Notes under the pieces: model-generated | The model's database searches: none | What the model saw: only the letters and a program-made list of their open reading frames with translations | Told to the model about the DNA's origin: nothing | Assembly (NCBI GenBank): GCA_019058365.1 | Contig: JAHPZE010000016.1 | Coordinates: 1 to 64,000 of the forward strand | Length of the DNA: 64,000 nucleotides | Origin: Promethearchaeota archaeon | GTDB lineage: Archaea; Asgardarchaeota; Lokiarchaeia; Sigyniarchaeales; SOKP01 | Reading direction: 5' to 3' | Shown: positions 1 through 64,000 of the stretch, in pieces | Layout of the letters: each line of letters opens with the position of its first letter | Numbering within the stretch: position 1 is the stretch's first letter | Translations under genes and position numbers: made by a program

Positions 1-156
1 CAATAGAATAAATCATAGTTTATTAGGATTCATTCTTCAAAATCCTTTGGAACTGATTTCTTTTTATTATTTAACCCGTATTTAATCTGTTAGTAAATAT
101 TTAAATATGATTAGATACCAATATGAAAAATAAATATAATTTTGAGTTGATTAAGA

Positions 157-627
157 TTGGAAAATAATTTCAAATTTGATCTGGGGGTTCTAAAGGTTGA
201 TCAGTTAGGATTTGTATATAAAGATATAAAAAAGCAAGCTGAATTAATGACAAGTGTATTCAATCTCCCTAAGTTTATCTTTTCTGGACCAAAAAATCAT
301 TCATATATATATAAGGGTAAGGAATCTGAAGTTATACTTGATGTTGGAATTAGTCGAATGAGTAATACACAACTAGAACTTATTCAATTAATAGAAGGTG
401 AATGTCTTTATAGTGGCTTCTTAGATCAAGGAAAAGAAGGTCTTCAGCATATAGGTACATATGTCGAGAATGTTCAGAATTCAATAAATGATTTTGAAAA
501 ATTGGGTATAAAACCTATTCAAACTGGTAGGGTACTACGGCATATTTTCGCGTATATGGATACTATAGAAGTTTTTGGGATAATAATTGAACTTTTAGAA
601 TTGATGAAAAGGAAAAGAAAGCGTTAG
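157..627 (+). CDS. VOC/glyoxalase superfamily protein (methylmalonyl-CoA epimerase-like)
   Basis: QLGFVYKD, QLELIQ, GLQHIG and IIELLE motifs of the paired beta-alpha-beta-beta-beta VOC fold; TTG start. Confidence 0.75.
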   Translation: MENNFKFDLGVLKVDQLGFVYKDIKKQAELMTSVFNLPKFIFSGPKNHSYIYKGKESEVILDVGISRMSNTQLELIQLIEGECLYSGFLDQGKEGLQHIGTYVENVQNSINDFEKLGIKPIQTGRVLRHIFAYMDTIEVFGIIIELLELMKRKRKR

Positions 628-647
628 TTAGATAATGCAAAATAGAA

Positions 648-1190
648 TTATAAAAATCTTTGTTCTTCTTTGTGTTCTTTTACAGAGATTTCTCTGTCAC
701 TAAGGCGGTTGAGTTTAATTAAACTTTCTTTTATAATTTTAATTTCTGCTCTAGTAGTAATTTTGTACTCTTTTAAATTATCAAGGATTTCTTTCTCGCT
801 AAAGCCTTTATTATAAACTTCTGAGAATTTAGCTATAGTTTCTTCATGATAGAAAATGTATTGTTTATTTAAAAATACTATTAACGATTTTTTTTTCTCC
901 TGATTTTGAGATAACTCGAATAATTCATCTCGTATAATTTCGATACGCTTCTTAAACTTTCGTGCTATTATCTCATCTTCGATTTTATAAAATTTTTTCA
1001 TAAATTTGTGAATCTTATTTTTAAAAAACAATTTTGGAATATACGATAAAATAAACAATACTAAAGTGATACCGGACATCCAAATTGCTGCTATTCTACT
1101 GTAAATAACTATAATAATGATAATAAACACAAGAATTAGAAACCATTTTCTTCCAATGGTTTTTGCTATGACTATATACTTTTTTGGCAA
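648..1190 (-). CDS. Hypothetical membrane protein (two N-terminal TM helices)
   Basis: 180-aa ORF; hydrophobic N-terminal segments, charged C-terminal domain. Confidence 0.6.
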   Translation of the reverse strand: MPKKYIVIAKTIGRKWFLILVFIIIIIVIYSRIAAIWMSGITLVLFILSYIPKLFFKNKIHKFMKKFYKIEDEIIARKFKKRIEIIRDELFELSQNQEKKKSLIVFLNKQYIFYHEETIAKFSEVYNKGFSEKEILDNLKEYKITTRAEIKIIKESLIKLNRLSDREISVKEHKEEQRFL

Positions 1191-1266
1191 GGTTTAACTC
1201 TAAGAATACTTCAATATTATTTAAGGATATAATTAATAGTTTAAAAACTTAATTTTAGATGAAATC

Positions 1267-1272
1267 AAAAAA
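1267..1272 (-). terminator. Candidate oligo-U terminator after the 5S precursor stem
   Basis: U6 tract on the minus strand about 10 nt after the 3' arm of the stem; another U6 at 1294-1299 lies inside the stem region. Confidence 0.35.
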
Positions 1273-1282
1273 GTAGACTACG

Positions 1283-1466
1283 TATAACCACATAAAAAAG
1301 CGTGACCGGGTATTTTCCTTGTATACCATGACCGTAAGCTAACTTACAGTTTGTAGTTTCCCATAAATCGCAATTACAGTACTATCTACAACGTTAAACA
1401 AGTTTAACTTCCGGGTTCGGATGGTTCCAGCGCAGTAGCGAATTGCTACTAATTCATGTGGTTATA
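1283..1466 (-). other. Precursor processing stem with BHB/BHL-like splicing motif flanking the permuted 5S gene
   Basis: Perfect 11-bp inverted repeat tataaccacat (1283-1293) / atgtggttata (1456-1466); hairpin agtagc/gctact (1434-1450); GCG/CGC helix + UCA bulge + CUGG/CCGG 4-bp helix + AAC unpaired. Confidence 0.8.
1304..1424 (-). rRNA. rrf: 5S rRNA gene, circularly permuted (3' part 1424-1340 precedes 5' part 1339-1304 in the transcript)
   Basis: Minus strand reads CCAUCCGAACCCGGAAGUUAAACUUGUUUAACGUUGUAGAUAGUACUGUAAUUGCGAUUUAUGGGAAACUACAAACUGUAAG-UUA-GCUUACGGUCAUGGUAUACAAGGAAAAUACCCGGUC. 5S landmarks are present (CCGAAC, GAAGUUAA, AGUA/GGAAA loop E). Helices I (CUUACGG/CUGUAAG), II (ACAAG/CUUGU), III (CCGG/CCGG) and V (UUGUAG/CUACAA) all pair. 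Total length is 121 nt. Confidence 0.93.
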
Positions 1467-1483
1467 AACGCTAATCTTAACCA

Positions 1484-1491
1484 TTATATAA
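1484..1491 (-). promoter_or_regulatory. Candidate TATA box for the 5S precursor
   Basis: TTATATAA about 20 nt upstream of the 5' arm of the precursor stem; a second TATA-like TTATAAAA at 1501-1508. Confidence 0.45.
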
Positions 1492-1622
1492 GGTCGGTTA
1501 TTTTATAAGAAAATACCTACTTATATGGTTATAAGTAAATAGGAATAATAAAAGCTAATAATTAAACTTTTTCATAAAGAACGTTAAGTTTATAAGGATT
1601 AAACAAGGAGGTGCTGTTAATC

Positions 1623-2174
1623 ATGTTCTTTCAATTAATACTGCAAGGTGTACAATGGTATCAAATTTTAATAAATGCTTTTATTACAATTGTTGGGAGA
1701 TTGCTTGATGTACTAAGTACCAGATATGTTACAAGAGAATTAAAATTAGAAACAAATAAAATAGCAAGACGTATTGGTTGGAAAGGAATGATTTTAATGC
1801 AGATTCCGATTGTTGTGTTAGGTTCATTGGATTTTTATTTAAGTTTCTTCATATTCTGGTGGAGTCTTTTTCTATGTGCTAATAATATAGAAGGAAGTTG
1901 GTATATCAGGGAAGCTGGAGAAGTAGAATATCAAAAAGAAATTAAAGCGAGATTGGAAAAATCTAAAACATGGAAAGTTGCATTTAGTGAATTTTCTTCA
2001 GTGTTGAAATTTACCTTGGCAGGAATATTTATTATAATTTTTTTATTTGTTTTTAATGATCTTATAGCAGTATTTTTAATAGCTTTAGCATTAATTATCC
2101 ACGGTCTACTTGGTACTTTTAGTTCTATAAGATATCTATTAGATCTGAAGAGAGAAAAATCAAAGAAACAATGA
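1623..2174 (+). CDS. Hypothetical membrane protein (DUF5658-like)
   Basis: LLDVLST...ETN motif and several TM helices; the GTG at 1611 is part of the SD GGAGGTG, so ATG 1623 is the likelier start. Confidence 0.55.
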   Translation: MFFQLILQGVQWYQILINAFITIVGRLLDVLSTRYVTRELKLETNKIARRIGWKGMILMQIPIVVLGSLDFYLSFFIFWWSLFLCANNIEGSWYIREAGEVEYQKEIKARLEKSKTWKVAFSEFSSVLKFTLAGIFIIIFLFVFNDLIAVFLIALALIIHGLLGTFSSIRYLLDLKREKSKKQ

Positions 2175-2192
2175 GTGTTTTTTCCAGATTTT

Positions 2193-4316
2193 TTACATCC
2201 CTTTAACGATACGTGAATATTTTCTTAAACCTGTATAAAGAGTTAAAACAGAAACTCCCCCTACTGCAATAATTAAAACTAAAGAGAAAGGAGCTATATA
2301 ATTAATTATATTTTGAGGTATTGAAAAAATATAGCCGGAATTATAAAAGATATCTGTATTATTAGCATAATCTCTTAACACAATAAAGTAAGAATATTCA
2401 CCGGGAGTTAATCTCTCAGTTTTAACTGTTATTAGTTCTTTATTTTCCTCAATGGAGTTTGATAATCCATAGTATATATAATCCATAAAATTATTCTTAG
2501 ATAAAAAAATGTATGCAGATTCAATTCCTGATTTATTGTCATAAGCTTCGATATTGAAAGTAGTTATTTCCGAAGTTTTAGGATTTTTCGGGTTATATTC
2601 TATTCCAAACAACTGAGGTGATGTATTATCTGGAAGTGCTGTAAAATTAAAATATGAAGGAATTAAATTGTGCCCCGTAATTGTTACATTATAACTCTCA
2701 TTTTCTTCAGCAGGAATACGAAAACTCACTAAACCATTCTCATTGGCATATACGGTATGATACTTTCCACCAGAACCTTCAAGATGAACTCGTGCATAAG
2801 GGACAATTCTACTATTCTCATCTTTTATGGTGATCGAGACTAATTGACCTTCATAGATAGTTTCGGTAAATGGATTTAGTGCTAATTTGGGCTCATTGGT
2901 ATAAATATCCACTTCAGGATCTCCTAAAAGACAATAAGTGAGGAGTTGTTTACGCTGAAAATCAAAAAAAGTTGAACCACTTCCATACTTATAATAATCA
3001 CTATTCATATATGCTACTTTTGAATCATATAAAGCCTTACCTTGCTGAAAGTTTTTATTAAGGAAAAACTCTTTCCAAAATAATTTTGCATTTCCACGAT
3101 TTAACATTTCAAGATTATAATCATCTTCAAAATACCATGTGACTCTTAATCCTCCAATCGCACCAATCGCACCACCTTTATCCTTTTTTATTAAAGTTTC
3201 ACCGATGTTATCATCATTATTATCATAGCTAGAAGTTGAGCAAGCATCTAAATATACTAAGGAAGGCATGTAATCATTTGAGCTTGAACTAGCATAAGAG
3301 GAAGAATAAGCCCATGTAGATGGATTTCTATAGTAATATGATGGAAGTCCATGACCTGCCATTAATACTGTTGAATATCCATTATTAAAATAATTATAAA
3401 GAACCGCTCTAGAAAGATTTCCTGCTTCTTCTACCAAATGAGTATAATTTACTGTATCTCTAGCATAATTTTCGATAATATAACTTGTTAAAAGACTCTC
3501 ATATTCTCCATCTGGATCTAAACTGCTGGGATAATCAGATATCCCCCCTGCTAATAGCATTCTATTCATCCAATCACCTACTTCCGGATTAGACTCATAT
3601 TTCAAGGTTTTATTTACCATTATCTCAAGTTCATTAGCATTATCTGCAGGAAACCTACCAACATAAACTTCAGGATCCCATGCGATTTCATCTAAGCCAT
3701 AAGCATTATCGTATGGAGATTCTCCCCAATTTCCATCTCCATCACTATCCCAGGTGCCATTGAGGTCTGCATAATAAAAATCGGTAGGTTTATATTCTTT
3801 ATCTCCAACAGATTCAGTTCTTCCCTCTCCAAATCTAATTACATCGGGATTGTATACATATCGTATAGGAATTAAATCATTCTGAGCATCTCCTGCTAAG
3901 AGAACCCATTGAATGTTTTCAGTTTCATAATATGATTTTATCATATTTCGAATTTTTTCTGCATCGTCAACTCCTTCATATAAAGAGAAATTACTTAAAA
4001 TAATGGTTTTTACACCTTTCTCATTATTCCATTCCATCAAGGGTTTAACAGCATCGATAAAATCAGTCCTATTTGGAGTTATTATTAACATTTCAATTTT
4101 AGGGTTATACCAGAGATCATTTAATGAAGTATATTCAATATCTGGTAAAACAGACAAATTATCATTTAAATCTCCATTGGCAGTTTTAATCCTTTCTAAA
4201 GATATATGCTCTCCAGGAGTAGTAGAATTATAGTATAAATTGATACTAATGATAGGAGTGAAAGTAAATATTAAGATAGTCAAGTAGATAAATTTTTTAA
4301 AAGAAACCCTAACCAT
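2193..4316 (-). CDS. Peptidase C25 (gingipain family) cysteine peptidase, secreted and membrane-anchored
   Basis: WVLLAGD, TDFYYADL, VGRFP, catalytic GHG and DAC motifs, LLGDP; N-terminal signal/TM and C-terminal TM helix. Confidence 0.85.
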   Translation of the reverse strand: MVRVSFKKFIYLTILIFTFTPIISINLYYNSTTPGEHISLERIKTANGDLNDNLSVLPDIEYTSLNDLWYNPKIEMLIITPNRTDFIDAVKPLMEWNNEKGVKTIILSNFSLYEGVDDAEKIRNMIKSYYETENIQWVLLAGDAQNDLIPIRYVYNPDVIRFGEGRTESVGDKEYKPTDFYYADLNGTWDSDGDGNWGESPYDNAYGLDEIAWDPEVYVGRFPADNANELEIMVNKTLKYESNPEVGDWMNRMLLAGGISDYPSSLDPDGEYESLLTSYIIENYARDTVNYTHLVEEAGNLSRAVLYNYFNNGYSTVLMAGHGLPSYYYRNPSTWAYSSSYASSSSNDYMPSLVYLDACSTSSYDNNDDNIGETLIKKDKGGAIGAIGGLRVTWYFEDDYNLEMLNRGNAKLFWKEFFLNKNFQQGKALYDSKVAYMNSDYYKYGSGSTFFDFQRKQLLTYCLLGDPEVDIYTNEPKLALNPFTETIYEGQLVSITIKDENSRIVPYARVHLEGSGGKYHTVYANENGLVSFRIPAEENESYNVTITGHNLIPSYFNFTALPDNTSPQLFGIEYNPKNPKTSEITTFNIEAYDNKSGIESAYIFLSKNNFMDYIYYGLSNSIEENKELITVKTERLTPGEYSYFIVLRDYANNTDIFYNSGYIFSIPQNIINYIAPFSLVLIIAVGGVSVLTLYTGLRKYSRIVKGM

Positions 4317-4417
4317 ATACTATCAGTGATAATAAGTATTTTTCAATATATTTATATTGAATATAAGAATTTAAAAATAAGAATCTAATTATTATAATAG
4401 AAAATTATCGGATTTTT

Positions 4418-4636
4418 ATGCCACTTCGATTTAATTCTTGTCCACATTGCAATAGTAAAATTACGTTTAAAATTGAGATGGAGGATATTGATTCTAAACA
4501 ATACCCTGCTCCTGTATATATTATTTGTAGATCATGTAATAAATTATCTACTTTTTATATGGATAGCCTTTTGAGAGTTTCTTATAAGGAGCTTGAAAAA
4601 AAACCCGGTGGCATCAAAACAATTGAAACAACATAA
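4418..4636 (+). CDS. Small zinc-ribbon protein
   Basis: CPHC...CRSC in a 72-aa ORF filling an intergenic gap. Confidence 0.6.
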   Translation: MPLRFNSCPHCNSKITFKIEMEDIDSKQYPAPVYIICRSCNKLSTFYMDSLLRVSYKELEKKPGGIKTIETT

Positions 4637-4765
4637 TATACTAGATTTTAGCGTTAAGTTTTTTTAAATTATCAAATTTATTGATTAATTTAATAAAATG
4701 TCTTTTCTTAATTTTTCTTAGGAATAATATATTCAGCTGTCAAAACACCTTAAAATTTTACTATC

Positions 4766-6319
4766 ATGTCGTATGATTTAACTGATATTGGTGGCATTGG
4801 GAAAGCAACTGCAGAGAAAATGAAAGCTGCAGGAATAGATTCTATTGAAAAATTAGCTAGAATTAAACCAGATGATTTAACAAAATTAAAAATTAAAGGT
4901 GTTGGAAAAACAACAGCACAAAAATATATCGATAATGCTTTACAATTACTTGAAGAAATTAGTCCTCAAGAAGAACCTAAATCTGAAGGAAAAGCAATTT
5001 CAGAAGTTAAAACTAAACCTATTTCCAAACCCAAACCTAAAACTGAAGCTTCAAATATTAAAGAATTAATAAAACAGCAAGCTGAATGCAATATTGGGTT
5101 AGTTGGCCATGTAGACCACGGTAAGACAACACTAGTGAAAGCTCTTACAGGGGATTGGACAGATAGACATTCAGAAGAGCAAGAAAGAGGAATTTCTATA
5201 AAATTGGGATACTCAAATGCAACTATTTTATATTGTCCGGCTTGTGACGAGTTTTTAACATATTACTTAGCAGAAAAGGCAAGGGAAAATGGACAACCTC
5301 GTTTTTTGTGTCCAAAATGTAAAGAGCAGTTGGAATTTAGAAGAAATATTTCATTTGTCGATGCTCCTGGTCATGAAATCTTAATGGCAACAATGTTAAG
5401 TGGTGCTTCATTGATGGATGGTGCATGTTTATTAATCGCAGCAGATGAGGTATGTCCTCAACCACAAACAAGAGAACATTTAGAAGCATTACATATAGCT
5501 AGTATAGAAAATATTATCATACTACAAAATAAAATTGATGCGGTTTCACGAGAGCAAGCAATGGAGAATTATCAACAAATAAAAGAATTTATTAAAGGTA
5601 CTATTGCTGAAAATGCGCCAATTATACCAATTTCAGCTGTATTTGGAGCAAATATCGGTCTAATTTTAAGAGCATTTGAAGAAATTATTCCAACTCCTGA
5701 ATTTAGTGAAGGAGACTTCCAATTCTTAATCGCAAGATCTTTTGACATTAATCGACCAGGGAAAGAAATCATTGATCTAAAGGGTGGTGTAATAGGTGGC
5801 TCTGTTTTAAAAGGTAAAATTAATGTCGGTGAACAAATTGAAATTCGTCCTGGTTTACGAATAAAAGATAATTACACTCCTTTGAAATCCACTGTTGTAA
5901 GTATTAGTCAGGGAAGTAATCTATTGGATAATGCAAAACCAGGGGGGCTTATAGGTTTGGGAACTAAATTAGATCCTGCTTTAACTAAGGGTGATCACTT
6001 AATCGGTCATTTAGTTGGAAAACCTGGTACCTTACCGGATGTTCTCGATGAAGTAGAATTAAAAATAAATCTTTTAGATAGGGTGATTGGTTCTGAACAG
6101 ATGCTTAGAGTCCATTCAGTAAAACATAATGAAAAATTATTACTAGTAGTCGGAACAGAAAAAACGGGGGGAACAGTGACGAAAATACTGAAAAATAGCG
6201 TTATCTTAAAATTAAATCCTCCAATATGTCCTCCAGAAAATTTCATCTATGCTATCTCGAGAATTATAAATAGAAGATATCGATTAATTGGCTATGGAGA
6301 GGTAATAGATCGTAGTTAG
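4766..6319 (+). CDS. eif2g: Translation initiation factor 2 subunit gamma with N-terminal helix-hairpin-helix extension
   Basis: GHVDHGKT, RGISIKLGY, DAPGH, MLSGA, PQPQTREH, NKID, RSFDINRPG, RLIGYG; the first ~60 aa are HhH (IGGIGKATAEKM...GVGKTTA). Confidence 0.95.
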   Translation: MSYDLTDIGGIGKATAEKMKAAGIDSIEKLARIKPDDLTKLKIKGVGKTTAQKYIDNALQLLEEISPQEEPKSEGKAISEVKTKPISKPKPKTEASNIKELIKQQAECNIGLVGHVDHGKTTLVKALTGDWTDRHSEEQERGISIKLGYSNATILYCPACDEFLTYYLAEKARENGQPRFLCPKCKEQLEFRRNISFVDAPGHEILMATMLSGASLMDGACLLIAADEVCPQPQTREHLEALHIASIENIIILQNKIDAVSREQAMENYQQIKEFIKGTIAENAPIIPISAVFGANIGLILRAFEEIIPTPEFSEGDFQFLIARSFDINRPGKEIIDLKGGVIGGSVLKGKINVGEQIEIRPGLRIKDNYTPLKSTVVSISQGSNLLDNAKPGGLIGLGTKLDPALTKGDHLIGHLVGKPGTLPDVLDEVELKINLLDRVIGSEQMLRVHSVKHNEKLLLVVGTEKTGGTVTKILKNSVILKLNPPICPPENFIYAISRIINRRYRLIGYGEVIDRS

Positions 6320-6342
6320 GATTATTTGTTTAATCATATAAT

Positions 6343-6633
6343 TTAAGAAGAATATGACAAAAAAATTTCCCTTATTTTTCCTCTTATAAGTTTTAAGGAA
6401 GAATCTACTTGTGTGAAGATAGTTCCTAATGAATTTATAACTTCTTTATTACCTGTAGATTTTGATATGGTTTGTTTGGTTTCATATAATATTAAAGTAT
6501 CTGAGACTTTTGCAAGAAAATGAAGTACGATCTCTCTTTCTCTCTCTTTAATTTCGTAAAAAATCTCATTCATTATTCTTTTTTCTAAAAAAGCAATAAA
6601 ATCATCAATATTATCACAAAAGATAACAATCAA
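6343..6633 (-). CDS. Hypothetical protein
   Basis: 96-aa ORF overlapping the stop of the upstream gene by 4 nt (translational coupling). Confidence 0.55.
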   Translation of the reverse strand: MIVIFCDNIDDFIAFLEKRIMNEIFYEIKEREREIVLHFLAKVSDTLILYETKQTISKSTGNKEVINSLGTIFTQVDSSLKLIRGKIREIFLSYSS

Positions 6634-8327
6634 GGTAATTGTCGCAATTTCTTATTTTTTAAATAAAATATTACTCCAAAGATTAAAATTAATCCATTTG
6701 TACTGCCAAAGATTATTATCCAAAGAGGAAAATGAGGATATGACGTATAAATATAGTTATATTCATTATAAGTACTTGCTGTTGATTCTGTAAGAAAGAT
6801 TCCATTTTGATAGACTCTAATTGTATAATTTCCATAAGGAATAAGGTTTAATATAATTTGTCCATTTTCATTAGTTGTTCCAGGTGCTATCGGCTGAACC
6901 CACTCTGTAGAGATGTATGTTCCATATCTTTGACCATAATAATATACTTCTACATATGCTCCGACTAAAGGCATTTTTATATTATCTGTTATAACTAATC
7001 TCAAAGTCTGCGTTGATATATACTTAAGTATAAAGGGACAAGTTTCACCAACTACTAAATAGGGAACTTTAACTAATATTCCTACTTTCCCTGTTAGCGA
7101 AGTATTCAAGTAAAAATATGGCGAATTTCTATCAAACAAGGAAGAATTCTTAATGACTTGTTCAAAATAAATTGTAGGTTCATAAAATGATAAATTTTTA
7201 AGATATATGTGTTGAGGCCCTTGAATTAATGAAGGAAAATAAATTCTCTCCCGAATATTTCTTTCTTCTACAAGTCTATCTATTGCCCATGTCTCTCTCA
7301 GGGGTTTAATAAATTGGAAAGTAAATAATGCTGTAAAATTTAAAGAGAATGTACTCCGATCGGCAGAAAAATGTTCTACTAAAGAGATATCAATTGTTTT
7401 ATTTGAATTTAGATAGTCATTAATATTAATGCTTTCATTGTTAAGTTCTAAAATGTGATCACTTAATAAATATCTATCTGGTAACTCAACAGTTAAAGCG
7501 ACATCTATATTATCAGCAAAAATAATTGGATCTGAAATGGATAAATTATATTTTTTACCTGTTAAGACAAAATAGTAATGATATTCCACGGTAAAATTTT
7601 GAATTTGTTCTTGAATTACTAAATCATTACTTTGATTTTGATTTAATCGCCAATTATCAATCGATACCTCGTACTCCCATATAAGATACATTTTAAATTC
7701 TGAAGTTGGCCAATTTTTAAAAAAATCTTCGTAATTAAAAACGATGAAATCATCATTATCGATTGAATAATCTGTCTCATTATTAAGTTCAAAAACATTA
7801 GTCCCATTATCTACAAAAAACTGGAGTAATCGACAAGGAAATAAACGAGAATGATATATTAAATATCCTAAGGTCGGACTATTAAGTTCAACTATTAAAC
7901 TTTCATTTAGATTCACTTTTATAATATTATTATCTTCAATATTTTCATTCAAGTTATCTACTATCGCAGGTTCTGAAGTATTTAAAAATTGCATTTCAAA
8001 TTGTGTTATACTCAACGCACCTGATTTGTAATCTTCCCAAATAAGAGGATAACTTGTATTATAAATTGAGAACCCCTCTAATTCATTAAAATTAATATCA
8101 TTTATTGTAATATTTCCAAGTGCTTGTTTTTCTTCGTTAAGTATAGCTTTATAATCTTCCTTAGAGAATTTACTTATTTCAAGTTCGGGATTATATATCT
8201 GGGACGTGGATTTTAAACTATTACTTCTTAAAACTAACGGAATTAATACATTTGAGAAGATTAAAAAGACTAACAAGATCTTAATACTTGTAATAACATA
8301 TTTCCGTTTTTTATTTGACATCTTCAA
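6630..8327 (-). CDS. Large extracellular membrane-anchored protein with C-terminal carboxypeptidase-regulatory-like (transthyretin-like) domain
   Basis: N-terminal TM, many NxS/T sequons, PLVGAYVEV...TTNENG...GNYTIRV motif, C-terminal TM plus basic tail. Confidence 0.6.
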   Translation of the reverse strand: MKMSNKKRKYVITSIKILLVFLIFSNVLIPLVLRSNSLKSTSQIYNPELEISKFSKEDYKAILNEEKQALGNITINDINFNELEGFSIYNTSYPLIWEDYKSGALSITQFEMQFLNTSEPAIVDNLNENIEDNNIIKVNLNESLIVELNSPTLGYLIYHSRLFPCRLLQFFVDNGTNVFELNNETDYSIDNDDFIVFNYEDFFKNWPTSEFKMYLIWEYEVSIDNWRLNQNQSNDLVIQEQIQNFTVEYHYYFVLTGKKYNLSISDPIIFADNIDVALTVELPDRYLLSDHILELNNESININDYLNSNKTIDISLVEHFSADRSTFSLNFTALFTFQFIKPLRETWAIDRLVEERNIRERIYFPSLIQGPQHIYLKNLSFYEPTIYFEQVIKNSSLFDRNSPYFYLNTSLTGKVGILVKVPYLVVGETCPFILKYISTQTLRLVITDNIKMPLVGAYVEVYYYGQRYGTYISTEWVQPIAPGTTNENGQIILNLIPYGNYTIRVYQNGIFLTESTASTYNEYNYIYTSYPHFPLWIIIFGSTNGLILIFGVIFYLKNKKLRQLP

Positions 8328-8599
8328 AGTTTTAATAGTAAAGTATTTAGAACAGAAAATTAAAATAAATTAAATAATTTTTCTATAGGTTTTATCTTTT
8401 CACTCATTTTCTTCATACGACTTAAATAAAATCGGAATATTTATAATTATAGAATTTATTTTGGATTTATTAGATTTCAAAATAAGATGAGAATAGTAAA
8501 ATAAACCATTTTTAAAATTTACCTTAGTTAAAGATAACTCTGAAGGATTAATTTTTATTTGAAAGATCGATTATGTACATTCTACCTATTTAAAAAATA

Positions 8600-9988
8600 A
8601 TGATATATATGGCCAATACACAAAATAAAACTAAATTTTTAGAAGATCTTAGCAATGCAGTAGACCAATTCATCGATCGTTCGTTTACACATGTTATAAC
8701 TATTTCCCATAACGATGCAGATGGAATAAGTTGCTTACATATAATCCAAAATTTATTATACAAGATGCATCTAAATTATGATTATTTTATTTATAATAGA
8801 TCGGTTTCTTGGGAGAATTATTTAAACGGAATTTTCTCAAGTAGGCAAACTGATAAGAATGCCTTTATTTTTACAGATGTTGGCTCCAACTTAAAAGAAT
8901 TAATCCCAATAATAAAAAATAGAAAAGAAATTTTTTTTATCCTTGATCATCATGAGGTAGATTATGACTTTCACACAGATGAGTTGCCTGAGAATCTATT
9001 TTTTATAAATCCCACTATATATGGGTATGATGGGCTTGAACATATTGCTGGTGCAACTTTAACACACATGTTTGCAAAACAAGTAAAACCATCTATCATA
9101 AAACACGGATGGTTAACAGTTATTGGAATTGCTGGAGATTCATTAAAACCAATGGATAAATTGCAATCATTTAACCGAGAAGTGTATGAGGAATTGTTAG
9201 AGGAAGACCTGGTTGAAGATAAAGAAGGTTTAATTCTATTTGGAAGTATGCACGAATCTATTAAAAATGGTTTAAAGTATAGTATATTACCATTTCTTAA
9301 TCAATTTGGAGGGGAATCAGATCAAAAAATCACATCATTCTTAGATTCGCTACACATTAACCCAAAAAGTAATCTAATTGATTTAAGTCAATCAGAAATC
9401 GAACTAATTCAAGAAAAAGCTGGTTTTAATAGTTTTGGTCATTTTGCTATATTACCTCACAAATTAGGGTTATTAAGATTTGCTTTTGAGCATGCCCTTT
9501 TATTGAATATTCTCTGTTTTAAAAATATTAGTGCAGCTCTCTCTATTATTCAGTTGAAATCAATTACTCGTTATGCTAAAGGAATGTATTCTGAATATAT
9601 TCAGAATCTATCTAGAAATCTAAGAACTTTATCAAATGAAATACCTCACCATGAAACTGAAAAAGCAATATTTATGGAGGTAAAAGGTAAAATACCTCCA
9701 AGTAGCTGGTCAGATACAGCTAGTTTTAGTGCTGTAAATGAACTTTTCAATCCAAGAAAAGTCTTATTTTTAGGAGGCCCTGAAAAAATATCCGGCACAA
9801 TTAAATTAAGTATTCGGTGTTCTAGAAATTATCTTGATAACAATAAAAACCGTGGCGTAAATAAAATAATCACCAGTATAAAGAAAGAATTAGGAGGAGT
9901 AGGTGGAGGGCATAAATTAGCGGGAGGTATTAGATTGTCAAATCCGTCATATAATATCTTAAAAAAGAGAGCAGATGAATTTATTTGA
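8600..9988 (+). CDS. DHH-family phosphoesterase (RecJ/GAN/Cdc45-like nuclease)
   Basis: HNDADG, TDVG, DHH and DHHA1 GGGHKLAGG motifs. Confidence 0.85.
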   Translation: MIYMANTQNKTKFLEDLSNAVDQFIDRSFTHVITISHNDADGISCLHIIQNLLYKMHLNYDYFIYNRSVSWENYLNGIFSSRQTDKNAFIFTDVGSNLKELIPIIKNRKEIFFILDHHEVDYDFHTDELPENLFFINPTIYGYDGLEHIAGATLTHMFAKQVKPSIIKHGWLTVIGIAGDSLKPMDKLQSFNREVYEELLEEDLVEDKEGLILFGSMHESIKNGLKYSILPFLNQFGGESDQKITSFLDSLHINPKSNLIDLSQSEIELIQEKAGFNSFGHFAILPHKLGLLRFAFEHALLLNILCFKNISAALSIIQLKSITRYAKGMYSEYIQNLSRNLRTLSNEIPHHETEKAIFMEVKGKIPPSSWSDTASFSAVNELFNPRKVLFLGGPEKISGTIKLSIRCSRNYLDNNKNRGVNKIITSIKKELGGVGGGHKLAGGIRLSNPSYNILKKRADEFI

Positions 9989-10016
9989 TGTATAATACAT
10001 TATTTGGCTTTCCAAA

Positions 10017-10319
10017 ATGAATTTTTTAGAAAAACAATCTGATACTATTTATTTTATTAGATTGAATGTTAAGACAAACTCTAAAACTCAAGCTATAGTT
10101 AATAATGGTAGTTTTTTGACCATATTTCTTACCTCAAAACCCATTCAAAATAGAGCAAATAAGGAATTAATAAATCTTCTAAAAAGAAAACTAAACATCT
10201 CATCAAATCAAATCCAAATTATCTCTGGTTCAAAAACTAAAGACAAATTAATTAAAATTTCTTTTCTCGAAAATATTGAAGAAGAAGTAATTAAAGACTT
10301 TTTATTCAATAATGATTAA
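10017..10319 (+). CDS. DUF167 (YggU-like) protein
   Basis: VKTNSK, P..NRANKELI, IISGSKTKDK. Confidence 0.8.
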   Translation: MNFLEKQSDTIYFIRLNVKTNSKTQAIVNNGSFLTIFLTSKPIQNRANKELINLLKRKLNISSNQIQIISGSKTKDKLIKISFLENIEEEVIKDFLFNND

Positions 10320-10320
10320 T

Positions 10321-10671
10321 TTAGCTCCCAATCTTCTTCATTTTCCCGCATTTTAAACATATAATAAAATGGGTCATTCCCTCATCTGCTCTTCGTGTTT
10401 GGCGTGTTTCAAGGTGTGCTTTATCATAACCACAGCGAGGACATTTAAAATCTTTAATTGAGCTTCTTAAATTCTCTTCTTTCCAGTCCATAACTTCAGC
10501 TAGATTCGTTACTTCATCTCTTATAGAATGCTCGATTTTAGTGGATACTTTATAAGCTTCAGACTTTTCTTCTGTAAATGGTTTAGTTGCTCCACACTTA
10601 CATTTTAACACTTTTACTCCATCTAATTTTGAAGGTAACATCATTCCTCCACATTCATCGCAAAATTCCAT
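10321..10671 (-). CDS. tfs: Transcription factor S (TFS, RpoM/TFIIS-like)
   Basis: MEFCDECG zinc ribbon; C-terminal CPRCG...QTRRADEGMT...CLKCG. Confidence 0.9.
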   Translation of the reverse strand: MEFCDECGGMMLPSKLDGVKVLKCKCGATKPFTEEKSEAYKVSTKIEHSIRDEVTNLAEVMDWKEENLRSSIKDFKCPRCGYDKAHLETRQTRRADEGMTHFIICLKCGKMKKIGS

Positions 10672-10749
10672 AATCTCTCAAATATAAAAAAAATTAATTT
10701 GATTCTCCTAAAAATAATAAATTCATTCTAGCAAATAATTTTTTTGAAT

Positions 10750-11724
10750 TTAGATTCTTAAACCAAACAATAAAGCGCAAAATATTATTCCAGATATAAG
10801 ATCAGCTGTAGTACCGGGATTCCATTTTCCTTTTTTTTGTTGAAGTTCATCATCTAACTCTATTATTAGTCTTAAACCTTTATTAGATGAAATCCCTCCC
10901 TTTTCTAATATCTTTGATGCCTTTTTTGAGATATATAACGCAGCATCAATTCCAGATTTTCTAATAACAAGGGTATCTGGATGTAAAGATAAGAGTTTTA
11001 AATAAGTATTAACAGTTGCAGTATTTATATCTCCATAATGATTAAATGCTTCTAAGAAATATGGTAACCCATCGTTTATAATTGTGGTAAAACCAGTCGC
11101 ATATTCCATACTTATCAAATCCTTGTCCTTTGAAAGTTCAAATATTTTTTTTAGAGTTATATTATCAGAAGTAATATCATTGAGAGAATTTTCATTGTTA
11201 ATATCATATTTATCAGTAGTTCCTAAACCACCAGGATTGCATATTCGTATTGCATTGTACAAATTTACAGTATCATTTACAGAGCTGTTCTCAATCACTT
11301 TGCTTAGATTATCTCTCAAATCATTAAAATGATATTTCTGTGTTTTTAAACAAATTACGGATGCTGCGGCGAGTGGTGCTAAAATTAATATATGTCCTAA
11401 TAAAATATTACCTCCACTTTGCCAATTTATCATTTCTTTAGCAGCCTTCATGAAAAAGTGCCCTAATTCGATTTTTTCATAATCATCGTCATTTTTAAAA
11501 GGAATTTGAAAAATTTGATAACAAAATTCTCGAAAAGTTGGTTGAATTGCCACAATTCCCGCTAAAAAATGTTCAAATTTTGTATTTTCAAAATCTTTTG
11601 TGCGGTGAACATTCCCTGGTTTAGGCCAACCCACTACTTCTAAAAAGCTTGCTAAACTAAGGCAACGTATTAAATCATCAATATATTTAATCGAAATGTT
11701 AAGATTTGTTCCTATTAAAGACAC
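10750..11724 (-). CDS. Triphosphoribosyl-dephospho-CoA synthase family protein (CitG-like)
   Basis: LEV..PKPGNVHR, N..LG, DTL..RK.G, NPGTTADL. Confidence 0.85.
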   Translation of the reverse strand: MSLIGTNLNISIKYIDDLIRCLSLASFLEVVGWPKPGNVHRTKDFENTKFEHFLAGIVAIQPTFREFCYQIFQIPFKNDDDYEKIELGHFFMKAAKEMINWQSGGNILLGHILILAPLAAASVICLKTQKYHFNDLRDNLSKVIENSSVNDTVNLYNAIRICNPGGLGTTDKYDINNENSLNDITSDNITLKKIFELSKDKDLISMEYATGFTTIINDGLPYFLEAFNHYGDINTATVNTYLKLLSLHPDTLVIRKSGIDAALYISKKASKILEKGGISSNKGLRLIIELDDELQQKKGKWNPGTTADLISGIIFCALLFGLRI

Positions 11725-11774
11725 ATTTAATAATATTTTTTTTATAATTTAATTATTTTGAAAGAGAATGAGTA

Positions 11775-12083
11775 TTAATAATAACTTAACTCAACAATTT
11801 TCTTCTCTTTCACAACATATCCTTCAGATTCAGTAGTTTTATAAGAAATAGGTCTGAATTCATTATAAAGTCCTTTTTTATGAAGGAATTTTCTAATTCG
11901 AAGTCTCAATGCTCTTTTTGACAATTTATTTGGCATTTCTACATCAATATCATTTCCATTTCTGTTAAGGATTATTTGCGGTAATGCTTCGGATAAGAAC
12001 CTAATTAAATCAAGTACATGTTGTTCACTCTTAAAACTTAAATCTTTAACGTTGATTATGAAAGATTTGTTTACTTCACTCAT
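11775..12083 (-). CDS. rpl22e: Ribosomal protein eL22 (L22e) homolog
   Basis: LSKRALRLRIRKFLHKKGL..FRPIS resembles eL22 SKRYLKYLTKKYLKK..L...LRVVA; 102 aa. Confidence 0.75.
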   Translation of the reverse strand: MSEVNKSFIINVKDLSFKSEQHVLDLIRFLSEALPQIILNRNGNDIDVEMPNKLSKRALRLRIRKFLHKKGLYNEFRPISYKTTESEGYVVKEKKIVELSYY

Positions 12084-12206
12084 AGTGTTATCACTCTGTA
12101 AAATAATTAAAAATATTATTAATTTTTTATGATTTTATTATAGTAATTCAAAAATTAAATTTCTTAAATAGAAATTTCTTAATTATTCAATTAATTTAAA
12201 GTTTAA

Positions 12207-13508
12207 ATGATAATTGGGTGTTATAATTTGGTGGATTATGTAAATTTGGACTATGAACCAGGTGAAAATGATTTGATTGCAATGTATTATGTGGAAATTT
12301 CACCAGAGTGTAAAAATTTAGAGCAAGCTTCTGAAGAAATCGCAAAAGAAAGTTCAATTGGCACATGGACAGAAATTGCAACATTATCTGCCGAAATAGC
12401 TGAACGGCTTAGGCCATCAACTTTTTATATTGATAAGGAAAATAATATTATCAAAATTGCGTACACTAAAGAATTATTTGAAGCAAATAATCTACCTCAA
12501 ATTTTAAGTGCAATTGCAGGTAATATATATGGAATGAAGGTTCTAAGATCTTTAAGGTTATTAGATATAAGTTTTCCTAAAGATATTATCAAAGCTTATA
12601 GAGGACCTAAATTTGGAATTGAAGGTATCAAAAAATTAACCAATGTGAAAGATAGACCTCTTCTTGGTACAATTGTAAAACCCAAAGTTGGATTAAATGA
12701 GGTTGAGCATTCAAAAATTTGTGGAGAAGCTTGGCAAGGTGGATTAGATATTGTTAAAGATGATGAAAATCTAACAAGTATGACATTTAACGAGTTCGAG
12801 AAAAGAATTACAGAAACATTAAAAATCCGGGATAAAATTGAATCTAAAACAGGAGAAAGGAAGTTTTACATGCCAAATATTACGGCACCGCTAAGTGTTA
12901 TGAAGAAACGCGCGGATTTTGTGGTAAAGAATGGTGGTGAATATGTAATGGTTGATATTGTGACTATTGGATTTTCTGCCTTACAAGAAATCAGAGAATA
13001 TCTTAATGATAAGGATGTAGTAATCCATGCTCATAGAGCTATGCATGCAGCATTTACTCGCAACAAAAAACATGGAATGACTATGCTGGTTTTAGCAAAA
13101 TTAATGAGATTGATAGGTATGGATCAATTACACACAGGCACCATTGTTGGGAAAATGGAAGGAGGAAAACAAGAAGTCTTAGAAATTAACAATACAATTT
13201 CTAAACCCAAAATTAAGGATAACAGTTTAACAACATTAGATCAGAACTGGGATAATATCAAGCCAGTTTTACCTGTTGCTTCGGGAGGTTTGAGTCCATT
13301 ACATATTCCCGAATTAATTAAAATTTTAGGTAAAGATATGGTATATCAGTTTGGAGGAGGATGCCATGGTCATCCAGATGGAACTGAAGCTGGTGCAAGA
13401 GCGATAAGACAAGCTGTTGATGCAATTTTGCAAGGCTATAGTTTAACTGAATATGCTAAAAACAATTCTGAATTAGCGAAAGCTATTGAAAAATGGGGTA
13501 AGGATTAA
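12207..13508 (+). CDS. rbcL: Form III ribulose-1,5-bisphosphate carboxylase
   Basis: ESSIGTW, GTIVKPKVGL, GLDIVKDDE, HAHRAMH, GKMEG, PVASGG, GGGCHGHPDG; true start probably TTG 12228 or GTG 12231, after SD GGGTG. Confidence 0.95.
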   Translation: MIIGCYNLVDYVNLDYEPGENDLIAMYYVEISPECKNLEQASEEIAKESSIGTWTEIATLSAEIAERLRPSTFYIDKENNIIKIAYTKELFEANNLPQILSAIAGNIYGMKVLRSLRLLDISFPKDIIKAYRGPKFGIEGIKKLTNVKDRPLLGTIVKPKVGLNEVEHSKICGEAWQGGLDIVKDDENLTSMTFNEFEKRITETLKIRDKIESKTGERKFYMPNITAPLSVMKKRADFVVKNGGEYVMVDIVTIGFSALQEIREYLNDKDVVIHAHRAMHAAFTRNKKHGMTMLVLAKLMRLIGMDQLHTGTIVGKMEGGKQEVLEINNTISKPKIKDNSLTTLDQNWDNIKPVLPVASGGLSPLHIPELIKILGKDMVYQFGGGCHGHPDGTEAGARAIRQAVDAILQGYSLTEYAKNNSELAKAIEKWGKD

Positions 13509-13518
13509 ATAGGATCTA

Positions 13519-14451
13519 CTAAACCATTTCTGGATATGTTTTAGCAAAATAGTTTGGTACATGGCTTGAAGCAAATATACCCGCTTCAGTAATTAAACCA
13601 TCTATATATCTTCTACTTACTGTTTCGAATGCTGGGTTTAAAATTTTAATTCCTTCTGGAGGGTTTTCCCATATTTCTTGAGGGTCTCTCATTTCAATTG
13701 TTTCCAAGATCCCAAGATTTGTTTCGGGATTATACTTTAATAAAGGAGAAGCAACATAGAACGGTACATGTTCTTCATGAGCCACTAATGCTAATAATCG
13801 TGACCCAATTTTATTAATAATCGTTCCTTCAGAAGTAATACTGTCGGCACCAATTATGATTATATCAACCTGATAATGTTTTACTGCCCATCTCATGGCA
13901 CTGTCAATAACATGAATAACTTTTATACCTGCCTTCAATAATTCTTGTGAAGTTTTTCTGCCTTGTAATCGAGGTTGTGTCTCGGTATTAATAACTTTAA
14001 AACTTTTACCTTGTCTTTTAGCTTCTAAGAAAATCCCAGTGACTAAACTTGAATGGCAATGAGTCATCACGTTAAATTTTTGACTAGTTGGAGGAAATCG
14101 TCTAGCACCAATTTCTGCAATTCTTTTCTTCGAATTCTGAAGCATATCATAATATAGATTCTTATATTTTTCAATAATATCAGAGATATATTCAGGAATT
14201 ATACTTTCTTTTTCTTGTTCTAACTTATTCATTATATACTTCAAACCATTTTTCATAGCGGGTTCTGTTGGCCTTGTATCTATTAATATAACTTGTGCAT
14301 CGTAAAGTTTCTTAAAACAAGTCTCAATATTCTCACATTTTAATCTTTTTGCATAATTACTTAAAAAATCAATAGCACTAATAGCAACGTTAGTAGCACC
14401 TTGAATCTCTAAAGATTTAATCTTTAGGGCATCATCTAATAATTGTTCCAT
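13519..14451 (-). CDS. Ribose-1,5-bisphosphate isomerase (eIF2B-like family)
   Basis: IQGA, RPTEP, THCHSS (catalytic Cys), ETQP..QG, GADSI (catalytic Asp), NKIGS, NPAFE; adjacent to RuBisCO. Confidence 0.9.
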   Translation of the reverse strand: MEQLLDDALKIKSLEIQGATNVAISAIDFLSNYAKRLKCENIETCFKKLYDAQVILIDTRPTEPAMKNGLKYIMNKLEQEKESIIPEYISDIIEKYKNLYYDMLQNSKKRIAEIGARRFPPTSQKFNVMTHCHSSLVTGIFLEAKRQGKSFKVINTETQPRLQGRKTSQELLKAGIKVIHVIDSAMRWAVKHYQVDIIIIGADSITSEGTIINKIGSRLLALVAHEEHVPFYVASPLLKYNPETNLGILETIEMRDPQEIWENPPEGIKILNPAFETVSRRYIDGLITEAGIFASSHVPNYFAKTYPEMV

Positions 14452-14530
14452 TATAAATTCACATTTATTATAATAGTATATGGATAATCAAATTTTCTAT
14501 TTAAAAAATGTAACCTTAACCTAAAATTAA

Positions 14531-14719
14531 TTATTCTAATGGGTTTTCATCTTGATCTAATTGATAATCTTCAGGATCAACTTCAATATAAAAACGGCCA
14601 ATATAACCACATTTTTTATCTTTACACTCGTACAAATCTGGAGCTAACCAACCGCTAACATTTGTTGCATTTTTTAACGTCGGTTTTTTGCATTTTGGAC
14701 AAATTCTAATGGTTACCAT
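14531..14719 (-). CDS. Small zinc-finger protein
   Basis: CPKC...SGWL.P..YEC....CGY.G pattern. Confidence 0.65.
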   Translation of the reverse strand: MVTIRICPKCKKPTLKNATNVSGWLAPDLYECKDKKCGYIGRFYIEVDPEDYQLDQDENPLE

Positions 14720-14889
14720 ATTTAATGTAAATTTTTAATATGTTAGAAATTCAATTATTTACTAATATTTAATAATCGTAAATAACATTTACTCTCTTTA
14801 ATTTTTAATATTAGAATTATTCTAACAATTATAGAAATATAAAATTAATCAGACTATTATATTAAATTTCTCATTAATATTTAATATTC

Positions 14890-16716
14890 ATGAAGGATTT
14901 AGATTTACAACGAAAGAGTTTACCAAATGAACCTGGAGTTTATTTATTTTCTGATAAAGAAGGTTCAATTATTTACATTGGAAAAGCTATAAATCTCAAA
15001 AAAAGAGTTAATCAATACTTCTTAAAGACTAGTTATACAGATCCATATTATGAAGAAAAAATTAAAGAACTAGTAAAACAGGTACATTCTATTAAATATA
15101 TTGTAACTGAAAATGAGAAAGAAGCTTTAATTTTAGAAAATATTCAAATTAAAAAGCATCTCCCTCGCTTTAATGTAATCATGAGGGATTCGAAAACATA
15201 TCCTTGGGTAGCATTCTTTTATTCTGAAGATTTTCCAAGGATCCGTGTACTTAGAAATCCGGAAAAGTATTCCCAAGATAACTTATTTTTAGGACCTTAT
15301 ACAGATAAAAAGGAAATAATTAGAATCTTAAGAGATCTAAGAAAAATCTTTCCTTATTGTTCATGTAAAAAGCCAATTAAAAAAAAAAAGAGAGCTTGTT
15401 TGTATTATCAGTTAAAACTTTGTCCTGGTCCATGTATTACTATAATAACTAAAGAAGAATATCGTGAAAATATTAAGAAAATCGAACTATTTTTAAAAGG
15501 AGAAACTAATGAGTTAAAAAATCAATTGTCAGATAAAATGCATAAAGCATCTAAAAACCAAGATTTTGAATCAGCTGCCTTCTGGAGGGATAAATTGGAA
15601 GATATAGATCGTGCTACTGATCGACAACACGTATTAATGAACCATGAAGCCAATAAGGATATTGTTGGTTTTTATAGTACTGAGAAATATATAGCGATGG
15701 TGATTATCCATATTAGAGAAAGCAGAATTCTGAATAAAAGTTCATTTACATTTGATTTACGGGAGAAATTAATTCAAAAAAAAGAGATTATAAACTCAAT
15801 ATTAGAGCAATATTATCAAAATTTCAAATCACAATTACCAGATATTATTGTTATTTCTGATATAAATGATAGATTTAGAATACTATCAGCCTTTTTAAAA
15901 GATATTAAAAAAGATATACAAATCAGAACGTTCATTAGCGAAAATGAAACAAGTTTGCAACGAATAGCGAACAAGAATGCAAAAGTGATGGTTGAGCAGC
16001 AAATACAAATGGAAGAGATTAAAATGAATGATCAAGAATTTAGAGAGAAAATTCTTGAAGAAACAAAAGAAATTTTGGATTTACCTAAATTACCGAGAAT
16101 TATTGAGGGTTTTGACATCTCAAATATAGATGGTAAAGATGCTACAGGCTCTATGGTCTACTTTCTTGAGGGAAAACCTTATAATAAGAATTATCGACAC
16201 TTCAAAATTCGTTCTAAATCTACACCTGATGATGTTGCTATGATGAAAGAAGTCATAAAAAGACGATATAACATGCTTTTAGAAAGAAATTTAGAATTAC
16301 CCGATTTAATCTTAGTTGATGGCGGAAAAGGACAATTGAATGCGGGTATTTCAGTTTTGAAGGAATTAGGTCTCAATATTCCAATTATTGGATTAGCTAA
16401 AAAATATGAAGAAATATATCTACCTTCTAAGAAAAAACCAATAATATTACCGAAAAATTCCTCTACTTTAAAACTATTCCAAAGAGTTAGAGACGAGTCT
16501 CATAGGGTGGCTTTAAAATTGCATAAGAAACAAAGGGAAAGGAGAATAAAGGGTTCGGTTTTAGATGATATTGAAGGTATTGGGCCAATAACTAGAAATA
16601 AATTACTTAATCATTTTGGAAGTGTCGAAAAGATTAAAAAAGCTTCATTAGAAGATATATCTCGATTAATAGGAAAGAGATTAGCTGAAAAAATATTAGA
16701 ACAACTAAAGAGTTAG
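14890..16716 (+). CDS. uvrC: Excinuclease ABC subunit C
   Basis: GIY-YIG (PGVY, YIGKA), FESAA.WRD UVR domain, EGFDISN, DGGKGQL, RDESHR, C-terminal HhH. Confidence 0.95.
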   Translation: MKDLDLQRKSLPNEPGVYLFSDKEGSIIYIGKAINLKKRVNQYFLKTSYTDPYYEEKIKELVKQVHSIKYIVTENEKEALILENIQIKKHLPRFNVIMRDSKTYPWVAFFYSEDFPRIRVLRNPEKYSQDNLFLGPYTDKKEIIRILRDLRKIFPYCSCKKPIKKKKRACLYYQLKLCPGPCITIITKEEYRENIKKIELFLKGETNELKNQLSDKMHKASKNQDFESAAFWRDKLEDIDRATDRQHVLMNHEANKDIVGFYSTEKYIAMVIIHIRESRILNKSSFTFDLREKLIQKKEIINSILEQYYQNFKSQLPDIIVISDINDRFRILSAFLKDIKKDIQIRTFISENETSLQRIANKNAKVMVEQQIQMEEIKMNDQEFREKILEETKEILDLPKLPRIIEGFDISNIDGKDATGSMVYFLEGKPYNKNYRHFKIRSKSTPDDVAMMKEVIKRRYNMLLERNLELPDLILVDGGKGQLNAGISVLKELGLNIPIIGLAKKYEEIYLPSKKKPIILPKNSSTLKLFQRVRDESHRVALKLHKKQRERRIKGSVLDDIEGIGPITRNKLLNHFGSVEKIKKASLEDISRLIGKRLAEKILEQLKS

Positions 16717-16785
16717 TGTAATTTCTCTTTTATTTAATTCTTGTGTGTGAAGTATCAAATTAATGGGAGTTTTTTCAAAAAAGAT

Positions 16786-18210
16786 TTACGAAATGATTAA
16801 TTTCACAAGTTCTGCTGTTGCCTCACAATATACTCTGGCTAGAGATTCTCTTTTTGCTTCACTTATTACTCTAATTACTGGTTCTGTATTAGATGGATGG
16901 ATTAAAACAAACCAATCTTTTTCCTTTCCAAATTTAAGATCATTGTTTATTTGTTCTACGTTTTCTCCCTCCTTTATCAATTCAGTTTTCACTTTTTTAA
17001 TAAGCGATGAAATATCGATATTTTTCGCATTGATTTTTACTCGATAAGAATAATACTTTGGAAGTTCAGCGACTAATTGTGATATGCTTTTTCCTGTTTT
17101 CACGATGATTTCAACTATTTTTGCAGCTGCGAAAATCCCATCTCTCGTGTTATTGAAATATGGGTACATAAAACCTCCACACGATCCTTCCCCCCCAAAA
17201 ACCAAGCGATTCTTTGATGAATTCGATATTAAATTATCCATTTCTTCTGTTAAGAATCGTTCTCCTATAGGCGTTCTTATAATCTGAGCATCATATTTTT
17301 CTGCGATCGCGTCAAACCTTAATGAAGATGCTAAATTTGTAACAAAAAATATTTTTTTATTTATATCTTGGTGATTTTCTAAGTAATATTTTGTAATTAC
17401 TGCTAATCCTATGTCTTCGGGATAACATATACCAGTTTCTCCGATAATAGCTAATCTATCCGCATCAGTATCGTGAGCGAATCCAATATCAAATTTTCCT
17501 TGCCACACTTCCATTATTAAATCTTTGAGATTTTCCTTTATTGGTTCAATTTCTCTAGGGAAATCTTTATTTACAAGCAAGTCATTATTAATTAATTTTG
17601 TATGGCATCCCAATTCGTTTAATAATTGTGGTGTAACAAATTTTCCCGCTCCTGCTCCCGAATCTATAACTACTCTTAGATTATTTTTATGTTTAATCTC
17701 TAAATGATCAATATGACTTAATAAATCTTGAATATAATCTCTAATTGGATTTAATATTTCAACATTCTGAACTGTATTTAACTGATCTTTGGTATAAGAA
17801 TTTAAATCAATGTTCTCTAAATAGACTGAAATTATTTCTAAATCATCAGTATTTAAAAAAGTTTTTGCAGATAATAACTTTAAACCATTCCATTGTTGAG
17901 GATTATGAGATCCTGTAATAATAATACCCGCGGGGATATTTAATTTATTTTTAGCATGAATTATTACAGGTGTAGGGCATATTCCAAGATTTAATATTTT
18001 AAAACCAGAAAGACTTAATCCTTCTATTAACGCTTGTTCAATGAAAGAACCGCTTGGTCGAGTATCTCTGCCTATTATCACTTTCTTATCTTTTCCATCA
18101 ATCCATAATCCAAATGCAATAGCAATTTTTTTAACAATATCAAATGTTAAGTCTTTCTCAGCACGACCTCTGATTCCGCTTAATGTAAAGATTAAATTTT
18201 GTTCTTCCAT
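16786..18210 (-). CDS. Alpha-D-phosphohexomutase (PGM/PMM/GlmM family)
   Basis: GRDTR, TGSHNP (phospho-Ser), DTDADR, GGEGS, SNTEP. Confidence 0.9.
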   Translation of the reverse strand: MEEQNLIFTLSGIRGRAEKDLTFDIVKKIAIAFGLWIDGKDKKVIIGRDTRPSGSFIEQALIEGLSLSGFKILNLGICPTPVIIHAKNKLNIPAGIIITGSHNPQQWNGLKLLSAKTFLNTDDLEIISVYLENIDLNSYTKDQLNTVQNVEILNPIRDYIQDLLSHIDHLEIKHKNNLRVVIDSGAGAGKFVTPQLLNELGCHTKLINNDLLVNKDFPREIEPIKENLKDLIMEVWQGKFDIGFAHDTDADRLAIIGETGICYPEDIGLAVITKYYLENHQDINKKIFFVTNLASSLRFDAIAEKYDAQIIRTPIGERFLTEEMDNLISNSSKNRLVFGGEGSCGGFMYPYFNNTRDGIFAAAKIVEIIVKTGKSISQLVAELPKYYSYRVKINAKNIDISSLIKKVKTELIKEGENVEQINNDLKFGKEKDWFVLIHPSNTEPVIRVISEAKRESLARVYCEATAELVKLIIS

Positions 18211-18226
18211 TTTTTTCTATTTTTTT

Positions 18227-19231
18227 TTAAAAGATAATTTTATTTTTATCTGTTTTATATTTAACAAGAGCTAATGCTCCTCTTAATCCAATTTCCTCTT
18301 GATATCGTGTTAATTTTATCTTTGGAGGGTGGTTAATAGTAAATTTAATGGGATCTTTTTCAAATTGTTCAATTATTGATGGAATTATCTGTTCTTTGTC
18401 TTTTATCATTGCACCCCCAAAATAAATTGAAGTGCAATCATAGTAATTATTAACTAAACCAACACCAACCTTTGTATAATACACACAATCCTCAACGATT
18501 TTTTTAGATAATTCATCTCCCCTCTTTGCTGCTTGAAAAATTTCTTTTGCTGTAATACTTTTTTTATTATTATTTACAATTTGCATTAATATATCAGCGT
18601 TTAATTTCCCTTCATTTAAAGCATCGAAAGCTCTATTTTTCACGCCCGTTCCAGAACTATAAGCCTCCCAGCAACCATATGCACCACAATTGCATTTAAA
18701 TTTACTTTTTGGTTCAACTTTGGCATGCCCAATTTCAGCTGCATTCCCTTCTTTTCCAAGTAAAAGATGCCCACTGCAAATGACTCCACCACCTAATCCC
18801 GTGGACATTGATATATATACCAAATTATCCTTTTCATCATCCTCTGCTTCAAAAAAATGTATACCTAAAACACTACCATTACAATCATTAATAAAATATA
18901 TTGGAATTCCGGGAAATTTTTCTTTAATTGGTTGTTTCAGAGGAATTACTCTAAATCCAAGATTAGCATTATTAAAAACCTCTCCCTTATCCATATTTAA
19001 AGGACCTGCTGTAGCTATCGCTATTCCTAAAATCTGATCTTGCTCTATACTGTTTTCAGATAGTAACTCTGATAAAATTTGACATATTGAATTACTAATT
19101 GAATATTTAGTCTCCTTTAATGTCTTAATAATCCTTTTTTTTATGTTTTTTTCATTTAAATCCGCTGTGCAAATAGCAACTCGAACCCACGTACCTCCAA
19201 TATCTACTCCAACGATGTATTTTTCATCCAC
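18227..19231 (-). CDS. ROK family sugar kinase (glucokinase-like)
   Basis: GVDIGGT, STGLGGG, EIGH, CNCG..GCWE Zn motif. Confidence 0.9.
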   Translation of the reverse strand: MDEKYIVGVDIGGTWVRVAICTADLNEKNIKKRIIKTLKETKYSISNSICQILSELLSENSIEQDQILGIAIATAGPLNMDKGEVFNNANLGFRVIPLKQPIKEKFPGIPIYFINDCNGSVLGIHFFEAEDDEKDNLVYISMSTGLGGGVICSGHLLLGKEGNAAEIGHAKVEPKSKFKCNCGAYGCWEAYSSGTGVKNRAFDALNEGKLNADILMQIVNNNKKSITAKEIFQAAKRGDELSKKIVEDCVYYTKVGVGLVNNYYDCTSIYFGGAMIKDKEQIIPSIIEQFEKDPIKFTINHPPKIKLTRYQEEIGLRGALALVKYKTDKNKIIF

Positions 19232-19336
19232 TTTTATCTCACATATAATTTTTATGTGTTTTCCTTAACCTCTGAATAATATTAAGATTTCGAATATTTC
19301 AAAATATTATTTTAGAAATAAAAGGTTTTCTATGAT

Positions 19337-20134
19337 CTAATAGATATTAATTTCAATTTTCTCATCGTCAATTGTCTCTTTAAAGATGGCAGCGATTTCT
19401 CTTTTCTTTTCATCATCTATAGCATAAGCAAAATATTCAGCCGGAATTCTCGCAGTTGAGTAAATTTGTATAATATTTGGTTTTATCAATTTTAATGCAT
19501 GAGCTAAATCGAGAATATTTCTGGAATTATTATTTGGAGAAAAATCTTTTTTATAAGAATTATAAATTAAACATTGAATTGCTAATTTGTGTGTTTTAGG
19601 CATTTCTTGTTTCAGTTTAATTAATGACTCAATAATCATTTCGATATTAGGAGTATCATGATGTGGACGGTTAGTTCTCTTAAAATCAACATCATTAGCT
19701 GCGTCTAATTTTGCTAAAACTAACTCGAATTGATTGACTCTTTTTCTTATTCCATCAATATGTAAAGTACTAGAGTTTGTAAATAATGTAAGGATTGGTT
19801 TTTCATTTGGCCAATTTATGTCATTCCTGACATCCTCTGCTATTTTAAGAAAATCTAAAAGATTTTCATTCAAACTAGGTTCTCCATTGTAACCAAAGGT
19901 AATGGAGTTCAGATGTGGAAAATAGTGTAAAATTGATTTTAATTCTTTTCTGAAATTGGGTGATGGTGGTAATTTTATATTGTAATCGGGAGAAACTAAA
20001 TTTTCTTTTTTTGTTAAACCAATTTCACAGTATACACAATTATATGTACATAATTTATAATTAGCTAAAACATTCACACCTAAAGAAAGTCCTAATCGCC
20101 TCGACTGAAATGGCCCATAAGTATACTGACGCAT
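19337..20134 (-). CDS. Radical SAM protein
   Basis: YGP..SRRLG.SLG, CTYNCVYC, GEP. Confidence 0.85.
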   Translation of the reverse strand: MRQYTYGPFQSRRLGLSLGVNVLANYKLCTYNCVYCEIGLTKKENLVSPDYNIKLPPSPNFRKELKSILHYFPHLNSITFGYNGEPSLNENLLDFLKIAEDVRNDINWPNEKPILTLFTNSSTLHIDGIRKRVNQFELVLAKLDAANDVDFKRTNRPHHDTPNIEMIIESLIKLKQEMPKTHKLAIQCLIYNSYKKDFSPNNNSRNILDLAHALKLIKPNIIQIYSTARIPAEYFAYAIDDEKKREIAAIFKETIDDEKIEINIY

Positions 20135-20141
20135 ATTTATA

Positions 20142-20912
20142 CTAATTAAATTTTAAATTATTATTAATAAAGTTCTCTATTGCTTTATTCAATTGCTTAG
20201 GTTTTTCTAACATTAGAGTATGACCAGCTTTATTAATTATACAAAGTACTGAGTTTCTTATTTTTTCATGAAAAAATTGTGAATATTTTACTGGTGTTAA
20301 TTGATCAGCTTTTCCGCAGATAATTAAAGAAGGTATATCAATCGAACTTGTTTTATCCATTGTATCAAAAGAATCACAAATTTTAAAATCACTATAAGTT
20401 ACCTCTGGATTTATTTGGGAGGTTTCTAGTAAAGAATCATCTATTATTTCTTTAGGGGTTTTTCTATAAAATGCTCCAGTCCGTAAATAATCTAAATACT
20501 TTTGGTAATCCGTTTTTATTGAATTAAAGATGAAAGGACTTACGCGCATTCTTGCTCCTGTAGCACATAAAATTAGAGCAGAAATGTCATTTGGATACTT
20601 AAAATAGTATTCTTGACCAATAATTCCTCCCATAGAATGTCCACACAAAATTAATTTTTCAGGCTTTAATGAATGTGCGAGCTTTCTTACAACATCTACG
20701 TATAAATCTAATTTTAATTCTGAGAATATGTTAGATTTATTGTGAGAAGGTAAATCAATTGCGATTATATTAAAATCAATTTTTAAATAGAATTGATTGT
20801 CCCATATATTTGAATTACCTCCCGCTCCATGTATGAAAATTAGTATCTTTTTAGAATTATTATCTTTAATCTGGTAAAAAATTTGCTTTCCAGAATATTC
20901 AAAGTATGGAAT
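20142..20912 (-). CDS. Alpha/beta hydrolase (256 aa; extends 88 codons beyond the ORF track to a probable AUU start)
   Basis: Open frame upstream of 20648 encodes IPYFEYSGKQIFY...IFIHGAGGNS..W...IAIDLPSH, then GHSMGG, D and GH. An in-frame TAA precedes ATT at 20912, with SD-like GGTG 6 nt upstream. Confidence 0.85.
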   Translation of the reverse strand: MPYFEYSGKQIFYQIKDNNSKKILIFIHGAGGNSNIWDNQFYLKIDFNIIAIDLPSHNKSNIFSELKLDLYVDVVRKLAHSLKPEKLILCGHSMGGIIGQEYYFKYPNDISALILCATGARMRVSPFIFNSIKTDYQKYLDYLRTGAFYRKTPKEIIDDSLLETSQINPEVTYSDFKICDSFDTMDKTSSIDIPSLIICGKADQLTPVKYSQFFHEKIRNSVLCIINKAGHTLMLEKPKQLNKAIENFINNNLKFN

Positions 20913-21022
20913 TTATAACACCATTATATATAATTTATAATATAGATTAAAAAAAGATACTAATTTAGTTTTATCAAAATTATAACGCGAAATTTACGCA
21001 AGTTTAGTTTTAAAAGCAACTT

Positions 21023-23242
21023 TTAATCAGTTAAATCAACATCTCTATGTTGCATTTCTAAAAGACGCTTATATTTTCCATTTAAAGAAATTAATCGCTT
21101 GTGATCCCCTTGTTCTATTATCCCTTTCGCACCAGCATTTAAAACGATAATAAGATCAGCATTTTTAATCGTTGAAAGACGATGAGCAATAATTATTGTT
21201 GTACGTCCTTTACGTGCCTTATTTAAAGCATCCTGAATTAAGGTTTCAGTATAAGGGTCTACCGAAGAAGTTGCCTCATCTAAAATTAAGATTTTAGGAT
21301 CAGTAATTAAAGCACGGGCAAAAGCTATTAATTGTCTTTGTCCAATTGAAATATTACTGGCATTTTCTTTTAATTTAGTATCGTATTTTTTGTATAAAGC
21401 GTCAATAAAATTATGAAGTCCTAAAAACTTTGAGACTTCTATCATCTTTTCTTCAAGTTCTGGTGTAAGGGTGTCATATCCATATAATATATTTTCTCGA
21501 ATAGTTCCAGTAAATAAAAATGCTTCTTGAGGGACAATTCCAATTAAATCTCTTAAATCTTTTTTCTTAAGCTTTAATATATCAACACCATCAATAAGAA
21601 TCTTTCCTTTATTTACATCATAAAATCGAGCAATTAATTTAATTAACGTTGTTTTACCAGCTCCAGTTTCCCCCACAATTGCTAATGTTATTCCCTCTGG
21701 AACTTTTAAAGAAAGATCTTTTAAAACAAAACCCTTAGATTCTATATGTTGAAGAAGTATTTTTTGTTCATTAATTGCATCTTGTACTAATTTTGGTATT
21801 CTTTCATTTATCTCGGGAGGTATAGATATTTTACAAAGAGTTTCCAAAATAGTTTGAGGTGACTTTTGTTCCCTTTCATTACTAATCATTCCTACTCCCT
21901 CTCCACTTAAACCACCACTCTGCTGAAGATTTGTTTTCGATCTTAATATTTGTTCTAAAAATTTAACCATATCTAGAATTCTTTTAGAAGTTATATTATT
22001 ATCAAATTTATAAGACTCAACTAATCTTTGTTTCTTGGACTCATTTTTCACACTTTCGTTATTAAGAATATAACCAAAGCTCACATTGTCAAATTCAATA
22101 GTACCATTTTTTTGTTCAAGTAATATTGGATTCTTTATATCAGGGATCTCAACTTGTTCTTCTAATAACGAATAAATTCGATTACTAGCTGCAAGAGCAG
22201 ATTCGATAACATTTTGAATTTGCATTAGTGTCATAAAGGGCCTAAAAAATTGTCCTAAAATCGTGATAAATGCACTTAAGATACCTATTGTAACAGTAAT
22301 CCCGAAAAGTGAAATCTTACCCGATGCAACAAAACCTCCCACTAATAATATAGTTGCTGTAATAATTGTTGTTGTAAGATTGATTAAAGGAAAAACAGTT
22401 GCCATATAATTTCGAATCTTAACCGTAATTTTATAATTTGCTGTATTTGCTTGATCAAATTCAATCGTAGCTCGTTTTTCTTGCCCATATGCTTTCACTA
22501 CTTTTGCCCCCTCAATATTTTCCTGTATTGAAGAAGTAACCTTCCCAATTGTTCTTCTCTCCTCCTTAAATAATAAAGTAGCAACTTTTTTAAAAAATCG
22601 AGTAATTATAAAAAAGAAAGGAAAAATTATCAGACTAATTAATGCTAAACCTACATTGAGGAAGAACATAAAAATCACAGTTAATCCAATCGAAACCATA
22701 CTTGTTATAATCTGAACAAATTGTCCTCCAACTAATTGATTAAGTAAAGTAACATCATTTGTTAAAATGGATATTATTTGTCCTGAAGATCTTTTATCAA
22801 AATAATTTATAGACATATCTTGCAGTTTAAAAAAGAGATCATTTCTAATCTGATAAGTAATGTCTTGAGATATTTTCCCCATCCCATATAATGCAAAATA
22901 ATTAGTAATTGCCATTATTAAAACTAATATTAGAAAAATTCCACTCATAATAACAATATAATAGGCATTTTTCGCAACAATACCTCTATCAATTATATTT
23001 GCAGAAAAAATTGGGGTTAATGAGGAAATTACAGTTGCTATTAAAAGAAAGATAAAGAAAAGGAAGAATTGTAATTTTTGTGGCTTTAAATATGATATTA
23101 ACCATCTCCATAAATCTTTTCTTGGATGCTCTAGTTTCGGTTTGTCGCCTCCTTCTAACATAAAACGTTGACGAGTACTTGCGCTTGGTTGAATTATTTC
23201 TTCTCTTTCCTCATCATCACTTTTATGCTTGTTATCACTCAT
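21023..23242 (-). CDS. ABC exporter (TMD-NBD), consensus-site subunit with ~110-aa NBD insertion
   Basis: TMD plus GETGAGKT, ISIGQRQ, ILDEATS, IAHRLST. Confidence 0.9.
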   Translation of the reverse strand: MSDNKHKSDDEEREEIIQPSASTRQRFMLEGGDKPKLEHPRKDLWRWLISYLKPQKLQFFLFFIFLLIATVISSLTPIFSANIIDRGIVAKNAYYIVIMSGIFLILVLIMAITNYFALYGMGKISQDITYQIRNDLFFKLQDMSINYFDKRSSGQIISILTNDVTLLNQLVGGQFVQIITSMVSIGLTVIFMFFLNVGLALISLIIFPFFFIITRFFKKVATLLFKEERRTIGKVTSSIQENIEGAKVVKAYGQEKRATIEFDQANTANYKITVKIRNYMATVFPLINLTTTIITATILLVGGFVASGKISLFGITVTIGILSAFITILGQFFRPFMTLMQIQNVIESALAASNRIYSLLEEQVEIPDIKNPILLEQKNGTIEFDNVSFGYILNNESVKNESKKQRLVESYKFDNNITSKRILDMVKFLEQILRSKTNLQQSGGLSGEGVGMISNEREQKSPQTILETLCKISIPPEINERIPKLVQDAINEQKILLQHIESKGFVLKDLSLKVPEGITLAIVGETGAGKTTLIKLIARFYDVNKGKILIDGVDILKLKKKDLRDLIGIVPQEAFLFTGTIRENILYGYDTLTPELEEKMIEVSKFLGLHNFIDALYKKYDTKLKENASNISIGQRQLIAFARALITDPKILILDEATSSVDPYTETLIQDALNKARKGRTTIIIAHRLSTIKNADLIIVLNAGAKGIIEQGDHKRLISLNGKYKRLLEMQHRDVDLTD

Positions 23243-23258
23243 CCTTATAGGTCCTTAA

Positions 23259-25022
23259 TTATGATTCTTCTCCAATTTGACTTTCTGACTTTTGTTTTTG
23301 ATATAAAGTTTCATAGATTTGCTTATATAAGACATTTGATTTAACTAATTCACTATGAGTTCCATAACCTACAACACGACCTCTATCTAAAATTAAAATA
23401 TAATCTACACCTCTAATGGTTGATATTCTCTGTGTGATAATAATAGAAGTTATCCCCTTCATTATTCTTGTTAAAGCTTGTTGTATTTTATATTCGGTTT
23501 CTACGTCAACGGAACTGGTACTGTCATCAAGAATTAAGATCTTAGGGTTTGTTAAAAGAGCCCTTGCTATTGATAAACGTTGCTTTTGGCCTCCTGACAA
23601 ACGTGTACCTCTTTCTCCCACGATTGAGTCATAGCCCTTGGGTAAATTTACTATAAAATCGTGTAAATCAGCACTTTTAGCAGCTTCAATTATCTCATCT
23701 CTTGAAGCATCCTCTTTGCCATATGCGATATTTTCTGCTATAGTTTTATTAAATAGAAATGTTTCTTGAGATACAACGCTAATGTTTTTACGTAGATCCG
23801 TTAGTAAATAATTTCTTATATCTTTTTGATCAATTCTAATAGTTCCTTCATTCGCCTCGTAGAATCGAGGAATTAAATTTATTATGGTAGATTTCCCAGA
23901 ACCGGTTGTGCCTAAAATAGCTAGTTTTTTTCCAGCAGGAATTTTAAATGTAACATTCTTTAAAATCCGATAATCAGGTGTATATCCAAAGCAAACATTA
24001 TCAAAATCAATATCCCCTTTTAAATTAGATATAGGTGACGCATTTGGAAGGTCATTTATTTCTGGACTGGAATCTAAAATATCTCTTACCCTAGTAAGTG
24101 CAGCATCAGCTTGAATATATACCAGCATAATCTGACCTAACATCATTAAAGGAAAACCTAATGATGCTATATAAGAAAGAAGAGTTACAACTGTGTCCAA
24201 ATCCATTACTCCATTTATAAACCTAATACCCCCTATGAATAATGAAAGAATTGTCATTACACCGATGATTATTAAAGTAGAAGGCATATATAATGAATTA
24301 TATTTTACAGAATCAACACTAGCTTTATAGAACCTGTCGTTATTTTCTTTAAATTTTTGATATTCTTTTTTTTGAGTACTGAATATCCGCACTACTTGAG
24401 CGCCAATAATATTCTCCCTTATTGTTGTAGTTAAATCACCAAAACTATATCTTGTTTCTAGGAAGATTGGTTTTAATTTCTTTGCAATATAATATGATAA
24501 TAAAAGAGAAATAAAAATTGCTGAAACCAAGATAAGTGATAAATCATAACTAAAAGCAAAAAAGCCAATAATAATCCCAGTAATCTGAAGAGTTGATTGA
24601 AAACCAATTATCAAACCCATACCAAAAATTTGTCGAGTTTCTTCGATATCACTTGTAGCTCGAGAAATTAATTGCCCTGTTTCAGTCTTATCGAAATATG
24701 AAAATGACTGGCGATAAATAGCATTACTAATATCATCACGTAAATAATATAAAGCTCTTGATGAAACTTCAGCCCCATGAAGCCGAGCAGCTCTATTGAA
24801 AATATATATGAATATTCCAAATAGTAAAATAGTAAAAAAATAAAATAAAAATGCTATAAAATTAAAGTTTGGAAGATTTGGATCTAATAATCCAACCATT
24901 CTCCCTATAAAAATGGGAGTAATAGTACTAAAAATTGTAGAAAATAATAAAAAAATGAATTCTAAAATGAATTCTTTCTTCGATCTAAACCAATACTTTA
25001 ATATCATTCGAGCAGAATTCAT
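23259..25022 (-). CDS. ABC exporter (TMD-NBD), degenerate-site subunit
   Basis: GTTGSGKS, LSGGQKQR, ILDDSTS, ITQR (degenerate Walker B and H-loop as in TM287-type heterodimers). Confidence 0.9.
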   Translation of the reverse strand: MNSARMILKYWFRSKKEFILEFIFLLFSTIFSTITPIFIGRMVGLLDPNLPNFNFIAFLFYFFTILLFGIFIYIFNRAARLHGAEVSSRALYYLRDDISNAIYRQSFSYFDKTETGQLISRATSDIEETRQIFGMGLIIGFQSTLQITGIIIGFFAFSYDLSLILVSAIFISLLLSYYIAKKLKPIFLETRYSFGDLTTTIRENIIGAQVVRIFSTQKKEYQKFKENNDRFYKASVDSVKYNSLYMPSTLIIIGVMTILSLFIGGIRFINGVMDLDTVVTLLSYIASLGFPLMMLGQIMLVYIQADAALTRVRDILDSSPEINDLPNASPISNLKGDIDFDNVCFGYTPDYRILKNVTFKIPAGKKLAILGTTGSGKSTIINLIPRFYEANEGTIRIDQKDIRNYLLTDLRKNISVVSQETFLFNKTIAENIAYGKEDASRDEIIEAAKSADLHDFIVNLPKGYDSIVGERGTRLSGGQKQRLSIARALLTNPKILILDDSTSSVDVETEYKIQQALTRIMKGITSIIITQRISTIRGVDYILILDRGRVVGYGTHSELVKSNVLYKQIYETLYQKQKSESQIGEES

Positions 25023-25125
25023 TGAAAGACCTACTTTTATTATTCATTTCTTAATTATCATAAACTTACATAATTAAAATAAATTTTAATTTAAAATTAA
25101 AAAAAATTGTAGAAGTCTCCTAGTT

Positions 25126-25320
25126 TTAACTAACTTACATTTTATTAAAGGATCATACTCCTAATAGGATTAATATAGTTCAATATGCAGCCATGACTAT
25201 GATATCTGTCCATATAGGAAAAGAAGATACACACAAAAATACTGCTCTAAATAGATCGACAATGTTAATAAAAGAGTTGAAAAATGTCACCAGTTGTAAG
25301 ATACCCGCAGTATCAAAAGA
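25126..25320 (-). pseudogene. Remnant of an ABC-2 permease C-terminus
   Basis: Translates to ...FFNSFINIVDLFRAVFLCVSSFPIWTDIIVMAAY*TILILLGV*SFNKM*VS*, colinear with FNPFSYSVDLFRFVLLGVSYFPFWLDLLVTVGFGTALILIGAQSFNKMEISQ of 30100-30891. Confidence 0.85.
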
Positions 25321-25342
25321 AAAAAAGATTTTTTGATCCTAT

Positions 25343-28126
25343 TTAAGAGTTCTCAACTGAGATATCCCTGTATTGCATATCGAGGAGGTGCTTGTAAACT
25401 CCATCCTTTTTTGTAATCAGCTGTTCATGAGTACCCTGCTCCACGATACCTTTTTTATCTTGATCAAGCACCACGATCCAATCCGCATTTTTGATCGTCG
25501 ATAAGCGATGAGCGATAATGATTGTGGTTCGTCCTTCTCTCGCACGATCAAGCGCATCTTGAATTAATGATTCTGTGTAGGGATCTACCGAGGAAGTTGC
25601 TTCGTCAAGTATTAGGATTTTAGGATTTTGGATTAAAGCTCGAGCGAAGGCAATAAGTTGACGCTGTCCGATGGAGATGTTGGAAGCATTTTCTTTTAGT
25701 TTTGTTTCGTATTTTTTAGGGAGCGTTTCAATAAAATTATGGAGACCTAAAAATTTTGAGACATCAATCATCTTCGCTTCCATTTGTTCCTTCATCTCAG
25801 AGCTTAACTGTTCATTATCATATCCATATAACAAGTTCTCCCGGATAGTACCTGTGAATAGGAAGGAATCTTGGGGTACTAGACCAATCAAATTTCTAAG
25901 ATTTTTTTTATCCAATTCCTTTACATCCATATCATCGATCAAAACCTTACCATCAGTAACATCATAGAATCGACAGGTTAATTTGATGAACGTGGTTTTA
26001 CCAGCACCAGTTTTCCCAACGATTGCAATAGTTCGCCCCTCATTTATTTTCAAATTTACATGCTTTAGGACATATCCTATTGTTGCCTCATGTTCTATAC
26101 GGATCCGTTCCTCCTCAATGGCTTTCTTTACGATTTCGGGGAAATCTTTAGTAATCTCTTCGGGTAATGTAAAAGTTGCTAGCATTTGGAGGAGTTGCCT
26201 GGGATTCATACGGTTTCCCATACCGCCGTCACGCATCATTCCGCCAGCTTCACTTCCCATTCCGCTACCACTGCCACCACTTGGCATTCTCGTGCTACCT
26301 TTAAGCATCATTTCTAATTCCCGTACAGTTCGATTAATAGTTTCGGGATTATTTAGCATTCCTTGGAAGAAAGGCGGTGTGGGTTGTGTATCAGGTTCTT
26401 GGCCAATTTTGGATTTTTTAACTGGAACATTTCCGGAGTCTTGATCTTTTATGTATGGTTTTTCTCCCGCTATAATTGTCATCATTGGCTTTGTTGACGC
26501 TGCGGGAAAGGTTGTTCTCAAATCTGGATGATCTTTTGATTGTTGAGTCCCGGGGATCGTAAATCCGTATTTAGCAAAAATTGTATCAATTTTAGCAGGT
26601 ACCTCCTCGGTGGGTGTCCCCATTAAACCAATCAGCATTTCTTGTCTAATCTCTTGGGGAACTAGCATTAAATTTTGCTGGAGAAATGTCTTATACGGTT
26701 CTGGGAGTGTCGAAAAGAAATGTTGTACCCGTTCCATTATTTGCATAGGATTGAAGCCACCAGGAATTTCATGTGGTATTTTCGAAGGTTTTTTAGAATC
26801 CTTTTCACCAGAATCACTGAATTTGAGGGAGGATTTTAGAGCATTTGGTCCCTCGGAAGTGGATGTTTCTAATTCTTGGGGCACATCGAATTTATATCCG
26901 AAGCTCACATCTTCGAATTCAATCGACCCTTTTGGATCCTGAATTTCCATGGGATGTTCTAGATCGGGGAGATCGACTTCTTCATCCAAGACAGCATAGA
27001 TCCGATCTGCTGCCGCCATCGCACTTTCGATGATTTGTTGGATTTGGGTAAGTGCCATAAATGGTTGGAAAAAGTTTGACATATACTGGATGAATGCAGC
27101 CAAAATACCCACAGTGATGGTAATTCCAAAAGGAGCGAAATTAATTATATTTACATACCCTCCGATTACCAAGATACTTGCAGTCAAAACTGAAGACATA
27201 AAAGTTATTAGTGGGAAGAAGGTTGCAAAAATCCTTCGCGCTCGAAATGAAGCTTCGGCATTTTCCAAGTTAGCATGGTCGAATTCGTCCGTTGCTTTTT
27301 TCTCTTTCCCAAATGCTTGGATAGTTTTTGCTCCTGCAATGTTCTCTTGAATTGAAGAAGTGACCTTACTAATTTTTTTCCGAGTTTCCTTGAAAGCACC
27401 GATAACACGATTTCGGAACCATTTAGACATGAAATAGAAGACTGGGAAGACAATCAATGCAAATAGCGAAAGAAAAGGGCTCAATAAGAACATAAACGAA
27501 AAACTTAGTACGAGTGAAATTATACTCGTGATAATCTGGACAAGTTGTCCACCAACTAGTAAGTTCATTTGATCAATGTCATTGGTTGTTCGAGAGATCA
27601 CATCGCCTGAAGGGTGTTTATCGAAGTAGGACATAGACATTTTCTGGAGTTGCTCGAATACATCATTCCGCATCGAAAAAACCACGCCTTGACCTACTTT
27701 ACCCAAACCATAGGAGCCAATATAATTACCTACAGCCATAAATATCATCAAGGAAAGATAAAGAATAGTAATGTATAAAATTGTTTGCGTATTTTTTTCA
27801 ACAATTCCCGAGTCAATCAGAATCCTTGTCAATAATGGTGTAATAGAATTTATTACCGTTCCGGCAGCAATTAATATAACAAAGAAAAAGAACTTTATTT
27901 TATGTTTAAAGAGGTATGAGAATATCCACCGCCATAAGTCACCTCGTGGATGTTCAAGCTTAGCTTTATCGTCCATAAACATCATAGGACCACGGCGCTG
28001 ACCTACGGTAGGACCTATTGGTCGCTCCTGTCTTTCTTTATCTATTTCCTCCAGTCGTTTTGCTTCCTCTGTATCAATATCATCTAAAGATTCTTTTAGT
28101 TTTTCTTCCACTTCTTTATTTCTCAT
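25343..28126 (-). CDS. ABC exporter (TMD-NBD), consensus-site subunit with ~270-aa NBD insertion
   Basis: GKTGAGKT, ISIGQRQ, ILDEATS; paralog of 21023-23242. Confidence 0.9.
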   Translation of the reverse strand: MRNKEVEEKLKESLDDIDTEEAKRLEEIDKERQERPIGPTVGQRRGPMMFMDDKAKLEHPRGDLWRWIFSYLFKHKIKFFFFVILIAAGTVINSITPLLTRILIDSGIVEKNTQTILYITILYLSLMIFMAVGNYIGSYGLGKVGQGVVFSMRNDVFEQLQKMSMSYFDKHPSGDVISRTTNDIDQMNLLVGGQLVQIITSIISLVLSFSFMFLLSPFLSLFALIVFPVFYFMSKWFRNRVIGAFKETRKKISKVTSSIQENIAGAKTIQAFGKEKKATDEFDHANLENAEASFRARRIFATFFPLITFMSSVLTASILVIGGYVNIINFAPFGITITVGILAAFIQYMSNFFQPFMALTQIQQIIESAMAAADRIYAVLDEEVDLPDLEHPMEIQDPKGSIEFEDVSFGYKFDVPQELETSTSEGPNALKSSLKFSDSGEKDSKKPSKIPHEIPGGFNPMQIMERVQHFFSTLPEPYKTFLQQNLMLVPQEIRQEMLIGLMGTPTEEVPAKIDTIFAKYGFTIPGTQQSKDHPDLRTTFPAASTKPMMTIIAGEKPYIKDQDSGNVPVKKSKIGQEPDTQPTPPFFQGMLNNPETINRTVRELEMMLKGSTRMPSGGSGSGMGSEAGGMMRDGGMGNRMNPRQLLQMLATFTLPEEITKDFPEIVKKAIEEERIRIEHEATIGYVLKHVNLKINEGRTIAIVGKTGAGKTTFIKLTCRFYDVTDGKVLIDDMDVKELDKKNLRNLIGLVPQDSFLFTGTIRENLLYGYDNEQLSSEMKEQMEAKMIDVSKFLGLHNFIETLPKKYETKLKENASNISIGQRQLIAFARALIQNPKILILDEATSSVDPYTESLIQDALDRAREGRTTIIIAHRLSTIKNADWIVVLDQDKKGIVEQGTHEQLITKKDGVYKHLLDMQYRDISVENS

Positions 28127-29910
28127 TCTCGAACCACCTTTTCTGTTGTAATTACAGGTTCTATTATAAGTTCTTTTTGTTTTCGATATAATGTCTCATA
28201 AATTTGGCGATAGAGAACATTAGATTGGATCAGGCTATCATGGGTTCCGTATCCTACGATCCGCCCTTTATCCAATATAAGAATCTCATCAGCATTTCGG
28301 ATAGTAGAGATACGCTGTGTGATAATGAATGTTGTTGTATTTTTCATAATACGCGCAAGAGCTTGTTGGATCTTGTATTCGGTCTCGACATCAACAGAAC
28401 TTGTAGAATCATCAAAAATTAGGATTTTAGGCTTGATGATTATCGCACGAGCAATGCTTAAGCGTTGTTTCTGACCACCTGAGAGCCTCGTACCGCGCTC
28501 TCCCACCATTGATTGGTAGCCTTCTGATAATTCCGTAATGAATTCGTGAATATTTGCACTCTTTGTAGCTTCTATAATTTCTTCCATTGTTGCCTCTTCC
28601 TTCCCATATGTAATATTTTCCTTTATAGTTTTATTGAAAAGAAATGTATCTTGGGATACAATTGCAATGTTACGACGTAAATCTGCTATATTATAATCAC
28701 GGACATCCACACCATCAACTTTAATGGAACCCTCACTCACATCATAGAATCGTGGAATAAGATTAATGATCGTGGACTTCCCTGAGCCAGTAGTACCAAT
28801 GATGGCAACCTTCTTTCCTGAGGAAATTTTAAATGTTAAATTTTTAAGAACTCGGTTGCTTGGAGTATATCCAAAGGATACATTCTCAAATTCCACATCT
28901 CCTTGAAGGTTCTTTGCTCTAATAGGATTTGGCTTCTCCAAAATTTCTGGGGAAGATTCAATAACTTCTCGTACTCGGCGTAGAGCAGCATCAGCTTGGA
29001 CATACATAATCATAATCTGCCCGAGAATGACGAGTGGGAATATGATCAGACCAATATAGGATTGGAAAGTAATAAGTGTTGATAGAGATATAATCCCTTG
29101 TATCACCAAGTTGCCTCCGATGAAGAGGGTTAATATAGTCATCAATCCAATTAATATTAAATTAACCGGCATATAAAGCGAGTTAATTTTCACTGAGTGC
29201 ACGCTCGCATTATAAAATCTTTGATTATTAATATTAAACTTGCTAAATTCTTTATTTTGCATGCTAAACATCCGGACTACCTGTGCGCCCACAATATTCT
29301 CCCGAATGGTATTAGTTAGCTCTCCAAAGGCTTCCCGGCTTTCATAATAAATTGGGCGTAGTTTTTTCGTTAAAATTAGAGAAACTGTTAGTGAGGAGGG
29401 AATCAAGATCGCGAAAATCCACATCATCTCGGTTCCGAGGATAGATACAGCAAACAAAACCCCAAATAGTTGGATGATCGCTTGGACCCCAACTGCTAAA
29501 CCGAACCCAAATATTTGATCCGTTTGCTCAACATCTGAAGTAGCTCGAGCTACTAAATTTCCTGCTTCCATTTGATCAAAATAGGCGAATGATTGGCGAT
29601 TTATCGCATTATGTATATCTTTCCTCACAAAATATAGCGCATTCGTTGAAACCCGCGCTCCTAGAATGCGTGAATAACGAAAGATGAGAAAAACTACCAA
29701 TCCTAAGAGGATAATCATAAAAAAGTAAAAAAATAACTCTGGTATACTCATCGGGTTCGGTGAATCAGGATCTAGGCGCCCTACAAGTTGCCCTATGAAG
29801 ATTGGAATAATAAGTTGAAATATTGTTGATAATATTTGCAGAACCAAAGCTTTGGCAAATATACCCTTACTCTTCAGCCAATACTTTATAATCATATGTA
29901 GAGAATTCAA
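28123..29910 (-). CDS. ABC exporter (TMD-NBD), degenerate-site subunit
   Basis: GTTGSGKS, LSGGQKQR, FDDSTS, ITQR; paralog of 23259-25022. Confidence 0.9.
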   Translation of the reverse strand: MNSLHMIIKYWLKSKGIFAKALVLQILSTIFQLIIPIFIGQLVGRLDPDSPNPMSIPELFFYFFMIILLGLVVFLIFRYSRILGARVSTNALYFVRKDIHNAINRQSFAYFDQMEAGNLVARATSDVEQTDQIFGFGLAVGVQAIIQLFGVLFAVSILGTEMMWIFAILIPSSLTVSLILTKKLRPIYYESREAFGELTNTIRENIVGAQVVRMFSMQNKEFSKFNINNQRFYNASVHSVKINSLYMPVNLILIGLMTILTLFIGGNLVIQGIISLSTLITFQSYIGLIIFPLVILGQIMIMYVQADAALRRVREVIESSPEILEKPNPIRAKNLQGDVEFENVSFGYTPSNRVLKNLTFKISSGKKVAIIGTTGSGKSTIINLIPRFYDVSEGSIKVDGVDVRDYNIADLRRNIAIVSQDTFLFNKTIKENITYGKEEATMEEIIEATKSANIHEFITELSEGYQSMVGERGTRLSGGQKQRLSIARAIIIKPKILIFDDSTSSVDVETEYKIQQALARIMKNTTTFIITQRISTIRNADEILILDKGRIVGYGTHDSLIQSNVLYRQIYETLYRKQKELIIEPVITTEKVVRE

Positions 29911-30099
29911 TATATACCCTACTTTTATAAGTTATTTTTTTCTTTTGATTTTTAATTTTAATAAAATCCATTTAAATACTTCATAATCTACTTTTTTCAT
30001 TAAATTGTTAATTCCCTCTTCTTTATTCATTTTTTCATATTCCTTTCCTTTTTTAATTGAAATTTTAATTTTATTATTATCTATTTAAAAAGAATTTAA

Positions 30100-30891
30100 T
30101 TATTGGCTTATTTCCATTTTATTAAATGACTGAGCTCCGATTAATATCAAAGCAGTTCCAAAACCAACTGTAACTAATAGATCAAGCCAAAATGGAAAGT
30201 AAGATACACCTAATAATACAAACCGGAACAAATCTACACTATATGAGAATGGGTTAAACATCAAAACCTGTGTAGGAAGTGGTATCAAAGCTCCTGAAAG
30301 CCACATCATTGGCATAACTATGAATGTCTGAATTAATCCAAAAGATTGCATATCGCGTAGACGCGTACTAATTGTTAAACCTATCCCTACTATTCCAAGA
30401 CTTGCTAAAAATGCTACTGGAATTATTAACATTACACGCCAAATTAAATTAAGGTCATAACCAAAATAGCCTATTGCAATACTTAATCCTATGATTATAA
30501 GGACTTGTAACATTGTTTGTAATGCAACACCTACTGTCCTTCCAAGCATAAGCGTTCTACGACTCACAGGAGCCACTAATAACTCTTTCATAAACCCAAA
30601 CATTTTATCTCTGAAAATTGACATTCCACCGAATATACCCGTAAATAAAATAACCATAGCCGCGATTCCTGAACCAACTAGTGCTCTAGGGTCAACGCTT
30701 ACGCCCTGAACAATGGGATTGGACGATAACAATGAAAACCCCATACCAAATACGAAAAGAAATAATAAACCTTGAGCTAATGATGAAATTACTCTTGATT
30801 TATTTCTCCAGAAACCCATTAACTCTCTTTTTGCTAATATCCATACTACGTTATAATTTATTTTTGTGTTTACAATACCTAAATCAGACAT
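30100..30891 (-). CDS. ABC-2 type permease (DrrB-like)
   Basis: D...GFMKELLVAPVSR, NPFSY.VD; about six TM helices. Confidence 0.9.
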   Translation of the reverse strand: MSDLGIVNTKINYNVVWILAKRELMGFWRNKSRVISSLAQGLLFLFVFGMGFSLLSSNPIVQGVSVDPRALVGSGIAAMVILFTGIFGGMSIFRDKMFGFMKELLVAPVSRRTLMLGRTVGVALQTMLQVLIIIGLSIAIGYFGYDLNLIWRVMLIIPVAFLASLGIVGIGLTISTRLRDMQSFGLIQTFIVMPMMWLSGALIPLPTQVLMFNPFSYSVDLFRFVLLGVSYFPFWLDLLVTVGFGTALILIGAQSFNKMEISQ

Positions 30892-30897
30892 TTATTA

Positions 30898-32223
30898 TCA
30901 CTTCCTTAATTGCCTCAATTGAATCATTTTTTTTACTTCTTTTGAAAAATTTGAAGATTCTTCTCGTATTGCAGTCCCTACATAATGGAGGAACACATCT
31001 TCCAAGGTTGGTTGATGCATATGCACTGTTTTTATATTTAATTTGTTATCATTGATATTTTGAATAATTAATGGTAATTGTTTTCCACCATTCTCGCAAG
31101 AAATCGATATGGAATGATCTAATTCCTCTTCCTCTTCTCCATATTCTCCCTTCTTTATTTTTATAAGATCTTGTTTTATATTTTCTGGAACTTGTTCCAA
31201 TAGATTCTCATCAAACATATTTGCGATTTTTTTCTTTATTGCCAATGGAGCATTTTGAAACATTCCAGTTGTCATTGGCATTCTTTTCCAAGCCTCTATC
31301 AATTTCTTAGGATCTGACATAGTTTCTCGTATCCTTGCTTGTATCCTTGCAGGATCGACATTGGGCATACCTTTAGGTAATTGTATATTAGGTATGATAT
31401 CTTGTTGGTCTTCAGATGAGCCTATACTAACATTTTTTACTCCCGGAATCTCCTTAATTTGCCTTATCACCATAGGAATCTTAAAGGGTTCATCAAGTTT
31501 TTCAAATTTAATATCTATGACATCTCCAGATAATCGGTTTTTAAGGTTTTCAGAGGTGTCCATCGCAATAATCTTTCCATGGTCCATGATACATATTCTA
31601 TCCGCTAATTCATCCGCTTCTTCCATGTAATGAGTAGTGATTAAGATTGTCATTTTTGAGTCGCTCTGATTTAATTCTTTGATTTTTTCCCATATTTTTC
31701 TGCGAGTTTGAGGATCTAATCCTAAAGTGGGTTCATCCAAAAAAAGAACTCTTGGTTCATGAATCAATCCACGTGCGATTTCTAAGCGTCTTTTCATCCC
31801 CCCAGAATAATTTTTCACAAAGATGTCTGCTTTATCCTCAAGATCTACTAATTTTAATACATCACGTATTTTATCTTGTCTCGCCTTTTTAGACATGCCA
31901 TAGAGAACGCCATGCAATTCTAAATTCTCCCAACCTGTCATGTCCCCATCTGAGGATGGTTCTTGAAAAACTATACCAATACTTTTTCTAACTTTATCAG
32001 GATCTTTACTTACGTCATAATCATTTACAAATACTTTACCATTTGTATAAGACAATAATGTTGCAAGTATGCTTATAGTTGTAGTTTTCCCAGCTCCATT
32101 AGGACCTAATAACGCAAAAATCTCACCCTTCTTTATGTCGAAACTAATGTCGTCTACAGCTAGAACATTTCCTTGGTCATAGATTTTAGTAAGATCTTTT
32201 ACTTCAATTATACTTTGATTCAT
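30898..32223 (-). CDS. ABC ATP-binding protein (DrrA-like) with an insertion in the C-terminal domain
   Basis: GPNGAGKT, YSGGMKRR, LDEPT, THYMEEA, PTLEDVF. Confidence 0.9.
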   Translation of the reverse strand: MNQSIIEVKDLTKIYDQGNVLAVDDISFDIKKGEIFALLGPNGAGKTTTISILATLLSYTNGKVFVNDYDVSKDPDKVRKSIGIVFQEPSSDGDMTGWENLELHGVLYGMSKKARQDKIRDVLKLVDLEDKADIFVKNYSGGMKRRLEIARGLIHEPRVLFLDEPTLGLDPQTRRKIWEKIKELNQSDSKMTILITTHYMEEADELADRICIMDHGKIIAMDTSENLKNRLSGDVIDIKFEKLDEPFKIPMVIRQIKEIPGVKNVSIGSSEDQQDIIPNIQLPKGMPNVDPARIQARIRETMSDPKKLIEAWKRMPMTTGMFQNAPLAIKKKIANMFDENLLEQVPENIKQDLIKIKKGEYGEEEEELDHSISISCENGGKQLPLIIQNINDNKLNIKTVHMHQPTLEDVFLHYVGTAIREESSNFSKEVKKMIQLRQLRK

Positions 32224-32786
32224 TTCTTACTACCTTTCAAATTTTCATTTAATTTTTCTATTTTTTCCTCAATCCTTTGAGATTGTTCTTCTAATTTTTT
32301 AATATCTCGTGATATTCTCAATTTTTGGATTTCTAGAAAGTCTAATTGTTCTTGATCCGATTTCTCATCTAATCTAGTTAACATAAGTCTTATTGGACCA
32401 ATTTTTTGAAAAGTTTTAGGTAAAACTCCTTTTTCATCTCCTAACATTACTGTTTTTAATGTCTCGAATGATTCCTCAATAATATTTTGTTTCTCTAACA
32501 TCAATTTTAATGTTTCCTTACCTTTTGATGTTATTTCATAGATCTTTCTATTTCTCCCATCAACTTGTTGCTCATTGTATGTAATTAATTTTTTCTCTGC
32601 CATATCTTTTAATACTGTATACATAGTCGATGATGGTGGATTCCAAATCCCTAAACTACGTTTTTCTATCTCTTTACTAATTTTATAACCGTAAGAAGGT
32701 TTTTTTTCAAGAACAATTAATATAAGGGAACTAATAAATCCAGTTTTCATAGAGTTTTCAAATTTCTCAGCTATTTTTTCTGCCAT
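32220..32786 (-). CDS. PadR family transcriptional regulator
   Basis: SYGYKI, S.MY.VL, RKIYEITSKG; first gene of the ABC cluster. Confidence 0.9.
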   Translation of the reverse strand: MAEKIAEKFENSMKTGFISSLILIVLEKKPSYGYKISKEIEKRSLGIWNPPSSTMYTVLKDMAEKKLITYNEQQVDGRNRKIYEITSKGKETLKLMLEKQNIIEESFETLKTVMLGDEKGVLPKTFQKIGPIRLMLTRLDEKSDQEQLDFLEIQKLRISRDIKKLEEQSQRIEEKIEKLNENLKGSKK

Positions 32787-32817
32787 CTTTTTTCCCTTAC
32801 TTTTTAAAATATCTCAT

Positions 32818-32837
32818 GTTCTGATATATATCAAAAC
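32818..32837. promoter_or_regulatory. Candidate PadR operator palindrome
   Basis: gttcTGATATATATCAaaac: perfect 12-bp palindrome (32822-32833), imperfectly extendable, about 35 nt upstream of padR. Confidence 0.3.
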
Positions 32838-32936
32838 TTTAAAGGATTATTATTATAAAATATCAATTTTAAAAGAAGGTTTTATAATCTTTTTCTATTA
32901 ATTATTATTAATTTCAATTCTTTTTAATAATTTAAG

Positions 32937-34274
32937 ATGTCAGAAGTTTATATTATAGATATAAAGGAATCGATTGAGGTAGCAATTAACGAATTCTTTT
33001 CTTATTTAGAAAAAGCTGGAGCACCAATTCTTAAAAGTTCAAAAAGAGTCTATATAAAAGTTAATGGTATAGATTTCAAAAAACACACTTATACTTCTCC
33101 AGAAGTTTTGGAAGCACTTATTGTTTATTTAAAGAAGAAAGGAGCTGAAGTATATGTAATGGAAAATTCCACACAAGCTAACTTGACAAGAATTGTGTTT
33201 ACAATTACAGGTTATAAAGAAGTTTGTGAGAAAACTGGAGCAAAAATTATATTTTTAGATGAGGAAGATACATCTCCCTATGAATTTAAGTATAAACCCT
33301 CAGTAGAAGAAGATCCAAGAGGATATAATTTAAAAACTTATAGATTACCCAAAACAATTGTTAATATTATTGAGAATAGAGATTCAATTACATATATAAA
33401 TTTACCAAAATTGAAAACTCATAGTATGGCTGTTGTAACTTTGGGAATTAAAAATCAATGGGGTTTCCCCCAACATGCGGATCGTGGAAAAGATCATAAT
33501 TATAATTTACATTCAAAATTAGTAGAAGTTTATGAATTGATTAAACCAGATATTACCATTATAGATGGAATTGAAGGGACGATCCATGGACACTATCCAC
33601 CTACAGCTTGGGCAGATAAATTAGTAATTCCATTTAATATTTTAATTGGTGGGAGAGATACTTTAGCAGTTGACGTCGTAGGAGCAAGGATATTCGGTTT
33701 AACAATAAATGAGGTTCCACATTTGAGAATCGCTTATGAACGAGGATTAGGTGAAGGTGATTTAAACAAAATAAAAGTAATAGGTAAAAATATAGAATCA
33801 TATAATAAAAAATATGAATGGGATCTCTTACAAAAATTTCCAGAAAATGTTAAAATCATAAAAGGAAAAGATTTAGTATGTAGAGAAGGCTGTCAAAACA
33901 ATCCGCTATCATTATTACAATGCTTAGCTTTTGATTATCCAGAAAAATTTAAAGGTGGTTGGTTTATTATTATGGGAAAAGGCCATGATGAGGATTTAAT
34001 TAACCAGTTAAAAGCAGAAGGCTATACCAAAGGATTAGTAGCAGGATATTGTGCTGTTGACGAAGTTGGCCAAAAATTAAGAAAAGAATTTGGTAGAAGG
34101 AACATCTTTTTTTCAGGTGCTTGTAATAATCTTGCAGACACAGCCACTGCTGAACTAAAGTTATCTGGTATGAGTGCTCTCGATTTAGTTCCTTTATCAC
34201 CTGAAGAAGTAATGAAGTTTATTCAAGAAGCTCAAAAACATGGTACCACAGCATTAATAACCACAGCATTTTGA
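32937..34274 (+). CDS. DUF362 domain Fe-S protein
   Basis: IKVN, T.PEV, NLPKLKTH, TLGIKN..G, IIDG, AVD motifs; C-terminal Cys residues. Confidence 0.85.
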   Translation: MSEVYIIDIKESIEVAINEFFSYLEKAGAPILKSSKRVYIKVNGIDFKKHTYTSPEVLEALIVYLKKKGAEVYVMENSTQANLTRIVFTITGYKEVCEKTGAKIIFLDEEDTSPYEFKYKPSVEEDPRGYNLKTYRLPKTIVNIIENRDSITYINLPKLKTHSMAVVTLGIKNQWGFPQHADRGKDHNYNLHSKLVEVYELIKPDITIIDGIEGTIHGHYPPTAWADKLVIPFNILIGGRDTLAVDVVGARIFGLTINEVPHLRIAYERGLGEGDLNKIKVIGKNIESYNKKYEWDLLQKFPENVKIIKGKDLVCREGCQNNPLSLLQCLAFDYPEKFKGGWFIIMGKGHDEDLINQLKAEGYTKGLVAGYCAVDEVGQKLRKEFGRRNIFFSGACNNLADTATAELKLSGMSALDLVPLSPEEVMKFIQEAQKHGTTALITTAF

Positions 34275-34341
34275 TTTTTTTTTCTTAGTTATTTTTTAAA
34301 ATAAAGAAATTTTATTAAAGATATTTAACAAATACATTATT

Positions 34342-35091
34342 GTGGATTTAAGTTCTATTTATTCTGAGATAAAGCAACTCTTATCAATTTCTGATGATAA
34401 TTTCGATTTGGAACGCAATATTAATTATTATTTTAACTCAGAGCCAGACGAGAACAAACTTGAAATTATTGGCGATATTTTAAGTTTTATAAATAAATTT
34501 TCGATATTTAAAGATAACAAACCCTTCATGAATTCATTATATACATGTATTAAAAATACTCTTGAAATTAAACCTGATTGTATTTTTGAATTTAAAGAAT
34601 TATTAGTTAAAAATTCAATTATGCATTTTGTCCAAGAATATATCGATTATTCTAAATTAAACCAAAAAGATCAAATTTTAGAATTTTTAGTCGATTCACT
34701 AGAAAAACTTCAAGAACAACCTTTAATAATGAATCTTGGCTTATTAATTAAACCAATGTATCAGGATCAAAAGTATCTCACTAGTTTAGAAGATCTAAAA
34801 GAAGTTGAAGTCGCTTATAATATGGTTAATAACGTAGAGATTCTGGTTAAAAATGAAATTGATCTCTGGTTTAAAACTCAAAATATTAGTTTAAATAATC
34901 AAGATGAATTGTATAAAAATGTAAACCAAGAATTTAAAAATATTATTACTAAACATAATTTAACAATGGATTCTGAAAAATCAAAGAAATTAGAATTGGA
35001 AATTATGGAAATGCTTACAATGAAATTAACGATGCTAAGTCTCATGGATCATATTTCTGATGATTCTTTTGAGCCCATTCCTATCAAATAA
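34342..35091 (+). CDS. Hypothetical protein
   Basis: 249-aa helical ORF, no recognised motif. Confidence 0.6.
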   Translation: MDLSSIYSEIKQLLSISDDNFDLERNINYYFNSEPDENKLEIIGDILSFINKFSIFKDNKPFMNSLYTCIKNTLEIKPDCIFEFKELLVKNSIMHFVQEYIDYSKLNQKDQILEFLVDSLEKLQEQPLIMNLGLLIKPMYQDQKYLTSLEDLKEVEVAYNMVNNVEILVKNEIDLWFKTQNISLNNQDELYKNVNQEFKNIITKHNLTMDSEKSKKLELEIMEMLTMKLTMLSLMDHISDDSFEPIPIK

Positions 35092-35228
35092 TTAGTTTAT
35101 ACTCTTCTATTTTTTATTAAAAAATATACTGGTTCCTTGAGTTTAAAACTTATTTATAGAATAAACATAAAAATTATTAAATAAGAATTTTGATATTATA
35201 TTTAAAAAATCTCAATAATTTTTGAAAA

Positions 35229-36596
35229 GTGAGTATATTGGGAGAAAATGAAAAACCTTTATCTCTTGATGAAATAAAAAAACAAAAGAAACTTTTTGAC
35301 GACCTTTATAAGAAAGAAAAAGAAGAAAGGGAAGCTTATTTAAAAAGTATTGAAGAAATAAGAAAAAAATCATTTATAGAAGGAAAAGATCACATTTCAA
35401 ATTTGATAGATGAGAAAGCATTCAGAATTAATATTCAAAAAGAAACTACTGCTCAATTAAAAGACCTCAAACCAGATATTATTGGAACGAGTGAAAAAAT
35501 AGAAAGGTCTGTTGGAGAGAAAGCCTTTCGAATAGAAAAACAACGTGAACTAGATGAGCATCGTATGGAATTACATCCAGATATCGAAGGTACGGCAGAA
35601 AAAATTGAAAAATCAATTGGAGAGAAAGCTTTCCACATATCAAAACGAAAAGAATTAGATGAACAACGAATTGGGATCCATCCAAATTTAGAAAGTACGG
35701 GTGAAAAAATAGAAAAATTCATTGGAGAGAAAGTGTTTCGAGTTGAAAAACAACGTGAATTAGATCAGCAGCGTATGGAATTACATCCAGATATCGAAAG
35801 TACTGGAGAGAAAATTGAAAAGTCAATTGGAGAGAAAGTTTTCCACGTAATAAAACGAAAAGAATTAGATGAGCAACGAATTGGGATCCATCCAGATATC
35901 GAAGGTGTTAGTGAAATAATTGAAAAATCAATTGGAGAGAAAGCGTTTCGAGTAGAAAAACAACGTGAAATTGATGAAACGCGCATTGAGATGCATCCAG
36001 ATATTGAAGGTGTTAGTGAAAAAATAGAAAAATCAGTTGGAGAAAAAGCTTTTATGATTAATCGTCAGAAAGAAAGTGTTGTTCAAAGGAAAGAGATACA
36101 TGCAGATATTGAAGGTGTCAGTGAAAAAATTGAAAAATTGATTGGAGAGAAAGCGTTTCGAGTAGAAAAACAACGTGAAATTGATGAAATGCGCATTGAG
36201 ATGCATCCAGATATCGAACAAGTTAGTGAAAAAATAGAAAAATCAGTTGGAGAAAAAGCTTTTATGATTGATCGTCAAAAAGAAAGCCTTGCTCAACGAA
36301 AAGAGATACATGCAGATATCGAAGATGTAAGTGAAAAAATTGAGAAATCTATAGGGGAAAAAGCTTTTATGATTGATAGACAAAAGCAAAGCACCACTCA
36401 ATTAAAAGAATTACATCCTGATTTGGAAGGTTCTGCTGAAAAAATTTCTACTCTTGTTGAAAAACAAGCTAATAAAATTGAAGAACAACGGGAGATTGAT
36501 GAACACCGAATTGATATTAAAACTGAAGCAAAAAGTATCGTTAAAAAATTTGAATCACAAGTAGAAAAAATCAAAAAAGATAACCAAGAAGAATAA
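35229..36596 (+). CDS. Charged helical protein made of ~10.5 tandem 35-aa repeats
   Basis: Repeat consensus EKAFRxEKQREjDExRxEjHPDIEGxxEKIEKSIG. Confidence 0.85.
   Translation: MSILGENEKPLSLDEIKKQKKLFDDLYKKEKEEREAYLKSIEEIRKKSFIEGKDHISNLIDEKAFRINIQKETTAQLKDLKPDIIGTSEKIERSVGEKAFRIEKQRELDEHRMELHPDIEGTAEKIEKSIGEKAFHISKRKELDEQRIGIHPNLESTGEKIEKFIGEKVFRVEKQRELDQQRMELHPDIESTGEKIEKSIGEKVFHVIKRKELDEQRIGIHPDIEGVSEIIEKSIGEKAFRVEKQREIDETRIEMHPDIEGVSEKIEKSVGEKAFMINRQKESVVQRKEIHADIEGVSEKIEKLIGEKAFRVEKQREIDEMRIEMHPDIEQVSEKIEKSVGEKAFMIDRQKESLAQRKEIHADIEDVSEKIEKSIGEKAFMIDRQKQSTTQLKELHPDLEGSAEKISTLVEKQANKIEEQREIDEHRIDIKTEAKSIVKKFESQVEKIKKDNQEE
35412..36461 (+). repeat. Coding tandem repeat, 105-bp unit x10 with 210-bp higher-order duplications
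   Basis: Recurring ggagagaaagc / catccagatatcgaa at 105-nt spacing; units 2+3 resemble 4+5 and units 6+7 resemble 8+9. Confidence 0.9.
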
Positions 36597-36607
36597 TCAT
36601 AAATATA

Positions 36608-37105
36608 CTAAATCTGAATATTGAATTTGAATAGGGAGTTTAAATTCATACTTTTTAATCTTTTTTTATAATCTCTAATTGAGGGAGTTATTGCACCATT
36701 AAAATTATCAATGAAATTTTTGAATCTGATATAGAAATCTTCCATTATCTCTCGCAGGATCCCTCTTTCCATTTGTAAATTTGTTTTTTTTGTAATCGCT
36801 ATAGCTAAAAGACGCCCTTCCCTTTCATATAAGATTCTTGTGCCTTTAAAGTTAATTTCTTGAAGTTCTTCATTGTTACCTCCATTCACTTCATTAATAA
36901 ATAAATTTATTGCATTTAAAAAACTGCTAATTAAATCATCCTTTAAAAAATTCAAGCTATCTGTATATCTATTACTAACAAGTAAAGCACCAGTTTCATA
37001 ATCTATGAAATATATCGCATGAAACCTACACTCTTGAGAATTAAACTTATCAAGTTCAAATCCAAAATTATTTGTAATTTCCCTGAAATTATTTTGAAAA
37101 CCCAT
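36608..37105 (-). CDS. Longin-like domain protein (Asgard-type)
   Basis: IYFID..TG.LLV, DDLISSFL.AI..F..E, L.EI......ILYE; pattern typical of archaeal longin-like domains. Confidence 0.6.
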   Translation of the reverse strand: MGFQNNFREITNNFGFELDKFNSQECRFHAIYFIDYETGALLVSNRYTDSLNFLKDDLISSFLNAINLFINEVNGGNNEELQEINFKGTRILYEREGRLLAIAITKKTNLQMERGILREIMEDFYIRFKNFIDNFNGAITPSIRDYKKRLKSMNLNSLFKFNIQI

Positions 37106-37364
37106 GATTATAGCTTGAATAAAAAAATCAATTATAGAGATCTTATGTAAAGAAAATTAAATTCAGCTATAAAATACAAATAATATCTTAGTATTACCCA
37201 AGTCTTAAATATAAAAAAATAAAAAGTGCTATTATTAATTAAATTTTTAAGGATTATGAAAGCCCATAAACATAATTATATAAACAATATAAAAAAATAA
37301 AAATAAATAGAAAAAAACTTTATATATCTTTACTCAAATATAACTTTTAATTACCTTTAGGTTT

Positions 37365-37835
37365 TTGATAATGATGGAAACAGACAATAGTACTCAAAAA
37401 AATAAAATTTCTATAGGGCTAATTATAAATGATAATGAATTAAACACTAATCCTATATTTCCTCCTGAAATTAAAGAAGAAATATTAGATTCACCCTATT
37501 ATTTATTAATTTTCATTTCTCGTGAAGATGTTGTTAAAATAAGCTGTTTTCCGACTAAAAATAAAAATATTAAGAAAATTCTCGTAAAACTCAAAGAATT
37601 TTCACCAGATCTCGTAAAAGGAATATCTAATGTATTAAATGAATTGAACCTAAGTAAAGAAATCTTACACACAACGGGATTATGTTATGAAATGGAAAAA
37701 TGTTTTTATGAGACTTATTTAATTGGAGATATGGTAGACTCTGGAAAATTAACTCTTGATATGATTAAAGAAAAATTTATGTCTGTAGCAAATGTTATTA
37801 GTGTTATAATTGAAGAAGTTCCCTCGTTAATATAA
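37365..37835 (+). CDS. Hypothetical protein with C-terminal ACT-like domain
   Basis: 156 aa; P.LVKGISNVL...ILHTTGLC beta-alpha-beta-beta-alpha-beta pattern. Confidence 0.5.
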   Translation: MIMMETDNSTQKNKISIGLIINDNELNTNPIFPPEIKEEILDSPYYLLIFISREDVVKISCFPTKNKNIKKILVKLKEFSPDLVKGISNVLNELNLSKEILHTTGLCYEMEKCFYETYLIGDMVDSGKLTLDMIKEKFMSVANVISVIIEEVPSLI

Positions 37836-37921
37836 AAATGTAAACTCTCAATTATATGCTTCATTTTTATAACCTTTTAAGTTTAAATCTAATCTAAAAT
37901 CATTAAATTATCCGTGATCTA

Positions 37922-38128
37922 ATGAGTGATAAAAAAACACCACCTCCGCCCGCACTCCCTCCATCCTTTAAAATAGGGGACAATTTTTGCCTTTTCCATA
38001 AAGGTAATATTCAAGGAGATATCTACACATGTCCCGCTTGTAAAACTAATTATTGTTTGATATGTGCTAAAAAAGCAAAACTTGAAGGAAAGTTATGTAT
38101 TAAATGTAAACAATTAATTCTACCATAG
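37922..38128 (+). CDS. Small RING-like zinc-finger protein with N-terminal polyproline
   Basis: TPPPPALPP, then CxxH-x10-CxxC-x4-CxxC-x10-CxxC. Confidence 0.65.
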   Translation: MSDKKTPPPPALPPSFKIGDNFCLFHKGNIQGDIYTCPACKTNYCLICAKKAKLEGKLCIKCKQLILP

Positions 38129-38155
38129 TTCATTATTTTAATTACTTTATCTTTT

Positions 38156-38575
38156 TCATACTCGCTTAATTGATGATAAGGATCTCCATGCCTTCCAAAA
38201 GATTAACCAAAGTATTATAAAAATAAATAAAGATGTCGCAAAAGTATACCATCCAATAAAAAGATCTCCATAGGGGGGCTTGAAAAAGGAGAAAGGAATT
38301 CCAGCAATTGCAAATCCGAATAAGTACCCATATCCCCAGACCCGATTCTTTAGAGCAATAATGACCGTAGGTATAATTGTCGTAAAAATTATTGTTAGAT
38401 AAGACCAAATCTCCATTGAAGCTAAAATAACCCCCATATTTAACCAAGATATGATAAATCCTACAATTACCCAAATTACTGAAAAGATATCAATTTTAAA
38501 TTCTGGTTCTGGTCTCCCTACTGCTTGTTCTTTATTGTTGTATGGCATGATTGAATAAAGTATGTTATATAGCAT
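38156..38575 (-). CDS. Hypothetical 4-TM membrane protein
   Basis: Four hydrophobic segments; true start possibly MPYNN. Confidence 0.6.
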   Translation of the reverse strand: MLYNILYSIMPYNNKEQAVGRPEPEFKIDIFSVIWVIVGFIISWLNMGVILASMEIWSYLTIIFTTIIPTVIIALKNRVWGYGYLFGFAIAGIPFSFFKPPYGDLFIGWYTFATSLFIFIILWLIFWKAWRSLSSIKRV

Positions 38576-38776
38576 AATTATAAGAACTCTTTTTACTTTT
38601 ATCTTCTCTTATAAACTCATAATTTATAATAATAAAAACCTACTAACACTAACAATTTGATTTATAAATTCCTAATGATATATAAACTTAAGATAAAAAT
38701 TGAATTTTATCAGAAATGAATATCTATCTAATAAAAATTTTTAAATTTTATAAAAAATAAAAAAACATTAATAATA

Positions 38777-38896
38777 TGACTCCTGCCTACACCCTGGATT
38801 TTTGTCTTTTGGTAGTGTAAATTTTTACACTCTGATTTCGCCCTCCTCCCCCTATTTTATTTTGACGCTTATTTGCGTCCCGTAGGACAGGAGTCA
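38777..38896. ncRNA. Unassigned structured RNA candidate (or small inverted-repeat element)
   Basis: GC-rich island in an AT-rich gap; closing stem tgactcctg-cctac / gtagg-a-caggagtca; internal hairpins agtgtaa/ttacact and gacgc/gcgtc. Confidence 0.5.
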
Positions 38897-39240
38897 CCCT
38901 TTCCTTTAAGATTCTGTTCCCTAATAAATCAAAAACAGATTAAAAAGGAATAATTACAAAAATGTTGGAATTAATTCAAGAAAATTTAGAATTAAAATAA
39001 AATTAATTTCCACTTTTTATAGCAATTTAAAATTTAAAGTTAATGGTTATATTTTCTATTTAAAAATATTAAAAAAAGAAACTTGATTTTCAATTTTATT
39101 AAGTTTTTTAATCTTTTTTAATAATATTGATAATACTATAGAGATTATTATAAGATTTAAATGATTTAAAAGTTTAATTAATAGAATAACTATTTATTAA
39201 AATACTATTTTAAACAAAATACAACAGAGTATAGATTCTT

Positions 39241-40974
39241 ATGACAGAATTAGAGATTCAAACTAATCAAAAGGATGACGTTGAGATTATCCGAACAACT
39301 ATCAGCATTTGTCCAGAATGTATGCACCATCTTCCGGCTGAAATTTACGTAGATCCGGAAACAAATTGGGTTATGATGCGAAAACATTGTAAGGATCACG
39401 GAGATTTCAAAGATAAACTATCCATTAATCCTGAAGAATATAAATGGCAACAGAACATTACGAATGAAATTGGTTCTACTGTAAATAATTCTACTCAACC
39501 TGAATATACTTCCTCCGGAATTAAAGAAGTAGATAAAGGATGTCCATATGATTGTGGTTTATGTACTAATCATAAAAGCGCTCCAAATATATGTTTAATA
39601 GATATCACAAATCGCTGTAATCTAGCTTGTCCTATTTGTTTTGCGAATGCAAGTGCTGCAGGTTATGTTGTTGAACCAACTTTCGAACAACTTGTACAAA
39701 TTATGGAACATTTTAGATCCATGCAACCTATTCCTGCGGTTTTACTCCAGCTATCTGGAGGAGAACCAACTGTAAGAGATGATCTACCAAAAATAATTCG
39801 TAAAGGACATGAATTGGGTTTTACAGAAGTCATGGTTACTACTAATGGTGTTCGATTTGGGAAATCACTGGAATTTATGAAAAAATGTATGGATGCTGGA
39901 ATGGATGCGCTCTATCTTCAATTTGATGCTACTGATAACCCTGAAGTATGGAAAAAGATCAGAGGAGTTAACTTATGGCCTCTTAAAAAGAAAGTCATTG
40001 AAAATGCTCGAAAGCTTGGCTTTTATGGCGTTATGTTAGTACCCGTAATCGCGAAAGGGGTAAATGATCATGAAATTGGAAAGATTTTGGATTTTGCAAA
40101 AGATAATTGTGATGTCGTATCAGGCCTTATTTTCCAACCAGTCTCGTTAACAGGACGTATTAGCTTCGAAGAATTAATGGATATTAGATATACCACTTCT
40201 GATCTAAAAGAAGCAATTAATAAATATACCAATGGATCAGTAAAAAAGTTTTACCCAATCGCATTCACAGCAAAGTTTACAAAATTGCTAGCTTGGTTTG
40301 ATGATATGCCACCTTTCAGTATGACAAGCCATAGCGACTGTGGATTTGCCACAATATGTGTTATTAATGATAAGGATGAGTGGGAACCCATTGAAAACTT
40401 TTTTAATGCTGAAGGATTGATTCGATGGGCTAATCAAGTTTGGGATATGGTAGAGAAACAAGAAGTCCCAAAACCTACTGGATTATTGAAAGGCATTAAC
40501 TTAAATGACTTTGGGCAGTTCGCTTCCAAAATTGGAAACTTTGTTGATGATATGACTAGTTTAGGTTATCGCCAAATTATGAAGGCGTATTTTTTTGCTG
40601 GAGCAGCAAGATATATCAAAAGTCCAGAAAAAATTCTTACTAGTAAAACATATCAAGCATTTGCTCGTTTAGTAATGGCTCCAAACTTAAAATCTGCGGG
40701 GAAATTCTTTAACGACCGCAACCTAATGGTGTCTAGCATGCATTTCCAAGACGCTTACAACTTCGACCTTGATAGAGTATGCAGATGTCTTGTCCATTAC
40801 GGAGTTATTGACCCGGATGACCCTTCAAAAGTTCGTGAGGTACCCTTCTGTGCAATGAATACTTTACATCGTCCAATTATAGAAAGACAGCTTGCGATTG
40901 CGGGACAAACAGCGAAGAAACCAGAAGTTATCCAAGCTGAAATTGAGAAACTATTAGAAACAATTGAGAAATAA
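39241..40974 (+). CDS. tes: Tetraether lipid synthase (GDGT-MAS/Tes, MJ0619-like radical SAM)
   Basis: N-terminal CPEC...C..HG, GCPYDCGLC..H, TNRCNLACPICFA, SGGEPT, MHFQDAYNFD..R..RC..HY, PFCAMN. Confidence 0.85.
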   Translation: MTELEIQTNQKDDVEIIRTTISICPECMHHLPAEIYVDPETNWVMMRKHCKDHGDFKDKLSINPEEYKWQQNITNEIGSTVNNSTQPEYTSSGIKEVDKGCPYDCGLCTNHKSAPNICLIDITNRCNLACPICFANASAAGYVVEPTFEQLVQIMEHFRSMQPIPAVLLQLSGGEPTVRDDLPKIIRKGHELGFTEVMVTTNGVRFGKSLEFMKKCMDAGMDALYLQFDATDNPEVWKKIRGVNLWPLKKKVIENARKLGFYGVMLVPVIAKGVNDHEIGKILDFAKDNCDVVSGLIFQPVSLTGRISFEELMDIRYTTSDLKEAINKYTNGSVKKFYPIAFTAKFTKLLAWFDDMPPFSMTSHSDCGFATICVINDKDEWEPIENFFNAEGLIRWANQVWDMVEKQEVPKPTGLLKGINLNDFGQFASKIGNFVDDMTSLGYRQIMKAYFFAGAARYIKSPEKILTSKTYQAFARLVMAPNLKSAGKFFNDRNLMVSSMHFQDAYNFDLDRVCRCLVHYGVIDPDDPSKVREVPFCAMNTLHRPIIERQLAIAGQTAKKPEVIQAEIEKLLETIEK

Positions 40975-41149
40975 TTTATTCTCTTAATTTTTTAATACTA
41001 TTTTTATTTAATTTATTTAGTTTTAAAATGTCTGAATTGCTAATTTATTTTTGAAAATTTTTATGATTCTTTCAATTTCTTTCCTTTATTGTTAATTTTA
41101 CATTTAAAAATTATACAAATCTATATAAAACAATACATCATATATTTAT

Positions 41150-41608
41150 GTGAATTTCCAGAATAAGGTGAATTTTTTGCCAAAATTAGAACGAAAAATC
41201 AAAATTGAATCTACTCCTGAAAATATTTATAAAGTTGTATCAGACGGTTTGAATACGCCGAAATGGAATCCTAGCGTAACGGCAGTAATACCTATTGAAG
41301 AAGGAAAATTCCAATTAGACACAGATTTGGGGGGGATTATAATAAATAAAACTCAAAATGATGAAAACAAGAGTACTATATGGTATACGGAGAAAAGTGA
41401 TATGAATTCAATTGGATATATTTTATCTCCTAAAGCTGATCAAACAGAAGTGACAATTTGGACCGAATTTGAGGACAAGAAACTCTCGAAATTATATAAA
41501 AAGACAGCAGATACAATTTTAGATGGTCTAAAAAAGTATGTTGATTATATTGAAAAAGGAGGAGATCCTAGTATATATAAAAAATGGGAAGTCTTAACAA
41601 CTCCCTAA
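41150..41608 (+). CDS. SRPBCC (polyketide cyclase/START-like) protein
   Basis: I.STPE.IY..V.D....PKWNP, L..LK.Y.E; likely start TTG 41177 after SD AGGTG. Confidence 0.75.
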   Translation: MNFQNKVNFLPKLERKIKIESTPENIYKVVSDGLNTPKWNPSVTAVIPIEEGKFQLDTDLGGIIINKTQNDENKSTIWYTEKSDMNSIGYILSPKADQTEVTIWTEFEDKKLSKLYKKTADTILDGLKKYVDYIEKGGDPSIYKKWEVLTTP

Positions 41609-41762
41609 ATTCAATTTTTTTTAAAATCTATGTACAGTAAAATCCTTATATAACCTATAATTGTTAAGAAAATATTTTGTGATTTTAAAAAATTTAGGAA
41701 AAGAAGAATATAATAAGTTTATGGATATTAACAAGTGTGTAAGATAGTATTTATTAATAAAA

Positions 41763-43187
41763 TTAGATAATTTTCCAGCGAGGACCATTTGGTGTATCTT
41801 CAAGTTGTATGCCTGCTTCTCTCAAATTATCTCTTATCTCATCACTAATTGCATAATTTTTTTCTTTTCTTGCTTTTTCACGAATACCTATAATTACATC
41901 CATTAGTTCATTTAACTTTATATCTACACTTTTTTCTTTCTTATAGAAATCAAGACCGAAAATATTGAGAAGTTCAAGAAGGGTATCACGTGCTGTGACA
42001 AGGATTTCTTTTTTATTCTCCAAGGAACTATTGATTTTTTTAATAAATTCATAGATAGCTGCAAGAGCTTTCGGATTGTTAAAATCATCATCCATTGACT
42101 CCTCAAAATCACTCCTTACAGTTTTAATAGCTTCTTCAAGAGTTTCCTCATCTCCTCCAGATGAATGCTCAATTGCGGTTAAACAATTTCTTATTTTTTC
42201 AATATTATTCTTCGCATTTTCAATAACTTTAGGATTCCAATCTACTGCAGACCGATAATGACCAGATACAAGTCCCATTCGCACAACGAGTCCTCCATAT
42301 TCATCAATTAATTCTCGAGCTGTGACATAATTTCCAAGACTTTTACTCATTTTTTTTCCATTTAATGTGATAAATTCAGCATGCATCCAATAGTTAACAA
42401 ATTTTTTTCCGGTTGCGGCTTCAGATTGAGCGATTTCATTAGGGTGATGAGTAGGGATATGATCAATTCCTCCACAGTGAATGTCTAGCGTTTCACCTAA
42501 GAATTTCATGCCCATAACTGAACATTCAAGGTGCCATCCAGGATAACCCTCACCCCATGGTGAATTCCATCTCATGCTATGGACTTGATCCCCTTTTTGT
42601 GCATTTAACCACAAAGCGAAATCAAAATAGTTCTTTTTTAAAGGATCCTGATCCACTCGTGCTTGTGCTTTCTCTTCATCAAGCTTTAATCTCGCAAGTT
42701 TTCCATAATCTTTAAATTTCGCAGTATTATAATACACATTTCCTTGTACTTCATAAGCATAACCTTTTTCTAACAAAATTTGAATTATTTCAATCATTTC
42801 AGGAATTATAGATGTTGCTCTAGGGGAAATATTTGGTCTTTGGATGTTTAAATCATCGATTACTTGCCAATATTCTTGAATTTGATTATCTACTAGCTCC
42901 CAAGGATTGATTTTTTGTTCTTTTGCTCTTTTCTCTATTTTATCTTCACCTTGATCTGCATCATCTGTCAAATGGCCAACATCAGTGAAATTTTGAACAT
43001 GAAAAACATCATAACCCTTGTATCGTAGGTATCTAATAACTACATCCCAAGAACTATAAGTTCTTGCATTGCCGATGTGTACATCATCATATACGGTCTG
43101 CCCACAAGTATAAATTCTAACTCGGCCTTCTTCTATAGGTTTAAAAATTTCCTTTTGCCGAGTCATAGTGTTATAGATTTTAAGCAT
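41763..43187 (-). CDS. cysS: Cysteine--tRNA ligase
   Basis: Y.CGQTVYD..HIGN, DFALW, GYPGWHLECS, HH.NE.AQ, KMSKSLGN. Confidence 0.97.
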   Translation of the reverse strand: MLKIYNTMTRQKEIFKPIEEGRVRIYTCGQTVYDDVHIGNARTYSSWDVVIRYLRYKGYDVFHVQNFTDVGHLTDDADQGEDKIEKRAKEQKINPWELVDNQIQEYWQVIDDLNIQRPNISPRATSIIPEMIEIIQILLEKGYAYEVQGNVYYNTAKFKDYGKLARLKLDEEKAQARVDQDPLKKNYFDFALWLNAQKGDQVHSMRWNSPWGEGYPGWHLECSVMGMKFLGETLDIHCGGIDHIPTHHPNEIAQSEAATGKKFVNYWMHAEFITLNGKKMSKSLGNYVTARELIDEYGGLVVRMGLVSGHYRSAVDWNPKVIENAKNNIEKIRNCLTAIEHSSGGDEETLEEAIKTVRSDFEESMDDDFNNPKALAAIYEFIKKINSSLENKKEILVTARDTLLELLNIFGLDFYKKEKSVDIKLNELMDVIIGIREKARKEKNYAISDEIRDNLREAGIQLEDTPNGPRWKII

Positions 43188-43264
43188 AAAATAATAAATA
43201 ATAGGAAAAAATAAGAATTTTACGGAAGAATCTAAGATTTTTCTTCTTCTTTTTTAATTTTGCC

Positions 43265-46129
43265 TCAATTTTTTACCTCTATAAATACCTCAACAACTTT
43301 ATTATCAATTTTTAATTTCTTTATATCTTCTTTACCTTCTAAATTTTGAATGATAATATCGGCTTGTATCATCTTTTTAATTTTTTCTTCATGTTTTTCA
43401 AGAGCTTCTGAAATATCTTTATCAATTATTTTTAAATACAAAATAATTCGATTTTTCGTTGAGAGATTCAATTGTTTTCTATAATTATTTAAATGCCTAA
43501 TCAAATTTCTAGCAATTCCTTCCAACCTTAACGTTGTTGTAATTTTGGTATCTAATTCTATTAAAATTTCAGACTCTTCTCCCTTTTCAATATTTACTTT
43601 TCTCACATTTATAGCTTCTGCTATAATATCTAAATATTTCTTTTCAAGATTTACTCCTTTTATTGTAACCTTATTTAGAACCTGTCTAACTGGAATTTTA
43701 GAATTATCTCTTAATTCTAAGGATCTTTTTACTATTTCTCTTGTTAGTTCCATATTTTTTAGAACTTCGCTTTTAATCAATGTCTCATCAAATTCTGGCC
43801 AAAACTCTAAATGGACGGATTCAAAATTTATACTCCCTTGTTCTATCAATTTCTTGTATATTATCTCTGAAATAAAAGGAGTTAGAGGAGCTAAGAGTTT
43901 TGACAAATTATACAGCGTATACGACAGTGTATTCATCGCTGATAGTTTTTCATTTATAATCTCACTTTTAAATCGATTTCTACTGTGTTTGATGTACCAC
44001 GTAGACAGATCCTCAATGAAATTGAAAAATAATCTACTTGTTTCTGCTGTGTCATAATCATTCATGAGTTGTGTAATATCCCGAATAAGTTTATTCAATA
44101 AACTGACAATCCATTGATCTAAAATATTATCTGAATGCGTTATATCCATAGTAATGTCATCAATATCAATCAATGAATAGAACTTTAGAATATTAATTAA
44201 CAATAAATTAAATCGTCGGTAAACCTGTTTTACAATTTCTTCTTTAAAATTTAAATCTTGTGCCCTCATCAATTGGGATGACAAAAGATATACTCTTAAA
44301 GCATCAGCTCCATACTTTTCAATCATTACCTCTGGATTAGGGAAATTTCTTTTGGATTTTGCCATCTTCGTTCCATCTTCAGCAAGTATATTGCCATTTA
44401 CAACTACATTTTTAAACGGAATATCATCAAATAATAAGACAGATATTACATGCATATAGTAAAACCACGCTCTAACCTGTCCAATATACTCAGAAACAAA
44501 ATCACTTGGATAGTTATGCTTAAACCATTCCGAATTTTCAAATGGATAATGTTTTGCAGCATATGGCATTGATCCTGATTCCAGCCAGCAATCAAAAACC
44601 TCTGGTACACGGGTCATTACTTTACTGCAACTGGGACATTTAAGATGGATCATATCAACTATATGTCTATGAAGATCTAAATCATCGGGGACCTCTTCAA
44701 TTGCATTTTCCTGCAATTCATTAATGGATCCAATGACTTTAATTTGTTTACATTCTTCACATTCCCAAATGGGCATAGCTGTAGCCCAAAATCTATTTCG
44801 TGAAATACACCAATCAGGAGCGGTATTCACTATACTTTCATATCTTCTAGAAATCTCTTTAGGATACCATTTGATCTTTTCATTAGTTTTTAGAAGCTTC
44901 TGTTTTATTTGCTGAATGTCTATAAACCAGGCATCAAGAGCATTATAAATTAATGGAGTATCACATCTATAACAGAATGGATAAGAATGTGAGTAGTCTT
45001 CTGAACTAAATAATAGATTTCGTTGTTGCAAATCCACTAATACTTGTTTATCTACATCTTTAAACCATAATCCAATCCAATTTCTTGGACCTTTGGCTAG
45101 ATTGCCATGCTCATCAATGTGTTGAATTATAGGTAAATCATATTTCTTAATCATTTCATAATCAAATTCTCCATAAATTGCTATGTGTATAATTCCTGTT
45201 CCCTCATTAGATAATACCTCATCACCACCATCAATAACAAAATGCCCTTTTTTGTTGGTATCAAGAGAAATTTGATATAAAGGCTTATATTCTATATTAA
45301 GTAGGTCTTTTCCTTTAAATTCATTAACAATTTCATAGTCTTTTTTGATTATATCCAGTTGGGTTTTTATCAATATTAAATATTCATCATCCAGCTTTAT
45401 CTTAACATAATCTTGCTCACTATTTACAGCTAAAGCTACATTTCCAATTAACGTCCAAGGCGTAGTAGTCCAAGCGAGAAAAAATGTCATTGATTCTTCA
45501 TTCAATTTGAATTTTACTGTTATTGATTGTTCACTAATGTCTTTATAGCTATTATCCATCGAAATCTCGGAATTCGAAAGTGGTGTTTCACAACGAGGAC
45601 AATAAAATAAAATTTTCTTACCTCTATACACTAAACCATCATTATATATTTTTTTAAAAATGTACCATATGGTTTCCATATAAGTATTATCCATGGTTTT
45701 ATAAGAATTATTGAACTCTATCCACTTACCCATTCGTTCAACGGTTTTTTTCCATTCATTTGTATACCAAAGCACTTTTGATCGACAGAATTCATTGAAA
45801 TTATCTATACCCATTTCGTATATTTCATTTTTTTGCTTCAAATTAAGGGCTTCTTCACATATACTCTCTATTGGCAAACCATGACAATCCCAGCCCCATC
45901 TTCTCTCACAATGATACCCTTTCATTGTCCAATATCTTGGAAATACATCCTTAGTTACAAAACTTAAAATATGACCATAATGTGGCAATCCCGTTGCAAA
46001 AGGAGGTCCATCATAAAATATATATGGATTTTCCTTTGGTGTTTGTTCGACACTTTTTTCAAAAATCTTATTATCTTTCCAAAATTGTATAAGTTCCTGT
46101 TCTTTTTCAATATATGAAATATTTAACAC
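43265..46129 (-). CDS. ileS: Isoleucine--tRNA ligase (IleRS2-like)
   Basis: YDGPPFATGLPHYGH, GWDCHGLP, AWTTTPWTL, DWCISRNR, KMAKS; start uncertain (GTG 46129 or ATT 46120). Confidence 0.95.
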   Translation of the reverse strand: MLNISYIEKEQELIQFWKDNKIFEKSVEQTPKENPYIFYDGPPFATGLPHYGHILSFVTKDVFPRYWTMKGYHCERRWGWDCHGLPIESICEEALNLKQKNEIYEMGIDNFNEFCRSKVLWYTNEWKKTVERMGKWIEFNNSYKTMDNTYMETIWYIFKKIYNDGLVYRGKKILFYCPRCETPLSNSEISMDNSYKDISEQSITVKFKLNEESMTFFLAWTTTPWTLIGNVALAVNSEQDYVKIKLDDEYLILIKTQLDIIKKDYEIVNEFKGKDLLNIEYKPLYQISLDTNKKGHFVIDGGDEVLSNEGTGIIHIAIYGEFDYEMIKKYDLPIIQHIDEHGNLAKGPRNWIGLWFKDVDKQVLVDLQQRNLLFSSEDYSHSYPFCYRCDTPLIYNALDAWFIDIQQIKQKLLKTNEKIKWYPKEISRRYESIVNTAPDWCISRNRFWATAMPIWECEECKQIKVIGSINELQENAIEEVPDDLDLHRHIVDMIHLKCPSCSKVMTRVPEVFDCWLESGSMPYAAKHYPFENSEWFKHNYPSDFVSEYIGQVRAWFYYMHVISVLLFDDIPFKNVVVNGNILAEDGTKMAKSKRNFPNPEVMIEKYGADALRVYLLSSQLMRAQDLNFKEEIVKQVYRRFNLLLINILKFYSLIDIDDITMDITHSDNILDQWIVSLLNKLIRDITQLMNDYDTAETSRLFFNFIEDLSTWYIKHSRNRFKSEIINEKLSAMNTLSYTLYNLSKLLAPLTPFISEIIYKKLIEQGSINFESVHLEFWPEFDETLIKSEVLKNMELTREIVKRSLELRDNSKIPVRQVLNKVTIKGVNLEKKYLDIIAEAINVRKVNIEKGEESEILIELDTKITTTLRLEGIARNLIRHLNNYRKQLNLSTKNRIILYLKIIDKDISEALEKHEEKIKKMIQADIIIQNLEGKEDIKKLKIDNKVVEVFIEVKN

Positions 46130-46293
46130 CTAACTTGAGATTTTTTTATTATCATTAAATATTCTAACTTAAATACATTCTAAATAAAAATTGTTTAACA
46201 TTAGGGAGATTATATCGCAATTCTAAGTTATTTTATTCATGAAGTAGGATGTGGAGTAAAGGTTACGAGAATTCACTTCACAAATAAATGAAG

Positions 46294-46368
46294 TTAGATA
46301 ATAATAATCGCGGATATGATCTTTATCATATTTTGTGCAAAACCTAAGAATTTAGTATTTTTATTCAT
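46294..46368 (-). CDS. Putative ileS leader peptide (24 aa, Ile-rich)
   Basis: MNKNTKFLGFAQNMIKIISAIIII*: 7 Ile among the last 10 sense codons, 165 nt upstream of ileS on the same strand, embedded in inverted repeats. Confidence 0.7.
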   Translation of the reverse strand: MNKNTKFLGFAQNMIKIISAIIII

Positions 46369-46449
46369 AACATCCACATCCACGTTATATTTTAAATATA
46401 GTAAAATGATCTAAAAAATATTTCGGTATTTTCTAGATTTATATCATCA

Positions 46450-48453
46450 TTAATCTAAAAATATATAATTATGAGCAATTTTCCTTTTGTCCCTTCCAGC
46501 AAGGATGTGAATATGTTTGATTGTTCTAAGTGAGTCCTTACTAAAATTATCAATTGGAATATAAACCAGTTCTCTATTTTTAATTCCAGCTAGTGAGTAG
46601 AAATATTTACGAGGTGGTTTATTTGCTACATAGGCTATGTACCTTTCTTTTGAATAAATAATTGCAGCCTTAAGTAAGCGGTCTGCTTTATTCTTAGTAT
46701 CTTTGTATTCATAATCCATATGTGGGTCAAAAATGGATCTTAGAAATAGTGCTGGAAAGATTGATAATAATCCTCCAACTTCTACATGCGTAATTCCTGG
46801 ACCAATAACATAATCTCCAGGATTTGTTGAATAGAAAGCCATATCACTCTCCCTCTCATGTTCTGCCCACCAAGTCAATTTGTACGGATATTTTTCTATT
46901 TCTCCATCATCCTTATCAAATATCACTATAATTGTATCAGTTTTACCTTGAATCTGTTGAATATTCTGCACATAAATCTTCTTTTTAAAAGCCCAATTCC
47001 TAATAGTTTCCTTAATTGCAATTCCATCCATTAAGCTAGATTTGAATTCTTCTATTTTGATTCTCTGATTTTTTAAATTTTTAATTGCTTTTTTTCTTAT
47101 AAAAGCAAAGTAGTCTTCTTCTAAAATATCTTCAGGAGGCCAAGAAACTGTATAATCTTTACCTTCTTCCCATTTTTCTCGCCATTCACCTGGATATTTT
47201 TCTTGAGATTTTTCCTTTAATGGTAGGTTTTTTTCTTTTCCATACCCATAAGGATGATATCTTCTTAATTTTATATACCGACCACTTGGATCATAACCAC
47301 CTTCTATATTCATCTTCAATGTTTCATAATTATCACTTTCATCATCATAGGGATATTTTGTTGCTTTTTCCATAACTTTCCAAGCATAATCATCATCAAT
47401 AATATTCTTTGAGGCAATTAACAATTGATACAAATTTGGTAATAATCTTTGTTCTGATAATGAGAGATTTCTTGAATATTGAAAAAGAGTTTTTAATTTA
47501 TGAAGATCTACAAATTCCTTGTATTCCTCTTCATACTCATATTTAGATTTTAATAAGATCTTCCTAATATGTTCAATCTTATTATAGGAATGCAGAATTT
47601 TATAAACTTCTTCGGGAGTTTCGATATTTTCTAATTTTTCTTTTGAGAACTTCTCTCGAAATTTTAACCATTTATATGTATGATAGGGTAATTCTCCTAA
47701 AAGAAACCTGGCGTCAGAACCATTTATATTGTAAATTTTCACATATTTATGAGGAATTAAATCCAATTCCACATCTCGAACTTTTTTTGGATTGTCTAAA
47801 TAATATTTCACGCTTTCCCAATGAGCCATACCAATAATAAGTAAAATCCTATGATATAATGGTGCCATCTTTAAAAGATGAGCTGCCATATATTTTTCTC
47901 TAAGAATATCTTTTTCAGTATAATCGTACTCTTTATCGAAATTTTCTTGATTTTTAAGAAAATCCTCTAAATTTGTCTTATCTTTAAGTTTATCTTTTTT
48001 ATCCTTGAACTCTTCCGTAAAATGTTTTGATATTTGCAGATAAAACTTCTGAAGACCAATTTGATTAATCGCGTAATCATCTGGAAACTTGAAACTTGGA
48101 GGCAAATACTCAGAGACAGACAGATCGATGAATTCGATTGGAATATTATGTTCGAGACCAATTCTTATACCTTCTATTATAGAATCTCCTGGATCTATTG
48201 GAATGAAGTTTAACTTTTTAGGATTTAATGTATCAGCATATCCAATTAAAGATAAAAAAGGTAATCTTTCAATAGCCTCCATTACTTCATCTTGCATATT
48301 ATTTGGCAATTCTACAGCAATTATATCCGGAAATACTTTAAATAACGCTGTACGTACCAATTTCGCAAACTCTATACGCGAATGAAAAGTGGGAATAACG
48401 TAAATATTTTTAAATTTAATAAATGGATTCTCATCCATGTGAATCTTTATCAT
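46450..48453 (-). CDS. Conserved hypothetical protein (N-terminal TraB/GumN-like motifs), partner of MoxR ATPase
   Basis: P.FH, PDIIAVELP, REKYMA, IIGMAHW; overlaps the upstream AAA gene. Confidence 0.65.
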   Translation of the reverse strand: MIKIHMDENPFIKFKNIYVIPTFHSRIEFAKLVRTALFKVFPDIIAVELPNNMQDEVMEAIERLPFLSLIGYADTLNPKKLNFIPIDPGDSIIEGIRIGLEHNIPIEFIDLSVSEYLPPSFKFPDDYAINQIGLQKFYLQISKHFTEEFKDKKDKLKDKTNLEDFLKNQENFDKEYDYTEKDILREKYMAAHLLKMAPLYHRILLIIGMAHWESVKYYLDNPKKVRDVELDLIPHKYVKIYNINGSDARFLLGELPYHTYKWLKFREKFSKEKLENIETPEEVYKILHSYNKIEHIRKILLKSKYEYEEEYKEFVDLHKLKTLFQYSRNLSLSEQRLLPNLYQLLIASKNIIDDDYAWKVMEKATKYPYDDESDNYETLKMNIEGGYDPSGRYIKLRRYHPYGYGKEKNLPLKEKSQEKYPGEWREKWEEGKDYTVSWPPEDILEEDYFAFIRKKAIKNLKNQRIKIEEFKSSLMDGIAIKETIRNWAFKKKIYVQNIQQIQGKTDTIIVIFDKDDGEIEKYPYKLTWWAEHERESDMAFYSTNPGDYVIGPGITHVEVGGLLSIFPALFLRSIFDPHMDYEYKDTKNKADRLLKAAIIYSKERYIAYVANKPPRKYFYSLAGIKNRELVYIPIDNFSKDSLRTIKHIHILAGRDKRKIAHNYIFLD

Positions 48454-49387
48454 TTTTTTTTACGAATTTATCATAATAATCATTAACTTCATCAAGGTCT
48501 CTAAATACTTTAAATGAGATTGATTCACTTTGTTTTTTCAAAAACTCTTCATAATTTCCTGGTAAGTACTTTAATGCAGCTTCTTCTAATATTTGAATTA
48601 TGGCATTTTCTAATGTACTCTTTTCAATTATATCTTGATTTTCTTTAATCAACAACCTTGATTTAATATAATATCTTAAGATATTAATCCCATCTCTAAC
48701 AGTATAATCGTCATGCTTGTGAGCGTTCTGAAGGAAATTTGCGCAATATTCTAATATTTCCTCTGAAGCAAAGGGCAAATTGTACTTTAAAATTTTTAGT
48801 TCATCTATTTTATTCGGGAATTCTATTAAAATACGAGGATTCAATCTTGACATTATATATTCTGGGATTTCATATGTACTAGAATCAGCGTTCATAGTTA
48901 TACATAACCGGAATTCCGGATGAGCATAAATTCTTACACCCGCAATAATACTTTCAACATATCGTCTTTTATCCATCAATGATGCTAATGACGCCCAACT
49001 TTTTTCACTCATCCTATTTCCCTCATCCAGTAAACATACCCCTCCTTTTACCATGGCAGACACTAAAGAACTAGCAATATAAACTATTTTATTATCTGAA
49101 GCAATAACAGGACTGATTAGTAGATCTTCGGGGCGGGTATCCATTGTACATTGAAACATATATACATCTTTTCCTAATCTTTTTCCAGCAGCATAAGCAA
49201 GTGTCGTTTTGCCTATACCCGGCTTTCCTAGAATTCGAGGATTGAGGGGTAAATCATCTTTATCGACAACCATCCATGCTGCTTTTAATTGGTTAATTAA
49301 ATCATCATTTCCAACCCATTGCATATCAACATGAGCTGGTTCAGATAAAAGTAATTCTATATCTGAAATTGTTACTTTCTCTGGCAC
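48431..49387 (-). CDS. MoxR-like AAA+ ATPase (AAA_5)
   Basis: GKPGIGKT, QCT.DTRPEDL, LLDEGNR, HPEFR...TMN, SRL. Confidence 0.9.
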   Translation of the reverse strand: MPEKVTISDIELLLSEPAHVDMQWVGNDDLINQLKAAWMVVDKDDLPLNPRILGKPGIGKTTLAYAAGKRLGKDVYMFQCTMDTRPEDLLISPVIASDNKIVYIASSLVSAMVKGGVCLLDEGNRMSEKSWASLASLMDKRRYVESIIAGVRIYAHPEFRLCITMNADSSTYEIPEYIMSRLNPRILIEFPNKIDELKILKYNLPFASEEILEYCANFLQNAHKHDDYTVRDGINILRYYIKSRLLIKENQDIIEKSTLENAIIQILEEAALKYLPGNYEEFLKKQSESISFKVFRDLDEVNDYYDKFVKKNDKDSHG

Positions 49388-49566
49388 AATAATTCACATT
49401 CCTATATACTAATAATGGTTATAAAAGTTCACTATAATTAATTTTTCGAATTAAAATTGATATAATAATTCGTTGCAAAAACATAAAAATCTCTTCTTTG
49501 GCTCAAATATAAAAGAAATGAATCTATCTTAACTATAACATATTAGAAAGGATTTATCGAGTAACG

Positions 49567-50118
49567 ATGTCTGGGGATCATCAAAAATATATTGTATTCA
49601 AAATAGCTCTTCTTGGGGATACTGCCGTCGGAAAAACCTCTCTGGTTGATATGTATACCCAACATCGATTTAAAGAGGATTACAAACCGACTTTAGGAGT
49701 TTCAATATGTGTGAAAGAATTAACAAGCAAAAGAATAAATACTCAAATTCGATTGATCATTTGGGATATTGCTGGTCAAGAAAAATATGTTTTGAGTAGA
49801 AAGATGTTTTTTCAAGGAGTTATGGGAGCCCTTCTTGTGTATGATATAACCAGGTATTCTACATTTGAAAATATTGAATCTAAATGGTTAATAGATTTAA
49901 ATGAATATGGTGACCAAGATTTAGCTTATATTTTAATCGGAAATAAGATTGATTTAGAAGATTCAAAAGTGGTTGCATTTAAAGATGGTGAAAAGCTAGG
50001 TCAGAAAATTAATGCAAGTGCTTTTATTGAAACAAGTGCTAAATATGGTGAAAATGTAGAAAAAGCTTTTGAAAAATTAGTTTTTCAAATATTAAAGAAT
50101 GAAGGAATTGAAACTTAA
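49567..50118 (+). CDS. Rab-like small GTPase
   Basis: GDTAVGKT, PTLG, WDIAGQE, NKID, ETSAK. Confidence 0.95.
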   Translation: MSGDHQKYIVFKIALLGDTAVGKTSLVDMYTQHRFKEDYKPTLGVSICVKELTSKRINTQIRLIIWDIAGQEKYVLSRKMFFQGVMGALLVYDITRYSTFENIESKWLIDLNEYGDQDLAYILIGNKIDLEDSKVVAFKDGEKLGQKINASAFIETSAKYGENVEKAFEKLVFQILKNEGIET

Positions 50119-50134
50119 AAAAAGGTAAATAAAT

Positions 50135-50566
50135 ATGAAGAGTATCGAAACTAAAACTAAACGAGTTATTATCGGAAAGATTGAACCTGATGAAGATTTA
50201 ATAGATGCTATAATCGTCATAGTAAATAAACACAGAATTACCTCTGGATTGATTAATTGTATTGGAGCTTTAAAAAAATTCACAATTGGATATTTTGATA
50301 TTGAATCTAGAAGATATTTAACTAAGACAATTGATGAGTATGTAGAATTGGTATCTTGTATGGGAAATATATTCTTCAAGAATGGCGAACCAATAGTTCA
50401 TTTACATTTCTCTATAGGAACAAGGGATTATAATATTATTGGAGGTCATTTACTCCAACCAAGTATAGTCTCAGTAACAGGCGAAGTTTGTATCTTAGAA
50501 ATTGAAAAAAAGTTAGAAAGATCAAATGATATGAAATTTAATTTATCATTATTAGATTTGGAATGA
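50135..50566 (+). CDS. PPC domain (DUF296) protein
   Basis: IGAL, ELVS..GN, HLH, GGHL, TGE. Confidence 0.9.
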   Translation: MKSIETKTKRVIIGKIEPDEDLIDAIIVIVNKHRITSGLINCIGALKKFTIGYFDIESRRYLTKTIDEYVELVSCMGNIFFKNGEPIVHLHFSIGTRDYNIIGGHLLQPSIVSVTGEVCILEIEKKLERSNDMKFNLSLLDLE

Positions 50567-50572
50567 TTTAAA

Positions 50573-51127
50573 ATGACAGAAAGAGATAAGAGGAAATGGG
50601 CAATTAAATTAACTGTATTAGGAGATCAAGCAGTAGGGAAAACCTCTTTAATTAAAAAATATGTTACTGGAGCTTTTGAAATGGATTATCATCCAACATT
50701 AGGAGTAGATATAACACTTAAAGATCTCGTTCTCGATGAGATTAATTCTGAGGTTCGCCTAATCTTGTGGGATATTGCTGGTCAAAATAAATATGAATTG
50801 ACTAGAAAAATGTTTTTTCAAGGATGTGTTGGAGCTTTATTAATCTATGATGTGACAAGACCCTCAACTTTTAAAAATGTAACTGCGAAATGGTTAAATG
50901 ACTTTAAACAATATGGACGCTCAAACGCAATATTTATTCTGATTGGGAATAAAGTAGATATGGAGGATTCAATAAAAGTACATTCTGAAGACGGAATAAA
51001 GTTATCCAAAGAGCTAAAGGCGATAGATTTTATTGAAACAAGTGCAAAATATGGTAAAAATGTTGAAAAAGCATTTGAAAAATTAGTTATGCATGTATTA
51101 AACAATCTTAGTGGAAAATCAAATTAA
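50573..51127 (+). CDS. Rab-like small GTPase
   Basis: GDQAVGKT, WDIAGQN, NKVD, ETSAK. Confidence 0.95.
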   Translation: MTERDKRKWAIKLTVLGDQAVGKTSLIKKYVTGAFEMDYHPTLGVDITLKDLVLDEINSEVRLILWDIAGQNKYELTRKMFFQGCVGALLIYDVTRPSTFKNVTAKWLNDFKQYGRSNAIFILIGNKVDMEDSIKVHSEDGIKLSKELKAIDFIETSAKYGKNVEKAFEKLVMHVLNNLSGKSN

Positions 51128-51144
51128 AAAAAATTAAAACCGAA

Positions 51145-51711
51145 ATGATTGGAGATTATAAAGGAATTGTAAAAAATAAGGTTGTCATAGCACTACTCCA
51201 GGCATATCATGATATCCTTGATTATGATGGAATGAAATCAATTCTAAGAGAAGCAGAAATGATTTATCTAAAGGATATAGGAAACGAAAATCCTAATGAT
51301 ATAATAGATTATTTTTCTTTTAAAAAAATCATTTCTGCTCAAAATTGTTTATTATATGATTCTTCAAAACTCCTCTATGAAATTGGTAAAAAAATGGCAT
51401 TTTATTTATTCCCATTTGGTAAAAGTCTTGAAGAGATAATCAATGAAATTAATACTTCTATTATTACAGATTGGAAAGTTGAAATTTTAGATAATAGTGA
51501 AAATGAAATAACCGTTCAAGTTGATAGGTGCATCTTCTGTTCTGAGATTGGAGTTCCTTGTGATTTATTTATTGGATTTTTAGTTCATTCATTACAGAAA
51601 TCATTACCCTCAGAACAAATGGTTACATGCAAAAGAGAAAATGAAGATATAAACGATCCAACTCACAATAGTTTTATTGTTAAATTAAAAATTGGGAAAA
51701 ATATTAAATAA
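51145..51711 (+). CDS. V4R-like domain protein
   Basis: LLYEIGK, CIFC.....PC....G pattern. Confidence 0.6.
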   Translation: MIGDYKGIVKNKVVIALLQAYHDILDYDGMKSILREAEMIYLKDIGNENPNDIIDYFSFKKIISAQNCLLYDSSKLLYEIGKKMAFYLFPFGKSLEEIINEINTSIITDWKVEILDNSENEITVQVDRCIFCSEIGVPCDLFIGFLVHSLQKSLPSEQMVTCKRENEDINDPTHNSFIVKLKIGKNIK

Positions 51712-51839
51712 TTTTTTGAAGAAGATAATATTAGTATAATTTATTGAAGAAATCCTTATATTTGTAATTAAAAAAATATCATATATCAAATTTGAAATAA
51801 AGTATTAAATATACTTACAACAAAATAATAAATTGCACA

Positions 51840-52394
51840 ATGACAAGAGAAGAAACTAGTGAATTACGTGAATTCGTTTTTAAAATAACTATTTTAGGAG
51901 ATGCAGCAGTGGGCAAAACTTCATTGATTAGCCAATTTGTAGAAGGATCATTTCAAGAAGATTATAAACCCACATTAGGAGCTAATATTGTACGAAAAGA
52001 TGTAAATCTTGATAATGCAAGAGTCAGATTAATCATGTGGGATTTAGCTGGTCAAGAAAAATATCAAGTTGTTCGTAGTATGTACTTTCAAGGATGTCAG
52101 GGCGCTCTACTCGTTTATGACGTAACGCGCTATAATACATTAGATAATATTAATACGAAATGGTTAAGAGACTTTAAAAAACATGTAAAAAAGAAAGGAG
52201 CATTCATCTTAATAGGAAATAAAAGTGATTTAAAAGATCAGAGAGTAATACCTACAGAACGAGGACAAGAATTAGCTACTAAAATTAAAGCTAGCCATTT
52301 TATTGAAACAAGTGCAAAACTCGGAGAAAATATTGAAGAGGCTTTTTCTCTCCTAGTACATCAAATTTTAAGTGATCATGGGGTTAATCTTTAA
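51840..52394 (+). CDS. Rab-like small GTPase
   Basis: GDAAVGKT, WDLAGQE, NKSD, ETSAK. Confidence 0.95.
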   Translation: MTREETSELREFVFKITILGDAAVGKTSLISQFVEGSFQEDYKPTLGANIVRKDVNLDNARVRLIMWDLAGQEKYQVVRSMYFQGCQGALLVYDVTRYNTLDNINTKWLRDFKKHVKKKGAFILIGNKSDLKDQRVIPTERGQELATKIKASHFIETSAKLGENIEEAFSLLVHQILSDHGVNL

Positions 52395-52483
52395 AAAATT
52401 TTAATAATCTCAAAAAACTCTTTTTTGTATCAGCATATTAACAAGCAGACTTTTTTAATATTTTACTATAAAGAAAATTAATC

Positions 52484-53635
52484 ATGAAAGAAACTTCCCA
52501 TAGAGTATCTAAAGCTCCAAAATCAGCAATTAGAGAGTTATTCGATCTTGCTTCAGGGCGTCCAGATGTAATTAGTTTAGGTATTGGACAACCAGATTTT
52601 CCCACGCCAGAACCAGCAATACAAGGAAATATTGATGCCTTAAAAAAAAAAATTACGATGTATGCTCCTACAAGAGGAGTTCCGGAATTATTAGAATTGA
52701 TAGAAGAAAAAATGCGAAGGAAAAATAAGATTAATACAAATTGGAAAGAAAATATAATTGTTACTAATGGAGCTAGTCAAGCAGTTACTTTAGCATTTGC
52801 TTCACTCTTTAATCCAGGAGATGAATTGATTATTTCTTCGCCGAATTTTGTTTCTTACTTTTATTGTGCATTATTTTTTGGTGTTAAAGTAATAGAAGTT
52901 AAACGAAACAAAGATTTTAGTCCCAATATTGAAGGAATAAGAAATTCAATCACCCCTAAGACTAAAGCGATGTTAATTAATTCTCCAAATAATCCTACTG
53001 GTCATATACTATCTTCAACTGAATTAAAAGATATTGTTGATATTATTATCGAAAAAGATCTATATTTGATAACAGATGAAGTCTATGAAAATTATGTCTA
53101 TGATGGATTAAAACATATTAGTCCAGCCTCTCTAGATGGTATGTTTGAAAGGACAATTACCGTAAATGCGATGTCAAAATTATTTTCTGCCACAGGATTT
53201 AGAATTGGATATGCAGTTGCTTCAAAAGCTATTATTGACTTAATGGAAAAATTTCATCAATATACAGTAGCAGGAACTAATCATGCTGCACAATATGGTT
53301 TTATTGAAGCTTTAAAAATGGGTATTGGTTTTTTTAAAGAAATTTGGGAGAGTTTTAATGAACGACGAAATTTAGTTTATAATAGATTAAAAGAAATTGG
53401 TTTTAATCTTGTAAAACCACACGGAGCGTTTTATATGATGCCTTCAACTGAAAAATTCAATTTGACAGGTTCCCAATTTTCGCAGAGAATTATGGAGAAA
53501 CAAGCAATAGCAATTGTTCCTGGAAATATATTCGGGTCATTTTCAGATAATATGATAAGAATATCATATGCTACTGAAATAGAAAAGCTTAAGGAAGCAA
53601 TGAACAGAATTGAGAAATTTGTTCTCAAATTATAA
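52484..53635 (+). CDS. Class I/II PLP-dependent aminotransferase (aspartate aminotransferase-like)
   Basis: IGQPDF, NSPNNPTG, DEVY, SK....GFRIG. Confidence 0.92.
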   Translation: MKETSHRVSKAPKSAIRELFDLASGRPDVISLGIGQPDFPTPEPAIQGNIDALKKKITMYAPTRGVPELLELIEEKMRRKNKINTNWKENIIVTNGASQAVTLAFASLFNPGDELIISSPNFVSYFYCALFFGVKVIEVKRNKDFSPNIEGIRNSITPKTKAMLINSPNNPTGHILSSTELKDIVDIIIEKDLYLITDEVYENYVYDGLKHISPASLDGMFERTITVNAMSKLFSATGFRIGYAVASKAIIDLMEKFHQYTVAGTNHAAQYGFIEALKMGIGFFKEIWESFNERRNLVYNRLKEIGFNLVKPHGAFYMMPSTEKFNLTGSQFSQRIMEKQAIAIVPGNIFGSFSDNMIRISYATEIEKLKEAMNRIEKFVLKL

Positions 53636-53691
53636 AAATACTTATTATAATTACGCCTTCAAAGGTGCCGAAGTTAATGGATTAATCAAAT

Positions 53692-53890
53692 CTATACATA
53701 ATCAACTTCAAATGATGTTTTAGGCAGTACTTCAGCACCCTTACTTATAACAAGGGTAGGTGACTCAAGTCAAAGACCTCCTAGTCAGGAGGAGTAAATA
53801 CAATTACTGCAATTTCTACTATTTTTTCTTCAAATTCTGAATATCCCCAATCCTTATCGGGAACAACTAAAGGAGCAGATTTATTAGCAT
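53692..53890 (-). pseudogene. Degenerate copy of the 3' end of the M24 peptidase gene
   Basis: DNA colinear with 55165-55365 (aatcaacttcaaatg, aacaagggtagg, ccccaatcctta), with a stop codon and indels. Confidence 0.85.
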
Positions 53891-54155
53891 GAAATTAAGT
53901 TTCTATACTTGATGCCAAATCTCTAAGTATTTAAAGTTCGAAAGGTGCGAAGTTAGATATTTGTAATTTTAAACCTTCTAGGTTTAGATACAAAATATAT
54001 ACATCATTTGGAGAAACCTCAAGTAATTTAGCTTAGATTTTTTTCTAAACATCACCCAAGATCAAAATTTGATTAATTATTCAAAATCCATAAACAAATG
54101 AAAATATTTATATATCAAAATTAGTTATGCCTAAATAACGTTAAAGAAATTTTAG

Positions 54156-55064
54156 ATGAGAATAAAGGTGAGGGTGGTAGAGATGAAAAATCAAAGGATT
54201 TCCAAATTTTATAAGGATTTATCCCCGGATCTTTATCAATATCTTGTGGAATATAGAAAAAATCATCCCATAAAGATTATTATGTTCAGAAATAAGGAAA
54301 TAGAATATATTAGCTGTGGAACTGGTGAAAAAGCCGTTCTTACCTTTCATGGAGCACTTGGAAATGCTGAGGGTAATTTTCAAGCTATACAATTTTTTGA
54401 AAAAAATTATAGGGTTGTTGCCCCATCAATTACTAACTTTGAAAGTTTGGATGAATTTAGTGAAGGAATAAATGAAATTTTAAAAAAGGAAAATGTGGAA
54501 AAATGTATATTAATAGGTCAGAGTTTTGGAAGTTTTATGGCTCAACCGTATTTCCATAGAAATTATAAAAATATAGAGGCGCTTATTCTTATTAATAGCT
54601 ATCCTCCAAAAAATGAATGGGTAAACGATTTTAAAAAATACAATAAGGTGCTTAAGTTCATACCGGCTTTTCTATTAAGGAAGTTGATGTCAAAAAAACT
54701 TTTAAAATTAGCCAATGAAGATAAAGAAATGAAAACTGAAATTCGGGAGGAATTTAAGTTTACAATAGCTTTTACAAAAGAAAGGTTTAGTAAAATAGAG
54801 AAAAGTGTCATACTATGTCAATCAATTCTCACTGGTGAATTCAATGGTGAAAAATATAGTATAGAAGATTATGACGGGTGGGATGGTAAAGTTCTTATAT
54901 TTACAGCGAATGATGATAATGGATTTCCTTATCATGAGGAATTAAGAAGCCAATATCCCAATGTGGAAGAAATAATATTTGAGAATGTAGGGCATATGGG
55001 CACTTTACTCAATAGAGATGAATATCATGCTACTTTAAACAGATTTTTGGATTCATTAAATTAA
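54156..55064 (+). CDS. Alpha/beta hydrolase
   Basis: HGALG, GQSFG, GH; likely start ATG 54183. Confidence 0.85.
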   Translation: MRIKVRVVEMKNQRISKFYKDLSPDLYQYLVEYRKNHPIKIIMFRNKEIEYISCGTGEKAVLTFHGALGNAEGNFQAIQFFEKNYRVVAPSITNFESLDEFSEGINEILKKENVEKCILIGQSFGSFMAQPYFHRNYKNIEALILINSYPPKNEWVNDFKKYNKVLKFIPAFLLRKLMSKKLLKLANEDKEMKTEIREEFKFTIAFTKERFSKIEKSVILCQSILTGEFNGEKYSIEDYDGWDGKVLIFTANDDNGFPYHEELRSQYPNVEEIIFENVGHMGTLLNRDEYHATLNRFLDSLN

Positions 55065-55164
55065 AAAAATATTTTCTTTTAAGATTTATATATTTTTATA
55101 GCAATTAGTAACTTTTTATTAAAATAAATTATATTTAATTATTCTTAAGATGAATAAATCAATT

Positions 55165-56367
55165 CTATATATAATCAACTTCAAATGGTGTTTTAGGGAG
55201 TACTTTCGCACCTTTACTTGTAACAAGGGTAGGAGACTCTAGTCGAAGGCCTCCAAGTCCAGGACGATTAAATACTATTGCTGCTATTTCAACCATGTTC
55301 TCCTCAAATGTTAAATGACCCCAATCCTTACCGGGAACTACAACGGGGGAAGATTCATTTCCTATGATGCCTATCGAGTGTCCCAAACCGAAAAAAAGAT
55401 CATTAGGATATCCCGCTTTTTCAGCCACTTTATGCACTTCTTGATAGCAATTATCGAATGTATTTCCCACATACATATTGTCAATAAGAGTATAGCATAG
55501 TTGTTCATATACTTCATTGAACTTCTTAAGCTCAGTGGGACATGATCCAAGAATATAATTATGGCTTAGATCTCCTAGATAACATCCATATTCGCTATGT
55601 AAGTCTACAAGTAACGATTCTCCTTCTTTAACTTTTTTATTTGTCGCAGGTGTGCATCCATTAAATGTCCATGCTGTACGATAACCTGAGCCAATCTCCT
55701 GACTTCCTGTAAAAGTCCATTCATAATTGCTACCTGCCTTTCTCATAGCTAAAGTACCTATTCCCGCAATCTCATTTTCAGTAAATACTTTCCCCTCAGG
55801 GCGTTCATTTAATTCTCTCTTAACAATTTCTTGTCCAATATCAGTGATTTCGGACGCTTTACGAAGCATAGCAATCTCCTCTGGTTCTTTGATAAATTGA
55901 ATTCTCTCGGTTTTATCATTAAAATCAACGAATTCACATCCAGGAAACACTTTCTTTAGTAATTCTGCTTCAGTATATGAGAGCATTTGACCAGTTACAC
56001 AAATATCTAATCCCAATTCTACACCTATTTTGGGAACAGATCCTTTAGGATTAAACACCCCTGCTTTTTTAGCTGCTTTTTCTAGTTTTTTTTCTATATA
56101 AAATACTTTGAGAGGCCCCCATCCACTAATATTTTTTAAATATCCCTCCGCTCTTATTCTTTCTACATCTAGGAGTACCGTAAATAATTCTGGTTCTCCC
56201 ATTCCTTCTTTCGGGAGAAAAAGATAACTTTTCCATGGAACAAAACATCCCGTCAAATAAGTAATAGATTTTACCCTTGTTAGAACACAAAAATCAAGAT
56301 TTAATTCTTCCATCGCCACTTGATATTTTTTCATATGACCTTTCCAATCTACTTTTATATCATTCAT
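55165..56367 (-). CDS. M24 (Xaa-Pro peptidase/creatinase) family protein
   Basis: Creatinase-like N-domain, K.PEEI..LR, D..D ligands, GHSIG, GLRLE. Confidence 0.8.
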   Translation of the reverse strand: MNDIKVDWKGHMKKYQVAMEELNLDFCVLTRVKSITYLTGCFVPWKSYLFLPKEGMGEPELFTVLLDVERIRAEGYLKNISGWGPLKVFYIEKKLEKAAKKAGVFNPKGSVPKIGVELGLDICVTGQMLSYTEAELLKKVFPGCEFVDFNDKTERIQFIKEPEEIAMLRKASEITDIGQEIVKRELNERPEGKVFTENEIAGIGTLAMRKAGSNYEWTFTGSQEIGSGYRTAWTFNGCTPATNKKVKEGESLLVDLHSEYGCYLGDLSHNYILGSCPTELKKFNEVYEQLCYTLIDNMYVGNTFDNCYQEVHKVAEKAGYPNDLFFGLGHSIGIIGNESSPVVVPGKDWGHLTFEENMVEIAAIVFNRPGLGGLRLESPTLVTSKGAKVLPKTPFEVDYI

Positions 56368-56496
56368 GATAAAACTCTCTTTAATTATTCAAATAATAAT
56401 ATTTAGATAATGTCTCTAATAAAATTTTACAAAATTAATAGAGAATTAGATATGCAAAATATGGATATAATTAAAAATATATTATAGAAATTTTAA

Positions 56497-58830
<2,334 letters not shown>

Positions 58831-58847
58831 TTATAATAAAGTAATTA

Positions 58848-59657
58848 TTAGAGATCTTCATTAATTTGGATGTTTAAATTATGTTCTAAATAAAATTTAA
58901 ATGATTTTGATATCTCTGGTTCGTTTAGAGTTCTATTTTTATTTAGTTTCACATAATTTTTTCTTAATTTAATAATTCTCTTTTTCAATGGTAAATACCT
59001 TGAGAGATGTAAAAGTCTTCCTACGTAAATCCTTGTAATTTTATCAAGATTTTCATTATCCAAATTTGAAATTTCGCTCTCAAATTCTAAGGATTTAAGT
59101 TCAAATTTTTTATTATCCCTTTTTATAAGGATGTTCTCTAAAAAATCCTCTACTAAAGGGTTTAGCTCTGCCATTTGTGAAAGATCATATACTGCATCCG
59201 TAACATCCCACTTATATCTATTAAAATTATCAAATTTTTCATGAATTTTTTTAATAACCATATTTGGAATAGGTTCCCCTCTTTTTTCATTCCACTTCAA
59301 ACAAATTTCAATGGGAGTAGCTATATGAATAATAAAAAAAAAAATCTTGAGCGTTTCGGCAATATCTCTTAAATCATGTCTCATACTGGAGTAATAGTTT
59401 AAATCATCGCTAATTACTATGTGCCCCTTTTCTAATTCACTTTTTATTTTTTTAAGGTTCTCTTTTCTAATGATGTATTCTTTTTCATAATCAAATTTAT
59501 CTTCAGACAATTTTTGTCTTATTATATCAGGATCAATGATTTTAACATCTAAATTATTATATCTTTTTTTAATTGCAGACTTTAATAATTTTGCAAAGGT
59601 ACTTTTACCAGAAGCAGGTAATCCTACTAAACAGATTAAAAAATTTTGGTTATCCAA
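58848..59657 (-). CDS. pstK: L-seryl-tRNA(Sec) kinase (PSTK)/Kti12-like P-loop kinase
   Basis: LVGLPASGKST, D.IR, DD.NYY.SMR, N..R, Y.WD. Confidence 0.7.
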   Translation of the reverse strand: MDNQNFLICLVGLPASGKSTFAKLLKSAIKKRYNNLDVKIIDPDIIRQKLSEDKFDYEKEYIIRKENLKKIKSELEKGHIVISDDLNYYSSMRHDLRDIAETLKIFFFIIHIATPIEICLKWNEKRGEPIPNMVIKKIHEKFDNFNRYKWDVTDAVYDLSQMAELNPLVEDFLENILIKRDNKKFELKSLEFESEISNLDNENLDKITRIYVGRLLHLSRYLPLKKRIIKLRKNYVKLNKNRTLNEPEISKSFKFYLEHNLNIQINEDL

Positions 59658-59669
59658 TAAAGAAATCGC

Positions 59670-59963
59670 CTAAATTGTATTAATACTTATATTCTTTATT
59701 AATTCTCGCTTTTGTTGTCTTGAAAAAGCTTTTATTTGTAATTCTCTTTGCATTGCTTCCTTTCTACTTCGATAAGATTCGAAATATTTTAACTCAATTT
59801 TTTTCTTACCCTTACAGAATTTAGCACCCATCCCACTTCGATGTTCATGCCATCTCCTATAAAGATTATTGGTGTATCCCGTGTAGTAACTTCTTTTTCC
59901 AGTCTTAGCAATAACTTCTAAAATATAAACATAGTATACATTCATATAAAATCCTCTATGCAA
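59670..59963 (-). CDS. GIY-YIG nuclease (UPF0213)
   Basis: YYVYIL, YTGYTNNL.RR..EH..G.GAK, A..RE..IK. Confidence 0.9.
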   Translation of the reverse strand: MHRGFYMNVYYVYILEVIAKTGKRSYYTGYTNNLYRRWHEHRSGMGAKFCKGKKKIELKYFESYRSRKEAMQRELQIKAFSRQQKRELIKNISINTI

Positions 59964-60157
59964 TAAATCAACATTGTATTATTTATTTTTTTAGGCGATC
60001 TCTATAAATTTAGTTTAATTTTACAAGCATGCCTTCAAATATTTATTATATATATTACGATATCATAATTGATTAATTAAGAAAATAAGAATTAAATTTT
60101 TAATAATAAACGATTATTTAATTATTAAGATTCAAATTAGATGCCAAATTAGAACCT

Positions 60158-60793
60158 ATGCCAAACGGGATCTTTTTAATTCGATGGGATATAGTTGAGG
60201 GGGGAATGATTCATTTAAAATATCCAGAAGCCCTAGAGATCCCAGATCCAGTTGTTCAACAAATAACAATATCGCATAACTTTACTGAATCTTATATTAT
60301 TACAGAAGAGAAAAATTGGAACTCAGTTTCTTATTATAATGAACATAAGGAAATGATACTTGTTTTAGTTTTAAGTAAATATGATGATGGTAATGATTAT
60401 TTAGAAATTCTTGAAAAATTTAATCAAGAAATTGAAAAAGAAACAGACGAAGAAAAATTAAAAGAACATCTGGAAAGTATGTTTCTTATCAGTTTGGATG
60501 CATTCCGAACCACTGATGAAGTTATTACAAAATTAAGTAATGAAGTTGCCTTTTTGAAAACACGAGAATATGATTATGACGTTAAATTCGATTATATCAC
60601 AAAATCAAATCACTTATCAGTGAAAAGTAAAATATTATTTTTGTTAGCAATAAAAGATACAGTAAAGTTAGAAGATTTTAAACGAGTGATAAACACAAAC
60701 AAACGATGGTTATTAAATGTTCTTGAAACGCTTGTAAAAAATGAAGTTATAGGATACAACTCTGAGAAAAATTTTTATTTTTTGAGGATATGA
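60158..60793 (+). CDS. uDENN/longin-like domain protein with C-terminal winged helix
   Basis: GIFLI.WD...G......YP N-terminal motif; C-terminal L..L....VI.Y......Y wHTH. Confidence 0.55.
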   Translation: MPNGIFLIRWDIVEGGMIHLKYPEALEIPDPVVQQITISHNFTESYIITEEKNWNSVSYYNEHKEMILVLVLSKYDDGNDYLEILEKFNQEIEKETDEEKLKEHLESMFLISLDAFRTTDEVITKLSNEVAFLKTREYDYDVKFDYITKSNHLSVKSKILFLLAIKDTVKLEDFKRVINTNKRWLLNVLETLVKNEVIGYNSEKNFYFLRI

Positions 60794-61074
60794 ATGAATC
60801 TAAGATAAAAGTTAAAGTATTTGGATATGTTCAAGGCGTTTTTTTTCGTTATACTACTCGAAAATTTGCTCGAAATTTAGGTTTAACGGGATATGTTAAA
60901 AATATGCCAGATGGAACCGTCTATATCGAAGCAGAAGGGGCTAAAGATAAATTAAATGAACTTTTAGAATTTTCTAAACATGGACCTAAGTATGCTAGAG
61001 TAGAAAAAGTTGAATATGAATATTCACAGCCAACAAATGAATTCAAGGAATTTGATTACATGATTGAATACTAA
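60790..61074 (+). CDS. acyP: Acylphosphatase
   Basis: G.VQGVFFR, GYVKN.PDG.V, GP. Confidence 0.95.
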   Translation: MNESKIKVKVFGYVQGVFFRYTTRKFARNLGLTGYVKNMPDGTVYIEAEGAKDKLNELLEFSKHGPKYARVEKVEYEYSQPTNEFKEFDYMIEY

Positions 61075-61160
61075 TTTTTCTGAAGAAATTTGATAAAAAC
61101 ATCGAAGATAATATCTTAGTAACACTTTCTTTCAAAAAGGACGGTTTAAATTCTTTATTT

Positions 61161-61499
61161 ATGTCGGTTTTCTTAAAACGAAATGAATATTTAAAGATGT
61201 TCCAAACATTAAACCATAATAAAATTAGATTTCAAACACCTTTAATTCTAAGAATGTTTGGTGCTTTGAATAAAATAAACATGAGAAATGAAAATAGGTA
61301 TATAATATGTAATTTCCTTGACCAATATAGTGATAAAATAGGTCTCAACATAGATATTTATGAGAGTAATAATAATAAATCTCTTAATCAACTACTTCTA
61401 TTAGCACTTAACAAAGCTAAAGAATTTAATTTGGTTGAAGTATTATATAATGAATACATTAATTCTATTAATGCTATTAACACAAAGAAATCTATTTGA
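61161..61499 (+). CDS. Hypothetical protein
   Basis: 112-aa ORF filling a gap. Confidence 0.55.
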   Translation: MSVFLKRNEYLKMFQTLNHNKIRFQTPLILRMFGALNKINMRNENRYIICNFLDQYSDKIGLNIDIYESNNNKSLNQLLLLALNKAKEFNLVEVLYNEYINSINAINTKKSI

Positions 61500-61579
61500 A
61501 AATCTTTTTTGAATTTCCATTAGACAGGATTAGTTAAGCAAAAAAATAAAATTATATAATTAATAGGGATAAAAATTTT

Positions 61580-62257
61580 TTAGATGAAAGTGATATCTTG
61601 ATATTCTGAGTCTCCAATATCTTTTCTTGCTACTCCTAATTCTCTAACTTGTTGATTTAGTTTTAATACTGCATCTCTTACTATTTCTTTTTGTTTTGCA
61701 CCCGTGCATACGATCCTTCCAGTTGAAAAAATTAGAAATACTGTTTTAGGATCTTGCATACGGTAAATTAAACCCGGAAAAACTTCTGGTTCATACATAG
61801 CATATTCCATTACAATTGCCGCCATATTAAGATCAATATTTGTATGGAGATCGCCAGATGCTACTATATTTTGAATTGTGATTTCTGGATTAGATAATTT
61901 TATACCTGCTTTTCTAATGTTCTTTACTACTTTATCAACAACTCTTTCTGCTTCTGCTGCTTGTCTAAGACCCGTAACTACCATTTTCCCCGTAGAAAAT
62001 ATCAAAATTGTAGCACGAGGTTTTTCAATTCTCATTACTAAACCGGGAAAACGTTCAGGATTATATTCAACCTCTGCATGCCTTCTTGCTATTTGATTAA
62101 GATCAATTTTTTCTGTAATCTCTACTACGACTGTTGCAACGACATTCTCTATTTTATAATCTAAATCAGTTTCATAATCATATTCTTCTTTTTCCTCTTC
62201 TTCCCCTTCTTCATCAAATTCATCTTCAAATTCGTCATCAAATTCTTCATCTGACAT
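61580..62257 (-). CDS. tbp: TATA-box-binding protein with acidic N-terminal extension
   Basis: Two repeats: IENVVA...YNPERFPGL...LIFSTGK and IQNIVA...YEPEVFPGL...LIFSTGR. Confidence 0.97.
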   Translation of the reverse strand: MSDEEFDDEFEDEFDEEGEEEEKEEYDYETDLDYKIENVVATVVVEITEKIDLNQIARRHAEVEYNPERFPGLVMRIEKPRATILIFSTGKMVVTGLRQAAEAERVVDKVVKNIRKAGIKLSNPEITIQNIVASGDLHTNIDLNMAAIVMEYAMYEPEVFPGLIYRMQDPKTVFLIFSTGRIVCTGAKQKEIVRDAVLKLNQQVRELGVARKDIGDSEYQDITFI

Positions 62258-62489
62258 GATAATATTAAGTGATAATTATGATTTGGAAATTATAAAATTA
62301 AAATATTCTTTATTACAAGGTTTCCTTGTTAATTTTATTTAAATAAATCTTCCTTTATAAAGGTGGTAGATTTAAAAAAGATTACTGCTAAAATCACAAA
62401 ATTTTGATAGTTGATATTTTATTTGCAAATATTTCTTCTTAAAAAATTAATATAGGAAAAGAAACTATCTAAAATTTTTTTAATGATTT

Positions 62490-63008
62490 TTAAGCATTTG
62501 AAATCTTATCTATAATTTTACTTGACAGCTCAATGAATGCTTCTTCGACATTTTGACCAGTTTTCGCAGAAGTAATAATGATTCCTAAATTATTAACTGT
62601 AGCATATTCTTTTGATTCACTTTCAGTTATTTTAATTTGATTTTTCAAATCAGATTTATTTCCTATTAATATTATAGGAGCATCATCTCTAGCTTCTCTA
62701 AAACTTTGAACCCATTCATCAAGTTTATCATAAGATTTTTTATTCGTCATATCAAAAACCAGAAGCGCACCATTGGCACCTTCCAAATAGAGCTTTCTAA
62801 GAGATTTAAAAGATTCTTGTCCGCCTAGATCCCAGATTTGAGCAGATACACTGCCATATTTGTCAAGTTCCATATCCTTTTTTAAAAGATTCACTCCTAG
62901 GGTACTTTTATAATTTTCTCTGAACTTATTCTCGATAAATCTATAAACTAATGACGTTTTACCTACATTTGCTTCTCCAAGAAGCACTAATTTTATAATA
63001 TATGACAT
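62490..63008 (-). CDS. Rab-like small GTPase
   Basis: GEANVGKT, WDLGGQE, NKSD, TSAKTG. Confidence 0.95.
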   Translation of the reverse strand: MSYIIKLVLLGEANVGKTSLVYRFIENKFRENYKSTLGVNLLKKDMELDKYGSVSAQIWDLGGQESFKSLRKLYLEGANGALLVFDMTNKKSYDKLDEWVQSFREARDDAPIILIGNKSDLKNQIKITESESKEYATVNNLGIIITSAKTGQNVEEAFIELSSKIIDKISNA

Positions 63009-63240
63009 ATAATGAACCCTTTTTATTAATTTGGCTTAATTAATCAATTAAATAGAAATTAATTTCAATATTTTGGTTTTATACCAATAAAATAATAAAA
63101 TTACAATTTTAATTTATATTCAAAATATAGTTTATACTTATTAATAATTTTCTAATAACATTTTAAAATTAATTTGAACACTTTTATTAGAGTCAATGAC
63201 TTTTCCTAAAAAAATAGTAGCAAAAAAATAAGTTATAGAA

Positions 63241-63720
63241 TTAATCCTTCTGGAAAACGAGCATAAAAGTACAGTAATTCTCACCGGTTTGTAAACTACA
63301 TCCGAGTTCTTGAGCAAAACAATGACGATCACTTAGTTTTTCCACAACACCTGCTAACAATCCAGCTTCAAATGAACAGAAGCTTCCTGCAGTTTTAATT
63401 CCTTTTTTAATTAGATCTTTTATAGATGAATGGTCTTTTAGTTTTAATTGTATAATTTCATCTGTACTTTCAGTTATCTCAACTGATCCAAGATTAAATT
63501 CGTTAATAATTCGCTTTAATTCCTCCGGAATTTGATATATATCCTTAACGGTCTTAATCTTTAAGGTACTTCCTAATTCATGTCCTAAATAGTAAAAAAT
63601 TGCCTCTAGTTGGTGACCTAATGCTAATAAAGCACCAACTTTCATATCTCCAATTGATTTGCCCTCTTTTAAATTTTTTCTCATTTGGGCTAGTATTTTA
63701 GAGAGTAATTGCCTATCCAT
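63241..63720 (-). CDS. V4R domain protein
   Basis: FCSFEAG.LAG, E..C...G...C.F. Confidence 0.85.
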   Translation of the reverse strand: MDRQLLSKILAQMRKNLKEGKSIGDMKVGALLALGHQLEAIFYYLGHELGSTLKIKTVKDIYQIPEELKRIINEFNLGSVEITESTDEIIQLKLKDHSSIKDLIKKGIKTAGSFCSFEAGLLAGVVEKLSDRHCFAQELGCSLQTGENYCTFMLVFQKD

Positions 63721-63777
63721 TAATGTTCACTTTATTTTAATATATATTTTATTTTATTTTTTATTTTTATTTTAAAA

Positions 63778-64000
63778 TTATAATTTAACCGAAGATATAA
63801 ACGCATAAAGTATCGCATCTATGATTTCTTCTTCTTGAATATTTACGGATATTCTTTTATCAGCTATGATTAATGTGGGTACGGAGGTAATACGATATTC
63901 TTGAGTAAATTGATGATTCTCTTCAAGATCAATTGATATTTTTTCTATTCGTAGTTTTTTACCAAACAGCGAAATATTTATTCTCTTTAACATTTCTTCG
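63778..64000 (-). CDS. Thioredoxin-fold protein (5'-truncated by window edge)
   Basis: I..IDL.......EY.I.SVPTLII cis-Pro motif. Confidence 0.65.
   Translation of the reverse strand, partial: EEMLKRINISLFGKKLRIEKISIDLEENHQFTQEYRITSVPTLIIADKRISVNIQEEEIIDAILYAFISSVKL

What the first reader, a model, noticed from the sequence alone, without database searches (positions are those of the whole stretch)
1304..1424. Circularly permuted 5S rRNA gene in an Asgard-type archaeon
Seen: on the minus strand, the part of 5S rRNA from mid loop C to the 3' end (1424-1340) comes first. It runs without a spacer into the canonical 5' part (1339-1304, GCUUACGGUCAU...ACCCGGUC). Re-ordering gives a complete 121-nt 5S rRNA with intact helices I-V and loop E. 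Established: permuted genes matured by the tRNA splicing machinery are known for tRNAs (Cyanidioschyzon, Thermofilum) and for Thermoproteus SRP RNA, and permuted 5S-like RNAs occur in some algal mitochondria. I am not aware of a permuted 5S rRNA gene described in archaea. Inference: this is a functional rrf that standard covariance-model annotation would miss or call partial.
Basis: partly seen in the sequence, partly recalled or inferred. Interest (0 to 1): 0.96.

Follow-up and report, generated by a model that had tools for sequence, protein, structure and literature searches.

The report
Back-to-front, ring-forming Asgard 5S rRNA gene
This Asgard archaeon writes its only 5S ribosomal RNA gene back half first, between tRNA-splicing cut signals, and RNA from four environmental studies contains the predicted cut-and-rejoined 121-base ring, which explains why standard tools find no 5S gene in most of these close relatives of eukaryotes.

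Summary
Confirmed. Window 1424-1304 (minus strand) is a 121-nt 5S rRNA gene with its 3' 85 nt before its 5' 36 nt; a UUAG tetraloop joins the native ends. It is the only 5S in the genome. Contigs from four metatranscriptome studies cover only 1304-1424 and show the joint 1424->1304 at that base, one 100% identical to the window; several are closed 121-nt cycles. The genome encodes a two-subunit splicing endonuclease, RtcB, uL5 and uL18. The permuted order occurs in 91 of 101 family genomes and about 20 Asgard families, at five or more break points, nearly always BHB-bounded; four families keep ordinary genes. Many relatives also carry 30-nt BHB mini-introns. Shown: gene order, conservation, joined RNA. 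Inferred: the enzymes, and that the ring itself is in the ribosome (about 0.65). It works like the permuted Thermoproteus SRP RNA; I found no paper on a permuted archaeal 5S gene. This scan noted the same thing on other DNA over 50 times.

The parts
1340..1424 (-). 3' part of 5S rRNA, encoded first: loop C, helix III 3' strand (1414-1411), helix II 3' strand (1402-1393), helix V, loop E, helix IV, helix I 3' strand (1350-1343)
1304..1339 (-). 5' part of 5S rRNA, encoded second: helix I 5' strand (1338-1331), loop A, helix II 5' strand (1326-1318), loop B, helix III 5' strand (1309-1306)
1339..1342 (-). UUAG tetraloop joining the native 3' and 5' ends and capping helix I (UUCG or UUUG in many relatives)
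   Evidence: crossed by RNA contigs
1424..1433 (-). Leader half of the BHB motif: outer helix GCG (1433-1431), central helix CUGG (1430-1427), bulge AA^C with the cut between 1425 and 1424
   Evidence: RNA joint at 1424
1300..1309 (-). Trailer half of the BHB motif: central helix CCGG (1309-1306), bulge UC^A with the cut between 1304 and 1303, outer helix CGC (1302-1300)
   Evidence: RNA joint at 1304
1434..1451 (-). Small hairpin in the leader, conserved among genes with this break point
1453..1465 (-). 5' arm of the outer leader-trailer processing stem
1284..1296 (-). 3' arm of the outer leader-trailer processing stem (overlaps a U6 run at 1299-1294)
1484..1503 (-). Putative archaeal promoter: TATA box at 1491-1484 with a conserved BRE-like stretch upstream; predicts a start near 1465-1460
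   Evidence: read from sequence, conserved in relatives; start site not tested

Best explanation
This is the organism's single, functional 5S rRNA gene, circularly permuted in the DNA. (1, inferred) A stand-alone promoter makes a ~185-nt precursor whose leader and trailer pair into a long stem. (2, shown as sequence) The stem's inner end forms a relaxed BHB motif, with leader CUGG borrowing the 5' strand of helix III. (3, inferred) The two-subunit tRNA splicing endonuclease cuts after the second base of each bulge and RtcB ligates the ends. (4, shown in RNA contigs) The product is a 121-nt RNA joined at 1304|1424 that also keeps the tetraloop across the native ends, i.e. a ring. (5, inferred) Helix III re-pairs, the ring folds as normal 5S, binds uL5 and uL18 and enters the large subunit, most likely still closed (about 0.65 for this last step).
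For: Only 5S in the genome. The BHB cut restores the canonical junction with no base gained or lost here and in nearly all relatives examined, at five or more break points and with outer-helix sequences that differ but still pair. RNA contigs of 4 runs from 4 studies: depth only on 1304-1424, none on leader or trailer; joint 'goes back 121' from 1424 to 1304 with no ambiguous letters; X1 record 1 has no mismatch; 150-151-nt contigs equal one turn plus 30 nt, as expected for a closed cycle in a k=31 assembly (the k-mer reading is my inference). Relatives that encode this joint in DNA (other break point) are at most 104/121 identical, so they cannot be the source of the 98-100% identical contigs. 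Machinery present: two endonuclease subunits, the catalytic one closest to A. pernix 3P1Z_B/3AJV_B and aligning through the loop with the conserved Lys, the type that cuts relaxed BHBs (PMC6379350); RtcB, uL18, uL5. 30-nt BHB-bounded inserts in relatives point to the same enzyme acting on this RNA.
Against: The RNA data are assembled contigs, not raw reads: they give no share of circular versus linear molecules, and library preparation may favour circles. No DNA run was laid as a control and the cross-run check was not given. Only X1 matches the window exactly; the other runs are close relatives. The motif lacks the exon-side helix, so it is not a strict BHB. Permuted tRNAs pass through a circle and are then re-opened, so a ring need not be the end product. 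No ribosome fraction or enzyme assay was available.
Confidence: 0.86

Rival explanations
1. The ring is only an intermediate: after BHB cutting and ligation, a nuclease opens the tetraloop on helix I and the ribosome holds an ordinary linear 5S, as with permuted tRNAs. This differs from the best explanation only in the last step.
For: Precedent in permuted tRNAs, which are cleaved and ligated into the correct order (PMC4267664). Contigs cannot show how many molecules are open.
Against: There is no spacer to remove: only a 4-nt loop, often the very stable UUCG type. All cycle-length contigs cross that loop. The closest precedent, Thermoproteus SRP RNA, stays circular, and circular 23S rRNA is reported in mature archaeal ribosomes (PMC12918454).
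Confidence: 0.28
2. The working molecule is a linear permuted 5S with free ends in loop C, as in brown-algal mitochondria; the joined form is a minor by-product or a reverse-transcription artefact.
For: Permuted 5S RNAs that stay permuted exist in stramenopile mitochondria (PMC4267664). Low-level, unvalidated 5S circles were seen in Sulfolobus (PMC3326292).
Against: The joint falls on the predicted BHB cut in four studies with no microhomology, at contig depth up to 430. The BHB is kept at every break point examined. An open loop C would split the conserved uL5-binding loop (own knowledge).
Confidence: 0.06
3. Assembly artefact, collapsed tandem repeat or pseudogene, with the true 5S gene unassembled elsewhere.
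For: G000 is a 54-contig draft with 6.6% contamination, and the locus is 1.3 kb from a contig end; rRNA genes are often missing from such bins.
Against: Permuted order in 91 of 101 family genomes and single-contig genomes; the same downstream neighbour gene in 53 of 55 loci; covariation; none of 36 congeners has a 5S hit over the Rfam cut-off; the RNA is expressed.
Confidence: 0.01

Closest known systems
Permuted, circular SRP RNA of Thermoproteus tenax and T. uzoniensis (Plagens et al. 2015, PMC4731332)
   Same: [quoted passage not shown]
   Different: Here the RNA is a ribosomal RNA. It spans about 20 families rather than one genus, the break point varies, many copies carry extra mini-introns, and enzyme and function are not yet tested.
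Circularly permuted tRNA genes (Cyanidioschyzon merolae, Soma 2007; archaea, Chan 2011; as cited in PMC4267664 and PMC6379350)
   Same: Halves inverted in the gene, BHB-type motifs at the new ends, circular intermediate.
   Different: tRNAs are re-opened at their native ends (removal of a spacer: own knowledge); here the native ends are joined by a 4-nt loop with no spacer.
Permuted mitochondrial 5S rRNA of brown algae and other stramenopiles (Valach et al. 2014, PMC4267664)
   Same: 5S gene with shifted ends and helix I closed as a hairpin; poorly detected by RF00001.
   Different: Those stay permuted and linear, open at the three-way junction, with no splicing step described; this one breaks in loop C or loop B and is re-joined.
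Circular or permuted archaeal 23S rRNA (PMC7758197, PMC12918454, bioRxiv 10.64898/2026.03.23.713588) and minor 5S circles in Sulfolobus and Halobacterium (PMC3326292)
   Same: BHB processing stems and ligation give circular rRNA; circular 23S is reported in mature ribosomes.
   Different: Those genes are in normal order and circularization joins the outer ends; PMC12918454 says the step applies to 16S and 23S but not 5S. Here the gene itself is permuted, so ligation is needed to make a normal 5S.

Membership tests
5S rRNA (Rfam RF00001) | Score above the gathering cut-off (38 bits) in native order | tested here: not met
   28.9 bits; expected for a permuted gene
5S rRNA (Rfam RF00001) | Full-length match after re-ordering | tested here: met
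   Sequence HMM from 12 canonical Asgard 5S genes: 43.7 bits, positions 4-114 of 118, best of all rotations. RF00001 itself could not be run on the re-ordered sequence.
5S rRNA (Rfam RF00001) | Three-way structure with helices I-V and loop E | tested here: met
   Helices I, II, IV, V: 17 of 28 pairs with two-sided changes; helix III and loop E read from sequence and the Rfam alignment
5S rRNA (Rfam RF00001) | Bound to uL5/uL18 in the large subunit | not testable with these tools
   Both protein genes are present; binding not tested
Permuted RNA genes matured by tRNA splicing (Thermoproteus SRP RNA, permuted tRNAs) | 3' part encoded before 5' part in one transcription unit | tested here: met
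Permuted RNA genes matured by tRNA splicing (Thermoproteus SRP RNA, permuted tRNAs) | BHB or relaxed BHB at the new ends whose cut restores the canonical sequence | tested here: met
   relaxed type, no exon-side helix
Permuted RNA genes matured by tRNA splicing (Thermoproteus SRP RNA, permuted tRNAs) | Ligated junction present in RNA | tested here: met
   Joint 1424->1304 in contigs of four RNA runs; no DNA run laid as control
Permuted RNA genes matured by tRNA splicing (Thermoproteus SRP RNA, permuted tRNAs) | Cleavage by the splicing endonuclease shown biochemically | not testable with these tools
   Genes for a two-subunit enzyme and RtcB present
Permuted RNA genes matured by tRNA splicing (Thermoproteus SRP RNA, permuted tRNAs) | Mature form: closed circle (SRP type) or re-opened (tRNA type) | tested here: inconclusive
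   Contigs cross both junctions, so rings exist, but their share is unknown
Stramenopile mitochondrial permuted 5S (mtPerm-5S) | Ends at the three-way junction, RNA stays permuted and unligated | tested here: not met
   Break is at loop C and the ends are joined in RNA

The most novel reading that the evidence does not exclude
Most Asgard lineages build ribosomes with a covalently closed 5S rRNA made by the tRNA splicing machinery from a permuted, sometimes intron-bearing gene, and the break point moves between sites during evolution inside unchanged flanks, possibly by mis-targeted reverse splicing and reverse transcription. Ordinary linear 5S genes in some Asgard families, and perhaps in eukaryotes, would then be secondary or the retained minority state.
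Probability: 0.55. Interest if true: 0.95.

Novelty: new variant of a known kind. Interest (0 to 1): 0.88.

Why it matters
5S rRNA is a universal ribosomal component thought to be easy to find and not to need circularization. Wu et al. 2022 (PMC8813620) reported that 5S genes could not be predicted in circularized Asgard genomes; a permuted gene explains this, and a permuted-order model recovers the genes. It makes the tRNA splicing endonuclease and RtcB likely essential for ribosome assembly in the archaea closest to eukaryotes, implies a ring-shaped rRNA, and gives an exact junction to test by RT-PCR, RNase R or cryo-EM. The cultured-size genomes of the sister family have ordinary 5S genes, which may be why it was overlooked.

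Tried and rejected
A second, canonical 5S in G000: none by RF00001, the canonical HMM, BLAST of either part or the permuted model; the weak HMM hit on C33 (E 0.02) reads like coding sequence and has no RF00001 support. DNA-encoded joint from relatives with the other break point as the source of the RNA contigs: rejected by identity. Minimum-free-energy folding does not recover the 5S fold or the BHB (z -0.89); forcing the BHB costs about 2 kcal/mol, so folding energy is neutral evidence. The sigma-70 promoter and terminator scan does not suit archaea and gave nothing useful. ARAGORN intron calls on the genome were too noisy to compare with the 5S inserts. My first reading of the 30-nt inserts as expansion segments was dropped when most proved BHB-bounded. 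Ten literature searches found no permuted or circular archaeal 5S gene (one search was on the endonuclease); the library lacks most subscription journals. RF00001 could not be run on the re-ordered sequence.

Full report
Observation. On the minus strand, 1424-1340 holds the 3' 85 nt of a 5S rRNA and 1339-1304 the 5' 36 nt, with no spacer. Rfam reports nothing at gathering level in the window; RF00001 reaches 28.9 bits only by forcing leader sequence into the 5' end of the model. I built a sequence HMM from 12 canonical 5S genes of a sister family (found) and scored all 121 rotations of the unit. The best are rotations 84-85, the proposed re-ordering: 43.7 bits and nearly full length, against 28.8 bits and partial for the native order. 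Helices I, II, IV and V covary across 23 sequences (88% of cells paired, 17 of 28 pairs with two-sided changes, 32-51% paired when slid). Helix I is closed by a UUAG loop at 1342-1339.

Organism and copy number. Contigs carrying the same permuted motif are labelled Promethearchaeota archaeon, so the lineage is Asgard. No other 5S is found in G000 by four methods. The genome is a draft, so this is 'not found', but none of 36 congeners has a 5S hit over the Rfam cut-off while 35 match the permuted locus. The gene stands alone between two protein genes and has a conserved TATA box at 1491-1484.

The processing signal. The flanks pair into a conserved outer stem (1465-1453 with 1296-1284). Inside it, leader GCG-CUGG-AA^C faces CCGG-UC^A-CGC: a three-pair outer helix, two 3-nt bulges and a 4-bp central helix. 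Cutting after the second base of each bulge, the standard rule for archaeal splicing endonucleases (own knowledge), releases exactly 1424-1304, and ligation restores the canonical loop C. The exon-side helix is missing, so the motif is of the relaxed type. G000 encodes two endonuclease subunits: one keeps the catalytic Tyr, His and Lys and is closest to the A. pernix enzyme, aligning through the loop with the conserved Lys; the other lacks the His. Only this class and the epsilon-2 class cut relaxed BHBs efficiently (PMC6379350). RtcB, uL18 and uL5 are present.

RNA evidence. Four metatranscriptome runs from four studies were laid on 1200-1560. In all four, depth is confined to 1304-1424 and is zero over leader and trailer. 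All four show one joint, from 1424 back to 1304, with no letters that fit on both sides. X1 record 1 has no mismatch; X10 and X5 records differ at 2-3 places. Several contigs are 150-151 nt, one turn plus 30, and cross both the new joint and the tetraloop, which is how a closed cycle appears in a k=31 assembly (inference). Relatives with the other break point encode this joint in DNA, but they are at most 104/121 identical, so they do not explain these contigs. Limits: these are contigs, not reads; no DNA run was laid; the share of rings is unknown.

Distribution. A covariance model of the permuted order (R1) scores canonical genes at 35 bits or less and permuted ones mostly above 45. It hits 91 of 101 genomes of the family and 54 of 151 phylum genomes above 45 bits, in 12 families. 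Direct reading adds families f3-f7, f10, f14, f19 and f22, about 20 in all. Families f2, f12, f17 and f21 have ordinary genes in the genomes tested. The commonest break lies after helix III, at window-equivalent 1409/1408 or one base to either side; one family breaks in loop B; the window's break at loop C was seen only in its own family. In nearly every case examined a BHB geometry restores the canonical junction, with outer helices that differ in sequence but still pair; a few, such as L116 and L118, fit less well.

Mobile break point and introns. Within the family both break points use the same flanks and the same palindromic CCGG, which occurs on both strands of helix III. On a tree of the neighbouring protein the loop C type is not one clade (at least 3 forced changes; p-AU 4e-92 on a 30-row quick tree), so the break moved more than once or the small locus was exchanged between lineages. 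In 19 of 21 distinct insert-bearing sequences, removing a 30-31-nt BHB-bounded piece scores within 6 points of the best possible deletion and restores 120-121 nt; one gene has two such pieces. These look like mini-introns; their removal from RNA was not tested.

Mechanism and odds. Shown: gene order, conservation, structure, BHB geometry, joined RNA. Inferred: transcription start, the enzymes, and ribosome incorporation. I put 0.86 on a functional 5S made by BHB cutting and ligation through a ring, and about 0.65 on the ring being the form in the ribosome. Against re-opening: no spacer, a stable tetraloop, and the SRP RNA and 23S precedents.

Comparison and novelty. It works like the permuted SRP RNA of Thermoproteus (PMC4731332) and meets the testable features of permuted genes matured by tRNA splicing. 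It differs from the algal mitochondrial permuted 5S, which stays unligated (PMC4267664), and from circular 23S rRNA, whose gene order is normal. My literature searches found no permuted archaeal 5S gene; Wu et al. 2022 state that 5S genes could not be predicted in their Asgard genomes. I class it as a new variant of a known kind. This scan has noted the same arrangement in at least 48 other genomes; those notes are unchecked leads and my scores rest on the tests above. One later check there priced the claim of joined ends and a ring in the ribosome at 35/100; the RNA contigs here support the joining step directly, not the ribosome step.

Noticed in passing
L019-L024, L027, L029, L030, L032-L036, L084, L088, L090, L092, L100, L132 (5S genes of relatives): 30-nt BHB-bounded inserts, probably mini-introns, in loop C or helix IV at several positions; L035 has two. 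Removal restores a 120-121-nt 5S.
   Followed up: partly
Family f1 loci L002-L036, L079-L101: Two break points 16 nt apart share the same flanks; the loop C type is not monophyletic on the neighbouring gene's tree.
   Followed up: partly
L095 (5S gene, tip of helix I): A ~31-nt hairpin insert in the loop joining the native ends; my script found no BHB that removes it cleanly.
   Followed up: partly
L136 and L138 (G085, single-contig genome): Two permuted 5S copies with different leaders and trailers in one genome.
   Followed up: no
Run X1, record 2, laid on window 1304-1349: A second 151-nt contig from a more distant relative whose loose end continues into loop C, suggesting another organism's 5S ring.
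   Followed up: no
L123:380-551 (G074): A partial second copy of the permuted 5S start beside an N gap; probably a scaffolding artefact.
   Followed up: partly
window 4766-6319 (+): Translation initiation factor IF-2 gamma with a ~100-aa N-terminal extension that weakly matches the RadA N-terminal region.
   Followed up: no
window 2193-4316 (-): 707-aa membrane-anchored ORF that by eye resembles a gingipain-type (C25) peptidase; not tested.
   Followed up: no
window 648-1190 (-): 180-aa protein with no NCBIfam match, found next to the 5S gene in 53 of 55 family loci.
   Followed up: partly

What the first reader, a model, noticed from the sequence alone, without database searches (positions are those of the whole stretch)
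1332..1349. Helix I closed by a UUAG loop: mature 5S rRNA may be a covalently closed circle
Seen: the normal 3' and 5' termini (CUGUAAG and CUUACGG) are linked by only four nucleotides, UUAG, with no removable spacer. Inference: after ligation in loop C the product is a 121-nt circle. It may remain circular in the ribosome (as Thermoproteus SRP RNA does) or need an unknown endonuclease to reopen helix I.
Basis: inference. Interest (0 to 1): 0.72.

Follow-up and report, generated by a model that had tools for sequence, protein, structure and literature searches.

The report
Ring-forming, loop-capped Asgard 5S rRNA
This Asgard archaeon's only 5S ribosomal RNA gene is written back part first with its normal ends fused by a four-base loop, and environmental RNA holds exactly the predicted 121-base ring, so its ribosome probably carries a circular 5S RNA, which I found no report of.

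Summary
Observation confirmed. On the minus strand, helix I (1349-1343 / 1338-1332) is closed by UUAG (1342-1339). It belongs to the genome's only 5S gene, which is permuted, opened in loop C and flanked by a relaxed bulge-helix-bulge (BHB) motif. BHB-rule cuts give a 121-nt ring, 1424-1304. RNA contigs from four studies show exactly that joint, without microhomology, and run through the UUAG loop; one matches the window fully. So the ring exists. That it is the ribosomal form is not shown: contigs give no ends or levels, and this assembly drops isolated linear contigs under 150 nt. Indirect support: 70 of 72 family members have an 18-nt hairpin with a 4-nt YNNG loop (UUCG commonest); other Asgard families vary stem and loop, so no shared cutting signal is evident; no FAU-1/RNase W match; engineered E. 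coli 5S works with a 4-nt connector. About 65% that it stays closed. Closest known: Thermoproteus SRP RNA. I found no paper on permuted archaeal 5S genes. This scan found them before on other Asgard DNA (92 notes).

The parts
1339..1342 (-). UUAG tetraloop joining the normal 3' and 5' ends of 5S rRNA
   Evidence: always 4 nt and YNNG in 70 family loci; spanned by RNA contigs
1332..1349 (-). Helix I as a 7-bp hairpin (arms 1349-1343 and 1338-1332)
   Evidence: every pair is standard in all 70 hairpins, with two-sided changes at pairs 5-7
1304..1424 (-). Permuted 5S rRNA body = the 121-nt ring (loop C 3' part, helices III-II 3' strands, IV/V, helix I cap, helices II-III 5' strands, loop C 5' part)
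   Evidence: BHB rule, best of 81 cut pairs, RNA joint 'goes back 121' and RNA cover limited to 1304-1424
1424..1433 (-). 5' half of relaxed BHB (hBH): GCG, CUGG, bulge AA^C; cut before 1424
   Evidence: cut site matches the RNA joint
1300..1309 (-). 3' half of relaxed BHB: CCGG, bulge UC^A, CGC; cut after 1304
1434..1450 (-). Leader side hairpin
   Evidence: MFE fold; conserved in relatives
1456..1466 (-). Leader arm of the 11-bp outer processing stem
1283..1293 (-). Trailer arm of the outer processing stem, after a U6 run at 1299-1294
1484..1491 (-). TATA-like element (probable promoter; inferred)
   Evidence: read; position and sequence conserved in the alignment; the sigma-70 scan does not cover archaeal promoters

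Best explanation
The gene is transcribed alone from a TATA promoter (inferred). Leader and trailer pair and present a relaxed BHB at loop C (sequence and comparison). The tRNA splicing endonuclease cuts before 1424 and after 1304, and RtcB joins the ends (enzymes inferred; product shown), giving a 121-nt covalently closed 5S RNA with a normal 12-nt loop C. The UUAG loop is a permanent UNCG-like cap on helix I, not a spacer, so the ring itself goes into the 50S subunit (inferred, not shown).
For: RNA joint 1424->1304, no ambiguous bases, in 4 of 4 runs from 4 studies; 150-151-nt cyclic contigs (period + 30) pass through both loop C and the cap; one contig is 100% identical over 1304-1424. Only 5S-like locus in the genome and in two single-contig genomes of the genus. 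Two EndA subunits and RtcB present. Cap: 18-nt hairpin with a 4-nt loop in 70 of 72 family loci, Y at position 1 and G at position 4 in all 70, UUCG in 33. In 16 other Asgard families, stems run about 6-12 bp and loops 3-4 nt of varied sequence, so no shared cleavage signal is evident. No DUF402 (FAU-1/RNase W) match; FAU-1 degrades pre-5S at UA in vitro (PMC5627344). E. coli lives on 5S whose native ends are linked by a 4-nt connector (PMC7283268). Precedents that stay closed: Thermoproteus SRP RNA (PMC4731332); circular 23S in archaeal ribosomes (PMC12918454).
Against: Contigs cannot show ends, levels or ribosome binding. Isolated linear contigs under 150 nt are discarded by this assembly, so a dominant linear 117-nt form would be invisible, and the runs were chosen for holding the ring. 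Reverse transcription can over-represent small circles (own knowledge). Rings that are re-opened are known: permuted tRNAs (PMC4267664) and Pyrococcus 23S (PMC7758197). A conserved loop could also be a nuclease signal.
Confidence: 0.65

Rival explanations
1. The ring is an intermediate. An unknown nuclease opens the YNNG cap, giving an ordinary linear 5S of about 117-121 nt in the ribosome, as happens with permuted tRNAs.
For: Circular intermediates are re-opened in permuted tRNAs (PMC4267664) and in most studied archaeal 16S/23S (PMC12918454). The RNA data cannot exclude it because short linear contigs are dropped. U1 and G4 of the loop are conserved and could be read by an enzyme.
Against: No spacer length variation in the family. 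Stem length and loop sequence differ widely across other Asgard families. No FAU-1/RNase W match. Closure is tolerated in working ribosomes (PMC7283268), so opening is not needed.
Confidence: 0.23
2. The ribosome mostly carries a linear permuted 5S (cut at the BHB but not ligated, or nicked elsewhere), as in brown algal mitochondria; the ring is a minor product.
For: One 116-nt contig (X8, depth 8.4) ends at 1424 without wrapping. An E. coli 5S opened in loop C and tethered to 23S is viable (PMC7283268). Permuted final products exist in stramenopile mitochondria (PMC4267664).
Against: The break lies in loop C in 26 family loci and at the helix III AA bulge in 43, and in a further register in other families; each restores the canonical sequence only after ligation. 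The joint is present in all four runs. A contig end can be a graph branch.
Confidence: 0.1
3. Assembly or reverse-transcription artefact, or a dead gene, with a normal 5S elsewhere.
For: One low-depth contig joins 1326 to 1423, probably a template switch, so false joints occur (table 8). G000 is a 54-contig assembly.
Against: The same layout is in 35 of 36 genomes of the genus and 19 families. Compensatory changes. The main joint has no microhomology and falls on the predicted nucleotide in four studies. No canonical copy in single-contig relatives.
Confidence: 0.02

Closest known systems
Permuted, circular SRP RNA of Thermoproteus tenax and T. uzoniensis (Plagens et al. 2015, PMC4731332)
   Same: [quoted passage not shown]
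   Different: Here the RNA is a ribosomal RNA, the layout spans many families, and break points differ between lineages. Endonuclease cleavage and particle binding are not tested here.
Circularly permuted tRNA genes (Cyanidioschyzon merolae; Soma et al. 2007, cited in PMC4267664)
   Same: Permuted gene, BHB-type cutting, circular intermediate.
   Different: Those rings are re-opened at the normal ends to restore a linear tRNA (removal of a spacer by RNase P and tRNase Z: own knowledge). Here there is no spacer, only a capped helix.
Circular archaeal 16S/23S rRNA (PMC12918454; PMC7758197)
   Same: BHB, EndA and RtcB make a ring of rRNA; 23S stays circular in some ribosomes.
   Different: Those genes are in normal order and the joint lies outside the functional core. 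Here ligation is needed to build loop C. PMC12918454 states that 5S is not processed that way in the cultures studied.
Permuted mitochondrial 5S rRNA of brown algae (Valach et al. 2014, PMC4267664)
   Same: 5S with helix I replaced by a hairpin.
   Different: Linear final product with an open three-way junction and no ligation.
Minor 5S circles in Sulfolobus and Halobacterium (Danan et al. 2012, PMC3326292)
   Same: Circular 5S reads in archaea.
   Different: Normal gene order, low level, not validated by RT-PCR, possibly degradation products.

Membership tests
5S rRNA (RF00001) | Sequence and helices I-V in canonical order | tested here: met
   Met only after re-ordering: 39.4 bits against a profile of canonical Asgard 5S genes, model positions 6-116; the genomic order scores 28.9 bits in Rfam, under the cut-off of 38.
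5S rRNA (RF00001) | Expressed as a discrete RNA of about 120 nt | tested here: met
   RNA contigs of four studies cover 1304-1424 only; levels not measurable.
5S rRNA (RF00001) | Bound by uL5/uL18 in the large subunit | not testable with these tools
   uL18 (PF17144) gene is present; binding not testable.
Permuted genes restored by splicing-type circularisation (Thermoproteus SRP RNA type) | Gene halves swapped, no canonical copy | tested here: met
Permuted genes restored by splicing-type circularisation (Thermoproteus SRP RNA type) | BHB-type motif at the new ends | tested here: met
   Relaxed hBH: 4-bp central helix, two 3-nt bulges and outer helix; exon-side helix absent. Found in 69 of 72 family loci.
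Permuted genes restored by splicing-type circularisation (Thermoproteus SRP RNA type) | Ligated joint present in RNA | tested here: met
   Joint 1424->1304 in four runs.
Permuted genes restored by splicing-type circularisation (Thermoproteus SRP RNA type) | Cleavage by EndA and ligation by RtcB | not testable with these tools
   Genes present; activity on this RNA inferred.
Permuted genes restored by splicing-type circularisation (Thermoproteus SRP RNA type) | The circle is the mature, functional form | tested here: inconclusive
   Ring seen through both joints, but contigs give no ends and short linear contigs are dropped.
Permuted tRNA type (ring re-opened) | Removable spacer between the normal ends | tested here: not met
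   4-nt loop in 70 of 72 family loci; one more has a stem mismatch, one has a 31-nt insert compatible with an intron.
Brown algal permuted mitochondrial 5S type | Final product linear and not ligated | tested here: not met
   A ligated joint exists; a linear share cannot be excluded.
UNCG/Z-turn tetraloops | YNNG loop folding with a Z-turn | tested here: inconclusive
   Sequence pattern met; UUAG loops are reported compatible with a Z-turn (PMC6795143). The closing pair here is G-C, not the usual C-G, and the fold was not tested.

The most novel reading that the evidence does not exclude
Ribosomes of this Lokiarchaeial family, and of most Asgard families sampled, carry a covalently closed 5S rRNA made by the tRNA splicing machinery from a permuted gene whose break point has moved repeatedly and which also takes up tRNA-type introns.
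Probability: 0.6. Interest if true: 0.85.

Novelty: new variant of a known kind. Interest (0 to 1): 0.72.

Why it matters
5S rRNA is treated as a linear RNA in all cytoplasmic ribosomes, and a 2026 paper still states that archaeal 5S is not circularised in processing (PMC12918454). A ring-forming 5S makes ribosome assembly depend on EndA and RtcB in the closest archaeal relatives of eukaryotes. It explains why 5S genes could not be predicted in closed Heimdallarchaeum genomes (PMC8813620). It raises a testable question: was the linear, separately transcribed 5S of eukaryotes kept from the ancestor or regained from a ring? A permuted covariance model would repair annotation at once.

Tried and rejected
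A canonical 5S elsewhere in G000: none by Rfam, profile or BLAST. Canonical hits in two family genomes (L032, L044) look foreign by sequence and flanks, and G092 also has the permuted gene (L095); treated as probable contamination, not tested. Absence of contigs ending at the UUAG loop: not used as evidence, because isolated linear contigs under 150 nt are discarded. Absence of leader and trailer cover: not used, because assemblers clip short tips (own knowledge). Low-depth rings (depth 2-2.6) bound loop-spanning words at about 0.7 of the rest, but these runs were selected for holding the ring, so I give this little weight. A blind BHB score alone is not specific: 6-46 candidates per locus, the 5S-restoring one first in 48 of 69 family loci. 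MFE folding recovers helices I, IV and V but not II and III of the ring. The sigma-70 scan is uninformative. Literature searches found no permuted or circular archaeal 5S gene; subscription journals are mostly not covered. Searches were input errors.

Full report
Observation. The arms form seven pairs in the MFE fold of 1480-1280. Upstream lie the loop C remnant and helices III-V of a 5S rRNA; downstream lie loop A and the 5' strands of helices II and III. So the normal 3' end precedes the normal 5' end, four bases apart. Rfam finds only a weak 5S match (28.9 bits, cut-off 38), which is the only one in the 4.7-Mb genome. Most named records that share the loop C pattern are titled Promethearchaeota, some with other Asgard names; I read the host as a Lokiarchaeial Asgard archaeon.

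Anatomy. An 11-bp stem (1466-1456 / 1293-1283) and a side hairpin (1450-1434) bring the two ends of the gene together. There, GCG-CUGG-AAC (1433-1424) faces CCGG-UCA-CGC (1309-1300): outer helix, 4-bp central helix, two 3-nt bulges, no exon-side helix, that is a relaxed BHB. Cutting after the second base of each bulge (the EndA rule; established knowledge) releases 1424-1304, 121 nt, and ligation gives a 12-nt loop C. Against a profile of 27 canonical Asgard 5S genes this cut pair scores 39.4 bits, the best of 81 tried (next 33.9; genomic order 24.4). The genome encodes two EndA subunits, RtcB and uL18.

Relatives. The locus is in 35 of 36 genomes of the genus. Of 72 family loci, 26 open in loop C like this one and 43 open at the AA bulge of helix III. 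The second class encodes loop C in one piece, commonly with the same 12 bases that the cut rule predicts here. Other Asgard families use the bulge site, some shifted by one base, and again the rule restores the canonical sequence. Among the genomes sampled I saw the permuted layout in 19 families and normal genes in six, including the sister family in the same order. These are samples, and kin are not independent.

RNA evidence. Four metatranscriptomes from four studies were laid on 1180-1600. All show one joint, 1424 to 1304, going back 121, with no letters that fit both sides. Cover is confined to 1304-1424. Seven of ten contigs are 150-151 nt long, one period plus 30, the form a closed cycle takes in a 31-mer graph. 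X1 record 1 (145 nt, depth 30.6) matches the window without a difference across the whole ring and the joint. These contigs also run through the helix I loop. The cut-and-join product is therefore shown. Limits: contigs carry no ends or levels; words seen once are removed, and isolated non-circular contigs under 150 nt are discarded (Logan preprint 10.1101/2024.07.30.605881), so a linear 117-nt 5S could be dominant and unseen. A cycle in a graph could also be built from two linear forms, though low-depth rings (depth about 2) are more simply read as single molecules copied round the ring (inference). One 116-nt contig ends at 1424, and one low-depth contig joins 1326 to 1423, probably a template switch.

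Is the loop a cap or a spacer? In 70 of 72 family loci helix I is an 18-nt hairpin with a 4-nt loop: UUCG 33, UUAG 15, UUUG 11, UACG 4, others 7; position 1 is always a pyrimidine and position 4 always G. All seven pairs are standard in all 70, and pairs 5-7 change on both sides (the closing pair is G-C, C-G or A-U). One exception has a stem mismatch and UUCG. The other (L075) has a 31-nt insert whose removal at a relaxed BHB would restore UUCG and a 120-nt ring (second-ranked candidate near the cap). In other families the stem is about 6-12 bp and the loop 3-4 nt, mostly UUCG or UACG but also GUAA, ACAU and UAA. That pattern fits selection for a stable hairpin tip, and fits poorly with a fixed signal or distance for a nuclease (inference). 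UUAG loops are reported compatible with the UNCG-type Z-turn (PMC6795143). The genome has no match to DUF402, the domain of FAU-1/RNase W; FAU-1 acts on pre-5S in Thermococcales (PMC5627344). E. coli grows on ribosomes whose 5S native ends are linked by a 4-nt connector, so closure is tolerated (PMC7283268).

Mechanism and odds. Shown: permuted gene, BHB-like ends, exact ligated joint in RNA, intact cap in RNA. Inferred: promoter at 1491-1484, EndA cleavage, RtcB ligation, entry of the closed ring into the 50S subunit. I put 0.65 on the ring being the mature form, 0.23 on re-opening at the cap, 0.10 on a mainly linear permuted form, 0.02 on artefact.

Comparison. It works like the SRP RNA of Thermoproteus, where a permuted gene is cut by the splicing endonuclease and the mature RNA is circular (PMC4731332); three defining features are met here, enzyme action is untestable, and mature circularity is inconclusive. 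It fails the test for the permuted tRNA type (no spacer) and for the algal mitochondrial type (ligation occurs; PMC4267664). Circular 23S rRNA in archaeal ribosomes is a precedent for a closed rRNA, and that paper says 5S is not so processed (PMC12918454); Pyrococcus 23S is a precedent for re-opening (PMC7758197). Minor 5S circles in Sulfolobus came from a normal gene and were not validated (PMC3326292). Closed Heimdallarchaeum genomes were published with no predictable 5S gene (PMC8813620); two single-contig genomes of 3.1 and 3.3 Mb in my sample each hold two permuted copies, though I could not confirm their names.

Novelty and verdict. My searches found no paper on permuted or ring-forming archaeal 5S genes. 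This scan has noted them on other Asgard DNA (92 notes); those notes are leads, not support. New variant of a known kind; interest 0.72.

Noticed in passing
L017, L020-L023, L056, L098 (loop D); L081, L083 (helix IV); L100 (loop C): 29-31-nt inserts inside the permuted 5S gene, bounded by BHB motifs with a full 4-bp central helix; removal by the EndA rule restores a 120-121-nt ring. They look like tRNA-type introns in a 5S rRNA gene, of which I found no report.
   Followed up: partly
L027, L029, L030, L078-L080, L092, L093, L095, L163 (loop C); L097 (helix IV): About 30-nt inserts in loop C or helix IV, by eye also BHB-bounded; my scoring script did not rank these cuts first, so the boundaries are unconfirmed.
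   Followed up: partly
L075 (G079:C7, near 20150-20190): 31-nt insert at the helix I cap; a relaxed BHB (3 of 4 central pairs) would splice it out and restore the UUCG cap.
   Followed up: partly
window 1424-1409 and 1310-1306; family loci L001-L100: Two break-point classes occur within the same genera (loop C in four genera, bulge site in most). Both strands of helix III carry CCGG, a direct repeat that could let the 16-nt loop C piece move from one end of the gene to the other. Direction not tested.
   Followed up: partly
L033-L045 (sister family f2) and L101-L130: Normal, unpermuted 5S genes, often in two or three copies, in the sister family and five other Asgard families: either reversion or repeated permutation. 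No tree was built.
   Followed up: no
L134, L147, L155, L156, L159, L166, L167: In several other families about 30 extra bases lie between the outer BHB and the start of the 5S body, with a second motif inside, which suggests two-step splicing.
   Followed up: no
L032 (G092:C68) and L044 (G108:C263): Canonical 5S genes behind 23S-like ends that look unlike the family's own; probable bin contamination.
   Followed up: no
window 4766-6319 (+): 517-aa ORF that looks like translation factor aIF2-gamma with a long N-terminal extension starting with a helix-hairpin-helix-like segment (read from sequence only).
   Followed up: no
window 2193-4316 (-): 707-aa ORF with an N-terminal hydrophobic stretch that looks like a gingipain-type (C25) peptidase (read from sequence only).
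   Followed up: no
G000, whole genome: ARAGORN finds only 30 tRNA genes, 19 of them with introns and many of doubtful quality, which suggests heavily interrupted tRNA genes.
   Followed up: no

Follow-up and report, generated by a model that had tools for sequence, protein, structure and literature searches.

A conserved leader with an isoleucine-codon run upstream of a second isoleucyl-tRNA synthetase gene in Lokiarchaeia resembles bacterial leader-peptide attenuators

The window, the 64,000-nucleotide stretch of Lokiarchaeia DNA analyzed here, carries on its minus strand a second isoleucyl-tRNA synthetase (IleRS) gene, ileS2, preceded by a leader of about 260 nt in total. By sequence comparison this is a real and conserved regulatory leader that resembles the leader-peptide attenuators of bacteria, here in an archaeon, with termination proposed as its output. 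The reading that we put forward, and to which we give a shade better than even chances, is that of a ribosome-mediated attenuator that gauges how fully tRNA-Ile(GAU) is charged and turns on a spare IleRS through termination or cleavage in the linker. Its sensing step is likely; termination or cleavage as the output, given sensing, is a moderately probable best guess and not a result. The parts of the leader and the genes behind it are:

46411–46427, minus strand: candidate promoter, BRE-like CCGAAA plus TATA-like TTTTTTAG (46418-46411), predicted from motif conservation
46373–46383, minus strand: region 1, GTGGATGTGGA, SD-like site of the uORF and the strand shared by helices 1:2 and 1:4 (core invariance, 16S pairing)
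46294–46368, minus strand: leader uORF, ATG 46368 to TAA 46294, 24 codons including 8 Ile codons
46310–46319, minus strand: region 2, TCATATCCGC, abutting the Ile run on its 5' side; partner of region 1 (helix 1:2 covariation)
46297–46308, minus strand: Ile run ATT ATT ATT ATC, the proposed sensor
46274–46288, minus strand: region 3 (core TGAAGTG, 46280-46274), 5' strand of hairpin 3:5 (95.8% paired)
46247–46255, minus strand: region 4, TCCACATCC, pairing with region 1 and lying within the 30-nt loop of hairpin 3:5, which is rich in pyrimidines (helix 1:4 covariation)
46232–46246, minus strand: region 5, TACTTCATGAATAAA, 3' strand of hairpin 3:5, with helix 1:4 competing for its first bases (pairing conservation)
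46182–46190, minus strand: U-rich tract some 50 nt 3' of hairpin 3:5, a weak candidate aCPSF1 termination signal
46118–46131, minus strand: ileS2 initiation region, SD-like AGGTG and then ATT at 46120, the annotated GTG lying perhaps within the SD (ortholog alignment)
43265–46129, minus strand: ileS2, type-2-like second isoleucyl-tRNA synthetase, 954 aa (family model, paralog comparison, tree)
41763–43187, minus strand: cysS (TIGR00435), 77 nt 3' of ileS2

The ileS2 product scores 824 bits against the ileS family model TIGR00392, above its cut-off, and has the HXGH signature motif as HYGH; against IleRS structures it scores 693 bits with PDB 8c8u and 308 bits with PDB 8c9e, which we take to be a type-2 and a type-1 enzyme, respectively. 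The resident ileS paralog, encoding 1048 aa on contig C50 of the same genome, is 33% identical to ileS2. The earlier note had named ileS as the regulated gene; it does encode an IleRS and the run is cognate, but it is the second, accessory copy and not the resident one. Close homologs of ileS2 are mostly labeled Lokiarchaeota or Promethearchaeota. In a quick IQ-TREE search (SH-aLRT support only, N-terminal half, midpoint root) the ileS2 sequences form a clade (99) whose sister is a set of three archaeal-looking sequences (100) within a Patescibacteria-rich group; the resident Loki IleRS clade lies far away, and ileS2 is nested among DPANN/CPR-type enzymes. We read this as horizontal acquisition of ileS2. 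One ileS of the sister clade has a tRNA-Ile with a UAU anticodon directly on its 5' side (L072:2802-2878) and is without a uORF leader. Genus g15 encodes a different IleRS of 1057 aa (G209:C163:2638-3213), 50% identical to ileS2 and without a match to the leader model, which is possibly a separate acquisition.

Conservation was scored over 45 distinct orthologous leaders, which come from relatives and are not independent of one another, and linkage by searching a leader covariance model and the ileS2 protein against 135 genomes of one Lokiarchaeia family. Leader and ileS2 are both present, adjoining and in single copy each, in the same 39 of 39 genomes, which belong to two genera; the covariance model found no leader in the other 96 of the 135, one of which encodes a more distant IleRS. 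One more genome has a leader fragment ended by a contig edge. The leader is kept 5' of ileS2 even where the gene upstream differs, and is conserved down to 66% IleRS identity. From the uORF stop to the annotated ileS2 GTG there are 164 nt in the window (165 as a coordinate difference, as the linker was previously given), and the linker ranges from 76 to 243 nt in the orthologs. No Ile-run leader was found before the resident ileS, nor before the ileS homologs of the sister clade and those nearest outside. Among 400 Asgard genomes searched for the exact pattern, Ile-run matches came from genera g1 and g22 only; the remaining matches have no likeness to the leader.

An Ile run by itself means little, since 18 of 2526 intergenic uORFs in this AT-rich genome carry IIII or longer, which bears out the caution of the earlier note that ATT repeats arise easily in such DNA. 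The same note had named lack of conservation of the run as grounds for abandoning its proposal; three consecutive ATT codons stand in all 45 leaders. Synonymous change is absent from these codons (135/135), and ATA makes up 34% of Ile codons genome-wide; the Ile positions 5' of the run vary synonymously among ATT, ATA and ATC, and the final sense codon is Ile in 27 of 45 leaders. The previously reported uORF coordinates, and its end in ATT ATT ATT ATC TAA, are correct. Its frame is open in 45/45 leaders (20–25 codons) and both alternative frames are stopped in all of them; length changes are in frame, and the stop is TAA, TGA or TAG. Codons 2–13 have accumulated 195 parsimony substitutions, none of them nonsense against about 15 expected (P about 1e-7), spread evenly over the three codon positions (69/61/65); translation therefore matters and the N-terminal peptide sequence does not. 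Selection on the uORF for translation is thus supported by the comparison. The core of region 1, GATGTGGA, is invariant in 45/45 leaders, and region 1 pairs with the 3' end of the genome's own 16S rRNA at −7.4 kcal/mol. A programmed frameshift (prfB-like) to a TGA in region 3 was considered and rejected: the stop-to-TGA spacing of 14–21 nt is not frame-locked, and the other frames are stopped.

The folding energy of the leader has a z-score of −4.3 against 300 dinucleotide shuffles, 0/300 of which are as low. Exact complementarity over 9 bp between GGATGTGGA (46381-46373) and the segment at 46255-46247 had been noticed before, and it corresponds to a conserved helix, 1:4, in which 97.2% of cells are paired over 11 pairs, including a 2-bp extension into region 5; two pairs have double changes, from two lineages. 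The fold proposed at that time was incomplete, missing helix 1:2, which is paired in 96.4% of cells and has three pairs changed on both sides as well as a G-U/G-C exchange among the 45 leaders. A second ACUUCAU, suggested as a competitor, does exist (ACTTCAT at 46245) and belongs to hairpin 3:5 (96% paired), the rest of which had gone unseen; one pair of this hairpin passes through C-G, U-G, U-A and G-C in about ten changes and is never broken in 45 leaders. Helix 1:2 and the 3:5 core are each 96% paired; the double-change cells number 38, where shuffles give 7.6, and slid controls are paired in only 28–64% of cells compared with 96–97% for the helices in register. The RNAalifold consensus of the leaders consists of 1:2 plus 3:5. 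Two local hairpins of the earlier fold are present but not conserved: ACUUCAU/GUGAAGU at the stop (ACTTCAT at 46294, GTGAAGT at 46281; 71% of cells paired, with one position at 9/45) and AUAUGAU/AUCAUAU (46331/46320; 80% of cells paired). Both appear in this genome's 1:4 fold.

Within one lineage the same G of region 1 has changed together with matching changes in region 2 and in region 4; one strand, region 1, therefore has two partners, which we regard as direct evidence. The comparison supports a switch in which 1:2 and 1:4 would exclude each other and 1:4 would take the closing bases of 3:5. Since the G-U pairs fit the sense strand only, the helices should act in the sense RNA, which speaks against a DNA operator.

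The two states lie at −31.5 (1:2 plus 3:5) and −34.8 kcal/mol (1:4) in this genome, and within 4 kcal/mol of each other in 30 of 45 leaders. Mean equilibrium probabilities of 1:2, 1:4 and 3:5 are 0.35, 0.48 and 0.32 without a mask, and 0, 0.82 and 0.1 when a ribosome footprint is masked on the Ile codons. The Haloferax ribosome protects 27 nt, the 5' edge of its footprint lying 12 nt from the P site (PMC7261190) and hence about 15 nt from the A site, a geometry by which a ribosome at the first ATT codons would cover region 2 and one at the stop codon would be leaving it. With the ribosome masked on the stop codon, 1:4 still leads in the equilibrium model (mean 0.68); because it leads there, and often on naked RNA (0.48), the OFF state would depend on kinetics, that is, on ribosome release and fast closure of 1:2.

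In the proposed attenuator, transcription would begin near 46388 and a ribosome would load at region 1. With Ile-tRNA plentiful the ribosome would run off, 1:2 would close—blocking re-initiation as well—and 3:5 would form, so that the untranslated 164-nt linker would be left to aCPSF1/FttA, with cutting and termination at U-tracts. With Ile-tRNA scarce, whether from starvation or because the resident IleRS is inhibited, the ribosome would wait at the ATT codons with its 5' footprint over region 2; region 1 would then pair with region 4, 3:5 would open, and transcription would continue into ileS2.

Factor-dependent termination or cleavage by aCPSF1 is the favored output: no sequestration of the ileS2 RBS was seen, and the genome encodes aCPSF1 (TIGR03675 over cut-off, contig C40). 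An intrinsic-terminator scan of the leader found no GC hairpin directly followed by a U-tract, in line with the earlier remark that no classical bacterial terminator is evident. A run of T5 or longer is present in 39/45 linkers, mostly 40–55 nt after region 5 (background 57%), and two U4 tracts within 30 nt in 27/45 (background 38–49%); this signal is weak, and this genome's own tract is modest. aCPSF1 uses U4 tracts, and the Loki enzyme reads U4-tract terminators in Methanococcus and complements M. maripaludis in a terminator reporter (PMC8716108). The same sensor and switch could instead control initiation of ileS2 translation at a weak non-AUG start, or mRNA stability, a somewhat unlikely reading that draws on the missing intrinsic terminator, the weak U-tract enrichment, the frequent absence of AUG from ileS2 and the precedent of mycobacterial polycysteine leaders, which act at the level of translation (10.1101/834739). 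Sequestration of the ileS2 SD was nevertheless rejected: no pairing between leader and RBS is conserved, the best duplexes differing in place between loci, and RBS accessibility in the equilibrium models is the same in all states (0.42–0.43). The variable linker length argues against a translational output as well.

The ileS2 codon aligned with the ATG of orthologs is ATG at 17/45 loci, ATT at 20 (this genome and 19 others), ATA at 3 and GTT at 2; a canonical start codon is absent at five of the 45, and several loci have an in-frame stop after the annotated GTG. Many orthologs probably use a non-AUG start, and there are near even odds that ileS2 of the window starts at AUU (46120), with AGGTG as its SD.

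A second leader of this kind precedes leuS in the same genome:

contig C17, about 23120-22887, minus strand: leuS leader uORF with the Leu run TTA TTA TTA, before the gene for a 966-aa LeuRS (30 loci, L238 and orthologs L239-L267)

A Leu run closes it in 30/30 loci read, and 65 genomes matched; a helix of the 1:2 type abuts the run, and a conserved large-loop hairpin lies 3' of the stop. The second LeuRS gene (contig C35) and valS of this genome are without such a leader. Cognate-codon uORFs before other synthetase genes had been suggested as a check: leuS provides one, and by eye no cognate run was seen before 15 further genes of the genome, namely ilvD and synthetase genes other than those for ArgRS, GluRS, AlaRS and LysRS. 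The 12-mer TTATTATTATCT is common to both leaders, where it is read in frame as Ile codons at ileS2 and as Leu codons at leuS, and this cognate framing of one repeat at two genes supports codon sensing. On comparative grounds, the suggestion that a stalled ribosome senses Ile-tRNA is well supported by the selected open frame, the invariant run, the perfect linkage to ileS2 and the leuS parallel. The recurrence of the 12-mer and the absence of synonymous change in ATT, despite the abundance of ATA, also allow a role at the nucleotide level, and helix 1:2 can reach into part of the run; the uORF might then be translated and the RNA switch real, with the trigger being a (UUA)n pause or protein site, or arrest of the hydrophobic nascent peptide by another ligand. 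This seems improbable given that the repeat is framed as the cognate amino acid at both genes, that the upstream Ile codons vary synonymously and that the Leu runs accept TTG and CTA. Bacterial leader peptides, moreover, usually keep fixed sensor codons, as in leuL.

Transcription of the leader is predicted to start at about 46390-46386, 5' of region 1, with promoter spacing taken from the genome-wide TATA peak, which is weak, at −33 to −29. A TATA-like motif at the candidate promoter position is present in 42/45 leaders, compared with 32/45 for a nearer TATA-like site (about 46398-46391) that would give a leaderless start at the uORF AUG; that start was rejected for this reason and because the covarying region 1 would stay untranscribed. 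A sigma-70 promoter scan returned nothing relevant at the leader. TATA-like T/A tracts within the AT-rich linker could serve as a separate ileS2 promoter, leaving the leader as an independent small RNA or small-protein gene; this is more improbable still, with the leader in single copy per genome and always directly 5' of ileS2 even behind a changed upstream gene, missing together with ileS2 in genome G014, and unconstrained in its N-terminal peptide. A chance ATT repeat with chance complementarity in AT-rich DNA, or a protein-bound DNA inverted repeat, can be practically discounted: Ile runs are common in random uORFs of the genome, but conservation to 66% IleRS identity, frame selection and G-U pairs that fit the sense RNA only stand against both.

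Control of an ileS-cysS unit had been proposed, and its cysS part is doubtful: cysS is absent directly after ileS2 in genus g22 and at L071, and in G014, where leader and ileS2 are both missing, the upstream gene is followed by cysS about 80 nt behind, so that cysS need not depend on the leader. Two cysS types occur in the genus (L268-L271), 86–90% and 41–42% identical to that of the window, which suggests that cysS has been replaced too.

The trpL/ilvL/leuL class is among the classical leader-peptide attenuators. As in E. coli pheM-pheST, a short ORF with a cognate codon run near its end stands before the cognate synthetase, and as in the trpL/pheM class there are two exclusive folds, one of them favored when a stalled ribosome masks a segment, here by computation only. 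Unlike that class, the ileS2 leader has an archaeal host, no GC hairpin with a U-tract terminator, a proposed output, and an OFF hairpin with a large pyrimidine-rich loop; the stall would here release the SD region of the uORF itself for pairing 130 nt away. Cognate-run leader ORFs also precede the cognate synthetases in the predicted leuS and trpS attenuators of Streptomyces (PMC1262725). Mycobacterial polycysteine sORFs share the cognate run, the absence of an intrinsic terminator and an RNA duplex blocked by a stalled ribosome (10.1101/834739); their duplex sequesters a downstream RBS, whereas none that does so was found here, and the ileS2 uORF is leadered with an SD. The T-box leaders of bacterial ileS have the same purpose, ileS expression set by tRNA-Ile charging (PMC1262725), which the ileS2 leader would achieve by translation. 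A T-box riboswitch was rejected, with no credible Rfam match and no specifier or T-box motif. TnaC senses free Trp through nascent-chain arrest, and no RNA switch is needed. The ileS2 leader, unlike tnaC, has a codon run and covarying helices; it resembles E. coli tnaC/Rho attenuation (cited in PMC1262725) in having a leader ORF followed by an untranslated segment, rich in pyrimidines and accessible to a factor-dependent terminator, and FttA has been likened to Rho in its mechanism (PMC13681488).

Searches of the open-access full-text literature turned up no archaeal case of leader-peptide attenuation. Work on Methanothermobacter TrpY reportedly contains only speculation on tRNA sensing. According to a 2025 review, functional evidence for archaeal transcription-translation coupling is scarce (PMC13681488), and the ileS2 leader would make coupling-dependent regulation directly testable. 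It suggests that a spare IleRS is retained as a reserve enzyme, induced when less tRNA-Ile is charged, and is relevant to control by uORFs in the nearest relatives of eukaryotes. Tentatively, and with more doubt than confidence, we suggest that Lokiarchaeia evolved their own ribosome-mediated attenuation, in which a cognate run switches a long-range fold that gates termination by aCPSF1 (a CPSF73 homolog), and which serves leuS and was adapted to a horizontally acquired IleRS, possibly with the same repeat re-read in another frame.

Just 5' of the leader in the window lies a gene for a 667-aa product that weakly matches the TraB family (48453-46450, minus strand), overlapped by an AAA+ ATPase gene (49387-48431, minus strand); farther on, at 49567-52394 on the plus strand, are three small GTPase-like genes with two other ORFs between them.
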